Positions 1-64,000 of a DNA stretch of 64,000 bases are shown piece by piece. How positions within the stretch are numbered: position 1 is the first letter of the stretch; each line of letters opens with the position of its first letter. The notes under the pieces were generated by a model. It did no database searches. It saw only the letters and a list, made by a program, of their open reading frames with translations, and was not told the origin of the DNA. The translations under genes and the position numbers were made by a program. The stretch spans positions 4,745 through 68,744 of the forward strand of contig NZ_JBKDRI010000159.1 of NCBI RefSeq assembly GCF_046341535.1, in the 5' to 3' direction. The stretch is from Acidovorax sp. (GTDB lineage Bacteria; Pseudomonadota; Gammaproteobacteria; Burkholderiales; Burkholderiaceae_C).

Positions 1-1298
1 AGAGCGCATCGCTTCAAAAGCCGCGCCTGGCCCGGCTTGCTAACCGCATTGCCCGGCCGTTCCTTGGGGCGGTGCTGGTCGCTGCCGTCATGGCAGCGGC
101 ATGGTGGTGGCCAACCGACCCCGGCCGAGCACTGATGGTGGCCGTGGCAGTGCTCATCGTCACCTGTCCCTGCGCCCTGTCGCTGGCCACGCCGGTGGCC
201 ATGCTCACCGCCGCAGGCACGCTGGCCCGCCACGGCGTACTGGTGCGCGATTTGCAGGCGCTGGAAGCCTTGGCCCAGGTGGATACCGTGGTCTTTGACA
301 AGACCGGAACGCTCACCCGCGATGCCATGGCGCTGCAGGCCGTGCACACAGCGCCTGGCATCCGCGCCGATGAGGCCTTGTCCATCGCTGCAGCGCTGGC
401 CCGGCAGTCCATGCACCCGGTATCGCGCACCATCGCGCTGGCGGGTGCGGCAAGCTGCGCCGACTGGCAGGTGTCGGATGTGCAGGAACAGGCCGGGCTG
501 GGCCTAGTGGGCACCCTGGCTGACGCCCGGGTGCAGGGTGCGCCCGGTCGCATTTTCCGGCTGGGTTCCGCCTTGCACGCCGGTGTGGCTGCCACCGACG
601 CCTCGGCTGCGCCGCAGGCGGTGTTGTCCCTGCAGCATGATGACGGAACCACGCGTGAAGTGGCGCGCTTTGGATTGGCGGAACAGCTTCGCAGCGAGGC
701 GCCCGGTGTGGTTGATGCCCTGCAGCGCGCCGGTATCCACGTGCAGCTGCTATCGGGTGATCGGGTCGCTGCCGTGCGGCGCGTGGCAGCCCAGGCCGGT
801 ATTGCCACGGCGCAGGGCGAGTGCACACCGCAGGGCAAGCTGGCCGCGCTCAAAGGGTTGCAGACGGCGGGGCACCATGTGGCCATGGTGGGCGATGGGC
901 TCAACGATGGCCCCGTGCTGGCGGGCGCGCATGCGTCCTTTGCTTTTGGCCGGGCAGTCCCGCTGGCGCAGGCGCAGGCCGACTTCGTGGTGCTGGGCGA
1001 CAGCCTGGTGGTGGTGCCGCAGGCGTTGCTGCTTGCGCGCAAGACGCTTCGCGTGGTGCGCCAGAACCTGTGGTGGGCGGCTGCTTACAACGCCCTGTGC
1101 GTGCCCCTGGCCGTGATGGGCGCCATGCCTGCTTGGCTGGCAGGGCTGGGCATGGCGCTCAGTTCCCTGCTGGTGGTGCTCAATGCGGCGCGCCTGTCAC
1201 GCGGTCTGCCTGCTCTGCCGCATGGTTTTGCGGCCGAGCCTGCCGCCATCGCTGTCGCTGAGCAGCCCTCTCATGTCACACGGCCGGAGCCTGCTTGA
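1..1298 (+). CDS. ccoI: Heavy-metal P1B-type ATPase (FixI/CcoI), 5'-truncated by the window edge
   Basis: CPC transmembrane motif (VTCPCALSLATP), DKTGT phosphorylation motif and GDGLND hinge; reading frame open back to the window start; directly upstream of ccoSNOQP. Confidence 0.92.
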   Translation, partial: SASLQKPRLARLANRIARPFLGAVLVAAVMAAAWWWPTDPGRALMVAVAVLIVTCPCALSLATPVAMLTAAGTLARHGVLVRDLQALEALAQVDTVVFDKTGTLTRDAMALQAVHTAPGIRADEALSIAAALARQSMHPVSRTIALAGAASCADWQVSDVQEQAGLGLVGTLADARVQGAPGRIFRLGSALHAGVAATDASAAPQAVLSLQHDDGTTREVARFGLAEQLRSEAPGVVDALQRAGIHVQLLSGDRVAAVRRVAAQAGIATAQGECTPQGKLAALKGLQTAGHHVAMVGDGLNDGPVLAGAHASFAFGRAVPLAQAQADFVVLGDSLVVVPQALLLARKTLRVVRQNLWWAAAYNALCVPLAVMGAMPAWLAGLGMALSSLLVVLNAARLSRGLPALPHGFAAEPAAIAVAEQPSHVTRPEPA

Positions 1299-1435
1299 TG
1301 GACATCCTTTATCTGCTGATTCCCCTCTCCGTGGCACTGGTGCTGCTGGTGCTGGCCGGTCTGTGGTGGGCGGTGTACCACGGTCAGTTCGAAAGCGTCG
1401 AACAAGAAGGCGAGCGGATTCTCCGGGACGATTGA
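1298..1435 (+). CDS. ccoS: cbb3 oxidase assembly protein CcoS (45 aa; absent from the ORF track)
   Basis: Manual translation MDILYLLIPLSVALVLLVLAGLWWAVYHGQFESVEQEGERILRDD; ATG overlaps the ccoI stop (TGATG); W-A-x-x-x-G-Q-F CcoS motif. Confidence 0.92.
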   Translation: MDILYLLIPLSVALVLLVLAGLWWAVYHGQFESVEQEGERILRDD

Positions 1436-1445
1436 CATGCGTCAA
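1432..1445. promoter_or_regulatory. FNR-like box upstream of ccoN
   Basis: TTGAC-ATGC-GTCAA versus consensus TTGAT-N4-ATCAA; centre about 60 bp upstream of the ccoN ATG. Confidence 0.75.
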
Positions 1446-1499
1446 TGTGCCCGAGACGGCTGTGCAACACACTGTGACCGCAATTAAACGAGGTGCCCG

Positions 1500-2939
1500 A
1501 TGGATCTAGCAACAACGAATGCTGCGCACTACAACGATACGGTGGTACGGCAGTTTTCTATCATGGCCGTGGTGTGGGGGGTGGTCGGTATGTTGGTGGG
1601 CGTGGTCATCGCCGCGCAACTTGCCTGGCCTGAACTCAACTTCGGCATTCCGTGGCTGAGCTACGGGCGCCTGCGCCCGTTGCACACCAACGCGGTGATC
1701 TTCGCGTTTGGCGGTTGCGCACTGTTTGCCACCAGCTATTACGTGGTGCAGCGCACCTGCCAGGTGCGGCTGTTTGCTGCGCCATTGGCTGCCTTCACCT
1801 TCTGGGGCTGGCAACTGGTCATTCTGGCCGCTGCCATCAGCCTGCCGCTGGGTTACACATCCGGCAAGGAATACGCCGAACTCGAGTGGCCCATCGACAT
1901 CCTGATCACCCTGGTATGGGTTGCCTATGCCATCGTGTTTTTCGGCACCATCGGCGTGCGCAAGGTCAAGCATATCTACGTGGCCAACTGGTTCTTTGGG
2001 GCCTTCATCCTGGCGGTGGCCTTGCTGCACGTGGTCAACAGCGCTGCCATCCCTGCGGGCTTCATGAAGAGTTATTCGGCCTATGCGGGCGTGCAGGACG
2101 CCATGGTGCAGTGGTGGTACGGCCACAATGCGGTGGGCTTCTTTTTGACGGCGGGCTTTCTGGGCATGATGTATTACTTCATCCCCAAGCAGGCGGGCCG
2201 TCCGGTGTACAGCTACCGCCTGTCCATCGTCCACTTCTGGGCGCTGATCTTCACCTACATGTGGGCGGGCCCGCACCACCTGCACTACACCGCGCTGCCG
2301 GACTGGACGCAATCGGTTGGCATGGTGTTCTCGCTCATCCTGCTGGCCCCGAGCTGGGGCGGCATGATCAACGGGATCATGACCTTGTCGGGCGCATGGC
2401 ACAAGCTGCGCGATGACCCCATCCTGCGCTTTTTGATTGTGTCCCTGTCGTTCTACGGCATGTCCACCTTCGAGGGCCCGATGATGTCCATCAAAACGGT
2501 CAACGCTCTTTCGCACTACACCGACTGGACCGTTGGACACGTGCACTCTGGCGCCCTGGGCTGGGTGGGTTTGATCTCGATGGGCTCGCTCTACTACCTG
2601 CTGCCACGCCTGTTTGGCCGCGAGAAGATGTATTCGGTCAAGGCCATTGAACTGCACTTCTGGGTGGCCACCATCGGCATCGTGCTGTACATCGCCGCGA
2701 TGTGGATTGCCGGTGTGATGCAGGGCCTGATGTGGCGAGCCATCAACCCCGACGGCACGCTGACCTACACCTTTGTAGAGAGTGTGAAGGCGACCTATCC
2801 GTTCTATGTGATCCGCGTGGCCGGTGGCCTGCTGTACCTGGGAGGCATGTTGCTGATGGCCTGGAACGTGTGGATGACCGCCATTTCCGGCCGCTCCGTC
2901 AAGGCCGTTATTCCTGCGGTCAACGCAGCCCATGCCTGA
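1500..2939 (+). CDS. ccoN: cbb3-type cytochrome c oxidase subunit I
   Basis: [28 protein letters not shown] and WTVGHVH heme/Cu ligand motifs. Confidence 0.98.
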
Positions 2940-2955
2940 GCGAAGGAGACAACCC

Positions 2956-3585
2956 ATGTCCAACGACACATCGACTTCTACGGGCTTCACCCATGAAAAG
3001 GTGGAGACCAACAACTTCCTCATGATCGTGCTGATCCTGCTGGTGATTGCCATTGGCGGTCTGGTGGAGATCGTGCCCCTGTTTTTCCAGAAGTCCACGA
3101 CCGAGGCGGTCAAGGGCATCGAGCCGTACAACGCGATGCAGTTGGCGGGGCGCGACATCTATATCCGTGAGGGTTGCTACAACTGCCACTCGCAGATGAT
3201 TCGCCCGTTCCGGGCCGAAACGCTGCGCTACGGGCACTACTCGGTGGCTGGCGAGTTTGTGTACGACCACCCCTTCCAGTGGGGCAGCAAACGCACGGGC
3301 CCTGACCTGCACCGTGTGGGCGGTAAGTACAGCGACGAATGGCATCGCATCCACCTGATTAACCCGCGCGATGTGGTGCCCGAGTCGAACATGCCCGCCT
3401 ATCCATGGCTCGAAAAGAACCCGCTGGACCCCGGCGAGCTTGCGCCCCGCATGAAGGCACTGCGAACCGTTGGCGTGCCCTATACCGACGAGCAAATCAA
3501 CGCTGCCGCTGGCGAAGTCAAGGGCAAGACCGAACTGGATGCCCTGATCGCCTACCTGCAGGTCATGGGCCGCGCCCTCAAGTAA
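2956..3585 (+). CDS. ccoO: cbb3 oxidase subunit II (monoheme cytochrome c)
   Basis: [13 protein letters not shown] and [10 protein letters not shown]; AAGGAG RBS before ATG 2956. Confidence 0.97.
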
Positions 3586-3596
3586 AGGAGATCGTC

Positions 3597-3734
3597 ATGG
3601 ACATCACCACCATGCGCATCGTGGCCACTCTGGCCTCGTTGGTCTGCTTTGTTGGCATCTGGATATGGGCCTACCAGGGGCGCAACAGGGAGCGCTTCGA
3701 CGAGGCGGCTCGCCTGCCGTTTGAACAAGATTGA
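3597..3734 (+). CDS. ccoQ: cbb3 oxidase small subunit
   Basis: 45-aa single-TM protein ending FDEAARLPFEQD; AAGGAG RBS; lies between ccoO and ccoP. Confidence 0.92.
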   Translation: MDITTMRIVATLASLVCFVGIWIWAYQGRNRERFDEAARLPFEQD

Positions 3735-3758
3735 CCTCTACCAGAACGAGAACACCCC

Positions 3759-4676
3759 ATGAGTGACTTCACCAGCAATTTCTGGTCGGTCTTTGTGACC
3801 ACGCTGACGCTCGTCGGCATCATCGCCTGCGGCCTCCTGCTTTGGCTGGCCGGTCGCAAAAAGGTCATTTCCACGTCCGACAACACCACCGGCCACGTCT
3901 GGGACGAAGACCTGGTCGAGATGAACAACCCCCTGCCGCGCTGGTGGGTGTGGCTGTTCGTCATCACCCTCGTCTTTGGCCTGGCTTACCTGGCCGCCTA
4001 TCCTGGTCTGGGCAGCTTCGGCGGAAAGCTGGGGTGGTCGCAACAGGGCGAGTACGAAGCCGAGATGGCCAAGGCCAAGGCCAACCTTGAGCCGCTGTAC
4101 GCCCGCTTTGTGGCTATGAAGCCTGAGGAAGTGGCCGCAGACGCACAGGCCCATGCGATCGGCGAGCGCCTGTTCATGAACAACTGCGCTCAGTGCCATG
4201 GCTCCGATGCACGCGGGAGCAAGGGTTTTCCGAACCTGACCGATGGTGACTGGCTGTACGGCGGCACCCCCCAGCAGATCCGCGAAACCCTGGACAAGGG
4301 CCGTATCGGCAACATGCCGCCCATGGCCGCAGCCGTGGGCACGGCCGAAGACGTGCGCAACCTTTCGCACTATGTGCTGAGCCTGTCTGGCAGCCCGCAT
4401 GACTCGCTGCGCGCGTCGCTGGGCAAGTCGAAGTTCACGGCCTGTGCGGCCTGCCACGGCATGGACGGCAAGGGCAACCAGGCTCTGGGCGCGCCTAACC
4501 TGACTGACGACATCTGGTTGCATGGCTGGGGCGAGGCCGCCATCACAGCCATGATCAACAACGGCAAGGTCAACCAGATGCCTGCCCAGGCAGACAAGCT
4601 GACCGACGCGCAGATCGGCGTGCTGGCGGCCTACGTGTGGGGCCTGTCAAACAAGCAGGTCGCAGCGGCGCGCTGA
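3759..4676 (+). CDS. ccoP: cbb3 oxidase subunit III (diheme)
   Basis: TGHVWDE, NNPLPRWW and two CxxCH motifs (CAQCH, CAACH). Confidence 0.97.
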   Translation: MSDFTSNFWSVFVTTLTLVGIIACGLLLWLAGRKKVISTSDNTTGHVWDEDLVEMNNPLPRWWVWLFVITLVFGLAYLAAYPGLGSFGGKLGWSQQGEYEAEMAKAKANLEPLYARFVAMKPEEVAADAQAHAIGERLFMNNCAQCHGSDARGSKGFPNLTDGDWLYGGTPQQIRETLDKGRIGNMPPMAAAVGTAEDVRNLSHYVLSLSGSPHDSLRASLGKSKFTACAACHGMDGKGNQALGAPNLTDDIWLHGWGEAAITAMINNGKVNQMPAQADKLTDAQIGVLAAYVWGLSNKQVAAAR

Positions 4677-4751
4677 GTGCCTCGCGCAGGCCTTGCCTGC
4701 GCCAGTGTGCTCGCCTTTTTTGCTTTCTGGCTTCAACGCAGCGGATATGCC

Positions 4752-6200
4752 ATGAATTCCCCCAGCGAGCCTGCTCGCAAGGTCATTCCCATCAGCCCGG
4801 TCGCATCGCCCGATGCGTCTGCGGGCAGTGAGATCATCTCGCTGTACGAAGCCCAAAAGAAGATCTACCCCCGCTCCATTAGTGGCGTGTTCGCCCGCTG
4901 GCGCTGGGCCATGGTGATCCTGGCCCAGCTGCTCTTTTACGGCTTGCCCTGGCTGGAGTGGGGGCAGCGCCAGATGGTGCTGTTCGATCTTGGAGCCAGG
5001 CGCTTTTACATCTTTGGGCTGGTGCTGTATCCGCAGGACTTTATCTACCTGACGGGGCTGCTCATCATGTCCGCGCTGTCGCTATTCCTGTTCACCGCCG
5101 TGGCAGGCAGGCTGTGGTGCGGCTTTGCATGCCCGCAGACGGTGTACAACGAAATCTTCATGTGGATCGAGCACAAGATCGAGGGAGACCGCAGTGCGCG
5201 CCTGCGGTTGGACAACGGTCCGTGGACGTTCGAGAAAATCCGCAAGAAGCTGTCCAAGCAGGCCGCCTGGCTTGCCGTGGCGCTATGGACGGGCTTCACC
5301 TTTGTGGGCTACTTTGTGCCGATCCGCGAACTGGGCAGCGAACTGCTCGCCGTGCAGGGAAGCTGGCAGATCTTCTGGGTGCTGTTCTACGGATTTGCCA
5401 CCTACGGTAATGCGGGTTACATGCGCGAGCAGGTCTGCAAGTACATGTGTCCGTATGCGCGGTTTCAAAGCGCCATGTTCGACAAGGGCACCATGATCGT
5501 CAGCTATGACGGCGAGCGCGGCGAACCGCGCGGCCCGCGTAACAAGACGCTGGACTACAAGGCCAAGGGTCTTGGTGACTGCATCGACTGCACCCTGTGC
5601 GTGCAGGTCTGCCCGGTGGGCATCGACATCCGAAAGGGCCTGCAGTACGAATGCATCGGCTGTGGGCTGTGCGTGGACGCCTGCAACACGGTGATGGACA
5701 AGATGCAGTACCCCAGAGGGCTGATCCGGTTTTCCACGCAGAACGGGGTGGCGCGTCGCTGGAGCCCTTCGCAGATGCTCGGGCGGGTGTTTCGCCCCCG
5801 GGTTCTCGTTTATGGAGCGGTGTTGCTCACGCTGTGCTCGGTGATGCTCGCCAGCCTGGTGATGCGCATTCCGCTCAAGGTGGACGTGGTTCGCGACCGT
5901 GCTGCGCTCTCGCGGATCGTCGCTGGTGGAAAAATCGAAAACATCTACCGGCTTCAACTGATGAACGCAACCGAGGTGATGCAGCGCTACCAGATCACCG
6001 CGCGTGGGCTGGATGGTCTGGAAGTGCTGGTGGACGCAGATGCCGAGGTTGGCCCCGCCGAAGCACGCTGGGTGGTCGTTCGGTTGCGGATACCGTATGG
6101 TTCGGTGGCACCCGGATCGCATGCGGTTTTGTTCGATGTGCAGGCCGCTGGCGCTGTGGCGCATGTCACCGAAAAGTCGGTGTTCCTGGTCCCACGCTGA
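4752..6200 (+). CDS. ccoG: Cytochrome oxidase accessory ferredoxin-like membrane protein
   Basis: GRLWCGFACPQ, CKYMCPYARFQS, CIDCTLCVQVCP and CIGCGLCVDAC motifs. Confidence 0.95.
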   Translation: MNSPSEPARKVIPISPVASPDASAGSEIISLYEAQKKIYPRSISGVFARWRWAMVILAQLLFYGLPWLEWGQRQMVLFDLGARRFYIFGLVLYPQDFIYLTGLLIMSALSLFLFTAVAGRLWCGFACPQTVYNEIFMWIEHKIEGDRSARLRLDNGPWTFEKIRKKLSKQAAWLAVALWTGFTFVGYFVPIRELGSELLAVQGSWQIFWVLFYGFATYGNAGYMREQVCKYMCPYARFQSAMFDKGTMIVSYDGERGEPRGPRNKTLDYKAKGLGDCIDCTLCVQVCPVGIDIRKGLQYECIGCGLCVDACNTVMDKMQYPRGLIRFSTQNGVARRWSPSQMLGRVFRPRVLVYGAVLLTLCSVMLASLVMRIPLKVDVVRDRAALSRIVAGGKIENIYRLQLMNATEVMQRYQITARGLDGLEVLVDADAEVGPAEARWVVVRLRIPYGSVAPGSHAVLFDVQAAGAVAHVTEKSVFLVPR

Positions 6201-6259
6201 TTTTTTTATTCGCGGGCGAAGTCGCCCTGGCGCTTATCTGAGCCAGAGCTTTTGAAGGA

Positions 6260-6550
6260 GTGATGTCAATGTCAACGAACGCTACGCCCCAGGGCGCGAC
6301 ACCGCAACCCGCCCCCTGGTGGAAATTCGGCCATGTGTGGCTGGTGATTGCGGGCCCGGTCATCGTGATCATTGCCGGTTTTGTCACGCTCTGGCTGGCG
6401 ATTTCACGGCCCGACCCCATGGTGGCGGAGGACTACTACCGCGAGGGTATCGAGATCAACAAGACGCTGGATGGAGCCGACAAGAGCCTGCTGCCCGCCG
6501 TGAAGGCCCGCAACCACGCTGCAACGCCTGCCCAGGATGCGCCCCGTTGA
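6260..6550 (+). CDS. ccoH: FixH/CcoH-family protein
   Basis: PWWKFGHVWLVIAGP and DYYREG motifs; follows ccoG. Confidence 0.8.
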   Translation: MMSMSTNATPQGATPQPAPWWKFGHVWLVIAGPVIVIIAGFVTLWLAISRPDPMVAEDYYREGIEINKTLDGADKSLLPAVKARNHAATPAQDAPR

Positions 6551-6634
6551 TCCTGGCGCGGCACCTGGTTATGCGCGCGCTGCCATTCGGCGGTGGCGCT
6601 GGCCAATCACCACAGACATAAGGAGACAAGCGCG

Positions 6635-6928
6635 ATGTGGACCCAACGCCTGATGTGGATCGCCTGGCCTGCATTTCTAATGGCAGGCGTGCTGGAGGTG
6701 CTTGTCTTTGCCTTTGTGGACCCGCACGACCTGCACTGGTTTGGGCAACCCGTAGCGCTTTCGAGGCAGGGCGTTTACACCGTGGCGTTTTTCGTTTTCT
6801 GGGCAGTGACGATGGTTTCAAGCGGTTTGACCACGCTGCTGGCCATGTCGCCGTTTGAGCTCAACCGGTGCCCGGTGCCCGAGGGCGACCGCCCGGACGA
6901 CTGCCGCAAACCATCGGGATGCGTCTGA
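6635..6928 (+). CDS. Conserved hypothetical 2-TM membrane protein
   Basis: AAGGAG RBS; MWIAWPAFLMAGVLE...FVDPHDL; Cys-containing C-terminal tail. Confidence 0.75.
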   Translation: MWTQRLMWIAWPAFLMAGVLEVLVFAFVDPHDLHWFGQPVALSRQGVYTVAFFVFWAVTMVSSGLTTLLAMSPFELNRCPVPEGDRPDDCRKPSGCV

Positions 6929-7030
6929 GCTGCCATCACGGGCGCTCAGATGCCGCATCGGCAAGGTGCGATTGCCGCGAACTCTGACACGGTGCGGCGC
7001 TGGCTCCCCCGACCCCAGCCAACGGTGCCC

Positions 7031-7753
7031 TCAATGGCAGGGCTGCTGGCTGTTGACGATGCGACGCAGCGCATCGGTGTCCAGAATGCGGACATGGCGC
7101 TGTTTCACCTCGACGATGTTTTCTTCGACGAATTTGGAGAAGGTGCGGCTGACGGTTTCCAGCTTGAGGCCAAGGTAGCTGCCAATTTCTTCACGGGTCA
7201 TGCGCAGTACCAGCTCCGATTGCGAGAACCCCCGTGCATGCAGGCGCTGGACCAAATTCAGCAGGAAGGCCGCCAGCCGCTCCTCGGCCCGCATGCTGCC
7301 CAACAGCAGCATCACGCCGTGCTCGCGCACGATTTCGCGGCTCATGATCTTGTGGACGTGATGCTGCAGGGCCGTGACCTCGCGCGATAACTCCTCGATG
7401 CGGTCAAACGGCATCACGCACACTTCGGCATCTTCCAGCGCCACAGCGTCACAGGAATGGTGGTCGTTCACGATTCCGTCAAGCCCGATGATCTCGCCCG
7501 CCATCTGGAAACCCGTCACCTGATCGCGACCGTCTTCCGTGGCGACGCAGGTCTTGAAAAAGCCCGTACGGATCGCGTAGAGCGACGTGAACGTCTCACC
7601 ATTGCGAAAGAGCGTCGTGCCACGCTTGACCTTGCGGCGCAGAGCCACAACTTCGTCAATGCGCTGCAGTTGCTCTGCATTGAGGCCCACGGGCATGCAA
7701 AGCTCGCGCAGGTTGCAGTTGGAGCAGGCGACTTTGATGGTGAGCGGGTTCAT
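7031..7753 (-). CDS. fnr: Fumarate/nitrate reduction regulator FNR (start could be the TTG at 7780)
   Basis: N-terminal CSNCNLRELC plus fourth Cys (DAEVC); HTH LETVSR. Confidence 0.95.
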   Translation of the reverse strand: MNPLTIKVACSNCNLRELCMPVGLNAEQLQRIDEVVALRRKVKRGTTLFRNGETFTSLYAIRTGFFKTCVATEDGRDQVTGFQMAGEIIGLDGIVNDHHSCDAVALEDAEVCVMPFDRIEELSREVTALQHHVHKIMSREIVREHGVMLLLGSMRAEERLAAFLLNLVQRLHARGFSQSELVLRMTREEIGSYLGLKLETVSRTFSKFVEENIVEVKQRHVRILDTDALRRIVNSQQPCH

Positions 7754-7832
7754 GGCGGTGAAACTCGGGTTGGGGGACAAGGATATTCAGCAACGACCTC
7801 TCGGAGACGGCATCTTGGCTGCGCGGGCTCAA

Positions 7833-7846
7833 GTGATGTGCATCAA
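7833..7846. promoter_or_regulatory. Secondary FNR-like site in the fnr-hemN intergenic region
   Basis: GTGAT-GTGC-ATCAA, one mismatch to consensus. Confidence 0.55.
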
Positions 7847-7873
7847 ATTGTCGCAGCAAGGGCTGGGCGCTGC

Positions 7874-7887
7874 TTGATTTAAATCAA
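7874..7887. promoter_or_regulatory. Perfect FNR box between divergent fnr and hemN
   Basis: TTGAT-TTAA-ATCAA, exact consensus. Confidence 0.9.
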
Positions 7888-7943
7888 GTGCTGATCCGTG
7901 CAGCTCAGGCACAGTCTTGGCGTTGCCAAGATTTCAACCGCCC

Positions 7944-9326
7944 ATGACCGCTGTCTCCACTGACCTGTTGCGCCGTTTTGATGTGCCAGGGCCGCGCTAC
8001 ACATCCTATCCAACGGCCGACCGTTTTGTGGAGGCGTTCCGTCAGGAGGAATACGTGCACGCACTTGATCAGCGACGCAGCGGCGCTGTCGCCAGAGCTT
8101 TGCCGCTGTCGCTGTATGTGCACATCCCTTTCTGCGAATCCCTTTGTTACTACTGTGCCTGCAACAAAATCATCACAAAGCAGCACGACCGCGCAAACAT
8201 TTATCTGCGGTACCTGGGGCAGGAGATGGACCTGCACACGGCGCATTGCGGGACAGGGCAGGTCGTTTCCCAGCTTCACTTGGGCGGTGGTTCGCCGACT
8301 TTTTTGTCGGATGACGGCCTTCGTGAGCTGATGGCTGGGCTGCGCAGGGGGTTTTCCCTTGCGCCGGGCGGCGAGTATTCCATCGAAGTGGACCCACGTA
8401 CGGTCAATGCAGACCGGCTGGCAGTGCTGGCCGGGCTGGGCTTCAATCGGCTGAGCTTTGGGGTGCAGGATTTCGATGCCGAAGTGCAAAAAGCGGTGCA
8501 TCGCATCCAGCCTGCGCAACAGGTGTTCGCGTTGGTCGAAGCGGCACGCTCCCTTGGATTTGATTCGGTCAACGTGGATCTGATCTACGGATTGCCCCGG
8601 CAGACGCCGGAGTCCTTTGACCGCACTTTGGCCCAGGTGGTCCAGTTGCGGCCCGACCGGATCGCCTTGTACGCCTACGCCCACCTGCCCGAAAGGTTCA
8701 AGCCACAGCGGCACATTGTGGCGGCCAATCTCCCTGCTGCGGCAGCGAAACTCTCTATGCTGTCGCGCTCGCTCGATGCGTTGTTGGATGCCGGTTATGT
8801 CTATGTGGGCATGGATCACTTTGCGCTGCCGTCCGATGCCCTGGCGGTGGCCAAGCGACAGGGGCGGCTGCACCGGAATTTCCAGGGATACAGCACCCAG
8901 CCCGACTGTGACCTGATTGCACTGGGTGTCTCTGCCATCGGAAGGGTGGGGGCCACCTACAGCCAAAACGCGAAAACGCTGCAGGAGTATTACGATCTTC
9001 TGGATCAGGGGCGGCTTCCGGTCGTTCGCGGTCTGGCCCTCACGCGCGACGATCTGGTGCGTCGGGCAGTGATCATGGCGCTTATGTGCCAAGGGATAGT
9101 GTTGTATGAGTCGATCGAGCAGGGTTGGCTGATTGACTTCAAGCAGTACTTTGCCGCGGAACTGTCGCATCTGCACGAGATGGTGGAGCAGGGACTCGTC
9201 CAGATCAATCCGGATGGCATCGAGGTCACCGCCATGGGCTGGTTCTTCGTGCGCGGAATCGCCATGGTGTTTGATCGTTATCTCCAGGCCGACCGCAATC
9301 GGGAACGGTTCTCCCGGATCATCTGA
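7944..9326 (+). CDS. hemN: Oxygen-independent coproporphyrinogen III oxidase
   Basis: GPRYTSYPTA, radical-SAM CESLCYYCAC, GGGSP, LHRNFQGY. Confidence 0.96.
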   Translation: MTAVSTDLLRRFDVPGPRYTSYPTADRFVEAFRQEEYVHALDQRRSGAVARALPLSLYVHIPFCESLCYYCACNKIITKQHDRANIYLRYLGQEMDLHTAHCGTGQVVSQLHLGGGSPTFLSDDGLRELMAGLRRGFSLAPGGEYSIEVDPRTVNADRLAVLAGLGFNRLSFGVQDFDAEVQKAVHRIQPAQQVFALVEAARSLGFDSVNVDLIYGLPRQTPESFDRTLAQVVQLRPDRIALYAYAHLPERFKPQRHIVAANLPAAAAKLSMLSRSLDALLDAGYVYVGMDHFALPSDALAVAKRQGRLHRNFQGYSTQPDCDLIALGVSAIGRVGATYSQNAKTLQEYYDLLDQGRLPVVRGLALTRDDLVRRAVIMALMCQGIVLYESIEQGWLIDFKQYFAAELSHLHEMVEQGLVQINPDGIEVTAMGWFFVRGIAMVFDRYLQADRNRERFSRII

Positions 9327-9425
9327 CTGCGGCCATTCGATGGGCTTCAATCAACGCACAAGCACCGGGGTCCTGGGTGATTGCCTGCCCGGGGTTGGTG
9401 GCCGTTTCGCGCTTGGGAGGGGGCT

Positions 9426-10169
9426 GTGCTGAGCCCCGTCGCCTGGTCTGCCCTGGTGATGGGTGTCGTCGGCGGATCACACTGCCTGGCCATGTGCTCC
9501 GCCCCGTGCGGTGCGCTGATCGGCGGGCGCGATACCGCCGCGGTTGGCCCGGTCCTCGCTGCCGATGCGCAAACACGGGTGCATTGGTTGGGATTGCGGG
9601 GCAGTCGGCAGGCGTGGCGCACAGCAGTGTTTCACGCCGGTCGTCTGGGGGGCTATGCGGTGATGGGGGCACTTGCTGGCGCCGCCATGGACAGCCTGGC
9701 ATGGCTCACGCAGCAGGCAGTCGCCCTTCAGTCAGTCTGGACCTTGATGCATGTTGCGGTCATGGGCTGGGGGTTGATGATGGTGTTCGAGATGCGACAG
9801 CCCATGTGGATGGAGCGCGCAGGGCGTGTGGTGTGGGGCAAGGTTCAGCCGATCGTTCGTTCAGACCACGGCCTGCTGACGGCAGGGATGTTGTGGGGCG
9901 TGATGCCCTGTGGCTTGCTTTACTCCGCGCTGCTTGTCGCCGCGCTCAGCGGTGGGGCGCTCGAGGGCGCGCTCAGCATGGTTCTTTTTGGGCTCGGTAG
10001 CGGGATCTGGCTGGTCGGCGGGCCCTGGGCCTGGATCCTCATCAAAGCCCGCGTGAGCCTTGTGCGCGCCGCGTGGGGCAGCCGAATCGCGGGGGGGCTG
10101 CTGTGCTCCGTCGCCGCCTGGGCGCTTTGGATGGACCTTGTCTACAAGCCATCCCTGTGGTGCCGCTGA
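9426..10169 (+). CDS. DsbD_2/TauE-like multi-TM protein of cbb3 clusters
   Basis: GGSHCLAMC, GRLGGY and MPCGLLYSAL motifs; start codon uncertain. Confidence 0.8.
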   Translation: MLSPVAWSALVMGVVGGSHCLAMCSAPCGALIGGRDTAAVGPVLAADAQTRVHWLGLRGSRQAWRTAVFHAGRLGGYAVMGALAGAAMDSLAWLTQQAVALQSVWTLMHVAVMGWGLMMVFEMRQPMWMERAGRVVWGKVQPIVRSDHGLLTAGMLWGVMPCGLLYSALLVAALSGGALEGALSMVLFGLGSGIWLVGGPWAWILIKARVSLVRAAWGSRIAGGLLCSVAAWALWMDLVYKPSLWCR

Positions 10170-10341
10170 GTGCCTCTCTGGCGCCACAAGTTGTCTTCAC
10201 ACAACAGCCGTGCGCTGATTGGAAACGTGTCGGGCACGTTCGGGCCGAGGAATCACCCTCGTTTCGCATTCATCACCGAAGTGGTGATAATGAACAGAAG
10301 TATGCGTGGTCTGCAGCCCAACCTGTTTTTTCCACCTCACC

Positions 10342-11652
10342 GTGAACTCTTCCATCCTTCTCGACATCGGCCAGTTGCGCATTGGCATGTATGTGCAGCT
10401 CGATGTGAACTGGCTCCAGCACCCGTTTCCGGTGGGAAGTTTCCGCATTGCCTCGCAAGAGCAGATCGCGACGCTTCGCGAGCTTGGGCTCAAGGAGGTG
10501 CGGTATGTGCCGGAAAAGAGCGACCCGCAGTGGCGCGATCCGGATTCGGCGAGGAACGCTGCCCCTGACGTGGTGGACGACGCGGCAAATGCCGCGAGTT
10601 CAGATCCGACCCCTGAAGCCATCAGCCCTGATGCCGACCCCGGCGTCGATTGGAGGCGCCGACTGATCGAGGAGCAAAATCGCGCGCTTGCGGTGTGCGA
10701 CCAGCACTTCACGGAGGCCACGCGCCAATTCCACGCTGTGGAGCGTGCTGTGCAAGACCAACCCGCCCAGGCTCGTGCCAAGGTCGACGGGCTGGTTTCG
10801 GGCTGCGTATCCGATGTGCTTGAACATGGTGAATCGGTCATCCGGTTGCTGTCCGAAGGCGTGGGTGAGCGCAGCGGGCAGCACCCCGTCAACGTCACAG
10901 TGCTTTGCCTGCTGCTGGGCCGCGCGCTGGGGATGGATATGGATGAGCTCACCGATGTGGGGACTGCGGCGCTGATCCACGACATCGGAAAAATCAAGCT
11001 GCCCTCGAACCTTCGCTACTCCAGGACGTCCATGCCGTTGGTCGAGCGAGCGCGATACGAAACCCATGTGGAGCAGTCGGTGGATTTTGCGCGCAAGATG
11101 GGCTGCTCGCAAGCCGTGCTGGCGGCCGTGGCGCGGCACCACGAAATGGCTGATGGTTCAGGTTTTCCCGCTCGGCTTTCGGGTTCCGAACTGGGGCGAA
11201 TGGGCCAGATGCTGGCGCTGGTCAACCTCTACGACCGAATGTGCAACCCCGCCAACGGCGTTGACGCGCTCACGCCCCATGAAGTGTTGGCTGTCATGTT
11301 TTCGCAGCTCAAGTCGCGCTTCGATCCGGTGGTGCTCGGAGCTTTTATCCGCATCATGGGTGTGTACCCGCCGGGTTCGGTCGTGCAGCTTGTCAATGAC
11401 CGCTATGCCATCGTCATCTCGGTCAACTCGTCGCGCCCGTTGCGCCCCAAGGTGATCGTGCACGATCCTGAGATACCCAAGGAGGATGCGCTCCTGCTGG
11501 ATCTTGAAACCGTGCCGGAGTTAGGTATTCGTCGCAGCCTCAAGCCCTCCCAGTTGCCACGCGAGTCGCTGGAGTACCTGTCTCCGCGCCAGCGTATTTG
11601 CTACTTTTTTGAGCGTGCCGTGCCCGCAGGGCCGCGCGAGGCAGACCCATGA
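10342..11652 (+). CDS. DUF3391-type HD-GYP domain protein
   Basis: LRIGMYVQLDVNWLQHPF N-terminus, HDIGK, HHEMADGSGFP and GVYPPGS; start uncertain (10306 or 10342). Confidence 0.85.
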   Translation: MNSSILLDIGQLRIGMYVQLDVNWLQHPFPVGSFRIASQEQIATLRELGLKEVRYVPEKSDPQWRDPDSARNAAPDVVDDAANAASSDPTPEAISPDADPGVDWRRRLIEEQNRALAVCDQHFTEATRQFHAVERAVQDQPAQARAKVDGLVSGCVSDVLEHGESVIRLLSEGVGERSGQHPVNVTVLCLLLGRALGMDMDELTDVGTAALIHDIGKIKLPSNLRYSRTSMPLVERARYETHVEQSVDFARKMGCSQAVLAAVARHHEMADGSGFPARLSGSELGRMGQMLALVNLYDRMCNPANGVDALTPHEVLAVMFSQLKSRFDPVVLGAFIRIMGVYPPGSVVQLVNDRYAIVISVNSSRPLRPKVIVHDPEIPKEDALLLDLETVPELGIRRSLKPSQLPRESLEYLSPRQRICYFFERAVPAGPREADP

Positions 11653-14093
11653 CCGAGCCGTCGCCCATGGGCTGGTTGGATGGACTGCTCGAGGCGGTGT
11701 GGCTGGTCGACGAGGCGACCTTGCTCATCACCCACGCCAATGAGCGAGCCGCCAGGCTGATGGGGCGTCGCCGGGCCGACATGGAAGGCTCGCATGTGCT
11801 GGCGTTGGCCGCAACGCCGCAGGACGTGGCGTTCTGGAGCGAACCTGCACAGGTGGCGGCCGATGGCATCCAGTCCTTCACCAGCGTGCTCAATGCGGCG
11901 GGCACTTTGGTGCCCGTGGAGCGGCGTGTCGCTCGCGTCTCTGTGCCGGGCCACGACGCTCCGGTGCTCATGGTGACCATGCTCGACCGCAGCCAGCAGG
12001 ATGCGACGGAACGTGAGCTGGAGACGCTTTTAACGGAGTTGCGGGCCACGCTGGATTCGGCGGCCGATGGCATGCTGGTGTGCGGCCTGGATGGCAACGT
12101 GCGTGCGTTCAATCAGCGTCTGGCGCAGCTTTGGAACCTACCCCGCGAGACCTTGGTGGAGCGAAACGACGCGGCGGTGTTCAGCCACATGGCTGGGGAG
12201 GTGGTAGATCCTGACCAGTATGCGGAACGGCTGGCTGCCATCGCGCGCGAGCCAACCCAGGAAAGTACCGACATCTTGCAACTGCGCAATGGAACGGTGC
12301 TTGAACAGCGATCGGTGCCGCAACTCAGTCATGGCCGTCCGGTAGGCCGCGTGTATTCCTTCCGCGACATCACCCGTCAGACCGAGATCCAGGCCAGCCT
12401 GCGGCTGGCGTCCCGTGTGTTTGAGTCCAGCCTGGACGCGATTTTTATCGCCGACAGCCAGCACCGCCTCATGCGGATGAATCCCGGCTGTGAGCGCCTG
12501 GTCGGGCCCGCGGCGCGGACGTTCGAGGGCTGCATGGCGGCTTCACTGTTCGGGATTGGGGTGGATCAGGCCTTCATGGACCGGGTTCAGCAGGGCTGGG
12601 AGCGTGATGGCTTCTGGGAAGGGGAGTTATGGCTTCCGCGCGAAAACCGCACGTACTGCGCCGTCCAGCTGACCTGGGTCGCCCTGCGTGACGATAAGGG
12701 GCGCATCGTTCAGAGCATTGGCTTCATGCGCGATTTGACCCTCCAGCACGCCGCGCAAAAGCGCATTGAGGAGCTGGCTTTCAGCGACGCTTTGACGGGC
12801 CTGCCCAACCGTTTGCTGTTGTCCCAGCGTGTGGACACCGCGATCGCGGCGGCGCATCAAAGTGACAGCGGTTTTGCGATTCTCTTCCTGGACCTTGACC
12901 GGTTCAAGATCATCAACGATTCGTTGGGGCACCCGTTTGGAGACCGTGTCCTGCAACTGGTGGCCGAACGCCTGCAGGCCTGCCTGAGGCAGACCGACAT
13001 GCTGTGCCGCCTGGGCGGTGATGAGTTCGTCATCTACCTGCACATCGGAGAGGCCGCCGTGGCCGAAGGGGTCGCGCGGCGAATCCTGGATGACATGCTC
13101 AAGCCCTTCATGCTCGATGACATGGGCTTTTCTATCCAGTGCAGTATCGGCATTGCTTTGTATCCGCAAGACGGGGACACGCTCGATGACCTCATCAAGC
13201 AGGCCGACACGGCCATGTACCGTGTCAAGGACCGGGGGCGGGGCAACTACGGTTTCTACAAGCCGCAAATGAATGCGAATCTCCTGTCGCGCGTGCAAAT
13301 GGAGCACGCGATGCGCCAGGCGATCGGTCATCAGCGCATGGCGGTCCACTATCAGCCACAGGTCAGCATGGCGACGGGCCGCATCGTGGGTGCCGAGGCG
13401 CTGGCCCGCTGGACAGATCCCGAGTTCGGGGTCGTTTCGCCCGGACTCTTCATCCCCCTGGCCGAGGAGTCAGGCTACATCGTCACGCTGGGTGCCTGGG
13501 TGATGGAACAGGCAGTGCGCGAAGCAGCCGTGTGGATGCACAGTGGCCACCCCATCATGATTTCGGTCAACGTGTCTGCCCTGGAATTTCGCCAGCCTGA
13601 TTTCGTGGACCGGATCACCCGCCTGCTGGCGGTGCATCAGCTTCCTCCGACCCTGCTCGAGCTGGAGCTGACCGAGAGCATCCTGCTGCAGGACGCCCAG
13701 GAAATGGAGCAGCGTCTGCGTGTGCTTGCAAAGCTGGGTATCGGGCTGGCCATTGATGATTTTGGAACCGGTTATTCCAGTCTTGCCTACCTCAAAAAGT
13801 TGACCATCCATAAGCTCAAGATTGACCAGTCGTTTGTTCGCGGGCTGCCCGATGATGAAGGTGACCGGGCCATCGTCAGCGCCATCATCAGCATTGGCCA
13901 GGCCATGCATGTCGAGGTGGTCGCTGAAGGTGTGGAGACGAAGGTTCAGCAGTCGGTGTTGCAGCAAATGCAGTGTGGTCACTACCAGGGTTTCCTGTGT
14001 GCCCCGGGGCTGCCCGCACCAGAGTTTCGCGCCCTGCTGGCCGCGACGCAGCCCGTGCAGGCCCAGGCCGCGCGCAAGCAGACGCAGCCCTGA
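11649..14093 (+). CDS. PAS-PAS-PAS-GGDEF-EAL diguanylate cyclase/phosphodiesterase
   Basis: DALTGLPNR, RQTD I-site, GGDEF, EAL and DDFGTGYS; ATGA overlap with the HD-GYP gene. Confidence 0.93.
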   Translation: MTEPSPMGWLDGLLEAVWLVDEATLLITHANERAARLMGRRRADMEGSHVLALAATPQDVAFWSEPAQVAADGIQSFTSVLNAAGTLVPVERRVARVSVPGHDAPVLMVTMLDRSQQDATERELETLLTELRATLDSAADGMLVCGLDGNVRAFNQRLAQLWNLPRETLVERNDAAVFSHMAGEVVDPDQYAERLAAIAREPTQESTDILQLRNGTVLEQRSVPQLSHGRPVGRVYSFRDITRQTEIQASLRLASRVFESSLDAIFIADSQHRLMRMNPGCERLVGPAARTFEGCMAASLFGIGVDQAFMDRVQQGWERDGFWEGELWLPRENRTYCAVQLTWVALRDDKGRIVQSIGFMRDLTLQHAAQKRIEELAFSDALTGLPNRLLLSQRVDTAIAAAHQSDSGFAILFLDLDRFKIINDSLGHPFGDRVLQLVAERLQACLRQTDMLCRLGGDEFVIYLHIGEAAVAEGVARRILDDMLKPFMLDDMGFSIQCSIGIALYPQDGDTLDDLIKQADTAMYRVKDRGRGNYGFYKPQMNANLLSRVQMEHAMRQAIGHQRMAVHYQPQVSMATGRIVGAEALARWTDPEFGVVSPGLFIPLAEESGYIVTLGAWVMEQAVREAAVWMHSGHPIMISVNVSALEFRQPDFVDRITRLLAVHQLPPTLLELELTESILLQDAQEMEQRLRVLAKLGIGLAIDDFGTGYSSLAYLKKLTIHKLKIDQSFVRGLPDDEGDRAIVSAIISIGQAMHVEVVAEGVETKVQQSVLQQMQCGHYQGFLCAPGLPAPEFRALLAATQPVQAQAARKQTQP

Positions 14094-14162
14094 GCTTTCG
14101 CGCAGGCAGATGCTGGGCGCACCGGCCGGGAGCGGTCTTCGGCGGTGCCCATCTTGCGCGTG

Positions 14163-14978
14163 TCAAAACGCGGCAATGCCCTTCCAGAGCATGTAGGCGG
14201 CCAGCCCGAAAAGCAGCGAAGCGAAGACGCGCTTGAGCTGTTTGACCGGCAGTCCGTGGGCCGCCTTGGCACCCAGCGGCGCGGTCACAACGCTGCACGT
14301 GGCGATCACCGCGAGTGCGGGCAGCCACACATAGCCCAGGGATGCCGCGGGCAGATGGGCCACGTTTTGCCCGCCCACCACGTATCCCACCACGTTGGCA
14401 AGCGCAATCGGGAACCCCAGCGCGGCGCTGGTGGCCACCGCGTTATGAATGGGCACGTTGCACCAGGTCATGAACGGAACGCTCACGAAGCCCCCGCCCG
14501 CACCCACCAGTCCGGATAAAAATCCGATCACGCCGCCAGCAGCCACCTGGCCTGCGCCACTGGGCATCTGCCGCGCAGGCGCCGGTTTTTTGTCCATCAA
14601 CATCTGCGATGCGGAGAAGCTGACGAACAGCGCAAAGAAGACGGCGAGGAATGCGCCCTTGAGCAGTGCAAACACCCCCAGACTGGCGATGAACCCGCCC
14701 AGGGCGATGCCTGGCGCAAGGCGCTTGACGATGTCCCAGCGCACGGCACCGCGTTGGTGATGAGCGCGCACACTGGAAATCGACGTGAACATGATGGTCG
14801 CCATGGAGGTCGCGATGGCCATCTTGACGGCCAGGTCGGCAGCGACCTGCTGGCCGCCCAGGATGTAGGTCATGAAGGGCACCAGCAGCATCCCGCCCCC
14901 GATGCCCAGCAGACCCGCCAAAAAGCCCGTGGCAAGGCCGAGCACGCCAAGTTCAACAATCAAAAGGGGGTCAAGCAC
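14163..14978 (-). CDS. Sulfite exporter TauE/SafE family membrane protein
   Basis: GLLGIGGG and GLVGAGGG repeats; multiple TM helices. Confidence 0.88.
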   Translation of the reverse strand: MLDPLLIVELGVLGLATGFLAGLLGIGGGMLLVPFMTYILGGQQVAADLAVKMAIATSMATIMFTSISSVRAHHQRGAVRWDIVKRLAPGIALGGFIASLGVFALLKGAFLAVFFALFVSFSASQMLMDKKPAPARQMPSGAGQVAAGGVIGFLSGLVGAGGGFVSVPFMTWCNVPIHNAVATSAALGFPIALANVVGYVVGGQNVAHLPAASLGYVWLPALAVIATCSVVTAPLGAKAAHGLPVKQLKRVFASLLFGLAAYMLWKGIAAF

Positions 14979-15082
14979 GGGATGAAGGGCGAAGGGATGC
15001 GAGCGAACGGCAAAAGTCTGGATGGCATGCCGCCATTGGCATTTGCCGCCGGGGCGGCATGGGCATGCCAGTGGAATGGGGT

Positions 15083-15252
15083 GTCTGCGGTGTCCACCGA
15101 ACTCTCATCCTGAACCGGGGGTTCAGGTGGGCGAGGGCAGCCAGGCGTTGGGTTCATCTGACGCGAGATGATCACGCTCACCCGGCAATTACCAAGCCCG
15201 AGCTCATGGAGCATTGGTTCAAGGAAATATAAAGCCCGGCAGCACCGCAGAC
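15083..15252 (-). ncRNA. ssrS: 6S RNA
   Basis: Terminal stem GTCTGCGGTG/CACCGCAGAC; CCTTGAACC and CCTGAACC-CCCGGTTCAGG motifs; TACAAT -10 at 15264-15259; conserved position downstream of zapA. Confidence 0.85.
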
Positions 15253-15490
15253 GAGCCGATTGTAGGCCGCACCCGCTGCTTGTGGGCGCGCAAGTGCATG
15301 TAAAGCCAGGTCAGTGATGCGCCTGCCGCTGACATGCGTGATTCCAGCATGGCGGCTGTCGAGAACAGACCTTTGCCGACCGCCTGGCCGGAGCCATGGG
15401 CCTTGCGGCACCCGCAGCGGGGCCGAGACAGCCTGAAAAGCCATCGGTGCCGGGGCGCTGTGAGGCCCGCGGCGCACACCGCCCGATGCG

Positions 15491-15862
15491 TCAGAGGAGC
15501 CGGCCGTCCCCGCCCAGCGCTTCATCCAGCCGGCCCACCAGGGCGCGCAGGCGCTGGTCATCTGCCTCAGGCAGGGCCAACTCTTGCTGTGCCGCTGTTG
15601 CGACATCCACGGCGGCTGGGGGTGCCTTGTGTTCGGCGGATCGAGCCGCCAGATCGGCCGCATCCCGGTCTGCAATTTCGAAAGCAAGATTCAGGGCTGC
15701 GAGCACCGCAATGCGTTCACGGGCGCGCACTTTGCCCGCATCCCTGATTTTGGTCATGGCTGTGTCCACCCGCTCCACTGCGTCCAGCAGACGACCCTCG
15801 TGGCCCGGCGGGCACGACAGCAGGTAGCTTTGCTGCAGGATCTGCACCTCGATCTGCTTCAC
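15491..15862 (-). CDS. zapA: Cell division protein ZapA
   Basis: MKQIEVQIL...ARERIAVLAALNLA. Confidence 0.9.
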   Translation of the reverse strand: MKQIEVQILQQSYLLSCPPGHEGRLLDAVERVDTAMTKIRDAGKVRARERIAVLAALNLAFEIADRDAADLAARSAEHKAPPAAVDVATAAQQELALPEADDQRLRALVGRLDEALGGDGRLL

Positions 15863-16083
15863 TGGGGCTCCTTGGTGGCGGGGGCTGCGGCAGGCAATCG
15901 TTCCAACAGGGCATCCACGCGTGCGCGGGCCGCGTTCAGGCGCGACTTGAGCGAATCGCGCTCCTGCATCAGGGCAGCCACCTGGTTGGACAACAATGCA
16001 TTGGTGCGTTGCAATTCGGCGTGGCGCAGCAGCAGCCGCTCGACGCGCTCGGCGATCTGGTCGGTGGTGGACGGAGTTGCCAT
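15859..16083 (-). CDS. Short coiled-coil ZapB-like/DUF904 protein
   Basis: IAERVERLLLRHAEL...ERDSLKSRL; overlaps the zapA start. Confidence 0.8.
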   Translation of the reverse strand: MATPSTTDQIAERVERLLLRHAELQRTNALLSNQVAALMQERDSLKSRLNAARARVDALLERLPAAAPATKEPQ

Positions 16084-16134
16084 ACAGCCTGCGATTGTAG
16101 GGTTGCGTTGCTCGGTAGGACGTAAAATCCGCAC

Positions 16135-16347
16135 GTTGGTGCTCGCGGTGTGGTTCACATGCCGCAGTTCAACGGGAAGCAGGAAGGCCTCGCCGCAACA
16201 CGGCGTGCCCAGCCTGCGCTGCCCCCGCAACGGTCAGCGGACGAATCGCGTTTTTGATTCTCTCTCCATCCATACGCCACTGGGTGCCTTGAACAAGCAC
16301 CTGGGAAGGCATTGGGGGGTGTTCCGCCAGCCCGGATACCGGCCAAC
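16135..16347 (+). promoter_or_regulatory. Cobalamin (AdoCbl) riboswitch
   Basis: AACGGGAA, GCTGCCCCCGCAACGGT, GCCACTG, GGGAAGG and AGCCCGGATACC core motifs; TAAAAT -10 at 16123; upstream of btuB. Confidence 0.93.
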
Positions 16348-16443
16348 ACGGTGGTTGCGCGTGCCTCACTCAGGCGCGCGCTGCCGTATCACCCATTTGC
16401 TGGCGGGGAGGCCGGCGCGGGTTGTTTGTTGACGAAAAATCCT

Positions 16444-18312
16444 ATGAATCTATGTGCCCCTTGCGCGAGCTTGTCCGCGCCGTGGTTCCGTATTGCTGCC
16501 GCGCTTGCTGCGGCAGGTTGTTGGGCTGCATCCGCCCAGGGGGCGTTGACGGCGCCCGCGCTGCCAGCGCACAAGCTGCATGTCCCTTCGCTGGCGGAGA
16601 CCGTGGTCGCCGCATCCCGTAGCCCGCAGCCGCTGGCCGACTTGGTGGCTGATGTTTCCATTGTTGATCGCGAGACGATTGAGAGCAGCGGCGCTGCGGG
16701 CCTGGCGGATCTGCTGGCCAGGCTGCCCGGCATCGAGTTCTCGCGCAACGGCGGCCCGGGCAGCAGCACCAGCGTGTTTCTGCGCGGTGCCGACACCCGT
16801 TTCACGGCGGTTTACATCGATGGCGTGCGGATTGACTCGCAGGCGACCGGTGGCGCGCCCTGGGAGGGCATCCCCTTGGGCCTGATCGATCGCATCGAAG
16901 TCCTTCGCGGCCCGGCGGGCGCGGTGTATGGTTCGGACGCCCTCGCAGGCGTGGTGCAGATATTCACCAAGCGTGGTGAAAGCGGTGTGGCACCGTTTGT
17001 CAGCCTGGGCCTGGGCAGCCATCGCACCAGCAAGCTGCAAGCCGGTGTGAGCGGTGCGAGTGGCGCGCTGGACTATGCGCTGGGACTGGCGCATGAAGAC
17101 AGCCAGGGCTTCAACGCCCGCCCCATCGCCTCGCAGAATCCGGATCGCGATGGCCTCCGATCCACAGGCGGGCACGCGCGTGTGGGCCTGCAGCTGGATG
17201 CGGTGCACCGCCTGGAGGGCACGCTGATGGCCAACCACTCCAACAGCGGCTTCGACAACGGCCTGGGCAACGATGACCGCAGTCTGAACACCATGCACGC
17301 GCTGGGTCTGAACTGGCTGGCGCAGTGGAGCAGCGCCTACAAGACGCGCCTGTCCATCACGGATTCGCGGGTTGAGTACGAGATGCGGCCCATGCCGTAC
17401 CTTAGCGACACGCGCCTGCGCGGGTACCTGTTTCAGAACGAATGGCGCCAGGGCCCGCACCTGGTGAGCGCTGCGCTGGAGCGGCGGGAGGACCGCCTGC
17501 AAAACACGCCCATTGATCGCGCGCGCTCCCAGGACGCTCTGGCGCTGGGCTATGGCTTCAACGCGCATGGGCACACCGTGCAGATCAATGTACGCCACGA
17601 TTCCGACAGCGAGTTCGGCGGCAAGAGCACGGGCAGCGCCGCCTATGGCTACGCCATCACGCCGCAGTGGCGGGCCACCGCTTCGGTTGGCACGGCCTTC
17701 CGCGCCCCCACGCTGTACCAGCGCTTCAGTGAATACGGCCTGGCCACGTTGCGGCCTGAAAGCAGCCGCAATGCCGAGGTGGCACTGCGCTACACGCAAG
17801 ACGCCACCAGCGTGTCCGCCACACTGTTTCGCAACCGCGTGCACGACCTGATCTCGTTTGCCGGTGCGGGCACCTGCGCATCGCCCTACGGCTGCTTTGC
17901 CAACACGGCGCGCGCCGAATACAAGGGCGTGACGTTTGCGGGAACGCATCGCTTGGGCAGCATCCAACTGCACGGATCGCTGGACTTGCAGCGCCCACGC
18001 GACCTGGACACCGGCAAGCAGTTGGCCCGTCGGGCGCGCCACCACGCCACGCTGGGGGCTGATACCCGCGTGGATGCATGGACGATCGGTGCGCAAGTCC
18101 AGGCGTCCGGTCGCCGCTTCGACAATGCCGCCAACACGACCGAGCTGGACAGCTACACGCTGGTGAACCTCTACGCCAGCACCCGCTTCGCACGGGACTA
18201 CACGCTGCTGGTGCGCGTGGACAACCTGGCTGACAAGGACTACCAGTTGGCGCGCAACTACGCCACCGCCGGCCGCAGCTTCTATGTGGGCCTGAAATGG
18301 GCGCCCCAGTGA
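16444..18312 (+). CDS. btuB: TonB-dependent vitamin B12 receptor
   Basis: TonB box ETVVAAS; plug RIEVLRGPAGAVYGSDALAGVVQIFT; controlled by the riboswitch. Confidence 0.9.
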   Translation: MNLCAPCASLSAPWFRIAAALAAAGCWAASAQGALTAPALPAHKLHVPSLAETVVAASRSPQPLADLVADVSIVDRETIESSGAAGLADLLARLPGIEFSRNGGPGSSTSVFLRGADTRFTAVYIDGVRIDSQATGGAPWEGIPLGLIDRIEVLRGPAGAVYGSDALAGVVQIFTKRGESGVAPFVSLGLGSHRTSKLQAGVSGASGALDYALGLAHEDSQGFNARPIASQNPDRDGLRSTGGHARVGLQLDAVHRLEGTLMANHSNSGFDNGLGNDDRSLNTMHALGLNWLAQWSSAYKTRLSITDSRVEYEMRPMPYLSDTRLRGYLFQNEWRQGPHLVSAALERREDRLQNTPIDRARSQDALALGYGFNAHGHTVQINVRHDSDSEFGGKSTGSAAYGYAITPQWRATASVGTAFRAPTLYQRFSEYGLATLRPESSRNAEVALRYTQDATSVSATLFRNRVHDLISFAGAGTCASPYGCFANTARAEYKGVTFAGTHRLGSIQLHGSLDLQRPRDLDTGKQLARRARHHATLGADTRVDAWTIGAQVQASGRRFDNAANTTELDSYTLVNLYASTRFARDYTLLVRVDNLADKDYQLARNYATAGRSFYVGLKWAPQ

Positions 18313-18489
18313 CCCTGGCAACCCCTGCCCAGGCCCGCCTGCAGCAGCGCCCACAGCGCCGCGCGCGGGCGTGCAGCTGCGGGCGTGGGTCGATGCCTGC
18401 GCTTGGCGACACCCGCAGGGGGCTCCGGGGCGTTCGCGCGTTGCGCGCAGGGCCGTCGGGCTGCCGTCGATCCTGACCGGAACCGCGCC

Positions 18490-19455
18490 ATGAAACCAAC
18501 CCCTGTGCGCCGCATTGTGTGGGTGATCGCCATCGTGGTGGCGCTGGGACTGCTGATGGCAGCGCTGGCGCAGGCGCAGCCAGCACAGTCGCTGCCCGTT
18601 GCCAGCGACCCCGCCCCCGTGCCCGTGAAGGTCACTGACGACCGGGGCCGCGTGGTCACGCTCCCGCGCCCGCCACGGCGCGTCGTCAGCCTGCTGCCTT
18701 CGCTGACCGAGACCGTGTGCGCGCTGGACCAGTGCCACCGCCTGGTGGGGGTGGACCGCCATTCCAACTGGCCGCAGGCGGTGTTGCACCTGCCCCAGCT
18801 GGGCGGCGGGCTGGACCCGAACATCGAGGCCATCGTGGCGCTGCAGCCCGATGTGGTGCTGCTGGCCACATCATCGCGGGCAACGGCCCGGCTGGAGTCG
18901 CTGGGCGTGGCGGTGGTGGCGCTGGAACCCAAGAGCCATGCCGACGTGCAGCGGGTGATGGGCACGATCGGCGAGGTGCTGGCCGTGCCCGATGCCCAGC
19001 GCGTGTGGCGCCATGTCGATGCCGCCGTGGAGGCGGCCGCGCAATCCGTTCCTGTGGCGGCACGCGGCGTGCGCGTGTATTTTGAGGTCAACCGCGGGCC
19101 CTACGGTGCGGGCGCGTCGTCGTTCATTGGCGAGACGCTGACGCGCCTGGGGGCCCGCAATATCCTGCCCGCATCGCTGGGCCCGTTCCCCAGGCTCAAC
19201 CCGGAATTTGTGGTGCGCGCTGACCCTGACCTGATCATGTTGGGCGAGGGCAGCATGGGCAGCCTGCACGAGCGGCCGGGCTGGAGCAGCCTGCGGGCTG
19301 TGCGCGAGCAGCGGCTGTGCGTGTTTGCGCCGCACGAAGCCGACGTGCTGGTGCGCGCTGGCCCGCGCATGGCCGAGGGTGCGCGCATCATGGCGCGCTG
19401 CCTGGCCAGCAAGGCCACGCCCGCTGCCAACACAGCTGCGGCGGTGCGGCCATGA
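18490..19455 (+). CDS. btuF: Cobalamin ABC transporter substrate-binding protein
   Basis: RRVVSLLPSLTETVCAL, PNIEAIVALQPD, RAGPRMAEG. Confidence 0.85.
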   Translation: MKPTPVRRIVWVIAIVVALGLLMAALAQAQPAQSLPVASDPAPVPVKVTDDRGRVVTLPRPPRRVVSLLPSLTETVCALDQCHRLVGVDRHSNWPQAVLHLPQLGGGLDPNIEAIVALQPDVVLLATSSRATARLESLGVAVVALEPKSHADVQRVMGTIGEVLAVPDAQRVWRHVDAAVEAAAQSVPVAARGVRVYFEVNRGPYGAGASSFIGETLTRLGARNILPASLGPFPRLNPEFVVRADPDLIMLGEGSMGSLHERPGWSSLRAVREQRLCVFAPHEADVLVRAGPRMAEGARIMARCLASKATPAANTAAAVRP

Positions 19456-20537
19456 CTGCAGGGGCAGCGCAACGCAGCCGCTGGCTGACGGGTTTGCTGC
19501 TGCTGGCCAGCGCGCTGCTGGTGGCCCTGGGCACGGGCGTGGGCAGTGTGGGGCTGGAGAACCTGTGGCCCGCGCTGTGGGGCGACGCCGCTGGCGCTGC
19601 CGACCCCTCCGCCCGCGCCATCGCCTGGCAGATCGTGTGGGACATCCGCCTGCCGCGCACCCTGGGTGCCTGGTGCGCGGGGGCGTTGCTGGGCTTGGCG
19701 GGTGCCGTGGCGCAGGGCCTGTTTCGCAATCCCCTGGCCGACCCGTACCTGCTGGGCAGCGCCTCCGGCGCATCGCTGGGTGTGGCAACCGCGCTGGTGT
19801 TGATGGGCGGCGGCGCGGGCCTGGCAGGCAGCGCCGACAGCGCGGCCACGGCGCTGGTGTTTTCGGGCCACTGGCTGGTGCGCCTGGGTTTGACCGGGGC
19901 CGCCTTTGTCGGGGCCGTGCTGGCCGTGCTGCTCACGCTGACGCTGGCGCGCGGCGTGCAGCACACCCTGCGCCTGCTGCTGGCGGGGGTGATCGTGGGC
20001 GTGGTGTTGGGTGCGTGCACTTCGCTCATCCTGTTGCTGTCGCCCGCTTCGCTCCAGGCCATGCAGTCGTTCTTGCTGGGGTCCACCGCTTTCGTGGGCT
20101 GGGCGTCCTGCCTGCTGATGGGGGCAGCTTGGCTGCTGTGTGGGGTGGCGGCCTGGGCGCTGTCGCGGGTCCTCGATGGCCTGGCGCTGGGTGAGTCCAC
20201 CGCCCACAGCCTGGGCCTGCCGCTGGCTCCGCTGCGCGCCGCGCTGGTGGGGGTGCTGGCCCTGGCCACAGGCACGGCCGTGGCCCAGACGGGGTTGATT
20301 GCGTTTGTTGGTCTGGCGGCGCCCCATTTGGTTCGCGGCGTCGTCAACGTGCCGCATGGCCGCCTGATGGGACTCGCCAGCCTGATGGGTGCGGTGTTGC
20401 TGGCCGGAGCCGATCTGCTGGCGCGGGGCCTGGTGGCCCCGCAGGAACTGCCCGTGGGCGTGCTCACGGCGGTGCTCGGTGGCGGCTACCTGCTGTGGTT
20501 GATGCACCGGCGCACTGGCTCGGCAGGAGGGTTGTGA
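19452..20537 (+). CDS. btuC: FecCD-family cobalamin ABC permease
   Basis: IRLPR, LFRNPLADPYLLG, LIAFVGLAAPH, ELPVG. Confidence 0.88.
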   Translation: MTAGAAQRSRWLTGLLLLASALLVALGTGVGSVGLENLWPALWGDAAGAADPSARAIAWQIVWDIRLPRTLGAWCAGALLGLAGAVAQGLFRNPLADPYLLGSASGASLGVATALVLMGGGAGLAGSADSAATALVFSGHWLVRLGLTGAAFVGAVLAVLLTLTLARGVQHTLRLLLAGVIVGVVLGACTSLILLLSPASLQAMQSFLLGSTAFVGWASCLLMGAAWLLCGVAAWALSRVLDGLALGESTAHSLGLPLAPLRAALVGVLALATGTAVAQTGLIAFVGLAAPHLVRGVVNVPHGRLMGLASLMGAVLLAGADLLARGLVAPQELPVGVLTAVLGGGYLLWLMHRRTGSAGGL

Positions 20538-21344
20538 ATGCAAAACGCTCCTGAAAAGATAGCTTTCAGCGCAGACGCAATCAGCGTAACCGTGGGAAAA
20601 CACCGCGTTTTGCACCCCATCAGCCTGCATCTGGCAGCGGGGCGGTGGACCAGCATCGTCGGCCCCAACGGCGCGGGCAAATCGACCTTGCTGCGCGCGC
20701 TGGCAGGCCTGCTGCCATGCACCGGCAGCGTTCAGCTCCTGGGTCGCCCGCTGGCCGCCTGGCACCCCCGCGACCGGGCGCGGGCCCTGTCGTGGCTGGG
20801 CCAAAACGAGTTGGCCGCCGACGATTGGCGGGTGTATGACCTGGCCATGCTGGGCCGCCTGCCGCACCAGCCCTGGCTGGCCTCCCCCAGCGATGCCGAC
20901 CATGCTGCCGTGGAGCAGGCCCTGCGCGCCACCCGGGCCTGGGACTGGCGCCACCGTGCGCTGGGGCAGCTTTCGGGCGGCGAGCGCCAGCGCGTGCTGC
21001 TGGCGCGCGCCTTGGCCGTGCAGGCCCAGGTGCTGCTGATGGATGAACCCCTGGCCAACCTCGACCCACCCCACCAGTGCGACTGGCTGCTGCTGATGCG
21101 TGACCTGGTGGCTCAGGGCAAGACGGTGGTCAGCGTGCTGCACGAGGTGTCGTTTGCGCTGCAGGCCGACGACGTCGCCATCCTGGCCGAGGGCCGCCTG
21201 ATCGGTCATGGCCCGGCCCACGATGCGGCCACCCACCGTGCGCTGGAGCAGGTGTTTGACAACCGCATTGCCATCCATTCGGCCCAGGGCCAGTGGGTGG
21301 CCTTGCCCTGCCTGCCGTCCGGCGGTGCCCCGGCTGCAGGTTGA
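20538..21344 (+). CDS. btuD: Cobalamin ABC ATPase
   Basis: Walker A GPNGAGKS, LSGGERQR signature, LLMDEP. Confidence 0.88.
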   Translation: MQNAPEKIAFSADAISVTVGKHRVLHPISLHLAAGRWTSIVGPNGAGKSTLLRALAGLLPCTGSVQLLGRPLAAWHPRDRARALSWLGQNELAADDWRVYDLAMLGRLPHQPWLASPSDADHAAVEQALRATRAWDWRHRALGQLSGGERQRVLLARALAVQAQVLLMDEPLANLDPPHQCDWLLLMRDLVAQGKTVVSVLHEVSFALQADDVAILAEGRLIGHGPAHDAATHRALEQVFDNRIAIHSAQGQWVALPCLPSGGAPAAG

Positions 21345-21390
21345 GCTTTTTGCGACGAGCTTTCTCCCTGCTGCATCGGGTGATTGATGA

Positions 21391-21448
21391 TTATTTTTGG
21401 CCGTTTACGCTTGCCAGTATTGCCCTGATAGCTATTATTTTGATAGTG
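21391..21448 (-). repeat. Dispersed bipartite ~57-bp element, copy 1 (intergenic, btuD-cobQ)
   Basis: Minus strand cactatcaaaataatagct-atcagggcaa-tactgg-caagcg-taaacggcc-aaaaa aligns without gaps to the copies at 38671, 56159 and 58115. Confidence 0.7.
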
Positions 21449-21526
21449 TTGGCGTTTTGCCGATGCGTTCTGCCGATGCGGTTCGCGGCGCTGCCGGACG
21501 CACAGGCACCGCGCTGATCGCCCCAT

Positions 21527-23059
21527 GTGTCTGCCCCGACCCCTGCCATGCCCCCACATTCACCCACCGGCATTCACCCAGCGCGCTGCGTGATGGTGCT
21601 TGGCACCTCCAGCGGAGCGGGCAAAAGCTGGCTTGCCACCGCCTTGTGCCGCTACTACAGCCACCTGGGCCTGCGGGTTGCTCCGTTCAAGGCGCAGAAC
21701 ATGAGCAACAACGCCCGGGTTGTCTCCAGCGCCAGCGGCCAGGGCGAGATCGGATCGGCCCAGTACTTCCAGGCGCTTGCAGCCCGCGCCGAGCCTGAGG
21801 TTCGCATGAACCCGCTGCTGCTCAAGCCCGAAGCCGACACCCGCAGCCAGGTCGTGCTGATGGGGCAGGTGAGCGCCGAGCTCACCGCCATGCCCTGGCG
21901 CAGTCGCAGCGAAGCAGTGTGGCCACAGATCGCTGCGGCGCTGGATGCTTTGCGTGCCGAGAACGACGTGGTCGTGATCGAAGGCGCAGGTTCCCCCGCC
22001 GAAATCAACCTGCACGCCAGCGATATCGTGAACATGCGTGTGGCACGCCACGCCGGGGCGCGTTGCCTGCTGGTGACCGACATCGACCGGGGCGGCGCCT
22101 TTGCCCACCTCTACGGCACCTGGGCACTCCTGCCCGAGACCGAACGCGCCCTGATCAGCGGCTTTGTGCTCAACAAGTTTCGTGGCGATGCCAGCTTGCT
22201 GGCCCCCGCCCCGCAGATGTTGCAGGACCTGACCGGTGTGCCCACGGTGGCCACCATCCCTATGCAGTGGCGTCACGGCCTGCCCGAAGAAGACGGCGTG
22301 TTTGACGACCGCACCCTGGCCGCAGGCCCGGTGCACACCACGGTTGCCGTGACTGCGTACCCGCGCATCAGCAACCTCGATGAATTCCAGCCCCTCAAGA
22401 ACGTGCCTGGCGTGCGGCTGCGGTGGGTGCGCAGCCCGGCGGACCTGTCCGATTTGAAGACCCCCGACTGGCTGGTGCTGCCCGGCTCCAAGTCCACGGC
22501 CGCCGACCTGGCCTGGCTGCGCGCTCAGGGGCTGGACGAGGCCATTGCCGCCCATGCAGGGCGGGGCGGTACGGTGCTTGGCGTGTGTGGCGGCCTGCAG
22601 ATGCTGGGCGAGGCACTGATCGACACCGCAGGCATCGACGGCAACGCGCCCGGCCTGGGCCTGTTGCCGCTGGTGACCACCTTCGAGGTGGCCAAGACCG
22701 TGCGGCGCACGCAGGTGCAGTTTGGCGCACTTCAGGGCCCTTGGGCCGCGCTGGCCGGTGTGAGCGTGGCAGGTTATGAAATCCACCACGGCCAGACCGT
22801 CCAGCACCCGGCGATGGCCGCCCGTGGCGATGTGGCCCTTGAGGTCGTCCCGGGCATCGCCTGGCAAAACCCGGCGGGCAATGTGCTGGGTGTGTACCTG
22901 CATGGTCTGCTGGAAGATCCCGCCGCCCTCAAGGCACTGTGGGGCCACGGCGCGGCACCCGTGCCCACGCTCGATTCGGTCTTCGAAGGCCTTGCCGAGG
23001 TTGCCGCCACGCACTTCACCGAGGGCTTTTTGCAGCGCCTGCTCCAGCCCGCAGCCTGA
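21527..23059 (+). CDS. cobQ: Cobyric acid synthase
   Basis: GTSSGAGKS, PFKAQNMSNN, EGAGSPAEINL, GVCGGLQMLG, GYEIHHG, GVYLHG. Confidence 0.95.
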   Translation: MSAPTPAMPPHSPTGIHPARCVMVLGTSSGAGKSWLATALCRYYSHLGLRVAPFKAQNMSNNARVVSSASGQGEIGSAQYFQALAARAEPEVRMNPLLLKPEADTRSQVVLMGQVSAELTAMPWRSRSEAVWPQIAAALDALRAENDVVVIEGAGSPAEINLHASDIVNMRVARHAGARCLLVTDIDRGGAFAHLYGTWALLPETERALISGFVLNKFRGDASLLAPAPQMLQDLTGVPTVATIPMQWRHGLPEEDGVFDDRTLAAGPVHTTVAVTAYPRISNLDEFQPLKNVPGVRLRWVRSPADLSDLKTPDWLVLPGSKSTAADLAWLRAQGLDEAIAAHAGRGGTVLGVCGGLQMLGEALIDTAGIDGNAPGLGLLPLVTTFEVAKTVRRTQVQFGALQGPWAALAGVSVAGYEIHHGQTVQHPAMAARGDVALEVVPGIAWQNPAGNVLGVYLHGLLEDPAALKALWGHGAAPVPTLDSVFEGLAEVAATHFTEGFLQRLLQPAA

Positions 23060-23112
23060 CCCCATGGCTTGCCGGGCCTTGCCGCAGCCCCATCATGCTT
23101 GCCTTGAACCTA

Positions 23113-23222
23113 TTGAGTCGGCACCTTTGAACTTGAACCAGCCGTTCGGGCTGAGCCTGTCGAAGCCTTGCGCAGAGCTTCGAACCGCATCAACGCATTC
23201 AAGTTGGTTGATGCCGACTCAA
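23113..23222. mobile_element. Hairpin MITE/REP-like element A (110 bp), TA-flanked
   Basis: 11-bp terminal inverted repeats TTGAGTCGGCA/TGCCGACTCAA each flanked by TA; internal CCGTTCGGGCTGAGCCTGTCGAAGC...GCTTCGA palindrome. Confidence 0.7.
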
Positions 23223-23224
23223 TA

Positions 23225-23450
23225 AAAACGGCAGTTGGATGCATTTGCCAGCGCTGCTTTTGGGGTGCCAGGCAAGGCGCGACGACGCGGCAGGCTCGCG
23301 CCTGCAAGGAGGAGCAACACCGCATGGCGCTCCAAAAGCGGTACTGGCAAGTGCATAGCGCTGTCACCCCCAAGGTGAGGCTGCAAAAACAACGCAAGGC
23401 CCGAGTCCACGCGGTGTGCGGCAAGATTAAAAGCGGTCAACTGCCGTTTT
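23225..23450. mobile_element. MITE-like element B (226 bp), TA-flanked
   Basis: 13-bp perfect terminal inverted repeats AAAACGGCAGTTG/CAACTGCCGTTTT flanked by TA; internal 32-bp stem and a 6-bp hairpin. Confidence 0.72.
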
Positions 23451-23591
23451 TAGGATGATTGAAGGTATTGCGAAGACTGTTCAAAACCGGGGTGATTCAC
23501 TTGCGGTTGAAGAACTGATTTGGTTCGAAATCCGGGTCTGAATTCATTGAGTGTGGCGAATGCTGTTGGTGCATCCGCCTGGCTCAGGCTA

Positions 23592-24377
23592 TCAACGATG
23601 AAGCTTGTTGACCGGCGATCTGACAAAGCTGGCGGCCAGCCCCAGCGTCGCGAGAGAAACGATGACACAGGCACCACTGGGCCAGTCCATAGTGCCCGAA
23701 ACCGCAAGCCCAACCCCACACGCCAGCATGATCGTCGCAGAACGTTGGAGAAGCCCCCAACCTTGCAGGCCAAGCCACGCAGGCACGATCAGAGCGGCAA
23801 ACACCAGCCACAAACCCAGCACGCCCACGGCCAAGCTGGCGACTACAGCAAACCATACGTAAAACGCCCAGTCGCCCCATGGAGCGGCCTGTTGCCAGCG
23901 TGCCATGACACTCTGCCAAGCGTAGCCCAGCATCACCAGTGAAGCCATGAGTCCGACTTGGGGCCAGTCGGCCCACAGGACATCGGCGGCCAGCAGTTCG
24001 CTCAGGTGTTCCCGTCCGTGTGGATCCTGGCTTGCCCCTAGCACGGACAGGCCAGCACCAAGCACGTACACCAGCCCGATGAGGGCTTCACGTTGAGCCG
24101 GGTGGCGGCGCGCTAGATGTTGCACCCAACCGACCGCCACCAGCGCCCCCACCAGCGCTGCACCACGCACACTCCAAGCGCCAGGGTGGTCCTGCCACCA
24201 GATCCACCACAATGCCGCAGCCGCTGCCGCTTGCGCCACAGCCAGATCGATAAACACCACACCACGGCGCAGCACCTGTTCGCCTAGTGGAGCTAGCGCC
24301 ATCAGACCCAAGCCCAAAGCGAGCAACGGAGGCAACCACCAAGGCAACGCCATCAACAAGTTTTCCAAGTTCATCAA
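23592..24377 (-). CDS. Metal ABC transporter permease (ZnuB/ABC-3 like)
   Basis: LGEQVLRRGVVFIDLAVAQ and REALIGLVY; multiple TM helices. Confidence 0.82.
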   Translation of the reverse strand: MMNLENLLMALPWWLPPLLALGLGLMALAPLGEQVLRRGVVFIDLAVAQAAAAAALWWIWWQDHPGAWSVRGAALVGALVAVGWVQHLARRHPAQREALIGLVYVLGAGLSVLGASQDPHGREHLSELLAADVLWADWPQVGLMASLVMLGYAWQSVMARWQQAAPWGDWAFYVWFAVVASLAVGVLGLWLVFAALIVPAWLGLQGWGLLQRSATIMLACGVGLAVSGTMDWPSGACVIVSLATLGLAASFVRSPVNKLHR

Positions 24378-24395
24378 GCAGACCCATCTGCCAGA

Positions 24396-25346
24396 TCAGC
24401 GTCCACCAGCGGCTGCAGAGAGCTCGGACAATATGCGGTCAAACCACCGCTCCAAGGCCTCCGGATGACTGGCATCATCCACCGTCGCGGGCAACACCAA
24501 CAAGGGGGCCTTGCCTTGAAGCTGCTGGGCTAACCAGCGTGCCGAGCGGTCATCCTGATACCCGGCCACCACGATGGCTGCAGGTGGGTCGGTCAGCAGG
24601 CCATCACGCAAAGCGCCCAGGTGCCCCGGGGTGGGCGGCATGCCAGGCTTGGGTTCTAAATCGGCCACCATTTCGATGCCCAGCCAATGCCAGAGGTAGC
24701 CAAATGTGGTGTGCTGACCGGCCACTTTGCGACCTTTCAGCAAACGCCCCTGCTGGCTCCAGCGCGCAATGTGCCGTTGCCAGCGTTCGTCCCAAGCCTT
24801 GTGTCTTGCCGCCACGTCGCTGGCTTGCGCCGGAAAGAGCGTTGCCATGCGTTCAGCCAATGCTTTTGCCGCTTGCGCAACACGGCGCGGGTCGGCATGC
24901 AGATGCGGGTTGCCTTCGGGGTGTACGTCGCCCGCAAAGGGGTTCAATGTGACGGGCCTAGGATCAATCAGGCTGACATGGTCGGCCGCATAGAACATGC
25001 CCGCCTGGCCGTCCTGCACCTTTCGATTAGCCGAGCGCTGTTGCAGGATAGGCAGCCAACCGGCCTCCAGTGCCGCTCCCGTGCACACTGCCAGATCGGC
25101 GCTGCGCATCTGTGCAATCAGCGCTGGGCGGGCCTCAATGTGGTGAGGGTCTTGCTTGGCATGGGTCGCCACGTGTACTTTGGCGTTTGGCAGGAGCACG
25201 CGGACCAGCGCGGCCCATTCGGGCTCACAGGCAAACACCGTGGTGGCTCCCGCCTGGGCCGTGGCGATCCCCAAGCCAATAACCACCGCCAGTTGGCGAA
25301 GCCATCCGCAGCCACCTGTAGGAGACGATAGCCACTTGGATACCAT
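24396..25346 (-). CDS. Cluster A-I metal-binding periplasmic protein (ZnuA/TroA like)
   Basis: QDPHHIEARP, DVHPEGNPHLHADP, QHTTFGYL, EPKPGMPPT; start uncertain. Confidence 0.88.
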   Translation of the reverse strand: MVSKWLSSPTGGCGWLRQLAVVIGLGIATAQAGATTVFACEPEWAALVRVLLPNAKVHVATHAKQDPHHIEARPALIAQMRSADLAVCTGAALEAGWLPILQQRSANRKVQDGQAGMFYAADHVSLIDPRPVTLNPFAGDVHPEGNPHLHADPRRVAQAAKALAERMATLFPAQASDVAARHKAWDERWQRHIARWSQQGRLLKGRKVAGQHTTFGYLWHWLGIEMVADLEPKPGMPPTPGHLGALRDGLLTDPPAAIVVAGYQDDRSARWLAQQLQGKAPLLVLPATVDDASHPEALERWFDRILSELSAAAGGR

Positions 25347-25356
25347 GTATGAACAG

Positions 25357-26514
25357 TCAGAAGCTGTGCGCACCATGGGCTCCAAAGCTAAGTATGTAGT
25401 GCAATTGCACAGACCGTTTAACCGCGCCTTCCACCCCTTTCGCGCCAGACTGGCCGGTCAGTTGCAGCCGCACCGTCTGGGCATGGGTGGGTTTGTAGGC
25501 CACCATCAACGACTGTTCGCGCAGGCGCACGTTGTGAAAGTGGTCGCCATGTGGGCTGCGCGCCTTCAGCCAGTCCAGCCGCACACCGGCTTCCCACGGG
25601 GCCGCCCAGCGCCACACCGCCATCAGCGACTGTGCTTCGTGCGTGTCGCTGCTGCGCGCATGGCGGTTGATGCCGCTAACGCGTGCCCATTCGCCCACCA
25701 CTTTCAGCTGGCGCTCGCGGTTGTTGCCGTCAGGCGCCCATTTCCACGCGGCATCCAGCAGCACCATATTGCGCCCGCTGAAGGCTGCACCGTGTGCATG
25801 CCCATGGTCATGGCTGTGGTCATGCCCCGCCTCACCGCCGTCGGCACCCTCTTCGTGCTGGGCGGCCTCACGGCGGTTGTGCAACCAGGCCGCACCCAGC
25901 TGCCAGCTTTGGGAACGGCCCCAGTCGTCACCCAGCTTGGCACTGAGCGTGAGGGCACCAGGGCTGCGGGCACGGGCGGCCTCTTTCACCAGTTGTTTGC
26001 CAGTGAAGATTTCGAGCCCTGTGCGCAGGTAGAAAGGGGTGGGTGCCGTCCAGTTCACGCGCACACCGTCGTCAAACCAGTGCCCGCCCAAGAAGGCACG
26101 GTACAGCAGCGGGCGCTCGACAAAGTCATCGGCATGCGGGTGCTGCTCGTTTAAATAGCCAATTTGCGACGGGAACCTTCCTGCACGCACCTGTAATCCC
26201 ACTGGTAGCGAGCGCGTCTGCAAATACGCCTCTTCTAGCTCGGCCTCCACCTTCCCGTCGTGGGCGTGCGCCGCCACGGTGAAGCGGGCTTCGAGTGCCT
26301 GCCCCACAGGGCCTGCAGCACTCAGATCGCTGTGACCCAATTGCAGGCCTTTTTCACGCTGGCCCAAGGCCAGCCCGCGCGATGTGTGGGCCACATCCAG
26401 CACGGCACCAACACCCCAGCCACCAGGCTCGGCGGCTTGTGTAGCCTGGGCCATGCTCAAACACACCAGCGCCGCTGCCACCGAACATGGCGAAACAGGT
26501 TTGCGTGCTCTCAT
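25357..26514 (-). CDS. His-rich outer-membrane beta-barrel protein
   Basis: Signal peptide; HPHADDFVERP; HDHSHDHGHAHG loop; alternating beta-strand pattern; C-terminal GAHGAHSF. Confidence 0.72.
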   Translation of the reverse strand: MRARKPVSPCSVAAALVCLSMAQATQAAEPGGWGVGAVLDVAHTSRGLALGQREKGLQLGHSDLSAAGPVGQALEARFTVAAHAHDGKVEAELEEAYLQTRSLPVGLQVRAGRFPSQIGYLNEQHPHADDFVERPLLYRAFLGGHWFDDGVRVNWTAPTPFYLRTGLEIFTGKQLVKEAARARSPGALTLSAKLGDDWGRSQSWQLGAAWLHNRREAAQHEEGADGGEAGHDHSHDHGHAHGAAFSGRNMVLLDAAWKWAPDGNNRERQLKVVGEWARVSGINRHARSSDTHEAQSLMAVWRWAAPWEAGVRLDWLKARSPHGDHFHNVRLREQSLMVAYKPTHAQTVRLQLTGQSGAKGVEGAVKRSVQLHYILSFGAHGAHSF

Positions 26515-27821
26515 CGTGTGATACCGGTCCAGGTGATGGCCGATGGCGTAAAGCCCAGCGCCGTGCGGCTGACCACGGCACCGGTCTGGCTGTTGACGGT
26601 AATCAACTGCTTGGCCACAGGGTCTGTCACGTAAAACTCGTCTTTCGCGCCATTGGCGACGATGGCTGGTTGCGGAGCAGCAGTAGGCATGGAGGGCACC
26701 ACGCCAGCCACCACAGGCCCAGCCACCCAGGCGTTTGATTGACGCGTCACCATGCGCAATGCGCCCTGGTCGTCCAGCACAGCAAAGCGGGAGCCACTGC
26801 GGTCAAATGCGTGGGCACGTCGCACGCGGCCGTTGTCCCAGCCCGGCAAAGTCAGCGCGGCCGCTGTGCCAGCCACTGCATTGATGGCAAAGTAGCGCGT
26901 GGTGACAGGCGGCGCGGCAGCGGTGCCTTCGGTGCCGATGCCGATGAACTGTCCTGCCAGTTTAGGATGGCCTGCGATGGTACCCACGCGCAACGGCGTG
27001 TTAACCATTCGATCGGTGACCGCTGTGGCGCTGGTGTGGGTCACTACCATCACACCATCATTGCAACCGACTGCGGTGTGGGTGCCACTGCTGAAGGAAC
27101 CATGCATGCCTTCGCAACGGGTGGCCAACTGCCGGTCATACGTGTAGCCGCTACCATTGCGTTGGTAAAGCTCCAGATGCGTGGGCAGGGTGGTGGTGGC
27201 ATCTGCGGCACGGGATACAGCCAGCAGCTTGTTGTCCATGGGCTCGCCCAAGCCGTGGATGGGGAAAGCAAGGTCCAGGCTGGCGTCAATGCGCTTCGCA
27301 GCGATTGATGCGTCGGTGATCAGCCGCACACCAGCGTTTTGAACCGGGGTGGTTGCCGTGTTTCCGTCCATGAAAAATGCGGCCTGTCTGCCGGCCTGAA
27401 CGTCGTAGTGCGTGGGGCGAGAGCCAGTCAGCGCCCAGGCCACGGCTGCAGTTGCCTGCCTGTAGTCGTGCAGGTGGTCGCCATGGTCTTCCTGCCAGAC
27501 GCCGCCATCGATGAACTGCACTTTGTCCTGCAGCCGCTGCATGGCCACCACATAACGCCCCCCCGGACTGGTGTACAGCGCAGAAGGTGCGTTATCCATG
27601 GCGTATGTCGCGGCAAACGTCTTGCTGTCGAGATCGAATATCCGCACGGCCGACGCACCGTTTTCTGCCAACGCCAATCGGCCTGCCGTGTCGATGACGG
27701 TATCACTGTGGGCGCGGTCATCCCCACCGCCGCCGCCACAGGCGGTGACCAGGGCTGCGGCGGCCAGGGCCAGCAGAGAACGGCGAGGAAACTGAACGGA
27801 TGATGAAGGTTTGGCGTTCAT
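26511..27821 (-). CDS. AztD-like metallochaperone lipoprotein (predicted beta-propeller)
   Basis: RRSLL...VTAC lipobox; [19 protein letters not shown] and CEGMHG His motifs. Confidence 0.72.
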
Positions 27822-27899
27822 GATTGGTAGATGAAAGAAGCAGCGGCAAATGCCGCGGTTGGTGAAAACGTCAAAAGCCTTGGCGTTGTAGCTGTGTAA

Positions 27900-28083
27900 C
27901 GTGAGAGTTGCGCCTCGCGCCCGGTGATCGAGGCGTCGATGTTGACCTCGCTCATGTCATTGACGATGACTGCCACGCGTCGGCCCTCGCGATTGCGCAG
28001 CACGTGGTTGAGCAGAGATGTCTTGCCGACACCCAGAAAACCCGAGAGCACGGTGACCGGAAGGCGTGATTAAGGTATGCCAT
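27900..28083 (-). pseudogene. Truncated and frameshifted COG0523 (ZigA/YciC/CobW-like) GTPase
   Basis: [45 protein letters not shown]; ATG 28083 is out of frame with it; homology ends before the CxCC motif. Confidence 0.85.
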
Positions 28084-28089
28084 CTTAAT

Positions 28090-28109
28090 GATAATGGAAT
28101 CCCATTATC
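28090..28109. promoter_or_regulatory. Fur-family-like operator palindrome
   Basis: GATAATGG-AATC-CCATTATC (8-4-8 inverted repeat) between the divergent metal operon and regulator. Confidence 0.7.
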
Positions 28110-28157
28110 GTAACATGACAAAATCTGGCCTGTTTCAGTTTCACATCAAACCATCTC

Positions 28158-28541
28158 ATGTCCCAGGAACGCAGCACCCGCCAGCGCGCCGCGATGCGAG
28201 CCGTCATCGAGGCAGCCGGGCGCCCCCTCTCTCCACAAGAGATCTGTGCAATGGCGCAATCCGAGGTCCCAGGTTTAGGCACAGCGACCGTCTATCGCAA
28301 TCTCAAGCTGATGGTGGAGGCTCGCGAAATCGAGCCTGTGGTTTTGCCCGGCGAAGGGGCGCGGTACGAACCCACGCACCATGGTCATCATCACCACTTC
28401 CAGTGCAACGAATGCAAGCGCGTATTCGACGTGCATGAATGCCCTGGAGACTTGGACCGTTTGGCGCCTAAAGGCTTCACCGTCGAGCGACATGAACTGA
28501 CCCTTTACGGACGCTGCGATGAATGTGCTGCACCCAAGTGA
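28158..28541 (+). CDS. Fur-family metalloregulator (Zur/Nur-like, distinct from core fur)
   Basis: STRQR, ATVYRNL, HHGHHHHFQCNEC and LYGRCDEC. Confidence 0.9.
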   Translation: MSQERSTRQRAAMRAVIEAAGRPLSPQEICAMAQSEVPGLGTATVYRNLKLMVEAREIEPVVLPGEGARYEPTHHGHHHHFQCNECKRVFDVHECPGDLDRLAPKGFTVERHELTLYGRCDECAAPK

Positions 28542-28704
28542 GCGGCGCAAGGGTGCTTTGCGAGAACGTGTGAGCCGCTCATGGCAGCAGTCAAGGTCCA
28601 AGCCATTGAACGAATCTCACATGGCTGCACAGCGGCGCGACTAGGCCAATCAATCTCCGTCTTCGTAAGGGAGTGCTCTTTGACATACTGATCCCCGATA
28701 TGAG

Positions 28705-28955
28705 AAGCGCAGCGGCCAGGAACTCAGCAAAAAACACTAACTGCCCATGTAGCGTGGCCGCCGCACCCGCATCCCAGTGCGCGCGCATGGGCATCCGCAT
28801 GCGCAGTGTGTCCACCACTTACGGCTGGATCGACTCATCGCCAGCGCCTGAGGGCGCCTGCCGCGCCCCACGCCTTGCTTCAGCCAGAGGGCGAGCGTGC
28901 CGAAAGATTCCCCGCCAGGGTTGACCGAGCGAGCGATCAGCTCCGATGAACGGCT
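28705..28955 (-). pseudogene. Transposase 5' remnant (IS1380/IS4-like, tentative)
   Basis: DESIQP*VVDTL...HWDAGAAATLHGQLVFFAEFLAAA resembles a transposase N-terminus recalled from memory; in-frame stop and abrupt end. Confidence 0.55.
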
Positions 28956-28985
28956 GGATTTGGATTGATCCAAAATATTGCGCTT

Positions 28986-29321
28986 ATGCCGTACGCCGCC
29001 CAACACCTGACCCAACCCCCATCACGCGACGACGTGGACCGGATGGTCGGTGCCACCGTGGTCGAATTCGGCACGCCGTGGTGCGGCCACTGCCAGCGGG
29101 CGCAACCGCTGATCGAGCAGGTGCTGGGAGGCCAGCCGGGCGTGGCCCACATCAAGGTGGAAGACGGCCCGGGCCAGCGCCTGGGGCGCAGTTTTGGGGT
29201 CAAGCTTTGGCCTACGCTGGTGTTTCTGAAGGACGGCCAGGAAACCGCCCGGCTGGTGCGCCCCCAAACGGCCAGTGCGATCAGCGACGCTGTGGCCTTG
29301 CTGACCGCCACCGGCACCTGA
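28986..29321 (+). CDS. Thioredoxin-family protein
   Basis: FGTPWCGHC active site; cis-Pro motif VKLWPTL. Confidence 0.88.
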   Translation: MPYAAQHLTQPPSRDDVDRMVGATVVEFGTPWCGHCQRAQPLIEQVLGGQPGVAHIKVEDGPGQRLGRSFGVKLWPTLVFLKDGQETARLVRPQTASAISDAVALLTATGT

Positions 29322-29379
29322 TTCCACGGCGAGCCCAGCGCAGCGCTCCGGCAGCGGCCTGGCAGCGGCCTGGCAGCGG

Positions 29380-32300
29380 CTATTTGGCCACGTCCCCAAG
29401 CCCCACCGCATGGAGCGGATGCGCGGGCTCCTCCACCGCGGCGCTTGTGTTAGCGCCGGGCACGGCCTTGCGCGCAAACAGGGTGTAGACCGTGGGCACC
29501 ACAAAAATGGTGAGCAGTGTGCCCAGCGACATTCCGCCCACAATCACCCATCCGATCTGCGTGCGTGTCTCCGCACCCGCCCCCTTGGCCAGCGCCAGCG
29601 GAATGGCACCCAGCACCATGGCGCCCGTGGTCATCAAAATGGGGCGCAGACGCTGGGCGGATGCCTTGACCAGTGCATCGACCATCTCCATGCCCTGCTC
29701 GCGCAGCTGGTTGGTGAACTCCACGATCAAAATGCCGTGCTTGGTGATCAGCCCCACCAGGGTGATGAGGCCAATCTGCGAATACACATTGATGGAGCCC
29801 CCGCTCCACTTGAGCGCCAGCAATGCGCCAATCATCGACAGAGGCACCGACACCATGATCACCAGCGGGTCAATGAAGCTCTCGAACTGCGCCGACAGCA
29901 CCAGGAAAATGAACAACAGCGCCAGCACGAACACAATGCCCAAAGCGCCCTGAGAGCTTTTGAACTCGCGCGAGGTGCCGTTCAGATCGGTGGTGTAGCC
30001 GGGCTTGAGCACCTTGGCCGCAGTGGCATCCATGAAATTCAGCGCCTCGCCCAGCGAATAGTCGGGCGACAGGTTGGCCGTGATGGTGGCCGAGCGGCGC
30101 TGCCCGAAGTGGTTGAGCTCGCGCGGGCTCACGCTCTCGCGCACGTTGACCAGGCTCGATAGCGGAATCATGGCCTCATTGCGGCCGCGCACATAGATGC
30201 TGTCGATGTTCTCGGGCGTGGTCCTGCCGCGGGCCTCGGTCTGCACGATCACGTCGTACTGCTCGGCATCGCGCTTGTAGCGCGTCACGGTGCGGCCACC
30301 CAGCATGGTCTCGATGGCCTTGGCCACCACTTCCACGCTCACGCCCAGGTCGGCGGCGCGCTCGCGGTTGACCTCGATGCGAAGCTCGGGTTTGTTCAGG
30401 CGCAGGTCCAAGTCTGGACCGATAATGCCGGGGTTTTTGGCCATTTCGGCCATGAAGGCCGAGGTCACCTTGCTCAGGTTCTCGTAGCTATCCGATGTCT
30501 GGATCACGTAGGTGAGGGGACGCGAGCGAAACCCCTGGCCCAGTGACGGCGGCGTGATGATGAAGGCATTGACGCCAGGCAGCCCCGCCACCTTGGGCTG
30601 CAGTTCGCGGGCCAGCTCCAGCGTGGTGCGCGTGCGATCTTCCCAGTCCACCGTGCGGTAAATAACGCTGCCCTGCGCCACCGTCGGGTTGCCGATATTG
30701 GCAAAGATACGGTCGAATTCGGGGTAGGCCTTGCCGATCTTTTCCAGCTCCAGCGCGTAGCGGTTGGTGTAGTCGAGCGTAGCGCCATCCGGCGCAGTCA
30801 CGTTGGCCAGGATGATGCCGCGGTCTTCCATGGGCGAGAGCTCCTGGCGCATGCCCGGATACACCACCACCAGCGCCGCGCCGCTGGCCACCATCACCAC
30901 CAGCACCAGCCAGCGTGCCTGGACAACGGCGCCACGCACGCCACCCCTGCCGCCTTCGCCCGCACCCCAGCGCGCGGTGACCACCCAGCGCAGCAGACGC
31001 CCATACCCATCCGACAGCGCAGTGAGCAAGCGCTCCATCGACCGGTCAAACCAGTTGGGTTGGGGGTTGTGCTTGAGCAGCAGCGAACACATCATGGGCG
31101 ACAGCGTGAGGGCCACGAAACCCGACACCACCACCGCGCCCGCCAGCGCCAGCGCAAATTCAACAAACAGACGGCCCGTCCGGCCCGGCGTGAAGGCCAG
31201 CGGCGCGTACACCGCCACCAGCGTGAGCGTCATGGCCACGATGGCAAACCCGATTTCGCGCGCGCCCTTGATGGCGGCCGAGAACGGGTCCAGGCCCTCC
31301 TCGATGTGGCGGTAGATGTTCTCCAGCATCACGATGGCATCGTCCACCACCAGGCCGATGGCCAGCACCAGCGCCAGCAGGGTCAGTGTGTTGATGGAAA
31401 AACCGGCCAGCGACATCAGCGCAAAGCTGCCCACCAGGCTCACCGGGATGGTGATGATGGGAATGATCGACGCCCGCACGGTGCGCAAGAACACAAAGAT
31501 CACCAGCGCCACCAAAACCACCGCCTCGATGATGGTGGAGTACACGCTCTTGATGGAGCGGTCGATGAACAGCGAGTTGTCGTTGGCAACGTCAATGGCA
31601 ACGTCGGGCGGCAGGTCTTGCTTGAGCGTGGGCAGCATGGCGCGCACGCCCTTGGACAGCTCCAGCGGGTTGGCCGTGGCCTGGCGGATCACACCGACCG
31701 AAATCGCCTCGCGTCCATTGAGCCGCACGCGGCTGCGGTCGCTGGCAGCACCCTCTTCGACCCGCGCCACATCACGAATGCGCACCGGAAACCCGTTGAC
31801 GGTGCGGATCACCACGTTGGAAAACTGCGCGGGCGTCGCCAGGTCGGTCTGCGACGTTACGCTGAACTCGCGCTGCTGCGACTCGATGCGACCTGCGGGC
31901 AACTCCAGATTGTTGCGGCGGATGGCATCTTCCACATCCTGCGTGGTCAGGCGGTAGCCTGCCAGCCGTTCAGGGCTCAGCCACACGCGCATGGCGTACT
32001 TGCGCTCGCCATAGATGGGCACATCGGCTACGCCGGTCACCGTTTGCAAGCGCGGTTTGACGATGCGGTTGACCAGGTCATTGATCTCCAGCGGGCTGCG
32101 GGTTTCGCTGCTGAAGGCCACCCACATCACGGGCGACGCATCGGCCTCGACCTTGGCGATCACGGGTTCGTCCACGGCGTTGGGCAGGCGATTGCGCACG
32201 CGGGCGGTGCGGTCACGCACCTCGGCGGCAGCATTGTCGGCATCTTTTTCCAGCCGGAACCGCACGCTGATCTGGCTTTGCTCAGCGCGGCTGATGGACG

Positions 32301-32541
32301 TGATCACGTCCACCGCATCAATACCCGCAATCGAGTCCTCCAGCGGCTTGGTCACCTGAGACTCGATCACCTCCGCCGACGCGCCGGCATAGCGCACGCT
32401 CACCGTCACCACCGGCTCATCGATCTTGGGATATTCGCGCACGGACAGCCGCGTGAAGCTGACAGCGCCGATCAGCAGCACCAGCAGCGAAAGCACGGTG
32501 GCGAACACCGGTCGTCGGATGGAGATTTCAGCGAGTTGCAT
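29380..32541 (-). CDS. RND efflux permease (AcrB/HAE1 family)
   Basis: SIRRPVFA, VDDAIVMLENI, KHGILIVEF, RLRPILMTT. Confidence 0.96.
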   Translation of the reverse strand: MQLAEISIRRPVFATVLSLLVLLIGAVSFTRLSVREYPKIDEPVVTVSVRYAGASAEVIESQVTKPLEDSIAGIDAVDVITSISRAEQSQISVRFRLEKDADNAAAEVRDRTARVRNRLPNAVDEPVIAKVEADASPVMWVAFSSETRSPLEINDLVNRIVKPRLQTVTGVADVPIYGERKYAMRVWLSPERLAGYRLTTQDVEDAIRRNNLELPAGRIESQQREFSVTSQTDLATPAQFSNVVIRTVNGFPVRIRDVARVEEGAASDRSRVRLNGREAISVGVIRQATANPLELSKGVRAMLPTLKQDLPPDVAIDVANDNSLFIDRSIKSVYSTIIEAVVLVALVIFVFLRTVRASIIPIITIPVSLVGSFALMSLAGFSINTLTLLALVLAIGLVVDDAIVMLENIYRHIEEGLDPFSAAIKGAREIGFAIVAMTLTLVAVYAPLAFTPGRTGRLFVEFALALAGAVVVSGFVALTLSPMMCSLLLKHNPQPNWFDRSMERLLTALSDGYGRLLRWVVTARWGAGEGGRGGVRGAVVQARWLVLVVMVASGAALVVVYPGMRQELSPMEDRGIILANVTAPDGATLDYTNRYALELEKIGKAYPEFDRIFANIGNPTVAQGSVIYRTVDWEDRTRTTLELARELQPKVAGLPGVNAFIITPPSLGQGFRSRPLTYVIQTSDSYENLSKVTSAFMAEMAKNPGIIGPDLDLRLNKPELRIEVNRERAADLGVSVEVVAKAIETMLGGRTVTRYKRDAEQYDVIVQTEARGRTTPENIDSIYVRGRNEAMIPLSSLVNVRESVSPRELNHFGQRRSATITANLSPDYSLGEALNFMDATAAKVLKPGYTTDLNGTSREFKSSQGALGIVFVLALLFIFLVLSAQFESFIDPLVIMVSVPLSMIGALLALKWSGGSINVYSQIGLITLVGLITKHGILIVEFTNQLREQGMEMVDALVKASAQRLRPILMTTGAMVLGAIPLALAKGAGAETRTQIGWVIVGGMSLGTLLTIFVVPTVYTLFARKAVPGANTSAAVEEPAHPLHAVGLGDVAK

Positions 32542-32645
32542 GGCAGGAAGCGGTGAAGCGTTTCACGTCAACGATGGGCAATGGCAATGGCAATGGCGGT
32601 GACAGGAAGCTGGACGCTGAAAGTGCAGGCAGATCCTGTGCCGAC

Positions 32646-34082
32646 TCAACGCGCCACACCAGCCTGGCCAGCCTGCCCCACCTGGCAGGGGCTCACACCC
32701 GGCAGGGGTGCCACCAGAGCTGCCGGCTTGAGTTTTTGGCTCCCCACCACCGATGCGCCGGTCGGGCCCGGAATTGCTGGCGCGTTGGCATTGCCACCGG
32801 CATCGCCCTTGGCAGCGCCGTCCTGGCGCGCGGGCGCTGATGTGGATGCGGCCGCAGACGCATTGGAGGCTGCAGCGGCAGGCTGCTTTGCGGCCGATTT
32901 GTCGCCCGCGGGCCCCGCCGCAAGGTCCACCACCCGAACCGGGGTGCCATCGCGCTGGAGGCGCTGCTGGCCTGCAGACACCACGGTGTCGCCCACCGCC
33001 AGGCCCTCAACCACTTCCACCAGACCGGGCACGCGGGTTCCCAAGGTGACCGGAGTGCGGCGCGCCACGCGTGTGCCTGGCTCCTTGCCATCGACAATCT
33101 TGAACACATAGGGGCTGCTACCGTCGGGCACCACGGCTTCCTCCGGTATCACGCGGGCATCAGGGCGTTCAGCAAACACCGCCGTCACGCGCGCGAACAT
33201 GCCGGGTCGCAGTTGCAGCCGGCGGTTGTCGATGCAGCCGCGCACTGCGATGGAGCGGCCATCGGCATCGATCTGCGGGTTGATCGCCTGCACCAGAGCC
33301 GGGTAGAGCACGCCCGGTAGTGCATCGAATGCCACCTGAGCAACCTGGCCTGCCCGTACCTTGGCCTGCAGCCGCTCGGGTAAGCGAAAGTCCACATACA
33401 GCGTGTCCAGGTCCTCGACGTTGACGATATCCGCGCCATCCTTGAGGTAATCGCCCACGTTCACACCGCGGATGCCTGCCACGCCGTCAAACGGTGCCAC
33501 GATCTTCAGGCGCGCAGTGGAGGCTTCGGCCAGCGCCAGCTTGGCCTGTTCAACCTCCAGATTGGCGGCGCTTTCATCCACGGAGCGCTGACTGATGAAA
33601 CCTTGGGCGACCAGCTCCTGGTTGCGCTTGTGGTTGGCCTGCGCAATCGAGAGCTCGGCCCGGCTTTGTTGTACCTGGGCGCGCGGCAGCTGATCATCGA
33701 ACTGCACCAGGAGCTGGCCCTTGCGCACGCGCTCTCCATCGCGAAAGTTGAGCTGCGTGATGCGCCCGCTCACCTCCGGGCGCAGCATCACGCTCTGGCG
33801 GGACTTCAGGCTCCCCACGGCCTCTGCGTCGTCGCGCAAGGCCATCTGGCGCACCTGCACCACCTCCACCGCCACCGGCCGGCCCGCGCCGCCCTGCTGC
33901 GCACCGCGACCCGCGCCCGACCCAGCGCCGGCATTGCCTGCGGCCGCCGGCGCACCTGTCGCGGGGGTCGCAACGGGCTCGGCACGCGGGGGCTGGGATG
34001 GCCGCTGCAACCACCAGGCGCCCACCGACGCTGCCGCAATCCCAAGAACAGCAATAACCGTGAATCTGTACTTTGACGCCAT
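32646..34082 (-). CDS. RND membrane-fusion (periplasmic adaptor) protein
   Basis: N-terminal TM; GRITQLNFRDG, IVAPFDG, LRPGMFAR. Confidence 0.93.
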   Translation of the reverse strand: MASKYRFTVIAVLGIAAASVGAWWLQRPSQPPRAEPVATPATGAPAAAGNAGAGSGAGRGAQQGGAGRPVAVEVVQVRQMALRDDAEAVGSLKSRQSVMLRPEVSGRITQLNFRDGERVRKGQLLVQFDDQLPRAQVQQSRAELSIAQANHKRNQELVAQGFISQRSVDESAANLEVEQAKLALAEASTARLKIVAPFDGVAGIRGVNVGDYLKDGADIVNVEDLDTLYVDFRLPERLQAKVRAGQVAQVAFDALPGVLYPALVQAINPQIDADGRSIAVRGCIDNRRLQLRPGMFARVTAVFAERPDARVIPEEAVVPDGSSPYVFKIVDGKEPGTRVARRTPVTLGTRVPGLVEVVEGLAVGDTVVSAGQQRLQRDGTPVRVVDLAAGPAGDKSAAKQPAAAASNASAAASTSAPARQDGAAKGDAGGNANAPAIPGPTGASVVGSQKLKPAALVAPLPGVSPCQVGQAGQAGVAR

Positions 34083-34246
34083 GGAGGAACCAGCCAGTGA
34101 TGAACGCAACCGTTCAATGTAACAGCCTGGGTCGGCCTTCGCTGAAACCGCCAGGTTTGCGCCGGGCTCAAGGTGCAGGCTTGACGCTAGCTGTGCATGC
34201 CAAGGGCGGCCGCGCAGGGGGCCACCCTACGTCCAAACCCGGCAGG

Positions 34247-34696
34247 TCAGCCACGGCTGAGGGCTTTGCTCACGCCACGATTGGCCAACTCGTCAGCGCG
34301 TTCATTGCCCGGGTCGCCCGAATGACCCCGCACCCAGCGCCAGTCAATCCGGTGGCCGCCGGTGCTGACCAAGGCATCGAGCCGCTGCCACAGCTCGACG
34401 TTCTTGACCGGCTGCTTGGAGGCGGTGAGCCAACCACGGGCCTTCCAGCCATGAATCCATTCAGTGATGCCCTTGCGCACGTATTCGCTGTCCAGGTAGA
34501 GCGTGACGGCGCAGGGGCGCTTGAGCGCCGAGAGCGCCTCAATCACGGCCAGGAGCTCCATGCGGTTGTTGGTGGTGCCCAGCTCACCGCCGAAGAGTTC
34601 TTTTTCGATGCTGCCAGCGCGCAGCAAGACGCCCCAGCCCCCCGGACCCGGATTGCCCTTGCAGGCTCCGTCTGTGTATATCTCGACCTGATTCAA
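34247..34696 (-). CDS. rnhA: Ribonuclease HI
   Basis: [33 protein letters not shown]. Confidence 0.97.
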
Positions 34697-35646
34697 ACCG
34701 AATTATTCCTGTGTTGATTGCTGACCCGGGCCCCACCATCACGGCGATGGTGCGGTTTCGCGGGCATGGTTACCCCGTTGACGCCGGCTCGGTTGGCAAT
34801 GGGCTGCGTGGCGGAGGCACGCTGGCGCACGCCCCGCCATGCAGGTTCTATGAGCCGCATGCCATACACACGCTTGACCGCCACCAGAAAATACGCCGAA
34901 CCGAAGATGGGCCACCACCGCTCACCGAGCCTGTCCATCCAGCTCAAGCGTTCCAGCCAGCCCGTTGTGCGGACTGCTGGACGATAACAGCCAAACTGGG
35001 CGGACTCGACCTCAAAGCTCAGAAGCCGGAGCCAGTCGCGCAGCCGCCGGTAGCCGATGAACTCCCCCACGTCGGGAAGATACAGCGAGCCCTTGCCCAG
35101 GCGCTGGTAAAGCCGGGCCCTTGCCTGGCGCAGACCCCACAGGCTGGCCGGGTTCAGCCCGCTGATAACCACGCGACCTTCAGGCACCAGCACCCGAGCC
35201 ACCTCGCGCAGGGTCGCATGCGGGTCTAGGCTGAGCTCCAGCGTGTGCGGCAGCACCAACAGGTCCAGGCTGGCCTCAGGAAACGGAAGGGCCACAGATT
35301 CGGCCAAAAGAACCACTGGCCGCCCCACCAGCGGGCTGCATGGCGCAGCCCCGGACCTTGTCTCGTCCGGCGACTTCACCGCACCACCGGGGTGGTCGGG
35401 CGCAGCAGGGTCGCTGCCGGCAGCTCGGCCAAACACCTGCGCCAGGCCTTCCTGCCCCTGTGAAAGCCACTGGTGCGGCATGCGGTTGGCGCGCAGCCCA
35501 TCCACAAAAGGTAACCCCAGCTGGAGGCTGTGGTAGCCAAAAATATCCGCAACCGCTTCATCAAAGCGGGCCTGCTCCCAGGCCAACAGATACTGGCCTG
35601 GCGGAGACTCGAACCAGTGGTGCAAACCTATAATTTGATCGCTCAT
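34693..35646 (-). CDS. Class I SAM-dependent methyltransferase (YafS-like)
   Basis: [18 protein letters not shown] and NPASLWG; conserved position between gloB and rnhA. Confidence 0.85.
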
Positions 35647-36424
35647 GAACCTGCTGCCACTACCCGCGTTGACCGACAACTACATCTGGATGCTGCACGA
35701 CGGGCGCCGGGCGATCGTCGTTGATCCGGGGGAAGCCCCACCCGTGATGCGGGTGTTGCAGCAGCTGGGGCTGCAATTGCAGTCCATTCTAGTCACGCAC
35801 CATCACGGCGATCACGTGGGCGGGGTGGATGCGCTGCGCGAGGCCACTGGCGCCGCGGTCTATGGCCCGGCGCGCGAGCGCATTCCGCAGCCGGCGGTGC
35901 CCTTGGTGCAAGGTGACCGCGTCAGCGCGCTGGGGCTGGATTTCACGGTGATGGATGTCCCGGGCCACACGGCCGGCCATATTGCATTTTTTTGTGCCGC
36001 CGTGGACGGAGCACCCTTGCTGTTTTGCGGCGATACGCTGTTTTCGGGCGGTTGCGGCCGGTTGTTTGAAGGCACGCCCGCACAGATGCTCAAGTCCCTC
36101 GACAGCCTGGCGGCGCTTCCAGGCAACACCCGCGTCTGCTGCACTCACGAGTACACGCTGGCCAATCTCCGATTTGCGCGCGCGGTTGAACCTGCCAACG
36201 TTGCATTGATCGACTACCAGGGCCTTTGCGAAACGCTGCGCGCAGACCACCTGCCCACACTGCCTTCGAGCATGGCGCTTGAACGCGAGATCAATCCTTT
36301 CCTGCGCGTTCGCGTTCCTGCTGTAGCCCAGTCCGCCAGGGTGCACGAGCCGCAGATGACCAGTGAAGCAGACGCAGTGGCGGTCCTGGCTGCCCTGCGC
36401 GAATGGAAAAACAACTTCCGATGA
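35645..36424 (+). CDS. gloB: Hydroxyacylglutathione hydrolase (glyoxalase II)
   Basis: THHHGDHVGG, PGHTAGH, CGDTLFSGGCG, HEYT. Confidence 0.95.
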   Translation: MNLLPLPALTDNYIWMLHDGRRAIVVDPGEAPPVMRVLQQLGLQLQSILVTHHHGDHVGGVDALREATGAAVYGPARERIPQPAVPLVQGDRVSALGLDFTVMDVPGHTAGHIAFFCAAVDGAPLLFCGDTLFSGGCGRLFEGTPAQMLKSLDSLAALPGNTRVCCTHEYTLANLRFARAVEPANVALIDYQGLCETLRADHLPTLPSSMALEREINPFLRVRVPAVAQSARVHEPQMTSEADAVAVLAALREWKNNFR

Positions 36425-37980
36425 AATTCCTGCACATCGCACTCTTGTCTGCTGTGGTCTGGCTCACGGGTTGCGCCACCACAGGCTTCAGTGGCGCCAC
36501 CAGCGGTACCACCAGCACCACCAGCAGCAGCAGCCCTTCAGAACAGAGGCCGGGCGCCGCAGCAGCCACCGCGGAACCCTCCGCTCGCACTGCGCCCCAT
36601 GTGCCCCAGTATCCCTCCGGCCCGTTGCGTCCGATAACGCTGGCATTTGCCAGCAGTACCGAGGTTGCCTCGCTCGCCGCCCCTGCCGACCTGTGGGAGC
36701 GCATCCGGCGCGGCTTTGCCATGCCAGACTTGCAGCACGAGCTCGTGCAGGACCGCGAGCAGTGGTACGCAGCGCGGCCCGACTACATCCAGCGCATGTC
36801 CGAGCGCTCCCGCAAGTACCTGTTTCACATTGTCGAAGAACTGGAACGCCGCGGCATGCCGACCGAGCTGGCCCTGCTGCCCTACATCGAAAGCGCCTTC
36901 AACCCGCAGGCGGTTTCCAGCGCCAAAGCGGCAGGCATGTGGCAGTTCATGCCGGCCACAGGCAGCTATTTCGACCTCAAGCAAAACGCGTTCCGGGATG
37001 ACCGCCGCGATGTGCTGGCATCCACCCGCGCCGCGCTGGACTACCTGCAAAAGCTGTATGGCATGTTCGGAGACTGGCACCTCGCCCTGGCCGCCTACAA
37101 CTGGGGCGAAGGCAGCGTCGGCCGCGCCATCGCACGCAACCAAAAGCAGGGCCTGGGCACCGGTTACACAGATCTGAACATGCCCGCCGAAACCCGCATG
37201 TACGTGCCCAAGCTGCAGGCCGTCAAGAACATCGTCGCCAACCCCGGCGCCTTTCGCGCCGAGTTACCGCTGATCGAGAATCATCCCTACTTCCAGACGG
37301 TGGATATCACCAACGATATCGACGTCGCGCTGGTCGCCAGTCTTGCAGGCATCCGCGAGGAAGACTTCAGGGCGTTGAATCCGTCGTTGAACAAGCCCGT
37401 GATCATGGCGGCTGGCACGCCCCAGATTCTTTTGCCCTGGGACAACGCCAAAGTTTTCCAGCGCAATCTGCAGGCCCGCAGCGAAGGCCAGTACGCAAGC
37501 TGGACCGTGTGGACAGCCCCAACGTCCATGACCGTGGCCGATGCGGCCCAGCGCACGGGTATGAGCGAGCAGGATTTGCGCGCGCTCAACAACATCCCAC
37601 CCCGGATGCTGATCCGGGCGGGATCGGCCCTGATGGTGCCACGCACCGCCACCACGCGGCAGGATGTGTCGTCCCACCTGGCGGACAACGGCCAGATGTT
37701 CTTCACGCCGGAAGTCGTCACCCGGCGCACCTCGGTGCGCGCGGGTAAGGGGGACACGGTGGCCAGCATTGCACGGCGCTACAAGCTCGCGCCTGCCATG
37801 GTGGCCGACTGGAACGATGTGCGCCCCAATGCCGCATTCAAGGCTGGCGAGAAGGTGGTGGTGTACCTGCCCGTCAAGGCCGCAACCGCAAGCTCGGTCA
37901 GGCGCGTGAGCAGCGCAGGGCCCAAGAAGTCAACCGGCACACCCCGCGGCGGGACGCCGTCACGGCAAAAGCGCAGCTGA
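36421..37980 (+). CDS. mltD: Membrane-bound lytic murein transglycosylase D with LysM domains
   Basis: Lipobox LTGC; IESAFNP, AAGMWQFMP, ALAAYNWGEG; C-terminal LysM repeats. Confidence 0.92.
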   Translation: MKFLHIALLSAVVWLTGCATTGFSGATSGTTSTTSSSSPSEQRPGAAAATAEPSARTAPHVPQYPSGPLRPITLAFASSTEVASLAAPADLWERIRRGFAMPDLQHELVQDREQWYAARPDYIQRMSERSRKYLFHIVEELERRGMPTELALLPYIESAFNPQAVSSAKAAGMWQFMPATGSYFDLKQNAFRDDRRDVLASTRAALDYLQKLYGMFGDWHLALAAYNWGEGSVGRAIARNQKQGLGTGYTDLNMPAETRMYVPKLQAVKNIVANPGAFRAELPLIENHPYFQTVDITNDIDVALVASLAGIREEDFRALNPSLNKPVIMAAGTPQILLPWDNAKVFQRNLQARSEGQYASWTVWTAPTSMTVADAAQRTGMSEQDLRALNNIPPRMLIRAGSALMVPRTATTRQDVSSHLADNGQMFFTPEVVTRRTSVRAGKGDTVASIARRYKLAPAMVADWNDVRPNAAFKAGEKVVVYLPVKAATASSVRRVSSAGPKKSTGTPRGGTPSRQKRS

Positions 37981-38236
37981 CCCGATCGTTCGCGTTTTTC
38001 TCTCCACCCTGGCGTGATTCGCCGCCGGGTGGAACCTGCCAGGCGCATGCAGGGCGCTGATCGGGTCCCGTCAGATGCGGGGCACCCCCCGCAGCTGGGG
38101 CCGGTTGGTGATTTTGCCGAGTGTGCAGCCGACGTTTGCCTTAACCAACAGGCCGCCGGTATTCATGCACCGCGAAACTGCGCCGCGCAAAAGGCCCGCG
38201 CACCCTCGCAAGGGGGATGCGCGACATCCCTGAACG

Positions 38237-38662
38237 TCAGCGATAACCGATGAAAAAAATGGCAATGTTGACCAAAAAGGCAGCCGCCCACACGGCGCTG
38301 CGCACCATCGGCATGTCTGACACGTACATGAGGATGTAGAAGATGCGCAGCATCACATAGGCAAAAGCCAGGATATCGAGAAGCGTCTGCCCGGCACCCA
38401 GCGTGTGCGCGATGATGACTGCGCCGATAAAGAACGGCAAGGCTTCAAAACTGTTGGCCTGCGCGGCATTGGCGCGGGCACGCCAGTCACTTTGCCGGGC
38501 AAGCCAGGCCCTGGGCTCATGGTTGTCGTAGCCCCCGTCCTTGGGCGGTTTTCCGAGCGCACCGCTTTTGGCCAGCCATGCGCAGGCAATCGGCAAGAGC
38601 GCCGCGATCAGCACACACCAATACGCCACCGTGAAGCGCGCCACATGTATCGTTGTATTCAT
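38237..38662 (-). CDS. MAPEG-family membrane protein
   Basis: GYDNHEPR and RANAAQANSFEALPFF. Confidence 0.85.
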   Translation of the reverse strand: MNTTIHVARFTVAYWCVLIAALLPIACAWLAKSGALGKPPKDGGYDNHEPRAWLARQSDWRARANAAQANSFEALPFFIGAVIIAHTLGAGQTLLDILAFAYVMLRIFYILMYVSDMPMVRSAVWAAAFLVNIAIFFIGYR

Positions 38663-38670
38663 TTCATCAA

Positions 38671-38727
38671 CTTTTTTGCGCACTAGCGCACGTCAGCAAA
38701 GCGTTTCTAGCTATTGATTTAAGAGTA
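38671..38727 (-). repeat. Dispersed bipartite ~57-bp element, copy 2 (recR-MAPEG intergenic)
   Basis: Minus strand tactcttaaatcaatagct-agaaacgctt-tgctga-cgtgcg-ctagtgcgc-aaaaaag. Confidence 0.65.
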
Positions 38728-38878
38728 TTCTATCGCGCCATCCTTCGATGCGCCGGGCCGTCGGTACACGCTGGGGCCCTCCAGAAAACCGCAGAGGGCC
38801 ACCCTTCATGCCGCTATGCCCCAGCGTTCGGCACAAGCGTGACATGATCCACCGCCAGTATGCGGCCGTCAAATCACG

Positions 38879-39469
38879 CTAACGCCGGTCCACCAAGGCA
38901 TGCGCGATGGTGCCCAGGTCCACGTATTCCAGTTCACTGCCCACCGGCACGCCCCGGGCCAGTCGCGTGACATGCATGCCACGCGCCTTGAGCACGTCGC
39001 TGATCACGTGGGCCGTCGCTTCGCCCTCTGCATTGAAGTTCGTCGCCAGGATGACCTCCTGCACCAGCCCGTCGGCTGCGCGATCGAGCAGCCTTTGTAA
39101 GCCGATCTCTTTCGGGCCAATCCCGTCGAGCGGGCTCAGCCGCCCCATCAGCACGAAATACAACCCCTTGAACGCACCCGTGCGCTCCAAGGCCGCCTGG
39201 TCTGCTGGCGTCTCGACCACACACAGGCGGCTGCGGTCCCGCGCAGGGTCAAGACAGGTACTGCACACCGGCGCCTCGGTGAACGTATGGCAGCGCTCAC
39301 AGTGGCGCACTGCGCCCACCGCCTCATGCAGGGCGCGCGACAGCAGTTCAGCCCCTGCCCTGTCGTGCTGCAGCATATGAAACGCCATGCGCTGTGCGGA
39401 CTTCACACCCACCCCTGGCAGGCGGCGCAGCGCCTGGATCAAGACATCGAGAGCGTTGGTAGAGGACAT
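38879..39469 (-). CDS. recR: Recombination mediator RecR
   Basis: [14 protein letters not shown]4 zinc finger, Toprim [14 protein letters not shown]. Confidence 0.97.
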
Positions 39470-39502
39470 GAACAACGCATTAGGCCCGCGCAGCAGCCAG
39501 CA

Positions 39503-39835
39503 TCAGAACGGAAACTTCATTCCGCCGGGCAGGCCTGGCATCCCGGCCGTCAACTTGCCCATTTTTTCGGCGGATGTCTCTTCTGCCTTGCGTACCGCAG
39601 CGTTGAAGGCTGCAGCGACCAGGTCCTCGAGCATGTCCTTGTCATCTGCCAGCAGGCTAGGGTCGATGGTGACGCGCTTGACATCGTGCTTGCAGGTCAT
39701 CAAGACCTTGACCAGCCCCGCACCCGACTCGCCTTCAACCTCGATGAACGCCAGTTCGTCCTGCGCCTTCTTGAGGTTGTCCTGCATGGCCTGTGCCTGC
39801 TTCATGAGGCCGGCAAGTTGTCCCTTATTGAACAT
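39503..39835 (-). CDS. ybaB: YbaB/EbfC nucleoid-associated protein
   Basis: MKQAQAMQ and [12 protein letters not shown]. Confidence 0.95.
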
Positions 39836-39967
39836 GGAGTTTCCTTTGATGAAAGATGAAAAATGAAATCCTGCCCCGCAAGGCGATGCCTTGGATTGTG
39901 ATGGTGCGGAAATCTTAGCCCTGCTCTGTGAAAGGCATGCGGAGGTATGGCTAGTAAGACGTGTGCT

Positions 39968-41989
39968 TCAAAGCGGCTTGACGCTCCCAGGCACGATTTT
40001 GGCCCCGTAGTCGCGCATGAGCATCTGCACATACGGATCGTTGTTCACGATCTCTTGCGCCCGACGCTGACGCTCGGCAGCGGCAGCTGCGTTACGCCGC
40101 GCCGGGCTGTCAATGACCACACCCAGTTCCACGGAAAGCTCGCTGGCGTGGCCTGCAGCCTCCAGCACGGCCCGCAGGCGCTCGCGCGCCGTCGGCTGAT
40201 TGAGTGACTCCCGCTCGACCCGCAACAGCCAGTGCGCGCCGTCGCGCGCCACCAGTTGGGATTGCAGCGCAAGCTCGCGCGTCAGCGCTGTGATCGTTTC
40301 GGCCGCCACCATCTGCTGCACTGCGGCATGCCATACATCGCCTTCCTCAGTGGGCGTGTAAACGGCCGACGCAGGCACCGGGGCGGAATGCGGCGTGGGC
40401 TGCAAGCGCGCCCCCGGCTCGGGTGCCACGCGCACGGGGATGGACACCACGTCGGGTGCTCTGGACTCAAGCGGGACGCCGTCCCGACGCGCGGGCCGAT
40501 CAAAGTCATCGGGGCTGCGCACCGGCAGTGCCGTAGCCGCTCCTTGGGTGTGCAACGCCGCCGTCGCCGCCTGAGCGGCCACCGCTGTAACCCCATCCCG
40601 TCCCTGCTGCGAACCGACTTGACCCGGCCCTGCATCGCGATCAGGCGCAACAGGCTCCGATACGAGGTTGGCCGGTTCTGGGGCAGCGTCTTGCGGACCC
40701 AATGGGGTGGCAGGATCAGGCTCGGGCGAAGCCCGTGGGGTGGTGGCAGACATGCTGGCATCACTGCCAACCGCCCTGATCCGGGTCGCGCTGGCAGCAG
40801 TGTGCTGCGCATGAGCAGGCGCCCCCACTGGCGCACCCCGGTGGTCAGACGGCGTCAGAGTTTTTTTTTCAGCCGGTTCGCTACGAAGTTTGAAGGCCAG
40901 CAATCGCAGCAGCACCATGGTCAGCGCCGCATACTCGTCCGGGGCCAGGCCCAGTTCGCCGCGCCCATGCAGGCACATGCTGTAGAGCAGTTGGGTTTCA
41001 TCCGCGGGCATCTGATCCGCGAGACGCGCCGTCTCCACCGCTTCCGGATCGTCCTGATCGACCGTGGCGGCCATCTGAGGCACTGCCTGGTAAACCGCCA
41101 TGCGCTGCAGCACGGCACACATCTCCTCCAGCGTGGAGGCCGCCGACAGACCATTCAGACGCAGCGCGTCGGTGGTCTCGACCACGGTCTGGCCATCGCC
41201 CGCAGCCAGGGCATCGATGAGGCGAAAAACGTACGAGCGGTCCACCGCCCCGAGCATTTGACGAACACTGGATTCTTGCAACTGGCCGCCCCCAAATGCA
41301 ATCGCCTGGTCCGTCAACGACAGAGCGTCGCGCATGGAGCCCCGCGCCGCACGGGCCAGCAAGCGCAGCGCAGGTGCCTGCGCCGGTACGTTTTCGCGGG
41401 CCAGTACTTCGGTCAGGTGCGTGAGCACGGTTTCGGGCGCCATGGGCCGCAAATTGAACTGCAAGCAACGGCTGAGCACAGTGACCGGCACCTTCTGCGG
41501 GTCTGTGGTGGCAAGCACGAACTTGAGGTACTCGGGAGGCTCCTCCAGGGTCTTGAGCATGGCATTGAAGGCCGTGTTCGTCAGCATGTGCACTTCGTCA
41601 ATCATGAAAACCTTGAAGCGCCCCTGCACCGGCTTGTAAACCGCCTGCTCGAGCAGGCTTTGTACCTCGTCCACCCCGCGGTTGGAGGCAGCATCCAACT
41701 CGGTGTAATCCACAAAGCGGCCCGAGTCGATGTCAACGCAGGCCTGGCACACGCCGCAGGGCGTGGCAGTGATGCCGCCCTGCCCGTGCGGGCCCTGACA
41801 GTTGAGCGACTTGGCCAGGATGCGAGACACCGTCGTCTTGCCCACTCCGCGCGTCCCGGTAAACAGGTAGGCATGGTGAAGCCGCTGTTGCGTCAGCGCA
41901 TTGGTCAGCGCCTGCACCACATGCTCTTGCCCCACCATCTCGGTGAAATTGCGGGGGCGGTACTTGCGGGCGAGCACGAGATAGGACAT
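39968..41989 (-). CDS. dnaX: DNA polymerase III subunit gamma/tau
   Basis: LARKYRP, GTRGVGKT, DEVHML, SRC; long Pro/Ala linker; C-terminal tau domain. Confidence 0.97.
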   Translation of the reverse strand: MSYLVLARKYRPRNFTEMVGQEHVVQALTNALTQQRLHHAYLFTGTRGVGKTTVSRILAKSLNCQGPHGQGGITATPCGVCQACVDIDSGRFVDYTELDAASNRGVDEVQSLLEQAVYKPVQGRFKVFMIDEVHMLTNTAFNAMLKTLEEPPEYLKFVLATTDPQKVPVTVLSRCLQFNLRPMAPETVLTHLTEVLARENVPAQAPALRLLARAARGSMRDALSLTDQAIAFGGGQLQESSVRQMLGAVDRSYVFRLIDALAAGDGQTVVETTDALRLNGLSAASTLEEMCAVLQRMAVYQAVPQMAATVDQDDPEAVETARLADQMPADETQLLYSMCLHGRGELGLAPDEYAALTMVLLRLLAFKLRSEPAEKKTLTPSDHRGAPVGAPAHAQHTAASATRIRAVGSDASMSATTPRASPEPDPATPLGPQDAAPEPANLVSEPVAPDRDAGPGQVGSQQGRDGVTAVAAQAATAALHTQGAATALPVRSPDDFDRPARRDGVPLESRAPDVVSIPVRVAPEPGARLQPTPHSAPVPASAVYTPTEEGDVWHAAVQQMVAAETITALTRELALQSQLVARDGAHWLLRVERESLNQPTARERLRAVLEAAGHASELSVELGVVIDSPARRNAAAAAERQRRAQEIVNNDPYVQMLMRDYGAKIVPGSVKPL

Positions 41990-42177
41990 GCGCCGGATTC
42001 TACGGGGTGGGCCAAGCCCACCAGGAAGCGCGCAACACCCATGCCGTCCTACCCCATGCGCGCCGTTGCGGCAATCGCGATGGTGCGGGCACCGGGGCGC
42101 CCCCACCCGGCCAGCTCCCCCAACGGGCCATTCGGCGCAGCGGCAAAGAGCAGGCGGGCCAGCGTACAATCAACGCT

Positions 42178-42271
42178 GACGGGCCTCCTCGCATGGTGAA
42201 GCGGCCAACCGGGTCAGGTGGGGAACCAAGCAGCCCTAACCGTGGAGTCAGTGCCGGGGGTAAGGCTCGTC
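42178..42271 (+). ncRNA. ffs: SRP (4.5S) RNA
   Basis: TCAGG-TGG-GGAA-CCA-AGCAG helix-8 motif; terminal GACGGGCC/GGCTCGTC stem; TACAAT -10 at 42165. Confidence 0.9.
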
Positions 42272-42689
42272 AACCTCTTTCCAAAAGCGCTCACAAAACA
42301 GGCTTGTCGGTTCTGACAGCCACCACTACTCCCTTGCTGTACTGCCGCGCGGAGATTTTTTCCTTGCACTTTGAGCGCAAGGACCGCATGGCAAAGATTG
42401 GGGGGCTGCGGTCTGCCCCGTCACGCCCAGCGGCTGGCCACTGTTGAAACCAGGCGCTGCGCGTGCCCCCCGGCCCAATGGAACCCGGTGCTGCCTGCGC
42501 CTGCGCCGCACGATGGCATGGGGCGGCGTCAAAGTCAGTGGCCTAGCCAGACGCCCTTGCAGCCCGAACGAACGCCGCACGGTCCAGATCAACCCGCTGA
42601 TCGATCGCCCGAAAAAAATTCGCAATCGAGCGAAGGATTTCTCAGCGCAGGCCCGTTCAATAGGCATGTGCACTTACTGCATTCCCAAA

Positions 42690-43766
42690 ATGCCAACACT
42701 TTCCCATTTCATCCCAGTCGCCGCAGTGACGGCGGTATTTGGGCTTTATGGCTGCGGCGGAGGGGGGGACTCATCCACGGAGGTGCCCCCCGCGCCCCCT
42801 GCGCCAGTGACCCCTGCGCCAGTGACCCCTGCGCCGGTGCCCCCTGCGCCGGTGCCCCCCACCCCTGCGGCGCCAGCCAGCGTGGAGCGTGACGTTTTGC
42901 CCCAATCCACGGACCCCGGTATCACGCAGGCTTTGCAAGCACATGTGGCCATCAATCCGTCTCCGTCAGTGGCTGCGACTGGCAAGCTGGTCGTATTTCT
43001 ACCGGGGACACAAGCGACACCGGATGGCTACCGACTCATACTGCGCGACGCAGCCACCAAGGGTTATCACGCAGTGGGGGTCAATTATGTGAACGGCGTT
43101 GCGGTGGGTCAGCTGTGCGCCACCGAACCTGACCGGGACTGCCATGGAAAAGTGCGTCAGGAAGTCATCACTGGACAAGACACCAGCACACTGGTGTCGG
43201 TCGGGCCTGTTGACTCCATCGTGAACCGCCTCGCCAAGTTGCTCATTGCCCTGAGCCAGCAGTACCCGTCGGAAGGCTGGGGGCAGTACCTCAATAGCCA
43301 ACAGCTCCCCGATTGGTCCAAAATCAATCTGGCTGGTCACTCCCAAGGGGGTGGGCATACGGGTTTGATGGCCAAGATGTACAACCTCAACCGGGTCGCT
43401 TATTTTTCCTCTCCTGCCGACTGGCGCAACTTTACCAATCAGCCTGCCACTTGGATGGGCTTGCCCTCCGTCACGCCGGTAAGCCGTCAGTATGGCTTTA
43501 CCCACCTGGGCGACCCCCTGGTTCCCTACTCCAACATCGTGCCCATTTGGCAAGCGCTGCAACTTGATACGCTCGGCCCGGCGACCAGCGTTGATGGTTC
43601 AGCCAGCCCTTGGGGTGGTTCGCATCAGCTCACGACAAATGCCACACCCGGGTCAAGCCTGCCCACGGCGGCGCACGGTGCTACGGTCTTTGACATCTCA
43701 GTACCCAGGAACGCCGATGGAAGCGCCCGTTTCAAGCTGGTCTGGAGCGCCATGCTTTATCCCTGA
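42690..43766 (+). CDS. Lipoprotein alpha/beta serine hydrolase (BPSS1187-like)
   Basis: Lipobox LYGC; Pro/Ala linker; FLPGT; GHSQGGG nucleophile elbow. Confidence 0.72.
   Translation: MPTLSHFIPVAAVTAVFGLYGCGGGGDSSTEVPPAPPAPVTPAPVTPAPVPPAPVPPTPAAPASVERDVLPQSTDPGITQALQAHVAINPSPSVAATGKLVVFLPGTQATPDGYRLILRDAATKGYHAVGVNYVNGVAVGQLCATEPDRDCHGKVRQEVITGQDTSTLVSVGPVDSIVNRLAKLLIALSQQYPSEGWGQYLNSQQLPDWSKINLAGHSQGGGHTGLMAKMYNLNRVAYFSSPADWRNFTNQPATWMGLPSVTPVSRQYGFTHLGDPLVPYSNIVPIWQALQLDTLGPATSVDGSASPWGGSHQLTTNATPGSSLPTAAHGATVFDISVPRNADGSARFKLVWSAMLYP
42796..42855 (+). repeat. 15-bp tandem repeat x4 encoding PAPV(T/P)
   Basis: CCCCTGCGCC(A/G)GTG(A/C) repeated four times. Confidence 0.9.
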
Positions 43767-43803
43767 ACAGCCGTTTTAACCCTGCTCAGATCCTACGCAA
43801 GCC

Positions 43804-44394
43804 ATGCTGCGCCACGCGCATATCGACGACAACACACTGATGCAAGGCATCTGTCGTGGCGATGAGGCTGCGCTGGAGGCATTGATCCACCGCCACAGCG
43901 GCTGGGGATTGCAGCAATTGCAGCGCGTTCTGGGTCGGGTGGAAGAAGCAGAAGACATCCTTCAAAGCTGCTTCGTGCAAATCTGGGAAAAAGCGCCAGC
44001 CTGGGAGCCGCAGGCGCAGTTTCGAACCTGGTTCTACCGCGTGCTGTACAACCGCTGCATGGACCACTTCCGTCGCACCGGACGTGAGGTGGCTTGGCCT
44101 GACACCGCGCCCGATGGTGCAGAGAGCTCTCAAGAGAACGCCGAAATTTTTTCAAAGATGCTCCTGCCCGTGGTCCCTGCGGCCGATGCTGGCGTCATGC
44201 GCCGACTGGATGTGCAAGCGGCTCTGCAGAAACTACCGCTGCGCCAGCGCATGGCCATCGTGCTCGTGTATTTCGAAGAGTTGGCACAGGATGAAGCGGC
44301 CGGGGTGATGGGTGTCCGTCTGGGTGCGTTGGAGTCGCTGCTTTCCCGTGCCCGCGCCACCTTGGCGCGCCATTTGGCGGCGCACCGTCACTAA
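43804..44394 (+). CDS. ECF sigma factor
   Basis: GDEAALEAL, AEDILQSCF, FRTWFYRVLYNRCMD (sigma2); LPLRQRMAI...SLLSRAR (sigma4). Confidence 0.92.
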   Translation: MLRHAHIDDNTLMQGICRGDEAALEALIHRHSGWGLQQLQRVLGRVEEAEDILQSCFVQIWEKAPAWEPQAQFRTWFYRVLYNRCMDHFRRTGREVAWPDTAPDGAESSQENAEIFSKMLLPVVPAADAGVMRRLDVQAALQKLPLRQRMAIVLVYFEELAQDEAAGVMGVRLGALESLLSRARATLARHLAAHRH

Positions 44395-44456
44395 AGAGCG
44401 GATTGCGGGATCGAATACACCTGGTTTGAAAAAACTGTGAAGAGGACTCAAATCAC

Positions 44457-45002
44457 ATGAACAAGAAACCATCGTCCCCGGCTGATTCGGAAACCGGCTT
44501 TGCTCCCAGCGGGCCGGTCGACTCGGCGCAGCGTTTTTTGACTTGTGCGGCGACATATGGCGCAAACAGGAATCGTTGGCCGCAGACCGACCAAACGATC
44601 TTCGATGCGCTTGCAAGCAGCACCTGGGGACAGCAGGTGCTGGCCACAGCAGAAGAACTGGACTACTGGCTGGCATCGGGTGATCCAGCCCCAGCAGCCA
44701 GCAAACTTTCGGCACAGTGGAGCCAAAAAACTCTGGACTTGGCCTTGGCGGCCCGAGCCCCAAGGTCAGCAGCAAGAACAAGTAACTCTCCGTGGCTGGG
44801 CGCACTGGCCATGAGCATGGGATTGGTGTTGTGCGCAATTGGCGGATTCGTTCACGGGTTTGATCAAGCGATTGAAGTACAAACACTGCGCGTCCGCGGC
44901 GACGAGTTTGCAGCGGGCTCGGAAATTCAATGGCTACAGCACGTGATGCCATCCAGGCCATCCGCCAATGGCCCAGGGGCCGCGCCCATCAACTTGCTTT
45001 GA
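44457..45002 (+). CDS. Putative single-pass anti-sigma factor
   Basis: Follows the ECF gene; RF...YGA...RWP N-terminal domain and one TM helix. Confidence 0.65.
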   Translation: MNKKPSSPADSETGFAPSGPVDSAQRFLTCAATYGANRNRWPQTDQTIFDALASSTWGQQVLATAEELDYWLASGDPAPAASKLSAQWSQKTLDLALAARAPRSAARTSNSPWLGALAMSMGLVLCAIGGFVHGFDQAIEVQTLRVRGDEFAAGSEIQWLQHVMPSRPSANGPGAAPINLL

Positions 45003-45017
45003 CGAAAGGGGTTGAAT

Positions 45018-45524
45018 ATGAAACTCTTTACAAACCGATGGGGCCCAACCGCACTGGCCATCTCGATCGGGCTCAACATCTTCCTTCTGGCCAGTTTCGC
45101 GGGTGGTATCAGCGGTACGATGGCTGTAGAGCGAATACTCAAGCACCGTGTGGCAGCGGTCACCGAAGTGCTGTCACCTGAGCGCAGACAGGAAATTGCC
45201 ACCCATCTGGAGGCAGCCCTGCAAGCCATGAAAGGCGAGCAAGACGCCGTGCGCCTGGCCCAGCAGCAGTGGCTTGCGACCTTCGAGGATGCAACCCTCG
45301 AACCCCAGCAGGTGCAGACCCGCCTGCGACAGCAGATGCAGGATATTCGCGTACACCGCGAGGCCTCCAATGCCGTCTTGCATGAGCAGGCGCTTCGGGT
45401 GATTGCCGGAATGAACACATCCGAGCGTCAGGCTGTAGCCGCTCAAATCCGCAAGCAGTTTGATGTCGCTCGACCACCTGAGCCTTCGATCTCGAATTCA
45501 ACGCCCGTCAGGAGCGCTCCATGA
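45018..45524 (+). CDS. Periplasmic heavy-metal-sensor (CnrX/ZraP/Spy-like) helical protein
   Basis: LAISIGLNIFL signal/TM; LSPERRQ and MNTSERQ helical repeats. Confidence 0.7.
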   Translation: MKLFTNRWGPTALAISIGLNIFLLASFAGGISGTMAVERILKHRVAAVTEVLSPERRQEIATHLEAALQAMKGEQDAVRLAQQQWLATFEDATLEPQQVQTRLRQQMQDIRVHREASNAVLHEQALRVIAGMNTSERQAVAAQIRKQFDVARPPEPSISNSTPVRSAP

Positions 45525-46396
45525 ATCGGCGTGTGCAATCCTTGCTCGGCGTGGCAGCCCTGTGCATTCTTTTGTGTGCCGTGCCGCAGGTGCTGGCACA
45601 GCAGGCCGAGCAAGCTCTGCGCCGAGACGGAAAGCACACGCCGCTGATGGTGTACCAGCGTTCGCCACAAGAATGTTTGCCGTTAGCCTTGCTCTCCCAT
45701 GGCGCAGGTGGCAGCGAGAAGGGCTATGTTGACCTGGCGCAGGGCTTGCAGGCTTTGGGCTGGCGGGTGGTGGTGATGGGCCACACCGAAAGCGGACGCA
45801 TGAGCCTACGTGCCAATGTCCGCCAAAGTGGTGTTCAAACCGGCTTGGCCCACTTGGCCCAAGACGGTGCTGCACTTGAATCGAGGCAGATGGACCTGGA
45901 GGCGGCGCTGCGCTGGGCAGACAGTCTTTGCACAGCGCAGAGCAAACCTGCACGCCAGATCCTGGTGGGTCATTCCATGGGTGCCACAACCGTCACTTTG
46001 GAAGCGGGTGCGCGTAACCTGGTGGGAGTGAAGGGCCAGGACCGCTTTGATGCCTACATCGCGCTCTCGCCCCAGGGGGTTGGATCGGTGTTCCCGGAAA
46101 ATGCCTGGAGTGACATCAGAAAGCCCTTCCTGCAAATTACCGGGACGTTAGACAAAGCTCTGGAGGGAGGAGCTCAAACCCGAGAACAACCCTTCCACAA
46201 CATGCCCAAGGGCTGCCATTGGCTGGCAGTCATTGACGGCGCTGGGCACATGAGTTTTGCTGGCAGGGGGGCAGGCAGTATGCATGCTGAGCAACTTACG
46301 CTAGGGCTCATTCGTGATTTTCTGGATGCCTCCAGATCCCTGGAGTGCGCCACGCCAAAGACTCTAAGCCCGCGCGTTCGACTGCTCTCCAAATAG
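45521..46396 (+). CDS. Secreted alpha/beta hydrolase
   Basis: Signal peptide; SHGAGG, GHSMGA, TGTLD and GAGHMSF (Ser-Asp-His triad). Confidence 0.85.
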   Translation: MNRRVQSLLGVAALCILLCAVPQVLAQQAEQALRRDGKHTPLMVYQRSPQECLPLALLSHGAGGSEKGYVDLAQGLQALGWRVVVMGHTESGRMSLRANVRQSGVQTGLAHLAQDGAALESRQMDLEAALRWADSLCTAQSKPARQILVGHSMGATTVTLEAGARNLVGVKGQDRFDAYIALSPQGVGSVFPENAWSDIRKPFLQITGTLDKALEGGAQTREQPFHNMPKGCHWLAVIDGAGHMSFAGRGAGSMHAEQLTLGLIRDFLDASRSLECATPKTLSPRVRLLSK

Positions 46397-46530
46397 CCGC
46401 CCGAGCAGCGCAATTTGACGCCCAGGGGATGAGTGACCGCCCTGCGATTGAGCAACCAGCACTTCATGCCCGTCCTCTAGCAGGGTGCTTATCGTCGTTG
46501 CCTACAACGTTGTCACCTTAGCGGGAATCA

Positions 46531-46699
46531 CTAGGAGCCTGTCGGACTTGGAGCGTCGAAAGCGAATATCGGCCCCAGCGAGGACAGTTTTTGCCGAATT
46601 TGCAGCCCCATAGCCGAGCTATGGGGCAAAAAGGCGGTTCAAAATGGACCGCTGCGGTCGATTTGCAGCCGACGATTTCCAAGTCCGACAGGCTCCTAG
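46531..46699 (+). mobile_element. MITE family C, copy 1 (169 bp including CTAG flanks)
   Basis: 22-bp inverted repeats CTAGGAGCCTGTCGGACTTGGA; internal GCCCCATAGC-CGA-GCTATGGGGC hairpin. Confidence 0.88.
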
Positions 46700-46739
46700 C
46701 GCCGGATTATGGCACTGCAAGGCCCCTGGCAACGCCAGT

Positions 46740-47459
46740 TCAGCCGCGAACCATGGCCAGCGCGCGACACAGGTCAGCCCAGGCGGAGGCCTTGTGGTCC
46801 TGGGAGCGCAGCAAAAAGTCTGCATCGTAAGAGACCACGGCCGGGCAGCCAGCCATATCGAGAGGCCCGCCACGCAGGCGTCCCAAGGGTTCGCTGCGGC
46901 CCAGCGCGGCGCGGGCTGCCACATGGCCGAGTACCAGCACCATCGCGGGCCGCAGGTCTGCCACCGTGGCATGGAGCGCACCCGGTACGTCGCCGGTGGC
47001 TGCAAGACCGGCTCCGTTGCGTTCGACGGCGGTGAGAAACACCCTGGGGTGGCGATGCAGCCGCATGGCGCGCAGCATGTTGTCAAGCAGCTTGCCGCTG
47101 TCGCCTGCAAACGGATCGGCCGGGACGGGGCACTCCGTCACGATCAGCCAGCCAGAGCCGAGGCCCGCAGGCACCTGCGCCGGGTCGGTAGCCGGGTAGA
47201 GAAGGCGCGGGGGGTGCAGCACCAGCGCCGTGCTCTGAGACATGGCAGCGGTGCCGGTGGTCGCTGGCGCTGGCGTCACAACGGGCCGCGCCGGCATGGA
47301 AGCGGCAGATGGCTTGGCGGGCCTGAGGGGCGATGGCTCCGGATGCGTGGGCGCAGCGGCGGCGGCCACAGGTTCGCGAGCGGCATGGCCCGCACCCCAG
47401 ACCGTGAGGCCCATCTCCTGCAGCATTGCGCGCTGGCGCTTGTCCAGATGAAGACTCAT
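46740..47459 (-). CDS. Uracil-DNA glycosylase family 4-like protein
   Basis: PFAGDSGKLLDNML, RPAMVLVLG, KASAWADL; follows rimI. Confidence 0.8.
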   Translation of the reverse strand: MSLHLDKRQRAMLQEMGLTVWGAGHAAREPVAAAAAPTHPEPSPLRPAKPSAASMPARPVVTPAPATTGTAAMSQSTALVLHPPRLLYPATDPAQVPAGLGSGWLIVTECPVPADPFAGDSGKLLDNMLRAMRLHRHPRVFLTAVERNGAGLAATGDVPGALHATVADLRPAMVLVLGHVAARAALGRSEPLGRLRGGPLDMAGCPAVVSYDADFLLRSQDHKASAWADLCRALAMVRG

Positions 47460-47507
47460 ACGAACGGATGGGGTGGGAGGGTGAACAAAAGGATCATGCG
47501 CTTGCGT

Positions 47508-47993
47508 TCAAAGGGCCAGAGTCATCACCACGGCATCTTCGCGCTCACCGGCCGCGGCGGGGTAGTAGCGCTTGCGTTCGCCCACGCGTCGAAACCCATG
47601 GGTCAGATAGATGCTCTGGGCCCGTGTGTTGCTCTGGCGCACCTCAAGCCAGAGCCACTGCGCGCCCTGGCCACGGGACCACAGCGCCAGCGCCTCGAGC
47701 AGCATGCGCGCCCAGCCCTGGCCCTGGAACTCCGGCGCTACGGTGATGTTCAGCAGATGCACCTCGTCCACACCCATCATCGCCACAAAGTAGCCCAGCA
47801 GGTGCTCATCGGCCATCAGCAGCTGGACCTGGTAGCCCGATGCCATGGCATCGGTGAAATTACCACGCGTCCAGGGATGCGAATAAGCGCGATATTCCAC
47901 GTCCAGCACGCGATCCAGCTCGGCCAGTGTCAGTGGCTGAAAGCGCGCTTCGGCAGGAGCGGCGGCAGACGCAGGGGTAGGAAGGGCGCTCAT
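47508..47993 (-). CDS. rimI: Ribosomal protein S18 N-acetyltransferase
   Basis: HPWTRGNF, VHLLNITV, LEVRQSN, RKRYY. Confidence 0.93.
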   Translation of the reverse strand: MSALPTPASAAAPAEARFQPLTLAELDRVLDVEYRAYSHPWTRGNFTDAMASGYQVQLLMADEHLLGYFVAMMGVDEVHLLNITVAPEFQGQGWARMLLEALALWSRGQGAQWLWLEVRQSNTRAQSIYLTHGFRRVGERKRYYPAAAGEREDAVVMTLAL

Positions 47994-48083
47994 GCGGCAA
48001 CAGGAAGCTTCAACGGTTCAGGCAGTTAAGAGTCCACGCGGGGCAGGCATGCCGCGCCAGGCCAGCGGGCGGCAAGCACGCAC

Positions 48084-48797
48084 TCAGGCTCCCGGGGCGG
48101 TTGCAGCACGCAACGCGGCGCGCTCGGCCGTGGTGTACGCCACTTTATCGCGAATGTAGCGGGGCAGCGCGCCGCTGGCGGGCACGGCGCCTCCCGCATC
48201 CAGCAAGCCCGGGGCAAGCCGCAGCAGCGCAGCCGCCGTGGGCAGCACGTGGACATGGGTTGCGCCTGGGGCCAGTCTCCCGCGGTAGGGCGGTTGCGCG
48301 TTGCCTGCCACCGTCCAGCCCTCGGGTACCTGCACTTGCTCGGGGGAGGACAGGCCGAAATCGGTGTCGCTCACCCATCGCCCCAAGGCGGCCTGCCACT
48401 CGCAGCGGGCGTGGTAGACCTCGTCCATCCGCGCATCCAGCACGGCCACCACACGCTGCGCGCCGAATCGGTGGCGCGCGTCCTCGGCCACAGCCACCAG
48501 GGTATCGACGGGCAACACCGGGATACCCAGGCCGGCGCGGGCCCCAAAAGCCAGGCCCTGGGCCACGGCGCAGGCCGTGCGCAGCCCGGTGAAGGAGCCG
48601 GGGCCTCGGCCAAAGACGATAGCGTCCAGCGTCTCAAACGAGCATCCGGCCTGCGCCGTCAGGCTGCAGATGGTGGGAATCAGCGTGGCCGACGCCTGCG
48701 CGCCGCCGGGGCCCTGGTGCTCCCACACCGTTCCATCGTTGCCCTGGACGGCGATGGAGAGCATGTCGGTGCTGGTGTCAAAAGCGAGCAGGTTCAT
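48084..48797 (-). CDS. tsaB: t6A biosynthesis protein TsaB
   Basis: LLAFDTST, GPGSFTGLR, DARMDEVY, PRYIR. Confidence 0.95.
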   Translation of the reverse strand: MNLLAFDTSTDMLSIAVQGNDGTVWEHQGPGGAQASATLIPTICSLTAQAGCSFETLDAIVFGRGPGSFTGLRTACAVAQGLAFGARAGLGIPVLPVDTLVAVAEDARHRFGAQRVVAVLDARMDEVYHARCEWQAALGRWVSDTDFGLSSPEQVQVPEGWTVAGNAQPPYRGRLAPGATHVHVLPTAAALLRLAPGLLDAGGAVPASGALPRYIRDKVAYTTAERAALRAATAPGA

Positions 48798-48824
48798 GGT
48801 GTGCAACAAGTGAATCCAAAAGCG

Positions 48825-48993
48825 CTAGGAGCCTGTCGGACTTGGAAATCGTCGGCTGCAAATCGACCGCAGCGGCCCATTTTTAACCGCCTTTTTGCCC
48901 CATAGCTCGGCTATGGGGCTGCAAATTCGGCAAAAACTGTCCTCGCTGGGCCCGATTTTCGCTTTCGACGCTCCAAGTCCGACAGGCTCCTAG
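48825..48993 (-). mobile_element. MITE family C, copy 2 (inverted relative to copy 1)
   Basis: Reverse complement differs from copy 1 at 4 of 169 positions; CTAG flanks. Confidence 0.88.
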
Positions 48994-49010
48994 GCCAACG
49001 GCTTGCAGGT

Positions 49011-50027
49011 TCAGCCCTGCACCCGACCGGTGGCAGCGGGCTCGCAGGCCGCTGCGGGCGGGGGCGCCTTGTTGCCACCGCGCAGCGCCCCCAGCAGGAT
49101 GCCCGCCGTCACCAGCAGCAATCCGCCGAGCAGGTTCCAGTGCAAGGGCTCATCCAGAAACACCACCGCGCCCATGGCCGACAGGCCAGGCACCAGCGCC
49201 GTGATCATGGTGGATCGGACCGGGCCGAAGTGCTGGATCATGCGCGTGAAGCTGATGCCGGAAATGACCACCGAGCCACACCCCTGGAAGGCCAGGTGGA
49301 AGGCAATCTCGCCCCATGGGGCGTCTGCCAGACGGCTGGACAGGGCGCCCAGACCGGTCAGCAGTGCATAACCGGGCACATACACCAGGCATGCAAACGC
49401 CGTGATGGCAATGGTGGCCTGCACCGCATCGACCGCGTGGCGGCGCGCCAGAACGCTGTAGGCGGCCCAGCAGGACGCCGCCAGCATGAAGAGCAGGTCG
49501 CCTTTCCACACATCGCCACCGTCGAAGGCGCTCAGCAGGCTGCGCCCGCCCACCAGCAGATCACCCGCCACGATCAGCGCCAGCGCGGCGGCCCTCAGGG
49601 GGGTGATGTGGTCGCGCAGGAGCACGGCAGCCAAAAGCGCCGTCCACAACGGCAGGCTGCCCGGCATCAACACCGACGCATGAGTGGCCGGTGCATGAAA
49701 GAACCCCGCATAGGCCAGCATGGCGTAGAGCAGACCGCCAAACGTGCCGAGCAGTGCGGTGGTGCGCAGCGCCAAGGGTGAAACACCCAGCAGGCTCGAG
49801 GGCGCGGGCGCTGCGCCGGTGCGGATGGAATCACGCATGCGCCGCCGCACCAGCCACCAGCCCCAGGGCACCAGCACCAGGCTGGCCCCCACGATGCGCA
49901 GCAGGGCAATATCGAAGGGCCCGAGCGTATGCTGGGCCGAGGCGCGCGCAATGACGATGAACCCGGTCCAGATGGTGACGGTCACGATGGCCGCCAAAAG
50001 GCCCATGGCACGGGGAGACAAGCGCAT
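49011..50027 (-). CDS. DMT/EamA family transporter
   Basis: About 10 TM helices in two EamA repeats. Confidence 0.88.
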   Translation of the reverse strand: MRLSPRAMGLLAAIVTVTIWTGFIVIARASAQHTLGPFDIALLRIVGASLVLVPWGWWLVRRRMRDSIRTGAAPAPSSLLGVSPLALRTTALLGTFGGLLYAMLAYAGFFHAPATHASVLMPGSLPLWTALLAAVLLRDHITPLRAAALALIVAGDLLVGGRSLLSAFDGGDVWKGDLLFMLAASCWAAYSVLARRHAVDAVQATIAITAFACLVYVPGYALLTGLGALSSRLADAPWGEIAFHLAFQGCGSVVISGISFTRMIQHFGPVRSTMITALVPGLSAMGAVVFLDEPLHWNLLGGLLLVTAGILLGALRGGNKAPPPAAACEPAATGRVQG

Positions 50028-50149
50028 GGCGTGATTATCGGGCGCCAGCACCAGCCGGGCGCACCAGCCGGGCGTGCGCGGCACCTACCCCCGTCAACGA
50101 CTGAGCCGATCCTGGTGCAGCGAAGGCCCCGGGCGATAGACTCCGCGCC

Positions 50150-51640
50150 ATGCAACTTGCCTTCTGTTTCCTGGCCCGCCACGGATCGCCCGTGGTCGCC
50201 GCACTGTGGGTGACCGCCCTGGCATGGGCCTGCACCAGCATCACCGGGCTGGCGCAGGCCCAGACGGCGGGGCCAGCCTCCGCAGCCCAGGCAGCGCTGC
50301 CAGCCGAGGTCGAGGCCGCGCTGGCCCGCGCAAAACTGCCCCGCGACGCGTTGGCCGTGATGGTGGTGGACGCGCAACCCGTGGGCCGTGTCGTGCCGCG
50401 TCTGGCCCATCGGGCGCAGGTGCCAGTCAATCCGGCATCGGTCATGAAGCTGGTGACCACCTATGCCGCGCTGGAGCAACTGGGCCCGGCCTATACCTGG
50501 AACACGCCCGTGTACCTCCAGGGCACCGTGCAGGACGGCAGCTTGCGCGGCAATGTCTATATCGAGGGCCGGGGCGATCCCAAGCTGGTGGTGGAGCGTC
50601 TGTGGATGCTGATGCGACGGCTGCGGGCTCTGGGCATCGAGGTGATCTTTGGCGACATCGTGCTGGACCGGTCGGCCTTTGACGTGCCCGAGCAGGACCC
50701 GGCCCGCTTCGATGGCGAGCCCCTGCGGCCCTACAACGCGGCGCCCGATGCGCTGCTGCTCAACTACAAGTCGTCGGTCATGACCTTTGTGCCCGATCCG
50801 GCCGCAGGCCTGGCGCGGATTCATTACGACCTCCCTCTGGCAGGCGTGCAGCGGCCGGGAACCGTGGCGCTGGCAGCCTCCGGGGCGGAGTGTGGTGACT
50901 GGCGCGCCGCGCTGCGCGCGGAACTGACCGATCCCGCCAGGGTGGTGTTTCAGGGGGTGTATCCAGCGGCCTGTGGCGAGCGGGTATGGCCCGTGGCTGC
51001 CCCCGATCCGCGCGGATTTGCCGCCCGCGCTGTGGAGGGTATGTGGCGCGAGCTGGGGGGCAAGCTCACCGGCAGCGTGCGCGACGGCAAGGTGCCGCAG
51101 GGGCTCAAGCCCGCGTTGGTGTTTACCTCACCCACGCTGGCCGAGGTGGTGCGCGATGTCAACAAGTTCAGCAACAACGTGATGGCACAGCAGGTGTTTC
51201 TGACGCTGGCGCTGCAAAAAAATGGCGTGGCAACGTTGGACGGTGCCCGCGACGTACTGCGCCAGTGGTGGCTGGCCCGCCTGGGCGATGCCGAGTTACC
51301 CCTGGCCGACAACGGCTCGGGGCTGAGCCGCGATGCCCGGCTGACGGCCCAGGCGCTGGCGCGCATGCTGCAGGTGGCATGGGCATCGCCCGTGATGCCC
51401 GAGCTGGTGGCATCGCTGCCGATCTCTGGCGTGGACGGTACCCTGCGCCGCAGCCAGAGCCGCGTCGGGACGGCCCACCTCAAGACCGGCAGTCTGCGCG
51501 ATGTCATGGCCATCGCCGGCTACGTGCATGGCGCCAGTGGCCGCCGCTACGCGCTGGTGGCCGTGGTCAACCACCCGGCAGCCGGTGCGGCCCGGCCGGT
51601 GCTCGACAGCCTGGTTGACTGGGCGTACCGCGACCAGTGA
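50150..51640 (+). CDS. dacB: D-Ala-D-Ala carboxypeptidase/endopeptidase PBP4
   Basis: PASVMK (SxxK), SNN, GSGLSR, KTGSL. Confidence 0.93.
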   Translation: MQLAFCFLARHGSPVVAALWVTALAWACTSITGLAQAQTAGPASAAQAALPAEVEAALARAKLPRDALAVMVVDAQPVGRVVPRLAHRAQVPVNPASVMKLVTTYAALEQLGPAYTWNTPVYLQGTVQDGSLRGNVYIEGRGDPKLVVERLWMLMRRLRALGIEVIFGDIVLDRSAFDVPEQDPARFDGEPLRPYNAAPDALLLNYKSSVMTFVPDPAAGLARIHYDLPLAGVQRPGTVALAASGAECGDWRAALRAELTDPARVVFQGVYPAACGERVWPVAAPDPRGFAARAVEGMWRELGGKLTGSVRDGKVPQGLKPALVFTSPTLAEVVRDVNKFSNNVMAQQVFLTLALQKNGVATLDGARDVLRQWWLARLGDAELPLADNGSGLSRDARLTAQALARMLQVAWASPVMPELVASLPISGVDGTLRRSQSRVGTAHLKTGSLRDVMAIAGYVHGASGRRYALVAVVNHPAAGAARPVLDSLVDWAYRDQ

Positions 51641-51721
51641 GGCCGTTGATCCGCAGGCATAGCCATCCACCGCCGCATGCCACCAGCTGCATGCTTCATC
51701 GTCATTAAAGTTGTTTGGCCC

Positions 51722-51991
51722 ATGCCCTTTTCAGATCTCGTAGGCTACGTTGCCGCCACCCTGACCACCTGCAGCTTCGTGCCGCAGGCCTGGCATACCT
51801 TCCGCACCCGTGACGTGAGCGGCATCTCGCTGGGCATGTACAGCGTGTTCACCGTTGGCGTCGCGCTGTGGCTGGCGTATGGGCTGGCCCTCAAGGCATG
51901 GCCGATCGTGATTGCCAATGCCATCACGCTCATGCTGGCCAGCGCCATCCTGGGCATGAAGCTGCTCTATGGCCCGCGCAAGCGCGACTGA
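51722..51991 (+). CDS. SemiSWEET (PQ-loop) transporter
   Basis: 89 aa, 3 TM; FVPQ, DVSGIS, WLAYG, PIVIAN. Confidence 0.88.
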   Translation: MPFSDLVGYVAATLTTCSFVPQAWHTFRTRDVSGISLGMYSVFTVGVALWLAYGLALKAWPIVIANAITLMLASAILGMKLLYGPRKRD

Positions 51992-52150
51992 GCCTGTGTT
52001 CCCCGAACGCAGCGGCTTTCATTCGGATGCTGTCGAAACTGTCGCACAGGTGTCTGGACGGGTGGTTGCTGCGCGTTGTCCCCTATGGACGGTACGGTGC
52101 GGCCGCGTTGTACCATCCGACGATTCATTTCTGACCTTAGGAATCCATCT

Positions 52151-53458
52151 ATGACACTCTTGCGCCTGACCAGCGTGGCCGCAGCCGCGCTTTTGCTGGT
52201 GGCTTGCGGCGGTTCTGACGACCCGGCGCGCGGCTCGCTGATCGACCCGCCGGCCACATTGACCACCCTCACCGCCGCCCAGATTGACGCGGGGACGGCC
52301 AGCGGTGGCTTGCAGGGCATCACCGGCAAGGCCAGGTGCGATGTGAAGGTGGTCGCGCTCAATTACGTCACTCCGGGAGCCAAAAGCGGCGAAAGCAGCA
52401 ACGCCTCGGGCGTGATGCTGGTGCCCGCCGGCAGTTGCACCGGCGCTACGGCTCTGGTGGCTTACGCCAAGGGCACAGACCTGCAAAAGCCCCGCACGCT
52501 GGCCAACCCGCAGGATGGCGAAACCTTCCTGCTGGCAGCCATGTACGCAGCGCAGGGCTATGCAGTGGTTGCCTCCGACTACCTGGGCTATGCCAAGTCC
52601 ACGTATGGGTTCCACCCGTACCTGCATGCAGACTCTGAAGCCACCACGGTCATCGACTCGGTGCGCGCTGCGCGCAACGCCGCGGGCACCGTGGGCGCCA
52701 ACCTCTCGGGCAAGGTCATGTTCGTCGGATACTCGCAGGGCGGCCACGCATCGATGGCGGCCCACCGTTCGGCCGAACGCGACTACGGAACCGAGTTCAA
52801 CGTCGTTGCCGGCGCACATCTGGCAGGCCCGTACAACATGTCGGGCTCGCTCAGCCTCACCGATGCCATCGCCGGATACCAGTTCTTCGTACCCTTCCTG
52901 GTCACTGCGTGGCAAAAGGTGTACGGCAACATTTACACCGATGTCAATCAGGCCTTCAAGGCGCCCTATGCCAGCTACATCGAAACACTGCTGCCCAGCC
53001 CGACGCTGAATACCACCACGCTGGTGACCACCGGGCGCCTGCCGGGCGGCCCGGGCGTCACGCCCAACCAGGCGCGCGATGCCGTGTTCCAGTCTGCCTT
53101 TCTGCAGGGCGCTCAGACCAACGCCGCGCACCCGCTGACCGTGGCAGCGAAAAAGCAGGACCTGCTGGGATGGAGTCCAAAGTCCCGCTTGCTGCTGTGC
53201 GGCGGTGCCGGAGACCCGACGGTGCCTCCTGCGGTGCACCAGATTCCGATGAAGGCCGACTTTGACAGCCGCGGCCTGACCAATGTGGTTTCGGTGGATG
53301 TGGATGCGTTGGTGCAGTCCACGTTTGGCCCCGGGGGCAAGGCGCCCACCGACCCCACGTCGGCCGAGTTTGCAACCTACTACGGCAGCTACCACGGGAC
53401 GTACGAGCCACCGTTTTGCCACGTCCAGGCGCGGTGGTTGTTCGATATGGTCAAGTGA
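52151..53458 (+). CDS. Secretory lipase/esterase lipoprotein
   Basis: Lipobox LVAC; AKGT, DYLG, GYSQGG, DPTVP, terminal His. Confidence 0.82.
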   Translation: MTLLRLTSVAAAALLLVACGGSDDPARGSLIDPPATLTTLTAAQIDAGTASGGLQGITGKARCDVKVVALNYVTPGAKSGESSNASGVMLVPAGSCTGATALVAYAKGTDLQKPRTLANPQDGETFLLAAMYAAQGYAVVASDYLGYAKSTYGFHPYLHADSEATTVIDSVRAARNAAGTVGANLSGKVMFVGYSQGGHASMAAHRSAERDYGTEFNVVAGAHLAGPYNMSGSLSLTDAIAGYQFFVPFLVTAWQKVYGNIYTDVNQAFKAPYASYIETLLPSPTLNTTTLVTTGRLPGGPGVTPNQARDAVFQSAFLQGAQTNAAHPLTVAAKKQDLLGWSPKSRLLLCGGAGDPTVPPAVHQIPMKADFDSRGLTNVVSVDVDALVQSTFGPGGKAPTDPTSAEFATYYGSYHGTYEPPFCHVQARWLFDMVK

Positions 53459-53545
53459 TCACCATGCCGCGCAGCCGATGCGGGCGCGTGTCCCTCGGTG
53501 TTCTTGCCGGGGGGGTACGGGTCTGATGCGTGTCTGCCCGGGATC

Positions 53546-53575
53546 AAAAAAAGCCGACCCCAGGTCGGCTTTTTT
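53546..53575. terminator. Bidirectional intrinsic terminator
   Basis: A7-GCCGAC-CCCAG-GTCGGC-T6 between convergent genes. Confidence 0.88.
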
Positions 53576-53614
53576 GTGGCCGCACCCGAGGGGATGCGGC
53601 AGGGCCTGTTAAGA

Positions 53615-54568
53615 CTACCAGCGGGCCCGCAGGCGGTTGTAGGCGTAGGTGCCAAACTGGCGCTGTGCCGACGGCGTGAGGTACACGCTGTCGGCAAACA
53701 CGTAGGCCGCAGGGTTGGCATTGGGCAGCAGGGTCGAGCCGGTGCAGAGCAACGAATTGAGTTGCCCTGCGCCAATGCCGATGCCATTGCCCGCATCGAC
53801 CGAGGTGCACACGGCTGCGGTGGCGTTGCTGAAGCCGAAGTTGCCGGGCGTGCTGGTGTACAGGTTCACGTAATAGGCCAGGTCCACGTACAGCACGTTG
53901 GCACCGAGGTCCACGGTGTTCACCAGAAGGCCTTCGTTGAAGCGGCTGCTGGCGGTGGAGAGCAGGGACTCGCGGGCGATGGCCTTGGCCCAGGGGGTTT
54001 TGCCCAGGTCGTACGTGCCGGTGACGACCACGTACTTGGCGCCCGCGTTGACCAGGCGGCGCACCTGCGCGGCCAGGTCTTCGCCGGCCTTGCGGGCGGC
54101 GGCAGTCATCTGGGCCTCGGTCTGGGTGCCTGCGTTCACGGCTGCCATGCCAGCAATCACGTCGCTCGCTCCGCCCGTGATGAACACGACATCATTGCCC
54201 GTGAAGTTGCCGCTGGCCAGAAACGTGCTGATCTGTTCGGTCACGGTGGGCGAGGCGGCATTGCCTGCGGCGTCCGGCTTGGCACTGACGCGCGCATTCC
54301 CTACGGCATAGCTCAGACCACCTGCCGAGGCCGCGGCCAGGGGCTTGCCGTAGCTGGCTGCCACCTGCAGTGTCCAGTTGTTCACGCTGCCGTCGTTGAC
54401 GGTGTAGCGCGAGCCGTTTTGTCCCACATCGCTCAACGCATCACCGAACGCGATGAAGCGCTGGGGCGAGATGGCCGATTCGGTGGTGCTTGACCCGCAA
54501 GCCGCAAGCAACGCGGCTGATGCACATGCGGCGACCACAACGGTACGACGCATCCAATTTGCTGCCAT
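53615..54568 (-). CDS. SGNH/GDSL hydrolase lipoprotein
   Basis: Lipobox LAAC; FGDALSD block I variant; FADSVYLT. Confidence 0.82.
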   Translation of the reverse strand: MAANWMRRTVVVAACASAALLAACGSSTTESAISPQRFIAFGDALSDVGQNGSRYTVNDGSVNNWTLQVAASYGKPLAAASAGGLSYAVGNARVSAKPDAAGNAASPTVTEQISTFLASGNFTGNDVVFITGGASDVIAGMAAVNAGTQTEAQMTAAARKAGEDLAAQVRRLVNAGAKYVVVTGTYDLGKTPWAKAIARESLLSTASSRFNEGLLVNTVDLGANVLYVDLAYYVNLYTSTPGNFGFSNATAAVCTSVDAGNGIGIGAGQLNSLLCTGSTLLPNANPAAYVFADSVYLTPSAQRQFGTYAYNRLRARW

Positions 54569-54695
54569 GTGTAATTCTCCAGAAACGAGCCAGCTAGTTT
54601 AACGAGGCCATGCGTGGCCATGTAAAGCAGCGCGCACCAGCGGCGCGGCCACGGGCGTGGGGCGCATGGGGGCGGGCCTGCAGGGTGTGCTCGGC

Positions 54696-55712
54696 TTACG
54701 CGGCTGCGGCGCGCTGCAGGCGGTCGCGCACGCCTTCCCATTCTGGCGAGGCGGGCGGTGTTTCAACCCAGATCAGCTTTACCCCCTGCTCGTCAAAGCC
54801 GCGCAGCACGGCAAAGAGCTGTTGCGCGGTGGCGGCGGCGTCATCAGGCATGCGGCGCAGCACCAGCCGGGCCGATGGGGTGCGCAGTGCGGCCCGGGAG
54901 TACACGGCAATGTGGGCCGCCTCTGCGCCCAGCAGGTCCAGGCCGGTCTGCAGCGATTTGGCGTCCATCAGGCGCACCTTGGCCTGGGGGGCGTAGTGGG
55001 CCTGCAGGGTGCCCGATGCGCGCGGGCTCTGGCTGGACAGGTCGTCCCGCGACACAGGTGCGATGCCGCAGGCTTGCTGGATTTGCGCGCGCGAGATACC
55101 CCCGGGGCGCAGCAGCACCGGAACACCCCGGGTGCAATCCACGATGGTGCTCTCGATGCCCACTTCGCAGGGGCCGCCGTCCAGCACCAGCAGGCCATCA
55201 CCCAGCTCCTGCTGCACATGCAGCGCCGTGGTGGGGCTGACGCGGCCAAACCGGTTGGCGCTGGGCGCGGCCACACCCCAGACGGGCGCATCGCCGGGCA
55301 CGGCGGCATCGGCAGGCGCTGCGCACGCGGTCAGCAGGGCATGCGCCACCGGGTGCGCCGGGCAGCGCAGGCCTATGCTGTCCTGCCCACCGGCAGCCGC
55401 CGTGGCAATGCCGGGAAGGCGGGGCAGGATGAGGGTGAGCGGCCCGGGCCAGAACGCATCGACCAGCCGGCGTGCAAAGGCGGGCACCTCGCGCGAGAAA
55501 CGGTCTATGCCCGACGCATCAGCCACATGCACGATGAGCGGATGGTCGCTGGGACGCCCCTTGGCAGAAAAGACCAGCGCCACGGCGGCGTCGCTGCCCG
55601 CGTCGGCGGCCAGGCCGTACACCGTTTCGGTGGGCATGCCCACCAGCCCACCACCGCGCAGGGCGCGTGCTGCGGCGGCGATGGAGCCAGGCTGTGTGCC
55701 GTCCAGAATCAT
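54696..55712 (-). CDS. tsaC: L-threonylcarbamoyladenylate synthase (Sua5/TsaC)
   Basis: PTETVYGL, KGRPSDHPLIVH, APSAN, GIESTI; Sua5 C-terminal HYAP. Confidence 0.93.
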   Translation of the reverse strand: MILDGTQPGSIAAAARALRGGGLVGMPTETVYGLAADAGSDAAVALVFSAKGRPSDHPLIVHVADASGIDRFSREVPAFARRLVDAFWPGPLTLILPRLPGIATAAAGGQDSIGLRCPAHPVAHALLTACAAPADAAVPGDAPVWGVAAPSANRFGRVSPTTALHVQQELGDGLLVLDGGPCEVGIESTIVDCTRGVPVLLRPGGISRAQIQQACGIAPVSRDDLSSQSPRASGTLQAHYAPQAKVRLMDAKSLQTGLDLLGAEAAHIAVYSRAALRTPSARLVLRRMPDDAAATAQQLFAVLRGFDEQGVKLIWVETPPASPEWEGVRDRLQRAAAA

Positions 55713-55726
55713 GTGCGCCACCCGAT

Positions 55727-56896
55727 TCAGAACGGGGCAACGCCTAGCAGGGCGGCGGCCTGCAGCGCCGTGGCGCGCGCGGCCCCCGGCGTGGCAGCGG
55801 TGATGTTCAGGTGGCCCATCTTGCGGCCCCGCTTGGCCTCGCGCTTGCCGTACAGGTGCAGGTGGGTGCCCGGCAGGGCGAGCACCTTGGCCCAGGCAGG
55901 GGTCTGCGCCGTATCGCCATGGGCAAACCACAGATCCCCCAGCAGGTTGAGCATGACGGCCGCGCTGTGCTGGCGCGGTGGCGTGAGCGGCAGGCCCGCC
56001 ATCGTGCGCACCTGCAGCTCAAACTGCGACACGTCGCAGGCATCTTGGCTGTAGTGGCCGCTGTTGTGCGGACGTGGAGCTATCTCGTTGACCACCAGGC
56101 TGCCGTCTTGCAGCACGAAAAATTCCACACACAGCACGCCCACGTACTGGAGACCTTCTGCTACAGATTTGGAAGCATCTATCGCTTGTGTGGCAAGCGC
56201 GGGTGGCATATTTTCTTCATAAACCTCGGTCACGGCCAGGATGCCGTCGCGGTGCAGGTTGCGCTGCACCGGCAGATGCACCATGGCGCCATCGGCCCCG
56301 CGCGCCACGATGACGGAGCACTCGAGCTGCAGCGGCAGCATCTTCTCCAGCACGCAGGGCACCCGGCCCACGGCTTCCCAGGCAGCGGCCAGGTCGGCGG
56401 CGGTTTTCACCCGCACCTGGCCCTTGCCGTCGTAGCCCATGCGGGCGGTCTTGAGGATGCCGGGCAGCAGTTCGGGCGAGACGGCGGCAAGCTGCTGGCC
56501 CGTTTCGATCACGGCATGGGGGGCGCAGGGCACGCCGCAGGCCACGAAGTGGGCTTTCTCGCGCGCGCGGTCTTGCGCCACCGACACGGCGCTGGCGGCG
56601 GGCGATACCGGGCGCTGCCGGGCCAGCGCGGCCAGCGCGGCGGCGGGCACGTTTTCGAACTCGGTCGTCACCGCATCGGCCACGCGGGCCAGTTCGGCCA
56701 GACCGGCGGGGTCTTCGTAGCCGGTCTGGATGTGGTGATGGCTCACCAGCCCGGCCGGGCTGGTGGGGTCGGCATCGAGCACAGCCGTGAAGTAGCCCAT
56801 GGCCTGCGCCTGGTGCACGAACATGCGGCCGAGCTGGCCACCGCCGAGCACACCCAGCGTCGATCCTGGAAGGAGGGGCGTGAGCGCTTCGGTCAT
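55727..56896 (-). CDS. purK: N5-carboxyaminoimidazole ribonucleotide synthase
   Basis: [39 protein letters not shown]. Confidence 0.97.
56159..56218 (+). repeat. Dispersed bipartite element, copy 3 (inside purK, antisense to coding)
   Basis: tgctacagatttggaagca-tctatcgctt-gtgtgg-caagcg-cgggtggc-atattttc; locally AT-rich codons. Confidence 0.68.
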
Positions 56897-57387
56897 GCGG
56901 CGGGGGGCAAGGTCATGTCGCGTGCTGCCTGCGTCTGCTCGGCGCGGAAGGCTTCGAGGCGCTGGCGCAGCGCGGGGCTTTCGTTGGCCAGCAGCGCCAC
57001 CGCAAACAGGGCCGCGTTGGAGGCACCGGCCGTGCCGATGGCAAAGGTGGCCACCGGAATGCCCTTGGGCATCTGCACGATGGAGTGCAGCGAATCCACG
57101 CCTTGCAGGTGGCGGCTGGCCACCGGCACGCCCAGCACGGGCACGCTGGTCTTGGCTGCGATCATGCCCGGCAGATGCGCCGCACCCCCGGCCCCGGCGA
57201 TGATGGCCTTCAGGCCCCGGGCGGCTGCGGCCTCGGCGTAGGCGAACATGTCATCGGGCATGCGGTGGGCCGACACGACGCGGGCCTCATGAGCGATGCC
57301 GAACTGCTCGAGGATGTGCACTGCATGCTGCATGGTGTCCCAGTCGCTGCTGGAACCCATGACCACGCCGATCTGGATGGGTTTCAT
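56893..57387 (-). CDS. purE: N5-CAIR mutase
   Basis: [33 protein letters not shown]. Confidence 0.97.
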
Positions 57388-57539
57388 GGTGTGTGGGGTG
57401 GCGCTGGCCGGGGCCCAAGGCCCGCTGGCGCGGTGGGTAGAACCCGTAATTTTACGTTTTGCGTTCGCGCGGCCTCCAGCGCCACCGGGCGATGGGCGAA
57501 AATGGCGGCCACGCTTCACAGGACTGCGCCCGAACCATC

Positions 57540-58448
57540 ATGATTGACGTCACCGTAGAGAATTTTGAAGACGAGGTCGTTGCCGCCTCGATGAACGTGC
57601 CCGTGCTGGTCGATTTCTGGGCCCCGTGGTGCGGCCCGTGCAAGTCGCTCGGCCCGGTGCTGGAAAAACTCGAAACCGAGTACGCGGGCCGCTTCAAGCT
57701 GGCCAAGATCGACTCTGACCAGGAGCAGCAGATCGCCAGCATGTTCGGCATCCGCAGCATTCCCACCTGTGTGTTGCTCATGGAAGGCCGGCCCGTGGAC
57801 GGCTTCATGGGCGCCCTGCCCGAAGGCCAGGTACGCGCCTTCCTGGACAAGCACATTCCCTCGGCCGAGGCCATCGAGTCCGGCATCGAGGAAGACGACG
57901 CGATGCAAGCGCTGTCGTCGGGGGATGCAGACACCGCGCTGGAGAAGCTGCAGCACGCGGTGGCGACCGACCCGGGCAATGACGACGCCCGTTTTGACTA
58001 CGTCAAGCTGCTGCTGCAGCTGGGGCACGACGACGACGCCAAGGTCGCTTTTGCGCCAGTGATTGCCAAGGCAGCCGGCTCGCTGCGCCTGGGTGCGCTC
58101 AAGACCTGGATGGATGCTATTGATTTTGTAGCTTCCAGCGCTTCAGGGGCAGGCGTAGAGGCCGAATTTGATACCAAAATTGCCGCCAACAAACGCGACT
58201 TTGACGCACGCTACGCCCGCGCCCGCCTGCTGATGGTGCAGCAGCGCTGGACCGAGGCCATGGACGAGTTGCTGGAGATCCTGATGCGCGACAAGGCTTG
58301 GGGCGAAGAGGCGGCCCGCAAGACCTATGTGTCGATCCTGGAGATCATCGAGCCGCCCAAGGTCAAGGTCGCCGAGGGGCAGATCCCGCCCGAAGACCCG
58401 GTGGTGGCAAGCTACCGCCGCCGCCTCAGCTCGGTGGTGCTGAGTTGA
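57540..58448 (+). CDS. cnoX: Chaperedoxin CnoX/YbbN (thioredoxin plus TPR)
   Basis: VDFWAPWCGPCK, IRSIPT; TPR helices; YRRRLS C-terminus. Confidence 0.9.
   Translation: MIDVTVENFEDEVVAASMNVPVLVDFWAPWCGPCKSLGPVLEKLETEYAGRFKLAKIDSDQEQQIASMFGIRSIPTCVLLMEGRPVDGFMGALPEGQVRAFLDKHIPSAEAIESGIEEDDAMQALSSGDADTALEKLQHAVATDPGNDDARFDYVKLLLQLGHDDDAKVAFAPVIAKAAGSLRLGALKTWMDAIDFVASSASGAGVEAEFDTKIAANKRDFDARYARARLLMVQQRWTEAMDELLEILMRDKAWGEEAARKTYVSILEIIEPPKVKVAEGQIPPEDPVVASYRRRLSSVVLS
58115..58170 (+). repeat. Dispersed bipartite element, copy 4 (inside cnoX, sense)
   Basis: tgctattgattttgtagct-tccagcgctt-cagggg-caggcg-tagaggcc-gaatttg. Confidence 0.72.
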
Positions 58449-58477
58449 CCGCGTTGCTGCCGTAGCGGCTCAGGGCA

Positions 58478-59398
58478 CTAGCCCATCAGCCGATCCAGCG
58501 CCTCGCGGTACTTGGCGGCGGTTTTTTCGATCACCTCGCGCGGCAGGCGCGGCGCGGGCGCGGTTTTGTCCCAGGGCTTGCCGGCAATCTGCGCCTGCTC
58601 CAGCCAGTCGCGCACAAACTGCTTGTCGTAGCTGGGTGGATTCTCGCCACGGGCCAGCGCGTCGGCATAGCCCTCCACAGGCCAGTAGCGTGAGCTGTCC
58701 GGGGTCAGCACCTCGTCCATCAGCACCAGCGTGCCGTCGGGCGCAAGGCCAAACTCGAACTTCGTGTCGGCAATGATCATGCCCTTGGCGAGGGCCATCT
58801 CGGCTGCGGCCTTGTAGATGGCGATGCTCAGGTCGCGGATGCGGGTGGCCAGGTCGGCACCGATCATGTCCACGGTCTGCTCGAATGTGATGTTCTCATC
58901 GTGCTCGCCGACGGCGGCCTTGGCTGCAGGGGTGTAGATGGGTTCTGGCAGCCTGGCTGCGTTGGTGAGGCCGGCAGGCAGCGGCACACCGCAGACGGAC
59001 TGCGACTGCTGGTACTCCTTCCAGCCGCTGCCCGCCAGGTAGCCGCGCACCACCGCCTCGACCGGAATCGGCTTGAGCCGCCGCACCAGCATCGAACGGC
59101 CGCGCACCTGGGCGGCTTCTGCGGGGCTCACCACGCTTTCAGGGGCATCGCCGGTGAGGTGGTTGGGGCACAGGTGGCCGAGCTTGTCGAACCAGAACAG
59201 CGCCATCTGCGTGAGCAGCTCGCCCTTGCCCGGAATCGGCTCGCCCATGATGACGTCAAAGGCCGACAGGCGGTCGCTGGCCACCATCAGGATCCGGTCT
59301 TCGCCCACGGCGTAGTTGTCGCGCACCTTGCCCCGCGCCAGCAGGGGCAGGGAGGTCAGGGCAGAGGTGTGCAGGGCGGGGGAGCTTGGCTGGTTCAT
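58478..59398 (-). CDS. purC: SAICAR synthase
   Basis: [37 protein letters not shown]. Confidence 0.97.
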
Positions 59399-59590
59399 GG
59401 TGTGGGTGTGGGCAGTCGGAGTCCGCCGCGTTCTGGCCTGTAGGGCGGTATCGTGCCGGGGCAGCACCCCGCGCAAGGTAAGAATTTTACGCGGTGCCCC
59501 ACTTTGTTCCGGGCCGCCCGCTGCACGATCGCGTGCATTGCGGCACACTGCGCTGCTTTGTTGCTTGCGTCCGCCGCCGGGCGGCTTCCT

Positions 59591-60856
59591 GTGCCCCACA
59601 CCACGTCCGATTCGTCCCGCCCCGCGCCTGTGTCTGCGCCGGATCCGGGCCTGCAGCGCCGCGAGCTCTGGCTGCTGATCACGCTCGCTGGCGTGCAGTT
59701 CACGCACATCCTTGATTTCATGATCATGATGCCGCTGGGGCCGCAGTTCACCCGGCTGTTTGGCATCAGCGACGCGCAGTTTGGCTTGCTGGTGTCGGCC
59801 TACACGCTGGCCGCGGGCGCCTCGGGCCTGCTGGCGTCCACCTACATCGACCGCTTTGGCCGCAAGCGGCTGCTGCTGGTGCTTTACTCGCTGTTCGGTC
59901 TGGCCACACTGGCCTGCGGGCTCGCCCCGACGTACGGCTCGCTGATGGTCGCGCGCGTGCTGGCCGGTTTCTTTGGCGGGGTGTTGTCGGCCATGTCGCA
60001 GACCATCGTGGCCGACGTGGTGCCGTTTGAACGGCGGGGCCAGGCCATGGGGATCGTGATGACGTCGTTTTCGTTGTCCACCGTGGCCGGGGTGCCGTTG
60101 GGGCTGCTGCTGGCCCAGTGGGGCAGTTGGCACACACCGTTTTTTGCCATTGCCGCCATGGTCGGCATCCTGGCCGTGGTGGCGGCGCGCACCATGCCCA
60201 CGCTGTCGGCGCATGTGCATGCGGCCTCGGGCCGCTCCGCCATCCAGGGCATCCTGCAGGTGCTGGCCGATGCCAACCATCGCTGGGCGTTTGTGTTCAC
60301 CGCGCTGCTGATGTTCACCGGGTTTACGGTGATTCCGTACATCACCATTTACTTGCAGACCAATGCAGGGGTGCGCGCCGAGCAGATCCCGCTGGTCTAT
60401 CTGTGCGGCGGCGTGACGACGCTCTTCACGGCACGCCTGTTCGGACGCCTGACCGACCGCTACGGCAAGGTCCAGACCTTCAGAGCGCTGGCGCTGGGTG
60501 CAGCGCCCTGCCTGCTGGGGATCACCCTGGTGGCAGGCCATCCGCTGTGGGTGGTCCTGATCGTCTCCACGCTGATGTTTGCGATCGTCAGCGGACGCAT
60601 GATTCCGGGCATGTCCATCGTTGCATCGGCCGCCCAGCCGCAACTGCGCGGCACATTCATGACGCTCAATGCGTCGGTGCAGTCAGCCTCGATGGGCGTG
60701 GCCTCGGTGGTGGGTGGCCTGGTCATCAGCCGCGATGCACAGGGGCTGATGCAGGGCTACTGGATGTGCGCCGTGTTGGGCATTGCGGGGAGCCTGTTGT
60801 CGATGCTTGCCGTCGCACAACTGCACATGCACGGGGGCCCGGCCAGGCCGCGCTAG
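59591..60856 (+). CDS. MFS transporter
   Basis: DFMIMMPLG; motif A DRFGRKR; about 12 TM; start uncertain. Confidence 0.9.
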
Positions 60857-61042
60857 AGCCCGTCGGACTTGGAGCGTCGAAAGCGAGAATCGGCCCCAGC
60901 GAGGACAGGTTTTGCCTAATTTGCAGCCCCATAGCCGAGCTATGGGGCAAAAAGGCGGTGCTGTCGAAGAGCGGCGAAGGCAAAAAATGGACCGCTGCGG
61001 TCGATTTGCAGCCGACGACTTCCAAGTCCGACAGGCTCCTAG
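60853..61042 (+). mobile_element. MITE family C, copy 3 (190 bp; longer internal segment, decayed left end)
   Basis: Same body as copy 1 with 22 extra nt; left end CTAGAGCCCGTC...; the flanking TAG is the MFS stop codon. Confidence 0.85.
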
Positions 61043-61150
61043 GCGCGAAGTCGGCACAAGCCGCGGTCCTCGGTCGCTTTCGGGATTGCGCTCGCTCGGG
61101 TGCTACCGCACCCCGACCGGCATAACCCAGCAATAAGTGACGGTTTGGGA

Positions 61151-61179
61151 TTGCTTTTCGCCGGTGGCGGGGGCATAGT
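61151..61179 (+). promoter_or_regulatory. Putative sigma70 promoter for hpf
   Basis: TTGCTT-N17-CATAGT. Confidence 0.4.
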
Positions 61180-61282
61180 GAAGCCAAGCCAGCAGTTTGT
61201 TGAAAAAGTTAAGAGATTTCCCCGGGCCATTCCTCGACCAAAGGATGGCTTTTTTCCACCGAGAGCCAAAGGAGACCACTTT

Positions 61283-61618
61283 ATGAATTTGACGATCAGC
61301 GGGCATCACCTCGAAGTCACTCCAGCCTTGCGCAGCTATGTCAAGACCAAGCTGGAAAGAGTCACCCGGCATTTCGACCAGCTGGTGGATATCAAGGTTC
61401 TGCTCACGGTGGAAAAGCAAAAGGAAAAAGAAAAGCGACAGCGGGCGGAGTGCAACATCCACGTCAAGGGCAGCGACCTGTTTGCAGAAAGTTCCCATTC
61501 AGATCTTTACGCCGCAGTGGACGAGCTGATCGACAAGATGGATCGCCAGGTCGTGCGCCACAAGGATCGTTTGCAAGACCACCATCACGAAGCAGCCAAG
61601 CGCGACATGCACGTCTGA
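61283..61618 (+). CDS. hpf: Ribosome hibernation promoting factor
   Basis: [16 protein letters not shown] and DLYAAVD; AAAGGAG RBS. Confidence 0.95.
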
Positions 61619-61643
61619 TGCGCCGGCCCTGAGCCCGGCCCGC

Positions 61644-61670
61644 AACCGCCCTGACAGGCGGTTTTTTGTT
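61644..61670 (+). terminator. Intrinsic terminator after hpf
   Basis: AACCGCC-CTGACA-GGCGGTT followed by a T tract. Confidence 0.75.
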
Positions 61671-61728
61671 GCCTGATGTGCCGGCATCAGGGTTTTCGCC
61701 AACATGTGCATAATCGCGAATCCCGACC

Positions 61729-62196
61729 ATGAACCGACTTGCCTCCATCCTGCCTTCCGCTCAAGTGCTTGTGAGTGTGGACGCCACCAGCAAGAAGCGT
61801 GCTTTTGAAGAGGCCGGTTTGCTGTTCGAGAGCCAGCACGGCCTCTCGCGCGCACTCATCACTGACAGCCTTTTCGCACGCGAACGCCTGGGCTCCACCG
61901 GGCTGGGCCACGGCGTGGCCATTCCGCATGGCCGCATCAAGGGCCTCAAAGCCCCGATGGCCGCGGTGTTCCAGTTGGTCAATCCGATCGGCTTTGACGC
62001 GCCGGACGAGCTGCCCGTCGGCCTGCTGATCTTTTTGCTGGTGCCGGAGGCGGCCACGCAAAAGCACCTGGAAATCCTGTCAGAGATTGCCGAGCTGCTC
62101 AGCGATGCAACCCTGCGCGAGAAGCTCAAGGCCTGCGGAAATGCGGCCGAATTGCACGGCATGATTGCCGGCTGGCAGTCCACCCAGGCTGCCTGA
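61729..62196 (+). CDS. ptsN: PTS EIIA-Ntr
   Basis: RERLGSTGLGHGVAIPHGR. Confidence 0.95.
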   Translation: MNRLASILPSAQVLVSVDATSKKRAFEEAGLLFESQHGLSRALITDSLFARERLGSTGLGHGVAIPHGRIKGLKAPMAAVFQLVNPIGFDAPDELPVGLLIFLLVPEAATQKHLEILSEIAELLSDATLREKLKACGNAAELHGMIAGWQSTQAA

Positions 62197-62238
62197 CCGG
62201 CTTGAATCTGGTTCAACCCGCAGCCGCTGCCCCCAGCC

Positions 62239-63195
62239 GTGAAGCCCAATGTTGTCAGTGCCGATGTCCTCTTTGAGGAATTTCGCGGGCTACTGAAATG
62301 GGAGTGGGTGGCCGGCCTGGGCGCCTCCGAGCGGCGCTTCGATGAGGTCGCCGTGCGGTCGGCCCGCTCCGGCGCTGACCTGGTGGGTTACCTCAACTAC
62401 ATCCACCCGTATCGGGTCCAGATCCTCGGCGAGCGGGAAATCGCCTACCTGAGCAGCGCCTCATCCGAGGACTGCAAGCGCCGCGTCTCCCGCATCGTCA
62501 CGCTGGAGCCGCCGGTGCTGGTGCTGGCCGACGGCCAGGTGGCGCCCGATGAGCTGGTGTCGATGTGCGAGCGGGCGCAGATCCCGATGTTCGCCACGCA
62601 CGAGTCGTCGGCGTTTGTCATCGACGTGCTGCGCACCTACCTGTCCAAGCACTTCGCCGACCGCCTCACGGTGCATGGCGTGTTCATGGACATCCTGGGG
62701 CTGGGCGTGCTCATCACGGGCGAATCGGGCCTGGGCAAGAGCGAGCTGGGGCTGGAACTGATCTCGCGTGGCAATGGTCTGGTGGCCGACGATGCCGTGG
62801 ATCTGTACCGCATCAACCAGACCACCATCGAAGGCAGGTGCCCCGAACTGCTGCAAAACCTGCTGGAGGTGCGCGGCATTGGCCTGCTGGATATCCGGGC
62901 CATCTTCGGCGAGACAGCCGTGCGCCGCAAGATGCGCCTGAAGCTCATCGTGCATCTGGTTCGCAAAGAGACACTGGAGCGCGAATACGAGCGTCTGCCC
63001 TACGAGCCGCTCACGCAGGATGTGCTGGGCGTGCCGGTGCTCAAGGTGGTCATTCAGGTGGTGGCCGGCCGCAACATCGCTGTGCTGGTCGAGGCCGCCG
63101 TGCGCAACACCATCTTGCAACTGCGCGGTATTGATACCTATCAGGAATTTGTAGAGCGGCACCGCCGCGTCATGGATCGCGACACCGGCGGCTGA
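62239..63195 (+). CDS. hprK: HPr kinase/phosphorylase
   Basis: [29 protein letters not shown]. Confidence 0.95.
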
Positions 63196-63284
63196 GGTTT
63201 GCCCACCAGCGGGGGACCCGGTTGGCGAGCGACCCGGGGGCGCCCCTTCCTCAGGGGGAAGGCGCGCAGCGCCTCAGGGCGAGC

Positions 63285-63701
63285 CTATTTGCTTGCACAG
63301 CTTGCACACTGGCCGTACAGCGCCATGGTGTGGTCCTGCACCCGCCAGCCTTTTGCCGCAGCAACCTCCTGCTGGCGTTTTTCGATGTCAGCGTCGTAAA
63401 ACTCTTCCACCTTGCCACAAGATGTGCAGATGAAGTGGTCGTGGTGTTGCCCCTCGTCGAGCTCGTACACCGCCTTGCCGCTCTCGAAATTGCTGCGAAT
63501 CAAAATGCCCGCCTGCTCAAATTGCGTGAGCACCCGGTACACCGTGGCCAGCCCGATGTCCGAGCGATCTTCCAGCAGCACGCGAAACACATCCTCAGCC
63601 GTCATGTGCCGCTGAGCGCTTTTTTGGAAGAGCTCCATGATCTTCAGGCGCGGCAGGGTGGCCTTCAGGCCGGTGCTCTTGAGTTCGTCAATGTTGGTCA
63701 T
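63285..63701 (-). CDS. fur: Ferric uptake regulator
   Basis: [30 protein letters not shown]; divergent from bamE. Confidence 0.96.
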
Positions 63702-63865
63702 GGCATGCGCCTTCGGGGACTGCCCCGTTGCGAAGTCGTCGGGCCCGGTTCGCGCAGCGGCCCCCTGGCGTCCTGAGGACACTCTGCATCCTCGCGAGGG
63801 TGAGGCACAGCTGCGTTAGGGGCTGCCGCTACAATGGTTCGATCATATCCTCAGCCCTTTGACCC

Positions 63866-64000
63866 ATGTCCGTTCAAGCCCGTTGCAGCACCCGTGTGGC
63901 GCTGACCCTGATGATCTGCGCCAGCATGATCGCTCTGGCCGGATGCAGCAGCGTCCAGGGCGCCTCTGACCGCATTGCCGGCATCGTCAAGCCGTACAGG
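63866..64000 (+). CDS. bamE: Outer-membrane assembly lipoprotein BamE (5' part, cut by window edge)
   Basis: Lipobox LAGC followed by ...GIVKPYR; conserved fur-bamE divergent arrangement. Confidence 0.8.
   Translation, partial: MSVQARCSTRVALTLMICASMIALAGCSSVQGASDRIAGIVKPYR

What the first reader, a model, noticed from the sequence alone, without database searches (positions are those of the whole stretch)
21391..21448. Dispersed bipartite ~57-bp DNA element present both between genes and inside housekeeping genes
Seen: four loci (21391-21448 minus, 38671-38727 minus, 56159-56218 plus, 58115-58170 plus) align without gaps for at least 41 nt. The layout is a 19-nt AT-rich dyad core (GCTA-N9-TAGC-like), a 10-nt segment mostly ending CGCTT, 6 nt, CAAGCG-like, then GGC(C) and an A/T tract. 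It has no terminal repeats or target duplication, and two copies lie in conserved coding regions in opposite orientations. Inference: this looks more like a selected protein-binding chromosomal signal (nucleoid organisation, topoisomerase or IHF-like site, or a REP/BIME analogue) than a simple MITE. About one copy per 16 kb here would imply a few hundred per genome. I cannot name a described function for it.
Basis: partly seen in the sequence, partly recalled or inferred. Interest (0 to 1): 0.8.

Follow-up and report, generated by a model that had tools for sequence, protein, structure and literature searches.

The report
Dispersed 68-bp chromosomal DNA signal
A real and ancient DNA motif of about 68 bp occurs roughly 290 times in this Acidovorax-like genome and in many related genera, and it is even written into housekeeping genes through rare codons, which points to an unidentified DNA-recognition function and not to a jumping element.

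Summary
The four loci are only 43-66% alike pairwise, yet they belong to a true family. An HMM built from 85 intergenic copies finds 290 copies in the 3.3-Mb genome (1 per 11 kb) and none in the reversed genome. The same bases with the spacer off by one match once in 185,579 genomes.

The element is about 68 bp: TGCTAT-N7-ATAGCT, then GC..C..GCG.AA..GGC, then an A/T-rich palindromic arm (TTTTGAtTCAAAA). It shows no base-pair covariation, no terminal inverted repeats and no target duplications. Its orientation is unbiased with respect to genes or GC skew, and its spacing looks random.

About a quarter of the copies lie inside real genes such as purK, cnoX and mutS. In those three genes there is no length change against orthologues. 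GC3 is 0.36 inside 69 in-gene copies and 0.83 in the rest of the same genes. The same sites keep the motif across genera.

Best reading: a double-stranded DNA recognition signal, constrained position by position, for an unidentified lineage-specific protein. Main rival: a DNA-uptake or self-recognition signal, since Acidovorax and Verminephrobacter are naturally transformable. An IS30-family element inserts specifically into the 3' arm. Fragments of the motif were listed as unexplained in a 2017 paper. The function is unknown.

The parts
21382..21448 (-). Copy 1 (the finding). Full element, position 1 = 21448. 5' dyad CACTAT-N7-ATAGCT at 21448-21430. GCG core at 21410-21408. GGCC at 21402-21399. 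A/T arm to about 21382. It lies between an ABC-transporter ATPase gene (20538-21344 +) and cobQ (21590-23059 +), antiparallel to both.
   Evidence: 38.1 bits, E 2.6e-9; gene identities.
38661..38727 (-). Copy 2. Position 1 = 38727 (TACTCT-N7-ATAGCT). GCG core at 38689-38687. It lies between recR (38879-39475 -) and a MAPEG-family gene (38237-38683 -), co-oriented with both. Its 3' arm reaches the start region of the MAPEG gene.
   Evidence: 31.1 bits; gene identities.
56159..56226 (+). Copy 3. It lies inside purK (55727-56896 -), antisense, and encodes [23 protein letters not shown] with A/T-ending rare codons (ATA, GTA, TCT, CAA, ACA). It is not an insertion: the protein has the same length in 80 relatives.
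   Evidence: 26.9 bits; the HMM hits the orthologous purK site in about 18 of 80 loci, 12 of them at 17 bits or more; AAA TCG ATA GCA kept in many genera; Pfam ATP-grasp and PurK_C.
58114..58183 (+). Copy 4. It lies inside a thioredoxin-TPR (cnoX/ybbN-like) gene (57459-58448 +), sense, and encodes DAIDFVASSASGAGVEAEFDTKI in a loop between TPR helices. It is not an insertion: most relatives have the same length.
   Evidence: 37.6 bits; hits at the orthologous site in L001, L004, L033, L039.
20546..20592 (+). Doubtful fifth copy at the 5' end of the ABC ATPase gene.
   Evidence: 21.2 bits with the iterated HMM; 15.4 bits, E 0.03 with the intergenic-only HMM. Below the level at which I would call it.

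Best explanation
The four loci are members of an old family of about 68-bp chromosomal signals specific to Comamonadaceae.

Consensus: aaT-TGCTAT-taaattg-ATAGCT-atcAAac-GCttacgcgtCaaGCGcAAccGGCcta-TTTTgAttc-aAAAtt.

Shown here:
- A few short islands are near-invariant (GCT, AGC, C..GCG, GG, and a T or A tract), while the positions between them drift freely.
- The two halves of the dyad are conserved as sequence, not as a base-paired stem.
- Copies do not behave as insertions. They have no TIR or TSD, and three tested genes keep their length.
- The motif is written into coding sequence by rare A/T-ending and conservative codons and is kept there across genera.
- Orientation is indifferent to transcription and to GC skew.

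Inferred:
- The element acts as double-stranded DNA and is recognised by a sequence-specific protein or complex that only part of the family has, or whose 'dialect' differs between genera.
- A dimer probably sits on GCTAT-N7-ATAGC, with further contacts to the GCG/GGC islands and to the A/T-rich palindromic arm. Together these span about six helical turns.
- Purifying selection, or a biased drive, on those contacts keeps copies in place. Copies wax and wane by point substitution.
- The role I think most likely is architectural or marking: DNA bending, nucleoid organisation or topology at about 300 fixed chromosomal places. This is comparable in number to REP/BIME or IHF-RIP sites but works through sequence and not hairpins.
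- The 3' arm is also a preferred landing site of an IS30-family element.
For: - Reality of the family: (290 hits against 0 in the reversed genome).
- Profile with invariant islands.
- No covariation: mutual information only between neighbouring columns, and candidate stems pair exactly as often as the column frequencies predict.
- No TIR or TSD.
- In-gene copies: 74 fully inside genes (34 sense, 40 antisense). With codons shuffled in genes, only 2 partly overlapping hits remain.
- Codon usage: GC3 0.364 inside the element against 0.829 in the rest of 69 host genes, Wilcoxon P = 5e-13. One frame dominates per orientation.
- No indel against orthologues in purK, cnoX or mutS.
- Rare codons conserved across genera at the same sites.
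- Orthologous retention between this genome and Acidovorax sp. sic0104 (about 79% DNA identity): 7 of 12 and 6-7 of 11 syntenic copies are shared. Most 'missing' ones are sub-threshold remnants in gaps of equal length.
- Orthologous pairs: 78% identity at high-information columns against 49% at low-information columns.
- No orientation bias with GC skew or gene strand, and spacing with CV = 1.0.
- Intergenic copies: 125 tandem, 47 convergent, 13 divergent, against a baseline of 920 / 219 / 309. This agrees with independent counts for motif fragments in A. ebreus and P. naphthalenivorans (PMC5217627).
- Patchy spread in the family: 43 of 121 genomes.
Against: - No binding protein was identified, so nothing here shows binding.
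- The A/T periodicity I thought I saw is not significant (9-12 bp band, P = 0.09).
- No known nucleoid protein needs a specific 68-bp site, and a housekeeping binder would not explain why many genera of the family lack the motif.
- Two of about 23 between-species comparisons show a length difference of about 55-60 bp at a copy.
- The intergenic spacer holding copy 1 is 245 bp, against 11-66 bp in the few relatives with the same gene pair. Some gain or loss by insertion or deletion is therefore not excluded.
- Near-invariance of the core islands is partly an ascertainment effect of the search model.
- My gene calls are home-made. The in-gene fraction is approximate, although the examples were verified.
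Confidence: 0.45

Rival explanations
1. The element is a DNA-uptake or self-recognition signal for type-IV-pilus-dependent natural transformation. A surface or periplasmic DNA receptor prefers fragments that carry it. Biased uptake plus recombination (molecular drive) spreads and maintains copies, including copies created by point substitutions inside genes, as for Haemophilus USS and Neisseria DUS.
For: - Its genomic behaviour matches USS/DUS. It is over-represented on both strands with no replichore or transcription bias.
- About 25% of copies lie in genes without length change and are written through codon choice in tolerant protein segments.
- The same sites are retained across related genera, with lineage-specific presence or 'dialects'.
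- It is enriched between convergent genes.
- Acidovorax temperans, A. facilis and Verminephrobacter eiseniae are naturally transformable through type IV pili. Competition data in that study were read as selective DNA binding, and no uptake signal has been reported for them (PMC4212676).
- The motif occurs in Verminephrobacter and many Acidovorax genomes.
- A ComEC channel gene is present.
Against: - Known uptake signals have 9-12-bp cores (about 30 bp with flanks) at about 1 per kb. This is a tripartite 68-bp motif at 1 per 11 kb.
- Spacing is random and not even.
- ComEC is present in 58 of 61 genomes of the family whether or not they carry the motif, so it is uninformative.
- The motif is also present in A. 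delafieldii, which gave no transformants in that study.
- The species specificity of transformation in that paper may only reflect the homology needed for recombination.
Confidence: 0.22
2. The element is an old non-autonomous mobile element (MITE-, REP- or RPE-like) that spread by insertion. It may have been mobilised by the single-copy HUH/Y1 (RAYT-like) protein or by another transposase. It is now largely immobile and decaying, and some copies have been co-opted.
For: - It is a dispersed family of hundreds of copies, mostly in short intergenic regions and depleted from divergent (promoter) spacers.
- Two between-species differences of about 55-60 bp sit at a copy.
- The spacer holding copy 1 is about 180-230 bp longer than in relatives with the same gene pair.
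- A Y1_Tnp (PF01797) gene is present in nearly all element-rich genomes. A weak copy sits at its 3' end in several genera.
Against: - It has no TIR or TSD beyond chance and no selected hairpin.
- In purK, cnoX and mutS the copy replaces nothing and adds nothing: the proteins have the same length in relatives with and without the motif.
- Variation is concentrated at particular positions while others are near-invariant. Neutral decay of a repeat would not give this pattern.
- Orthologous copies persist between species whose synonymous sites are saturated.
- PF01797 is also found in 60 or more genomes without the element, and its gene is not flanked by a pair of copies.
Confidence: 0.12
3. The element acts as RNA, for example as a processing or stability signal, a protein-binding RNA motif, or a small RNA.
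For: - Many copies lie within about 50 nt of gene ends and would be transcribed.
- The middle of some copies can be drawn as a hairpin (CGCTTG..CAAGCG).
Against: - No covariation in any candidate stem across 289 copies.
- Both orientations are equally common relative to genes, inside and outside them.
- An antisense in-gene copy (purK) is conserved across genera.
- No Rfam family matches, at gathering or permissive thresholds.
Confidence: 0.04
4. The resemblance is chance or a compositional artefact of A/T-rich patches in a G+C-rich genome.
For: The four loci alone are only 43-66% identical.
Against: - 13 exact pattern matches against 0.005 expected.
- 290 against 0 hits in the real and reversed genome.
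- The off-by-one spacer control gives 1 match against more than 120.
Confidence: 0.01

Closest known systems
DNA uptake signal sequences (Haemophilus USS, Neisseria DUS)
   Same: It is an over-represented lineage-specific motif on both strands, in coding and non-coding DNA. In-gene copies arise without indels through codon choice in tolerant protein segments. Sites are shared by related genera. It has no orientation bias. Members of the host group are naturally transformable (PMC4212676).
   Different: It is about 68 bp and tripartite, where uptake signals have a 9-12-bp core. Its density is about ten times lower. Its spacing is random. No uptake bias has been shown.
REP/BIME elements of enterobacteria and pseudomonads (with RAYT)
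   Same: Both occur in hundreds of copies, mainly in short intergenic regions, and are enriched between convergent genes. Both are preferred targets of particular insertion sequences (for REP this is recalled knowledge). Both are proposed protein-binding and architectural sites.
   Different: REPs are 20-40-nt imperfect palindromes with compensatory changes and are strictly extragenic. This element shows no selected pairing, and a quarter of its copies are inside genes. The Y1/RAYT-like gene does not track it.
Rickettsia palindromic elements (RPE) inside protein-coding genes
   Same: In both, a repeat-family sequence is translated as part of housekeeping proteins, in a preferred frame.
   Different: RPEs are insertions that add residues and are palindromic. 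Here the host proteins keep their length, and the motif is overprinted on native codons.
Unexplained motif pairs GCTTAT(N)5AAGCG (Acidovorax ebreus TPSY) and ATAGCT(N)22CAAAAG (Polaromonas naphthalenivorans CJ2), Tong et al. 2017, PMC5217627
   Same: The same blocks at the same spacing lie within this element: positions 26-41 and 14-47 of the profile. Copy numbers are similar (114 and 125). Both show an excess between convergent genes and a deficit between divergent genes. The Polaromonas pair is 14% in genes.
   Different: That paper reported only pentamer pairs in single genomes. It did not describe the full 68-bp element, its spread over genera, the in-gene overprinting, the absence of covariation or the IS targeting.
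BRE, beta-proteobacterial repeat element (Hot et al. 2011, PMC3110155)
   Same: It is a repeat reported in Bordetella and in some Comamonadaceae, with some copies inside coding sequences.
   Different: BRE is about 90 bp, 69% G+C and occurs in tandem arrays (VNTR). This element is about 40% G+C and never tandem: the closest pair is 107 bp apart. The BRE sequence itself was not available to me for alignment.

Membership tests
REP/BIME | Imperfect palindrome whose stem is kept by compensatory changes | tested here: not met
   Across 289 aligned copies, observed pairing equals that expected from column frequencies for every candidate stem. The top mutual information is only between adjacent columns.
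REP/BIME | Extragenic location | tested here: not met
   74 of 299 hits of at least 18 bits lie wholly inside called genes. This was verified for purK, cnoX and mutS.
REP/BIME | Association with a RAYT (Y1 HUH transposase) gene flanked by copies | tested here: inconclusive
   PF01797 occurs in 86 of 121 genomes, including many without the element. In this genome and three other genera a single weak copy lies at the 3' end of the gene, not a flanking pair.
MITE | Terminal inverted repeats | tested here: not met
   End-to-end complementarity is 6.9 of 16, against 7.1 for mismatched pairs of copies.
MITE | Target-site duplication | tested here: not met
   Direct repeats of 4-7 nt across the ends are no more frequent than between flanks of different copies.
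MITE | Presence/absence as a clean insertion relative to empty sites | tested here: not met
   Three in-gene sites show no length change. Between two Acidovorax species most differences sit in gaps of equal length with sub-threshold remnants. Only 2 of about 23 comparisons show a difference of about 55-60 bp.
RPE-like in-frame insertion elements | The copy adds residues to the host protein relative to orthologues | tested here: not met
   PurK, CnoX-like and MutS have the same length at the site in relatives with and without the motif.
DNA uptake sequences (USS/DUS) | Over-represented motif on both strands in coding and non-coding DNA, with in-gene copies lacking indels | tested here: met
   22, 45, 59.
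DNA uptake sequences (USS/DUS) | Short core (9-12 bp) at roughly one per kb | tested here: not met
   The profile is about 68 bp with about 33 high-information columns, at 1 per 11.4 kb.
DNA uptake sequences (USS/DUS) | Preferential uptake of DNA that carries the motif by competent cells | not testable with these tools
   Only literature context is available. Acidovorax and Verminephrobacter are transformable, with indirect hints of selectivity (PMC4212676).
Structured RNA family (Rfam) | Match to a curated covariance model, or covariation supporting a fold | tested here: not met
   No Rfam match on any copy at gathering threshold. A permissive search around copy 1 gave only chance-level hits. 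No covariation was found.
BRE (Hot et al. 2011) | About 90 bp, G+C about 69%, tandem arrays | tested here: not met
   The element is about 68 bp and A/T-rich (column AT fractions). No tandem copies were found; the closest pair is 107 bp apart. The sequences were not compared.
Motif pairs of Tong et al. 2017 (A. ebreus, P. naphthalenivorans) | GCTTAT-N5-AAGCG and ATAGCT-N22-CAAAAG at those spacings | tested here: met
   Profile positions 26-41 read GCTTAc-N5-AAGCG. Positions 14-19 plus 42-47 read ATAGCT-N22-CAAcnG. The genomic context statistics agree.

The most novel reading that the evidence does not exclude
The element is the so far unidentified DNA-uptake or self-recognition signal of naturally transformable Comamonadaceae (Acidovorax, Verminephrobacter and relatives). 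That would be a third kind of uptake signal and a structurally unprecedented one: a 68-bp tripartite signal kept in genomes, including inside housekeeping genes, by biased uptake and recombination.
Probability: 0.2. Interest if true: 0.9.

Novelty: new variant of a known kind. Interest (0 to 1): 0.74.

Why it matters
Hundreds of copies of one long motif are held in place for the time it takes genera to diverge, and they override codon usage inside genes such as mutS and purK. That implies a cellular machine that reads this sequence, and none is known.

Practical consequences:
- The motif marks Comamonadaceae core DNA.
- It explains local rare-codon clusters in conserved genes.
- It is a hotspot for at least one IS30-family element, which also breaks assemblies.
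- It must be preserved or deliberately removed when these genes are recoded.

Tried and rejected
- Rfam, at gathering threshold on the whole window and permissively around copy 1: nothing relevant.
- Hairpin or structured-RNA reading: rejected by mutual-information and pairing tests.
- Promoter readings (sigma-70, extended -10, sigma-54, ECF): I checked these by eye against the profile and dropped them. The invariant bases fall at the wrong positions, and copies are depleted from divergent spacers.
- Matches recalled from memory to IHF, Fis, Lrp, OxyR/LysR, KorA/KorB and H-NS sites: none fits the invariant positions. These are recollections, not tests.
- Replichore polarity (KOPS/Chi-like): no association of strand with local GC skew or gene strand.
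- Helical A/T phasing: not significant (P = 0.09), so I do not claim it.
- TSD and TIR: absent.
- BRE (PMC3110155): a different element by size, composition and tandem habit.
- RAYT link: PF01797 does not discriminate.
- ComEC presence: uninformative.
- Genes bracketed by two copies are ordinary genes such as acpS, so there is no 'master' locus.
- Synteny upstream of cobQ is too poorly conserved to decide between insertion and in-situ origin for copy 1.
- My first collection scan used a wrong spacer (N17). It turned into a negative control.
- The IS fragment gave no Pfam or NCBIfam hit, but it matched annotated IS30 transposases by tblastn.
- The search of earlier findings by sequence found nothing.
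- One script was faulty and produced nothing.

Full report
**Observation**

Aligned without gaps they are only 43-66% identical, which alone could be selection from a 64-kb window.

The 16 columns invariant among them form a pattern with 13 exact matches in the organism's own 3.3-Mb draft genome. About 0.005 are expected from base composition. The nine new matches share the whole layout while their flanks are unrelated. Iterated nhmmer converges on about 300 copies.

To avoid circularity I rebuilt the model from 85 high-scoring copies that lie outside my gene calls. That model gives:
- 290 hits of at least 20 bits in the genome;
- none of 12 bits or more (a single hit at E<100) in the reversed, uncomplemented genome;
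- only 2 partly overlapping hits still touching a gene when codons are shuffled within genes.

With this model the window copies score 38.1, 31.1, 26.9 and 37.6 bits. A fifth candidate at 20546-20592 is doubtful (15.4 bits).

An accidental control is the most telling result. The pattern TGCTAT-N7-ATAGCT-N17-C-N2-GCG-N-AA, where I had mis-set the spacer by one, matches once in 185,579 genomes.

**Anatomy**

Conservation runs from about -2 to +67 relative to the T of TGCTAT. There are three parts:
- a 5' dyad, TGCTAT-N7-ATAGCT, with an A/T-rich spacer;
- a middle part with islands GC (26-27), C36, GCG (39-41, invariant), AA (43-44) and GGC (47-49);
- a 3' arm that is a T tract or, in a minority, an A tract, followed by GAtTC and AAA. 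This arm is itself roughly palindromic (TTTTGAtTCAAAA).

Between the islands the bases are close to random.

**Not RNA, not a hairpin**

Across 289 aligned copies, mutual information is high only between neighbouring columns. For every candidate stem the fraction of pairable copies equals that expected from the column frequencies. For example, T6/A14 shows 63 C-A, 33 T-G and 20 C-G. Rfam has nothing. The periodicity of A/T content in the 9-12-bp band is not significant (P = 0.09), so I make no claim of helical phasing.

**Not a transposon in habit**

There is no target duplication and no copy-specific terminal inverted repeat beyond what mismatched pairs of copies give. Strand is unrelated to local GC skew or to the local gene strand. 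Distances between neighbouring copies have a coefficient of variation of 1.0.

Outside genes, copies sit in 125 tandem, 47 convergent and 13 divergent spacers. The baseline is 920, 219 and 309. In tandem spacers both orientations occur (74 against 51).

**Copies inside genes**

With a home-made gene caller, 74 hits lie wholly inside genes, 34 sense and 40 antisense. Inspected examples are real genes by their sequence: purK, a thioredoxin-TPR cnoX-like gene, mutS, hrpA, pepN, a formate-dehydrogenase alpha subunit, ubiA and a topoisomerase. The names other than purK and the cnoX-like gene rest on my reading of the translations and were not checked by a search.

In 69 host genes, GC3 is 0.364 in the codons covered by the element and 0.829 elsewhere (P = 5e-13). 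One reading frame dominates in each orientation, as stop codons in the dyad would dictate.

These copies are not insertions:
- PurK has the same length and a conserved sequence at the site in 80 relatives.
- The cnoX-like loop has the same length in most relatives.
- The MutS segment has the same length in most of 30 genera, and in every relative that carries the motif.

The motif is written mainly through codon choice. In purK many genera keep AAA TCG ATA GCA and GAA GGA AAT ATG CCT CCA GCG CTT, whereas others use G/C-ending synonyms. In mutS, ACG CTA CAA AAA nCA GAG CTn CTT GCG ... TAT TTG nnn CAA ATT is kept in most genera. Only the most distant have normal GC3. The intergenic-trained HMM hits the orthologous purK site in about 18 of 80 loci (12 of them at 17 bits or more) and the cnoX site in the closest relatives.

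**Age and turnover**

I compared 400 kb of Acidovorax sp. sic0104 with this genome. It is handle G104, identified by its 504,012-bp contig, and aligned DNA is about 79% identical.
- 6-7 of 11 syntenic copies of that genome, and 7 of 12 of this genome, have a partner at the orthologous place.
- Four of the five unpartnered copies of this genome face a sub-threshold remnant (10-14 bits). In three of these the gap is of nearly equal length (248 against 249, 335 against 346) or the copy lies inside one continuous alignment.
- Two cases in all show a difference of about 55-60 bp.
- One G104 in-gene copy faces ordinary G+C-rich coding sequence of the same length here.

Orthologous pairs agree at 78% of high-information columns and 49% of low-information columns. 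Non-orthologous pairs agree at 65% and 37%. Copies are therefore old and constrained position by position, and they strengthen or fade by substitution. Occasional whole-element gain or loss is not excluded. The spacer around copy 1 is 245 bp, against 11-66 bp in the few relatives with the same gene pair.

**Distribution**

A sequence-only covariance model finds the family in 43 of 121 genomes, one per genus, of the same family. Some 'negative' genera still keep the mutS site, so diverged dialects are likely.

**Insertion-sequence targeting**

Eighteen contig ends of this assembly stop in the two ends of one insertion sequence (terminal CGCGGATTCA...). Its C-terminal peptide matches annotated IS30-family transposases.
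- Eleven ends abut the body of an element copy at its position 59/60.
- Seven abut the reverse complement of the 3' arm (...TTTTGAAT|).

All 9-10 copies of this IS therefore sit in the palindromic arm of the element. A remnant lies next to a copy in another Acidovorax genome. The element's own ends are unrelated to the IS ends, so it is a target and not a derivative.

**Literature**

- Tong et al. 2017 (PMC5217627) list GCTTAT(N)5AAGCG in Acidovorax ebreus (114 copies; 44 convergent, 4 divergent, 59 co-oriented) and ATAGCT(N)22CAAAAG in Polaromonas naphthalenivorans (125 copies, 14% in genes) as unexplained motif pairs. Rhodoferax ferrireducens has the most pairs of any genome in that study. 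These are blocks of this element at the same spacing.
- BRE of Hot et al. 2011 is a different repeat: about 90 bp, 69% G+C, tandem.
- Davidson et al. 2014 (PMC4212676) show natural transformation through type IV pili in A. temperans, A. facilis and V. eiseniae. Their competition data were read as selective DNA binding, and no uptake signal is known for these species.

**Interpretation**

Shown: the element is a real, old family with position-specific constraint that acts regardless of strand, coding status and reading frame. It has no selected secondary structure and none of the marks of transposition.

Inferred: it is read as double-stranded DNA by a sequence-specific protein or complex that not all genera have. 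A dimer on the dyad with further contacts along about six turns is a natural model. I put 0.45 on a cellular architectural or marking role.

The main rival (0.22) is an uptake or self-recognition signal. It explains the in-gene overprinting, the strand indifference, the lineage specificity and the known competence of the group. Its length and low density are unlike any known uptake signal.

An old mobile element (0.12) is disfavoured by the equal-length in-gene sites, the absence of TIR and TSD, and the island-like conservation. An RNA role (0.04) is disfavoured by strand symmetry and the lack of covariation.

The Y1/RAYT-like gene does not track the element. A weak copy at its 3' end is conserved in several genera.

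**Limits**

- Gene calls are home-made.
- Hit counts in other genomes are capped at 40.
- No protein was tied to the motif.

Noticed in passing
L352, L354-L357 (G000 contig ends C153:4404-4541, C122:1-138, C120:1-138, C118:9542-9679, C116:1-138), also C114, C65, C77, C168, C124 and the left-end group C21, C61, C72, C84, C89, C91, C96: An IS30-family insertion sequence has about 9-10 copies, with the body missing from the assembly. Every copy is inserted at the same point (position 59/60) of the palindromic 3' arm of the 68-bp element, in either orientation. A degraded remnant lies beside an element copy in another Acidovorax genome (L353:1500-1700).
   Followed up: partly
G000 contig ends (not in window; the window's own contig C159 ends on its left in one of them): At least five more repeat families end many contigs (10-21 ends each). 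Several have junctions at CTAG or TAG (for example CTAG|GAGCCTGTCGGACTTGG, TAG|CCCGAATATTTCAC, CTAG|TGTGCTGTCCCGC). The genome carries many insertion sequences, and they fragment the assembly into 203 contigs.
   Followed up: no
window 16120-16361 (+) and 42178-42274 (+): A cobalamin riboswitch (73.5 bits) lies upstream of the cobalamin transport and synthesis genes. A small SRP RNA (61.7 bits) is also present. Both are ordinary.
   Followed up: no
L101-L130 (mutS loci), site corresponding to G000:C173:5355-5423: The mutS-internal copy keeps the rare codons CTA CAA AAA ... TAT TTG nnn CAA ATT in most sampled genera. This includes some genera where the genome-wide family is not detected, and one distant genus (G020, 38 bits). 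That suggests a very old site or repeated re-creation at a predisposed peptide.
   Followed up: partly
G000:C157:6739-7582 (-) and L213, L216, L220 around 1070-1210: A single-copy HUH/Y1 (PF01797, RAYT-like) gene lies upstream of a 1578-aa gene. A weak element copy sits at its 3' end, conserved in at least three other genera. The gene is also present in genomes that lack the element.
   Followed up: partly
window 23110-23453: Earlier first-reader notes of this scan describe two stacked hairpin elements at a CTAG site downstream of cobQ. They are unrelated to the 68-bp family, and I did not examine them.
   Followed up: no
L231:5716-5760: The only match in 185,579 genomes to the off-by-one-spacer pattern lies in a Sphingomonadales MAG. 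It is presumably a chance match.
   Followed up: no

What the first reader, a model, noticed from the sequence alone, without database searches (positions are those of the whole stretch)
23110..23453. Two different hairpin elements stacked at one CTAG site: C-TA-[A]-TA-[B]-TA-G
Seen: C23110, TA, element A (11-bp TIR), a shared TA at 23223-23224, element B (13-bp TIR), TA, G23453. Removing both with one TA each restores CTAG. Established: IS630/Tc1-mariner-type transposases duplicate TA, and IS630 prefers CTAG. Inference: successive insertion of unrelated non-autonomous elements into one hotspot at the left border of the metal island.
Basis: partly seen in the sequence, partly recalled or inferred. 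Interest (0 to 1): 0.7.

Follow-up and report, generated by a model that had tools for sequence, protein, structure and literature searches.

The report
One small transposon nested in another's end
Two real, multi-copy miniature transposons sit here, but they did not land side by side in one CTAG site: the 110-bp IS630-type element jumped into the terminal TA of a 230-bp IS1380-type element, a spot it hits again and again across this genome.

Summary
The letters are exactly as described. Both elements are real non-autonomous transposons (MITEs).

- **A** (110 bp) has at least 35 full copies, 27 of them identical. It duplicates TA, and its ends resemble IS630-family ISs of this genus.
- **B** does not duplicate TA. 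Genome-wide it is bounded by CCTA...TAGG (230 bp) and flanked by 5-bp direct repeats of the form N-T-N-A-N.
- Seven loci filled here are empty in the sister species and show one 5-mer and no CCTAGG.
- B's 17-bp end is identical to the end of an IS with an IS1380-like transposase, and that IS clade makes the same 5-bp duplications.

So the apparent "CTAG" is B's own termini. A is nested in the TA of B's terminal CCTAAAAA. That site takes 14 of 43 A copies or ends (about 11 distinct loci), over 100-fold above chance.

The two 5-mers around this copy do not match (TTGAA vs ATGAT). In the sister species the two flanks lie at different loci. The cobQ/metal-island junction is therefore secondary: recombination between copies or an assembly join. 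Reads could not be checked.

This is ordinary MITE biology, with a strong nested hotspot and a possibly undescribed IS1380-type MITE.

The parts
21527..23059 (+). cobQ-like gene (cobyric acid synthase type), whose 3' flank carries the elements
   Evidence: Pfam GATase_3 (3.4e-44) and CbiA. About 83-85% DNA identity to the same gene in other genus members.
23104..23108 (.). TTGAA: the 5-mer outside B's left end, where the left copy of B's target duplication should be. It does not match the right 5-mer.
   Evidence: G005 has TTGAA on both sides of CC-TA-[A]-TA-GG at this cobQ flank.
23109..23112 (+). CCTA: B's left terminal four bases, cut off from the rest of B by A. The TA is the copy duplicated by A.
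   Evidence: CCTA precedes AAAACGG in 60-65 of 70 B left ends. Empty sites lack it.
23113..23222 (+). Element A: 110-bp IS630-type MITE nested in B's terminal TA
   Evidence: 35 full copies, 27 identical. 29/33 are flanked TA/TA with target YTAR. Empty sites in G005 carry a single TA. Its ends resemble genus IS630 ISs.
23223..23224 (.). Second copy of the TA duplicated by A's insertion
   Evidence: Intact B copies read CC-TA-AAAACGG with one TA.
23225..23454 (+). Rest of element B (core plus right terminal TAGG). The intact element is 230 bp, CCTAAAAACGGCAGTTG...CAACTGCCGTTTTTAGG.
   Evidence: The right part shares the rare variant GATTAAAAGCGG with the G005 copy at the orthologous znu-side locus.
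23455..23459 (.). ATGAT: right copy of B's 5-bp target duplication at the metal-transporter side
   Evidence: G005 C542 reads ctcc-ATGAT-[B]-ATGAT-tgaaggtgttgcg, a perfect duplication.
23592..24377 (-). ZnuB-like permease, last gene of the converging metal-uptake operon. A and B lie in a tail-to-tail gap between it and cobQ.
   Evidence: Pfam ABC-3, and ZnuA for the next gene. No promoter- or terminator-like sites in 22950-23700.

Best explanation
The locus is a nested pair of MITEs.

Element B is a 230-bp non-autonomous derivative of an IS1380-like insertion sequence. Its ends are CCTAAAAACGGCAGTTG...CAACTGCCGTTTTTAGG. It inserts with a 5-bp duplication of an N-T-N-A-N target.

Element A is a 110-bp non-autonomous derivative of an IS630-family insertion sequence. 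It inserts at TA, preferring Y-TA-R, and duplicates that TA. A later inserted into the TA inside B's left terminal CCTAAAAA. This gives CC-TA-[A]-TA-AAAACGG...TAGG, which only looks like C-TA-[A]-TA-[B]-TA-G.

That terminal TA of B-type elements is a recurrent hotspot for A.

Shown: the boundaries, the duplications, empty sites for both elements, the hotspot statistics, and the similarity of both sets of ends to autonomous ISs.

Inferred: mobilisation in trans by those transposases, and that A's insertion disables this B copy by splitting its left end.

The 5-mers flanking this B copy do not match (TTGAA vs ATGAT). In the sister species the two flanks belong to different loci. The present cobQ|metal-operon junction therefore arose secondarily, either by homologous recombination between two A/B-bearing loci or as an assembly join across them.
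For: B boundaries and duplication:
- CCTA is present at 60-65 of 70 left ends and TAGG at 70-75 of 77 right ends. Beyond them both sides read N-T-N-A-N.
- 15 of 40 full copies have an exact 5-bp direct repeat just outside CCTA/TAGG. Shuffles give a mean of 2.05 and a maximum of 9 in 2000. None is an inverted match.
- Seven loci filled in this genome are empty in G005, with one 5-mer and no CCTAGG. Example: gtacccgcTTGAA[B]TTGAAcagagggc vs GTACCCGCTTGAACAGAGGGC.
- Of 127 CCTAGG sites in the genome, none has flanking 5-bp repeats.

B's family:
- An IS with a PF13701 (DDE_Tnp_1_4) transposase sits in this genome at C72: TTGAA|CCTATTTTCCTCAGTT...AAAATAGG|TTGAA.
- 80 relatives of that transposase have ends of the type CCTA(A/T)n..CAGTTG and 5-bp duplications such as TTCAA, ATAAA, TTTAT, CTGAA and ATGAT.
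- One end in L092 equals B's 17-mer exactly; L088, L114, L121 and L122 match 16/17.
- B and PF13701 are both confined to G000 and G005 among 26 relatives.

A:
- 29 of 33 copies are flanked TA/TA. One copy is flanked TG/TG, which is a direct repeat and so a duplication rather than part of the TIR.
- G005 empty sites hold a single TA.
- IS630-family transposases are present: NCBIfam IS630 at 247 bits for the C100 copy.
- Their ends, TA|TTGATCCGGC..GAACTTGAA, match A's TA|TTGAGTCGGCACCTTTGAACTTGAA at about 22-25 of 32 positions.

Hotspot:
- 14 of 43 A copies or ends (about 11 distinct loci) lie in B-type terminal TAs, which make up 0.26% of all TA sites. Binomial P is about 5e-26.

Secondary junction:
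- G005 has cobQ-TTGAA-CC-TA-[A]-TA-GG-TTGAA on one contig and ctcc-ATGAT-[B]-ATGAT-znu flank on another.
- The G005 left flank of that B is found in this genome on C14, which reads ATGAT-CC-TA-[A]-TA-B... and then ends.
Against: - No autonomous IS with ends identical to B's was found in this assembly. The resident C72 IS matches B's end at only 10 of 16 positions, and its transposase scores below NCBIfam's IS1380 cut-off (142 vs 180 bits).
- No IS630 copy has ends identical to A's.
- Only 15 of 40 B copies keep a perfect duplication.
- The genome is a 203-contig metagenome assembly with many contigs ending in these repeats, so some junctions could be artefacts.
Confidence: 0.88

Rival explanations
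1. A and B are both TA-duplicating IS630/Tc1-mariner-type MITEs that inserted one after the other into a single chromosomal CTAG hotspot. Removing each with one TA restores CTAG.
For: The letters fit. A really is TA-duplicating. G005 carries C-TA-[A]-TA-G after cobQ, which looks like the predicted single-element allele.
Against: B's empty sites show a single 5-mer and no CTAG or CCTAGG. CC/GG outside the TAs are as conserved as the element itself. The variable 5-mers beyond them match as direct repeats, not as a palindrome: 15 exact direct matches vs 0 inverted. No free N5-CCTAGG-N5 site exists among 127 CCTAGG sites. B's 17-mer including CCTA is the end of IS1380-like ISs. Both 'solo' CCTA|TAGG sites found in this genome (C85:19819, C99:58358), and the one after cobQ in G005, contain A, which points to secondary loss of the B core.
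Confidence: 0.04
2. A and B form one composite element (A-TA-B) that moves as a unit. This would explain why they are adjacent at many loci.
For: A abuts a B end at 12-14 places with the same 2-bp TA spacer.
Against: A is found at either end of B and in both orientations. Most A copies (23 of 43) and most B copies (109 free B-type ends) are solitary. A copies are about 100% identical while the adjoining B copies differ by 4-8%. G005's orthologous B at the znu locus lacks A.
Confidence: 0.03
3. Sub-question on the mismatched flanks. The cobQ-A-B-znu adjacency is an assembly chimera: two loci both carry CC-TA-[A]-TA-B, and the assembler joined the wrong left and right sides.
For: C14 ends exactly where its 141-mer stops being unique (ATGAT-CC-TA-A-TA plus 24 nt of B). 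That flank is the ancestral left neighbour of this B in G005. Many contigs end in 141-nt repeat overlaps.
Against: The window contig runs unbroken through the shared node. The window's B has its own private variants. About 12 other B copies also have mismatched 5-mers, as real recombination among some 100 copies would produce. G005 shows alternative junctions too.
Confidence: 0.35

Closest known systems
RUP (repeat unit of pneumococcus), the IS630-Spn1-mobilised MITE of Streptococcus pneumoniae
   Same: About 107-110 bp, TIRs resembling an IS630-family IS, insertion at TA, around 100 copies, and a reported tendency to insert into other mobile elements (PMC2229807, citing Oggioni and Claverys 1999). 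Element A shares all of these.
   Different: No sequence relation and a different host (a Rhodoferax-like betaproteobacterium). A's preferred target is one specific TA in the terminal repeat of another MITE rather than IS bodies in general. A's interior carries a genus-wide roughly 42-nt repeat unit.
IS1380 family insertion sequences (e.g. ISEcp1; distant prokaryotic relatives of piggyBac)
   Same: By my recollection of ISfinder's family description, not checked here, the family has ends starting 5'-CC and 4-5-bp duplications. B has CC...GG ends and a 5-bp duplication. Its 17-bp end is identical to one end of an IS that encodes a PF13701 transposase. IS1380 transposases are used as the prokaryotic outgroup of piggyBac (PMC10813416).
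   Different: B has no transposase (230 bp). The related transposases form a divergent branch: 142 bits against a 180-bit cut-off for NCBIfam IS1380. The marked N-T-N-A-N target rule was read here from the sequences, not taken from the literature. My two text searches found no paper describing IS1380-derived MITEs, which is weak evidence of absence.
Nested MITE insertions and IS elements that target repeats (nested Stowaway/Tourist MITEs in plants; ISs that target REP sequences)
   Same: One small element repeatedly uses another repeat as its landing site.
   Different: Here the target is the 2-bp TA inside the terminal inverted repeat of an unrelated MITE family, in a bacterium. The plant and REP examples are recalled from general knowledge and were not checked here.

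Membership tests
IS630/Tc1-mariner-type MITE (element A) | Insertion at TA with duplication of the TA | tested here: met
   29/33 full copies are flanked TA/TA and one is TG/TG, a direct repeat. G005 empty sites carry a single TA at C13:1933, C177:2555 and C105:2935. Intact B ends serve as paralogous empty sites.
IS630/Tc1-mariner-type MITE (element A) | Terminal inverted repeats resembling those of an autonomous IS630-family IS | tested here: met
   A's end: TA|TTGAGTCGGCACCTTTGAACTTGAACC. IS630 ISs: G076 TA|TTGATCCGGCATCATTGAACTTGAATC; own genome C53 TA|TTGATCCGGCCTTTTCGCACTTGAATT. The transposase is NCBIfam IS630, 247 bits against a cut-off of 100. The ends are similar, not identical.
IS630/Tc1-mariner-type MITE (element A) | Small, non-coding, multi-copy | tested here: met
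   110 bp; 35 full copies plus about 8 ends; polymorphic between two species.
IS630/Tc1-mariner-type MITE (element A) | Mobilised in trans by the IS630 transposase | not testable with these tools
   Needs a transposition assay.
   Empty sites show a 5-bp duplication and no TA or CTAG. The TAs are internal to the conserved CCTA/TAGG termini.
IS1380-family-derived MITE (element B) | 4-5-bp target duplication | tested here: met
   15/40 exact 5-bp direct repeats vs 2.05 expected. Seven empty sites in G005.
IS1380-family-derived MITE (element B) | Ends identical or near-identical to an autonomous IS encoding an IS1380-type transposase | tested here: met
   CCTAAAAACGGCAGTTG matches 17/17 at one end of L092 and 16/17 in L088, L114, L121 and L122. 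The same clade gives N-T-N-A-N 5-bp duplications.
IS1380-family-derived MITE (element B) | The partner transposase is a bona fide IS1380 family member | tested here: inconclusive
   The C72-type transposase passes Pfam DDE_Tnp_1_4 (67.6 bits, cut-off 34.7). IS1380 is its best NCBIfam hit but falls below the cut-off (142 vs 180). A second resident IS (C57) is a clear IS1380 member (309 bits) with ends CCTGAATCCGTGACC and duplication CTCAG.
IS5-family MITE (4-bp CTAG or 3-bp TNA duplication), considered for B | 3-4-bp duplication and GG/GA ends | tested here: not met
   The outer positions of the 5-mer also repeat directly (23/40 and 18/40). The ends start with CC.

The most novel reading that the evidence does not exclude
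The terminal CCTAAAAA of the IS1380-type MITE is a specifically recognised landing pad for the IS630-type transposase, through sequence, bending or end structure. One MITE family would then systematically parasitise and disable another by splitting its terminal repeat. The identical A copies seeded at B ends would then drive deletions (solo CC-TA-[A]-TA-GG sites) and rearrangements in a reduced 3.3-Mb genome.
Probability: 0.3. Interest if true: 0.5.

Novelty: new member of a known kind. Interest (0 to 1): 0.33.

Why it matters
**Annotation.** The result corrects the reading of this locus and of the MITE families in this genome. The 'CTAG' signature does not show that all three abundant families are IS630-like. 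B is an IS1380-type MITE, a type I could not find described.

**Hotspot.** A more than 100-fold insertion preference of one MITE for the terminal repeat of another is documented here. This resembles pneumococcal RUP hitting IS elements.

**Caution for other claims.** Junctions across these repeats, including the 'border' of the neighbouring metal-uptake island, may be recombinant or assembly-derived. Claims about island borders in this assembly should therefore be treated with care.

Tried and rejected
- **Rfam:** only a sub-threshold hit (BcKCsr7, 19.7 bits vs 59), rejected.
- **Promoter/terminator scan:** nothing found.
- **Synteny downstream of cobQ in more distant genus members:** not conserved, so uninformative.
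- **Following G005's cobQ-side right flank (C133) into this genome:** it runs into another repeated sequence, so the ancestral right neighbour of cobQ stays unknown.
- **Mosaic test on the window's B:** differences from the G005 orthologue cluster in the left 100 nt (12 vs 3). Most of them are private to the G005 copy, so the mosaic cannot be assigned to this genome.
- **TIR scans of the own genome:** no full-length IS with B's or A's exact ends.
- **A first global-alignment attempt at the empty sites** gave unusable alignments and was replaced by flank-wise local alignment.
- **An IS5-type reading of B** (3-4-bp duplication) was considered and rejected.

Full report
**1. Observation**

The sequence is exactly as described: C23110, TA, A (23113-23222), TA (23223-24), B core (23225-23450), TA, G23453. 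The perfect terminal inverted repeats are 11 bp for A and 13 bp for B. The window lies on contig C159 of a 3.3-Mb, 203-contig assembly with 63.7% G+C.

Both elements are repeated:
- A has 35 full-length copies (27 at 100%, the rest at 98% or more), plus about 8 cut by contig ends.
- B has 44 full copies at 92-96% identity, plus about 60 partial ones, many at contig ends.

**2. Element A**

- 29 of 33 copies with both flanks are bracketed TA/TA. The restored target reads Y-TA-R: TTAG 10, CTAA 9, TTAA 9, CTAG 4.
- One copy is bracketed TG/TG. This is a direct repeat, as expected of a duplication rather than of part of the inverted repeat.
- Loci filled here are empty in the sister species G005 with a single TA. 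Example: cccttgatTA[A]TAagtgtccc vs CCCTTGATTAAGTGTCCC.
- The genome encodes IS630-family transposases: Pfam DDE_3 and NCBIfam IS630 at 247 bits.
- Their ends, and those of 85-94% identical ISs in other genus members, read TA|TTGATCCGGC-N6-GAACTTGAA. A's end reads TA|TTGAGTCGGCACCTTTGAACTTGAA.

**3. Element B**

- CCTA on the left (60-65 of 70 ends).
- TAGG on the right (70-75 of 77 ends).

Beyond them both sides read N-T-N-A-N. In 15 of 40 full copies the two 5-mers are identical direct repeats (TTGAA, TTTAA, CTCAG, CTGAG, GTCAC and others). Shuffling gives 2.05 on average and at most 9 in 2000 trials. None is an inverted match.

The decisive test is the empty site. Seven B loci filled here are empty in G005, and each shows one copy of the 5-mer and no CCTAGG. 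Example: gtacccgcTTGAA[CCTA..B..TAGG]TTGAAcagagggc vs GTACCCGCTTGAACAGAGGGC. Conversely, none of the 127 CCTAGG sites in the genome has flanking 5-bp repeats.

B is thus a 230-bp element with a 5-bp duplication; the TAs are internal to it.

**4. B's family**

- The genome carries two ISs with Pfam DDE_Tnp_1_4 transposases.
- The one at C72 reads TTGAA|CCTATTTTCCTCAGTTACC...GGTAACTGAGGAAAATAGG|TTGAA.
- The C57 type is a clear IS1380 member (NCBIfam 309 bits). Its G005 copy has ends CCTGAATCCGTGACC and duplication CTCAG.
- Eighty loci encoding relatives of the C72 transposase were fetched. Several record titles name Rhodoferax or Comamonadaceae.
- These loci have ends of the form CCTA(A/T)n..CAGTTG and 5-bp duplications such as TTCAA, TTCAT, ATAAA, TTTAT, CTGAA and ATGAT.
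- One end in L092 equals B's 17-mer CCTAAAAACGGCAGTTG exactly. L088, L114, L121 and L122 match 16 of 17.
- Among 26 relatives, B and this transposase family are both confined to this genome and G005.

B is a MITE of this IS1380-like clade. A partner with identical ends was not found in this fragmented assembly.

**5. What the locus is**

Intact B ends read N5-CC-TA-AAAACGG. Here the sequence is TTGAA-CC-TA-[A]-TA-AAAACGG...CCGTTTT-TA-GG-ATGAT. A has inserted into the TA of B's left terminal repeat and duplicated it. The apparent CTAG is simply the outermost C and G of B's CCTA/TAGG.

This TA is a hotspot:
- 14 of 43 A copies or ends lie in B-type terminal TAs, at either end of B and in either orientation. 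Contig-end overlaps may reduce this to about 11 distinct loci.
- Such TAs are only 0.26% of the genome's 47,059 TA dinucleotides (binomial P about 5e-26).
- Six further A copies lie in other MITE contexts: two 'solo' CC-TA-[A]-TA-GG sites, and four inside or at the end of a third MITE family.

The behaviour resembles pneumococcal RUP, an IS630-Spn1-type MITE reported to land in IS elements (PMC2229807).

**6. The flanks**

The 5-mers around this B copy do not match (TTGAA vs ATGAT). In G005, where flanks are 93-94% identical to this genome:
- the cobQ end reads TTGAA-CC-TA-[A]-TA-GG-TTGAA, with no B core;
- the window's right flank lies on another contig as ctcc-ATGAT-[B]-ATGAT-tgaagg, a perfect duplication with a different left neighbour.

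That left neighbour exists in this genome on contig C14. C14 reads ATGAT-CC-TA-[A]-TA plus 24 nt of B and then stops. The window's B shares the rare variant GATTAAAAGCGG with G005's znu-side copy; only 2 of 73 B right ends in this genome carry it. Its right part is therefore orthologous to that copy.

Hence the cobQ flank and the metal-operon flank were not neighbours ancestrally. There are two explanations:
- two A/B-bearing loci recombined, which is plausible given about 100 B copies, identical A copies, and roughly 12 other B copies with mismatched 5-mers;
- the assembler joined them.

I cannot decide between the two; I put recombination or strain heterogeneity at about 55% and an assembly join at about 35%.

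A at the cobQ site is 100% identical in the two species while the flanks differ by about 6%. Parallel insertion into the same hotspot, or homogenisation, is therefore more likely than simple inheritance.

**7. Function**

The pair lies between two converging genes, cobQ and a ZnuB-like permease. No promoter- or terminator-like motifs were found. I infer no host function. The likely consequences are that this B copy is inactivated because its left end is split, and that the region supplies recombination substrates.

**8. Verdict**

The elements are new members of known kinds: an IS630-type MITE and an IS1380-type MITE, the latter possibly undescribed. The notable feature is a strong nested-insertion hotspot. 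Interest is modest.

Noticed in passing
window 46531-46699, 48825-48993, 60852-61014 (C159:51275, 53569, 65596): A third abundant MITE, 169 bp, with 107 full copies and ends CTAGGAGCCTGTCGG...CCGACAGGCTCCTAG. It sits twice inside B copies at a position where B normally reads CCAG, yet it is flanked CTAG...CTAG. One B copy carries CTAG at that position. Whether it duplicates TA or CTAG is unresolved. The stacked locus at 23110 cannot be used to favour TA. A is also inserted in this element's end (C10) and interior (C4, C34, C151).
   Followed up: partly
window 23138-23183 (A positions 26-71); own genome e.g. C106:2773-4570, C161:34961-35496, C71, C140, C1: A's interior (CCAGCCGTTCGGGCTGAGCCTGTCGAAGCC...) is 90-100% identical to a roughly 42-51-nt unit that forms tandem arrays in this genome. 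The unit is also abundant in most genus members that lack A itself. A therefore looks like IS630 ends wrapped around a captured genus-wide repeat.
   Followed up: no
own genome C17:35180-35611, C105:158-597, C129:87-429, C19:1-422: Tandem B dimers separated by exactly one 5-mer (B-TAGG-ATGAT-CCTA-B, and likewise with TTGAA and CTGAG). This is what re-insertion into the duplicated target next to an existing copy would give.
   Followed up: no
whole genome (G000) and sister species G005: These two genomes are 3.2-3.3 Mb and 98-99% complete, while most other genus members are 4-7 Mb. They alone carry blooms of A (identical copies in both), B and the IS1380-like transposases. This suggests genome reduction together with MITE expansion.
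   Followed up: no
own genome C72:10446-12176: A complete IS1380-like IS with a perfect 5-bp duplication TTGAA. The long ORF starts at an internal GVG codon and matches the family model only from position 49, and an upstream ATG lies in another frame. The transposase may therefore be frameshifted.
   Followed up: partly
own genome C85:19819-19928 and C99:58358-58467; G005 C341:30-139: 'Solo' sites reading N5-CC-TA-[A]-TA-GG-N5: a B footprint without the B core, always occupied by A. C85 has matching 5-mers (CTGAG/CTGAG). A possible origin is recombination between two A copies inserted at both ends of one B.
   Followed up: partly

Follow-up and report, generated by a model that had tools for sequence, protein, structure and literature searches.

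Dispersed DNA signals have been described in bacteria in several forms. The uptake sequences of Pasteurellaceae (USS) and Neisseriaceae (DUS) are over-represented, occur on both strands about once per kb, and have an asymmetric core of 9-12 bp. They are located between genes, especially at gene ends, and also inside genes, where codon choice in tolerant segments and preferred reading frames accommodates them. Their orthologous sites are kept, related lineages lack the signal, dialects distinguish lineages, and DUS has a receptor, ComP. The parS, matS, SlmA and Noc sites are palindromic sites in double-stranded DNA with known binding proteins; 10-70 of them are present per genome, confined to certain regions, they tolerate a coding context and they are conserved across species. 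parS, matS and SlmA sites are frequently found inside genes. REP, BIME and REPIN elements comprise hundreds of short palindrome-containing copies with a preference for gene 3' ends; they are extragenic GC-rich hairpins, go together with RAYT transposases, and their positions are not conserved between genera. The BRE repeat of Bordetella and some Comamonadaceae is about 90 bp long with 69% GC, often forms variable tandem arrays and has at most 29 copies (PMC3110155). Finally, conserved rare-codon clusters place rare codons at one position of a housekeeping gene.

We analysed a window of 64,000 nucleotides from Acidovorax sp. (GCF_046341535.1, NZ_JBKDRI010000159.1:4745-68744), in which an island of unusual codons lies within purK. 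This island is very probably an in-frame copy, written by base substitutions, of a bipartite signal of about 68 bp that is present in about 330 copies in this genome and gives 33-388 core-pattern matches in many Comamonadaceae genomes; PurK stays intact and the wobble bases are held by a pressure acting on the DNA. A limited full-text literature search retrieved no published description of this element family.

The element is most similar in its behavior to USS and DUS. Like them it is over-represented and dispersed on both strands, occupies spacers, especially at gene ends, and also coding sequence, where it is accommodated by codon choice in tolerant segments and in preferred frames, keeps orthologous sites and is missing from related lineages. 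Its host clade, like theirs, holds naturally transformable species, reportedly taking up DNA of their own species only (PMC4212676). USS and DUS have lineage dialects, and the element has one clear dialect, in effectively a single lineage. The differences are its length of about 68 bp, its bipartite form with a palindromic arm, its density of about one copy per 10 kb, and ComP-type pilins that do not co-distribute with it. Since size, density and a co-distributed receptor fail, we do not file the element as a member of USS/DUS. It resembles the parS, matS, SlmA and Noc group in being a palindromic double-stranded DNA site conserved across species and tolerated in coding context, yet it has hundreds of copies with no regional restriction among the matches listed. 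REP and REPIN share the copy number, the small palindrome-containing copies and the preference for gene 3' ends; in contrast to these, the element is AT-rich, has no stem covariation, keeps its positions across genera and lies inside genes in 17% of cases. BRE is likewise shared by Betaproteobacteria, including Acidovorax and Polaromonas, and is sometimes found within coding sequence, but its description sets it apart from an AT-rich element with hundreds of copies and a single copy per site. Rare codons at one position of a housekeeping gene are common to the island and to rare-codon clusters; in the island, however, exact nucleotides are conserved rather than rarity, and the sequence is mostly non-coding elsewhere.

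The purK island and its element family

The gene order around the island is purC-purE-purK-tsaC/sua5, with the essential tsaC/sua5-like gene downstream of purK. The codons from 56223 to 56159 on the minus strand read TAT GAA GAA AAT ATG CCA CCC GCG CTT GCC ACA CAA GCG ATA GAT GCT TCC AAA TCT GTA GCA. Third-position GC is 0.29 for purK codons 224-247 and 0.84 for the whole gene, and in 60-nt windows the GC content drops from about 0.72 to about 0.50-0.53 at the island, which bears out the original prediction that A/T-rich codons contrast here with a GC3-rich gene. The perfect CGCTTG-N5-CAAGCG dyad that had been noticed in the same segment is present (56183-56199) and occurs only once in the window; three of 100 shuffled sequences matched it.

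Alignment of PurK with relatives of known structure (e.g., PDB 4izo, E 1e-134) is free of gaps across the island. In the AlphaFold model (pLDDT 92.5, pTM 0.90), codons 224-247 correspond to the end of a strand (219-225), a loop (226-231) and a helix (232-248). This is the most variable part of PurK within the genus, with a pairwise amino acid difference of 0.253 compared to 0.090 elsewhere. Orthologs lacking the island have a similar helix rich in Ala, Ile and Val with GC-rich spelling, so that the element could be written largely through synonymous changes. In all likelihood the element is seated where PurK is least constrained, in a loop and helix whose Ala, Ile, Val and Lys residues can be spelled with the bases of the motif.

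A BLAST search of the Acidovorax genome with a 121-nt purK segment and repeat finding with exact seeds detected no second copy. This wrongly implied a unique sequence, because the copies of the family are degenerate and are revealed by profile searches only. When an intergenic copy, the segment from purK and one from the neighboring thioredoxin/TPR gene were each used as a single-sequence nhmmer query of the same genome, dozens of weak matches were returned in every case, and the three queries also matched each other. An iterated profile seeded by the intergenic copy converged at 256 matches with E<=0.01, with no match in the reversed genome. To avoid circularity, a leave-one-out profile of 79 columns was built from the 132 best copies with purK excluded. 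It detected 328 copies in the 3.3-Mb genome at E<=0.01, a density of about one per 10 kb, and none in the reversed genome, where the best E-value was 4.6.

This profile aligns to the purK island without gaps over profile positions 5-74 (E 2.1e-6), which, combined with the lack of indels relative to orthologs (see below), upholds the proposal that a repeat element is embedded in purK without breaking the protein. The interval predicted for it, 56159-56223, was nearly exact; the element extends five bases more, to 56228. Its designation as antisense rests on which strand of the element is taken as forward, which is arbitrary, and in the orientation of the profile the copy in purK is on the coding strand.

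Extended alignment of the copies gave the form aTTTT-n-AAAAA-GCC-n-gTTgCGCttG-n-(a/t)(a/t)GCG-n-AGCTAY-N7-RTAGCAa, of which CGC..G, AGCTAY-N7-RTAGCA and the upstream T/A tract are the conserved parts. The parts of the signal appear to be arranged as a T/A tract, CGC..G...GCG and the palindrome AGCTAY-N7-RTAGCA, in this order; the purK sequences aligned to these parts and the other copies in the window are listed in Table 1. The dyad highlighted at the outset did not prove to be the conserved core; only 15 of 47 orthologs with the island have it in perfect form, its arms show no covariation, and the segment folds no better than shuffled sequences. Terminal inverted repeats and target duplications were sought at the element and were not found.

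Table 1. Positions of purK, the parts of its embedded element and other family copies within the window.
Feature	Position	Strand	Evidence and remarks
purK (N5-carboxyaminoimidazole ribonucleotide synthase), 389 aa, host gene of the element	55727..56896	-	ORF; NCBIfam NF004677, E 7e-187
Embedded purK copy, codons 223-246	56159..56228	-	Leave-one-out profile, 28.9 bits; third-position GC; AlphaFold secondary structure
Upstream T-tract/A-tract part, GAGGTTTATGAAGAAAATATGCCACC, encoding the loop	56200..56228	-	Aligned to family aTTTT...AAAAA..GCC; wobble A20
Left arm, CGCTTGCCACACAAGCG, the dyad of the original prediction	56183..56199	-	Profile alignment; family equivalent CGC..G....(A/T)(A/T)GCG
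Right arm, TGCTTCCAAATCTGTAGCA, degenerate AGCTAY-N7-RTAGCA palindrome, read GCT ... GTA GCA	56159..56177	-	Profile alignment; wobble T59, A71, A74
Second copy inside a gene (thioredoxin/TPR), on the non-coding strand	58113..58186	-	42.7 bits, E 1e-10
Thioredoxin/TPR (CnoX/YbbN-like) gene	57459-58448	+	Pfam domains
Intergenic copy, seed of the profile	21382..21448	+	36.8 bits, E 7e-9
Further family copy	38675..38730	+	27.7 bits, E 5e-6

Codon choice in orthologs and distribution among genomes

Alignments of purK at the protein and codon level were made with 30 and then with 110 orthologs. The island is colinear with all 110, island-free ones included, and no indel was found, so that an inserted mobile element or MITE was rejected. 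We are highly confident that the island is a replacement written by base substitutions and not an insertion, which settles a question that had been put to the orthologs at the outset.

Third-position GC of the island is 0.21-0.38 in 19 of 22 species of the same genus, Acidovorax, compared to 0.79-0.90 gene-wide. These 19 species share the A/T-ending codons CAA GCG GTA GCA GCT GCG AAA TCT GTA GCA GAA, and the remaining three have ordinary GC-rich codons at the site. Codons of the window's purK that end in A or T stay A/T-ending in 190 of 219 cases (87%) within the island and in 169 of 698 (24%) elsewhere. An overall excess of synonymous conservation, which had been expected of a DNA-level signal, is absent from the island (difference 0.234 versus 0.287, rank 127 of 366 sliding windows); the conserved feature is the direction of codon choice, toward A/T.

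The other part of that expectation, that motif bases are kept at synonymous sites, holds for the informative wobble positions. Across 46 island-bearing orthologs T59 is present in 100%, A71 in 98%, A20 in 89% and A74 in 80%, while the wobble bases at uninformative motif positions (codons 235, 236, 242 and 244) vary freely. Base conservation correlates with motif information over 70 positions (rho 0.36, p 0.002), and the correlation for the 24 third positions only is rho 0.40 with p 0.054.

Among 80 named Comamonadaceae loci, the island was found in Giesbergeria, Simplicispira, some Comamonas, Paracidovorax, Rhodoferax, Hylemonella, Polaromonas and Xylophilus, and it is missing from many other loci of this bacterial family at similar protein identity. 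Presence of the element family was scored by exact matches of a specific core pattern in whole genomes, with the reversed pattern as control. Of 100 Comamonadaceae genomes, 41 have both island and element family, 55 have neither, three have the island only and one the element family only. Within the genus, the three genomes without the island, G009 (GCA_000276605.1), G019 and G002, contain 2, 1 and 6 pattern matches, which is the control level; the remaining genomes, with the island, mostly have 46-198, and two incomplete ones have 6 and 11. At the level of the bacterial family, 22 of 26 island-bearing genomes have 33-388 matches (controls 0-11), and 47 of 49 island-free genomes are at control level, the other two having 118 and a borderline 21. 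Third-position GC is moderate or low in 26 of these 47, so that a general pressure on GC content is ruled out as the cause.

Four genomes break the pattern: in three the island occurs with few or no copies of the family, and in the remaining one 118 copies are present and the island is absent. The purK tree offers just four well-supported independent contrasts; all four agree, a number too small for the sign test to become significant (p 0.125). The association between island and element family is strong, and its independence from shared ancestry is only modestly established. Since relatives, the four discordant genomes aside, keep the island only together with the genome-wide signal, the DNA is under a pressure of its own. 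This tracking of family-bearing genomes and the retention of A/T-ending codons agree with the earlier proposal that a DNA-level signal constrains codon choice.

The occupied purK site is conserved across genera at 62-91% protein identity. The element embedded in the thioredoxin/TPR gene 2 kb from the island behaves likewise: most family-positive loci have it at the orthologous position (about -1250 relative to the start of purK), and in the 55 family-negative loci the profile gave no match at all. The element family was also sought in 16 other families of the order and was not found there.

Genomic placement and mode of recognition

About 80% of the copies are intergenic and about 17% lie inside genes, 16 of these in sense and 17 in antisense orientation. 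Intergenic copies are found between convergent genes (27), divergent genes (7) and codirectional genes (61, of which 27 run along the direction of the genes and 34 against it). These contexts show a preference for gene ends, and the presence of copies in all three types of spacer excludes a promoter family. The orientation of copies in the Acidovorax genome is unrelated to the local GC skew (94:92), and replication-strand polarity was rejected. The spacing of copies is random-like (CV about 1.0) except that gaps below 2 kb are depleted (11% compared to 25 +/- 3% expected); only three pairs are closer than 600 bp, and the element is single-copy per site.

Copies embedded in genes are placed in a preferred frame. 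The palindrome is read as GCT-ATx-...-xTA-GCx in 16 of 20 such copies, in either orientation, and the same frame is used in purK; one of the two other frames is closed by TAG.

Signs of recognition as RNA were not observed. In about 256 genomic copies the fraction of Watson-Crick pairs equals the expectation for independent columns at every variable pair of both potential hairpins. The purK RNA segment does not fold better than its shuffles (z -0.43), and Rfam gave no match at any copy in the window. A scan for sigma-70 sites between 55600 and 56900 returned none. The lack of base-pair covariation and of promoter geometry makes recognition as double-stranded DNA the likeliest reading, and the palindromic arm suggests that a putative reader would be dimeric.

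Two further candidates within the island were rejected. For an internal or antisense promoter the scan was empty, and hexamer matches picked by eye were poor and not conserved. A mini-ORF of 13 codons in the +1 frame and an in-frame start-like GAAGGAAATATG motif had also been noticed by eye; the start position is occupied by L, M, V or I in orthologs.

One genome, G006, has a dialect of the left arm, CGCTAGTGnAATATGC (CGCTAG), in 84 of its 136 copies. The same form is present in 5 of 79 copies in G022 and in 0-1 copies in other genomes. Only in G006 and G022 does purK read GCG CTA GTG, which exchanges Ala for Val in the helix. That purK follows the dialect is suggestive of co-evolution with a changing putative reader, or of conversion, in effectively one lineage and weakly in G022. 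Apart from this, copies in G006 show a mild regional orientation bias.

Possible roles of the signal

We propose that a putative sequence-specific protein, probably dimeric and confined to family-bearing genomes, reads the signal as double-stranded DNA. Loss of the reading system in a lineage would leave the purK island to decay to ordinary GC-rich codons together with the family across the genome. For the function, our best guess, and a tentative one, is a species-specific tag, analogous to USS and DUS, by which cells recognize their own kind of DNA in natural transformation. Biased uptake or recombination of DNA bearing such a tag would spread the copies, which would be kept at tolerant sites, genes included. 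The complete explanation, in which an embedded signal, a reader of double-stranded DNA and a role as uptake tag all hold, has in our estimate somewhat less than an even chance.

A tag of this kind is favored by several observations taken jointly: the embedding on both strands, with a frame bias and at tolerant sites, the dialect, the loss from whole lineages, the presence of ComEC in 43 of 44 family-positive genomes searched, and published competence. Acidovorax temperans, Acidovorax facilis and Verminephrobacter eiseniae are naturally transformable (PMC4212676). With DNA of another Acidovorax species no transformation was detected, and competition experiments in Verminephrobacter gave hints of sequence-specific uptake (PMC4212676). 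Against an uptake tag stand the length of the element, its partly palindromic form, a density about tenfold lower than that of USS and DUS, and the fact that genomes without the family have ComEC and ComP_DUS-type pilins just as often. ComEC was found in 78 of 80 genomes overall, and ComP_DUS-type pilins (PF16732), considered as a co-distributed receptor, were found in 75 of 80, in family-positive and family-negative genomes alike. Because both are near-universal regardless of the family, profiling of competence genes is uninformative. A bolder version, which we regard as doubtful, is that the element serves as the uptake-specificity signal of transformable Comamonadaceae (Acidovorax, Verminephrobacter, Rhodoferax, Polaromonas and others) and represents a third, independently evolved system with a dimeric receptor other than ComP. 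If this were true, it would be an unusually long, bipartite and palindromic uptake signal, able to rewrite the codons of housekeeping genes such as purK and in places their amino acids.

Whatever its role, a non-coding signal can keep a run of about 24 codons in an essential biosynthetic gene from following the codon preference of the genome for a very long time. The constraint vanishes along with the genome-wide signal, which provides a natural loss-of-function control across about 100 genomes and a clean, testable handle on a putative system of DNA recognition in a bacterial family that is large and of environmental importance. Synonymous recoding of the island leaves the protein untouched and would yield a pair of genes for the same protein with the signal present or absent.

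The main rival to an uptake tag is an architectural role, in which the copies are sites for a dimeric chromosome-associated protein, either nucleoid-associated or of the ParB, Noc, SlmA or MatP type, that are needed at intervals and are placed in genes where no spacer is available. The palindromic right arm with flanking A/T tracts is what would be expected for a DNA-bending dimer, and the absence of a strand or gene-orientation bias, the depletion of short gaps and the occupation of orthologous positions across genera fit this as well. Spacing is otherwise random-like, however, no region is copy-rich or copy-free among the matches listed, copy number varies more than tenfold (33 to 388) between genomes of similar size, whole lineages lack the signal, and a protein would still be needed for which no candidate is known; we therefore consider an architectural role unlikely, though a serious contender. 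A selfish or recombinational origin is improbable. In this view transposition, or gene conversion of one copy by another, would spread the family, and purK would have a passenger copy that is maintained by repeated conversion rather than for any benefit. Copy number does vary widely, consensus sequences differ between genomes and are locally homogeneous, as in the CGCTAGTGCAATATGC type of G006, and the purK copy of G006 follows its local consensus despite amino acid changes. Such an origin, on the other hand, is at odds with the unchanged length relative to island-free orthologs, with the absence of terminal inverted repeats and target duplications, and with the occupation of the same site across genera that differ as much as noted above. 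Conversion requires flanking homology, which unrelated loci do not have, and the purK copy is a weak, protein-constrained match and not a fresh copy of the consensus.

Two readings concern purK itself. An RNA or transcriptional element within the gene would regulate the purE-purK-tsaC operon as a hairpin, an RNase site, an sRNA target or a promoter, internal or antisense. It would account for an AT-rich stretch in a GC-rich gene upstream of an essential tsaC/sua5-like gene, and one terminator-like match on the plus strand comes from the dyad together with the T-rich run that follows it. We nevertheless judge it very improbable, as neither a sigma-70-like site nor an Rfam family was found, folding is no better than that of shuffled sequences, covariation is lacking, and copies have no preferred orientation to genes, many of them lying between convergent genes. 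Still harder to credit, and disfavored here, is a pause at rare codons that slows the ribosome between the strand and the helix for the folding of PurK, the resemblance to the repeat being incidental. A run of rare A/T-ending codons (ATA, GTA, TCT, GCA, GCT, AAA) is indeed conserved at this boundary of secondary structure. But the same 68-bp sequence is mostly non-coding elsewhere, embedded copies occur in both orientations, exact bases are conserved according to the information content of the motif and not for mere rarity, and the 55 similar orthologs that use common codons are exactly those of the genomes lacking the family.

The copy in the thioredoxin/TPR gene and the discordant genomes

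A second copy of the dispersed ~68-bp element was found in the window, 2 kb away from purK, within a CnoX/YbbN-like gene whose non-coding strand it occupies (see table below). This copy is kept at the orthologous place, but only in family-positive genomes, that is, those carrying the dispersed family.

The purK island, the in-frame copy of the family within purK, and the genome-wide family did not coincide in every genome. The island was recognisable in a metagenome-assembled genome (MAG) of the Burkholderiaceae (L082) and in three Comamonas genomes (L041, L048 and L053), yet family copies there were few or none (2, 5, 5 and 16 copies, respectively). These islands could be relics or belong to a different dialect, i.e., a lineage variant of the family. 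The reverse case was a Rhodoferax MAG (L063), which contains 118 family copies and has no purK island.

Coordinates of features in the window and of the minor pilin elsewhere in the same genome (G000)
Feature	Position	Strand	Remarks
Second copy of the ~68-bp element	58113-58186	-	42.7 bits, scores above the purK copy
Thioredoxin/TPR gene, CnoX/YbbN-like, host of the second copy	57459-58448	+	
ComP_DUS-domain minor pilin	G000:C201:1428-1691		
~172-nt repeat, three copies	46531-46702, 48822-48993, 60856-61042		two mutually inverted; 95-98% identity
13-codon mini-ORF across the purK island	56221-56180	-	+1 frame

ComP_DUS pilins and the divergent dialect

Of the 80 Comamonadaceae genomes, 75 contain minor pilins with the Pfam domain ComP_DUS (PF16732); the 14 control genomes contain none. 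Within the Comamonadaceae they are present both with and without the 68-bp family. The complete same-genus genome G006, which carries a divergent dialect, showed only a weak and partial match to PF16732 (E 2.5e-9, positions 1-55).

The left arm of the family in G006 is distinct and very homogeneous (CGCTAGTGCAATATGC...). The complete list of these CGCTAG-type copies comprises 84 entries, and a mild regional strand bias was observed, with 4 copies on the plus and 18 on the minus strand between 1.0 and 2.1 Mb and 18 on the plus and 8 on the minus strand between 4.0 and 5.2 Mb.

Gene ends and further features of the window

Many intergenic ~68-bp copies in the window's own genome extend into the end of a neighbouring gene and share its final 1-19 nt. 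The stop codon may in many cases come from the element's TAG, or CTA when read on the opposite strand.

The ~172-nt repeat looks like a miniature transposon family and has no relation to the purK element. A mini-ORF (ATG AAG AAA ... TAG), noticed by eye only, runs across the purK island; it follows incidentally from TAT-GAA and ATA-G, and is assumed to be functionless.
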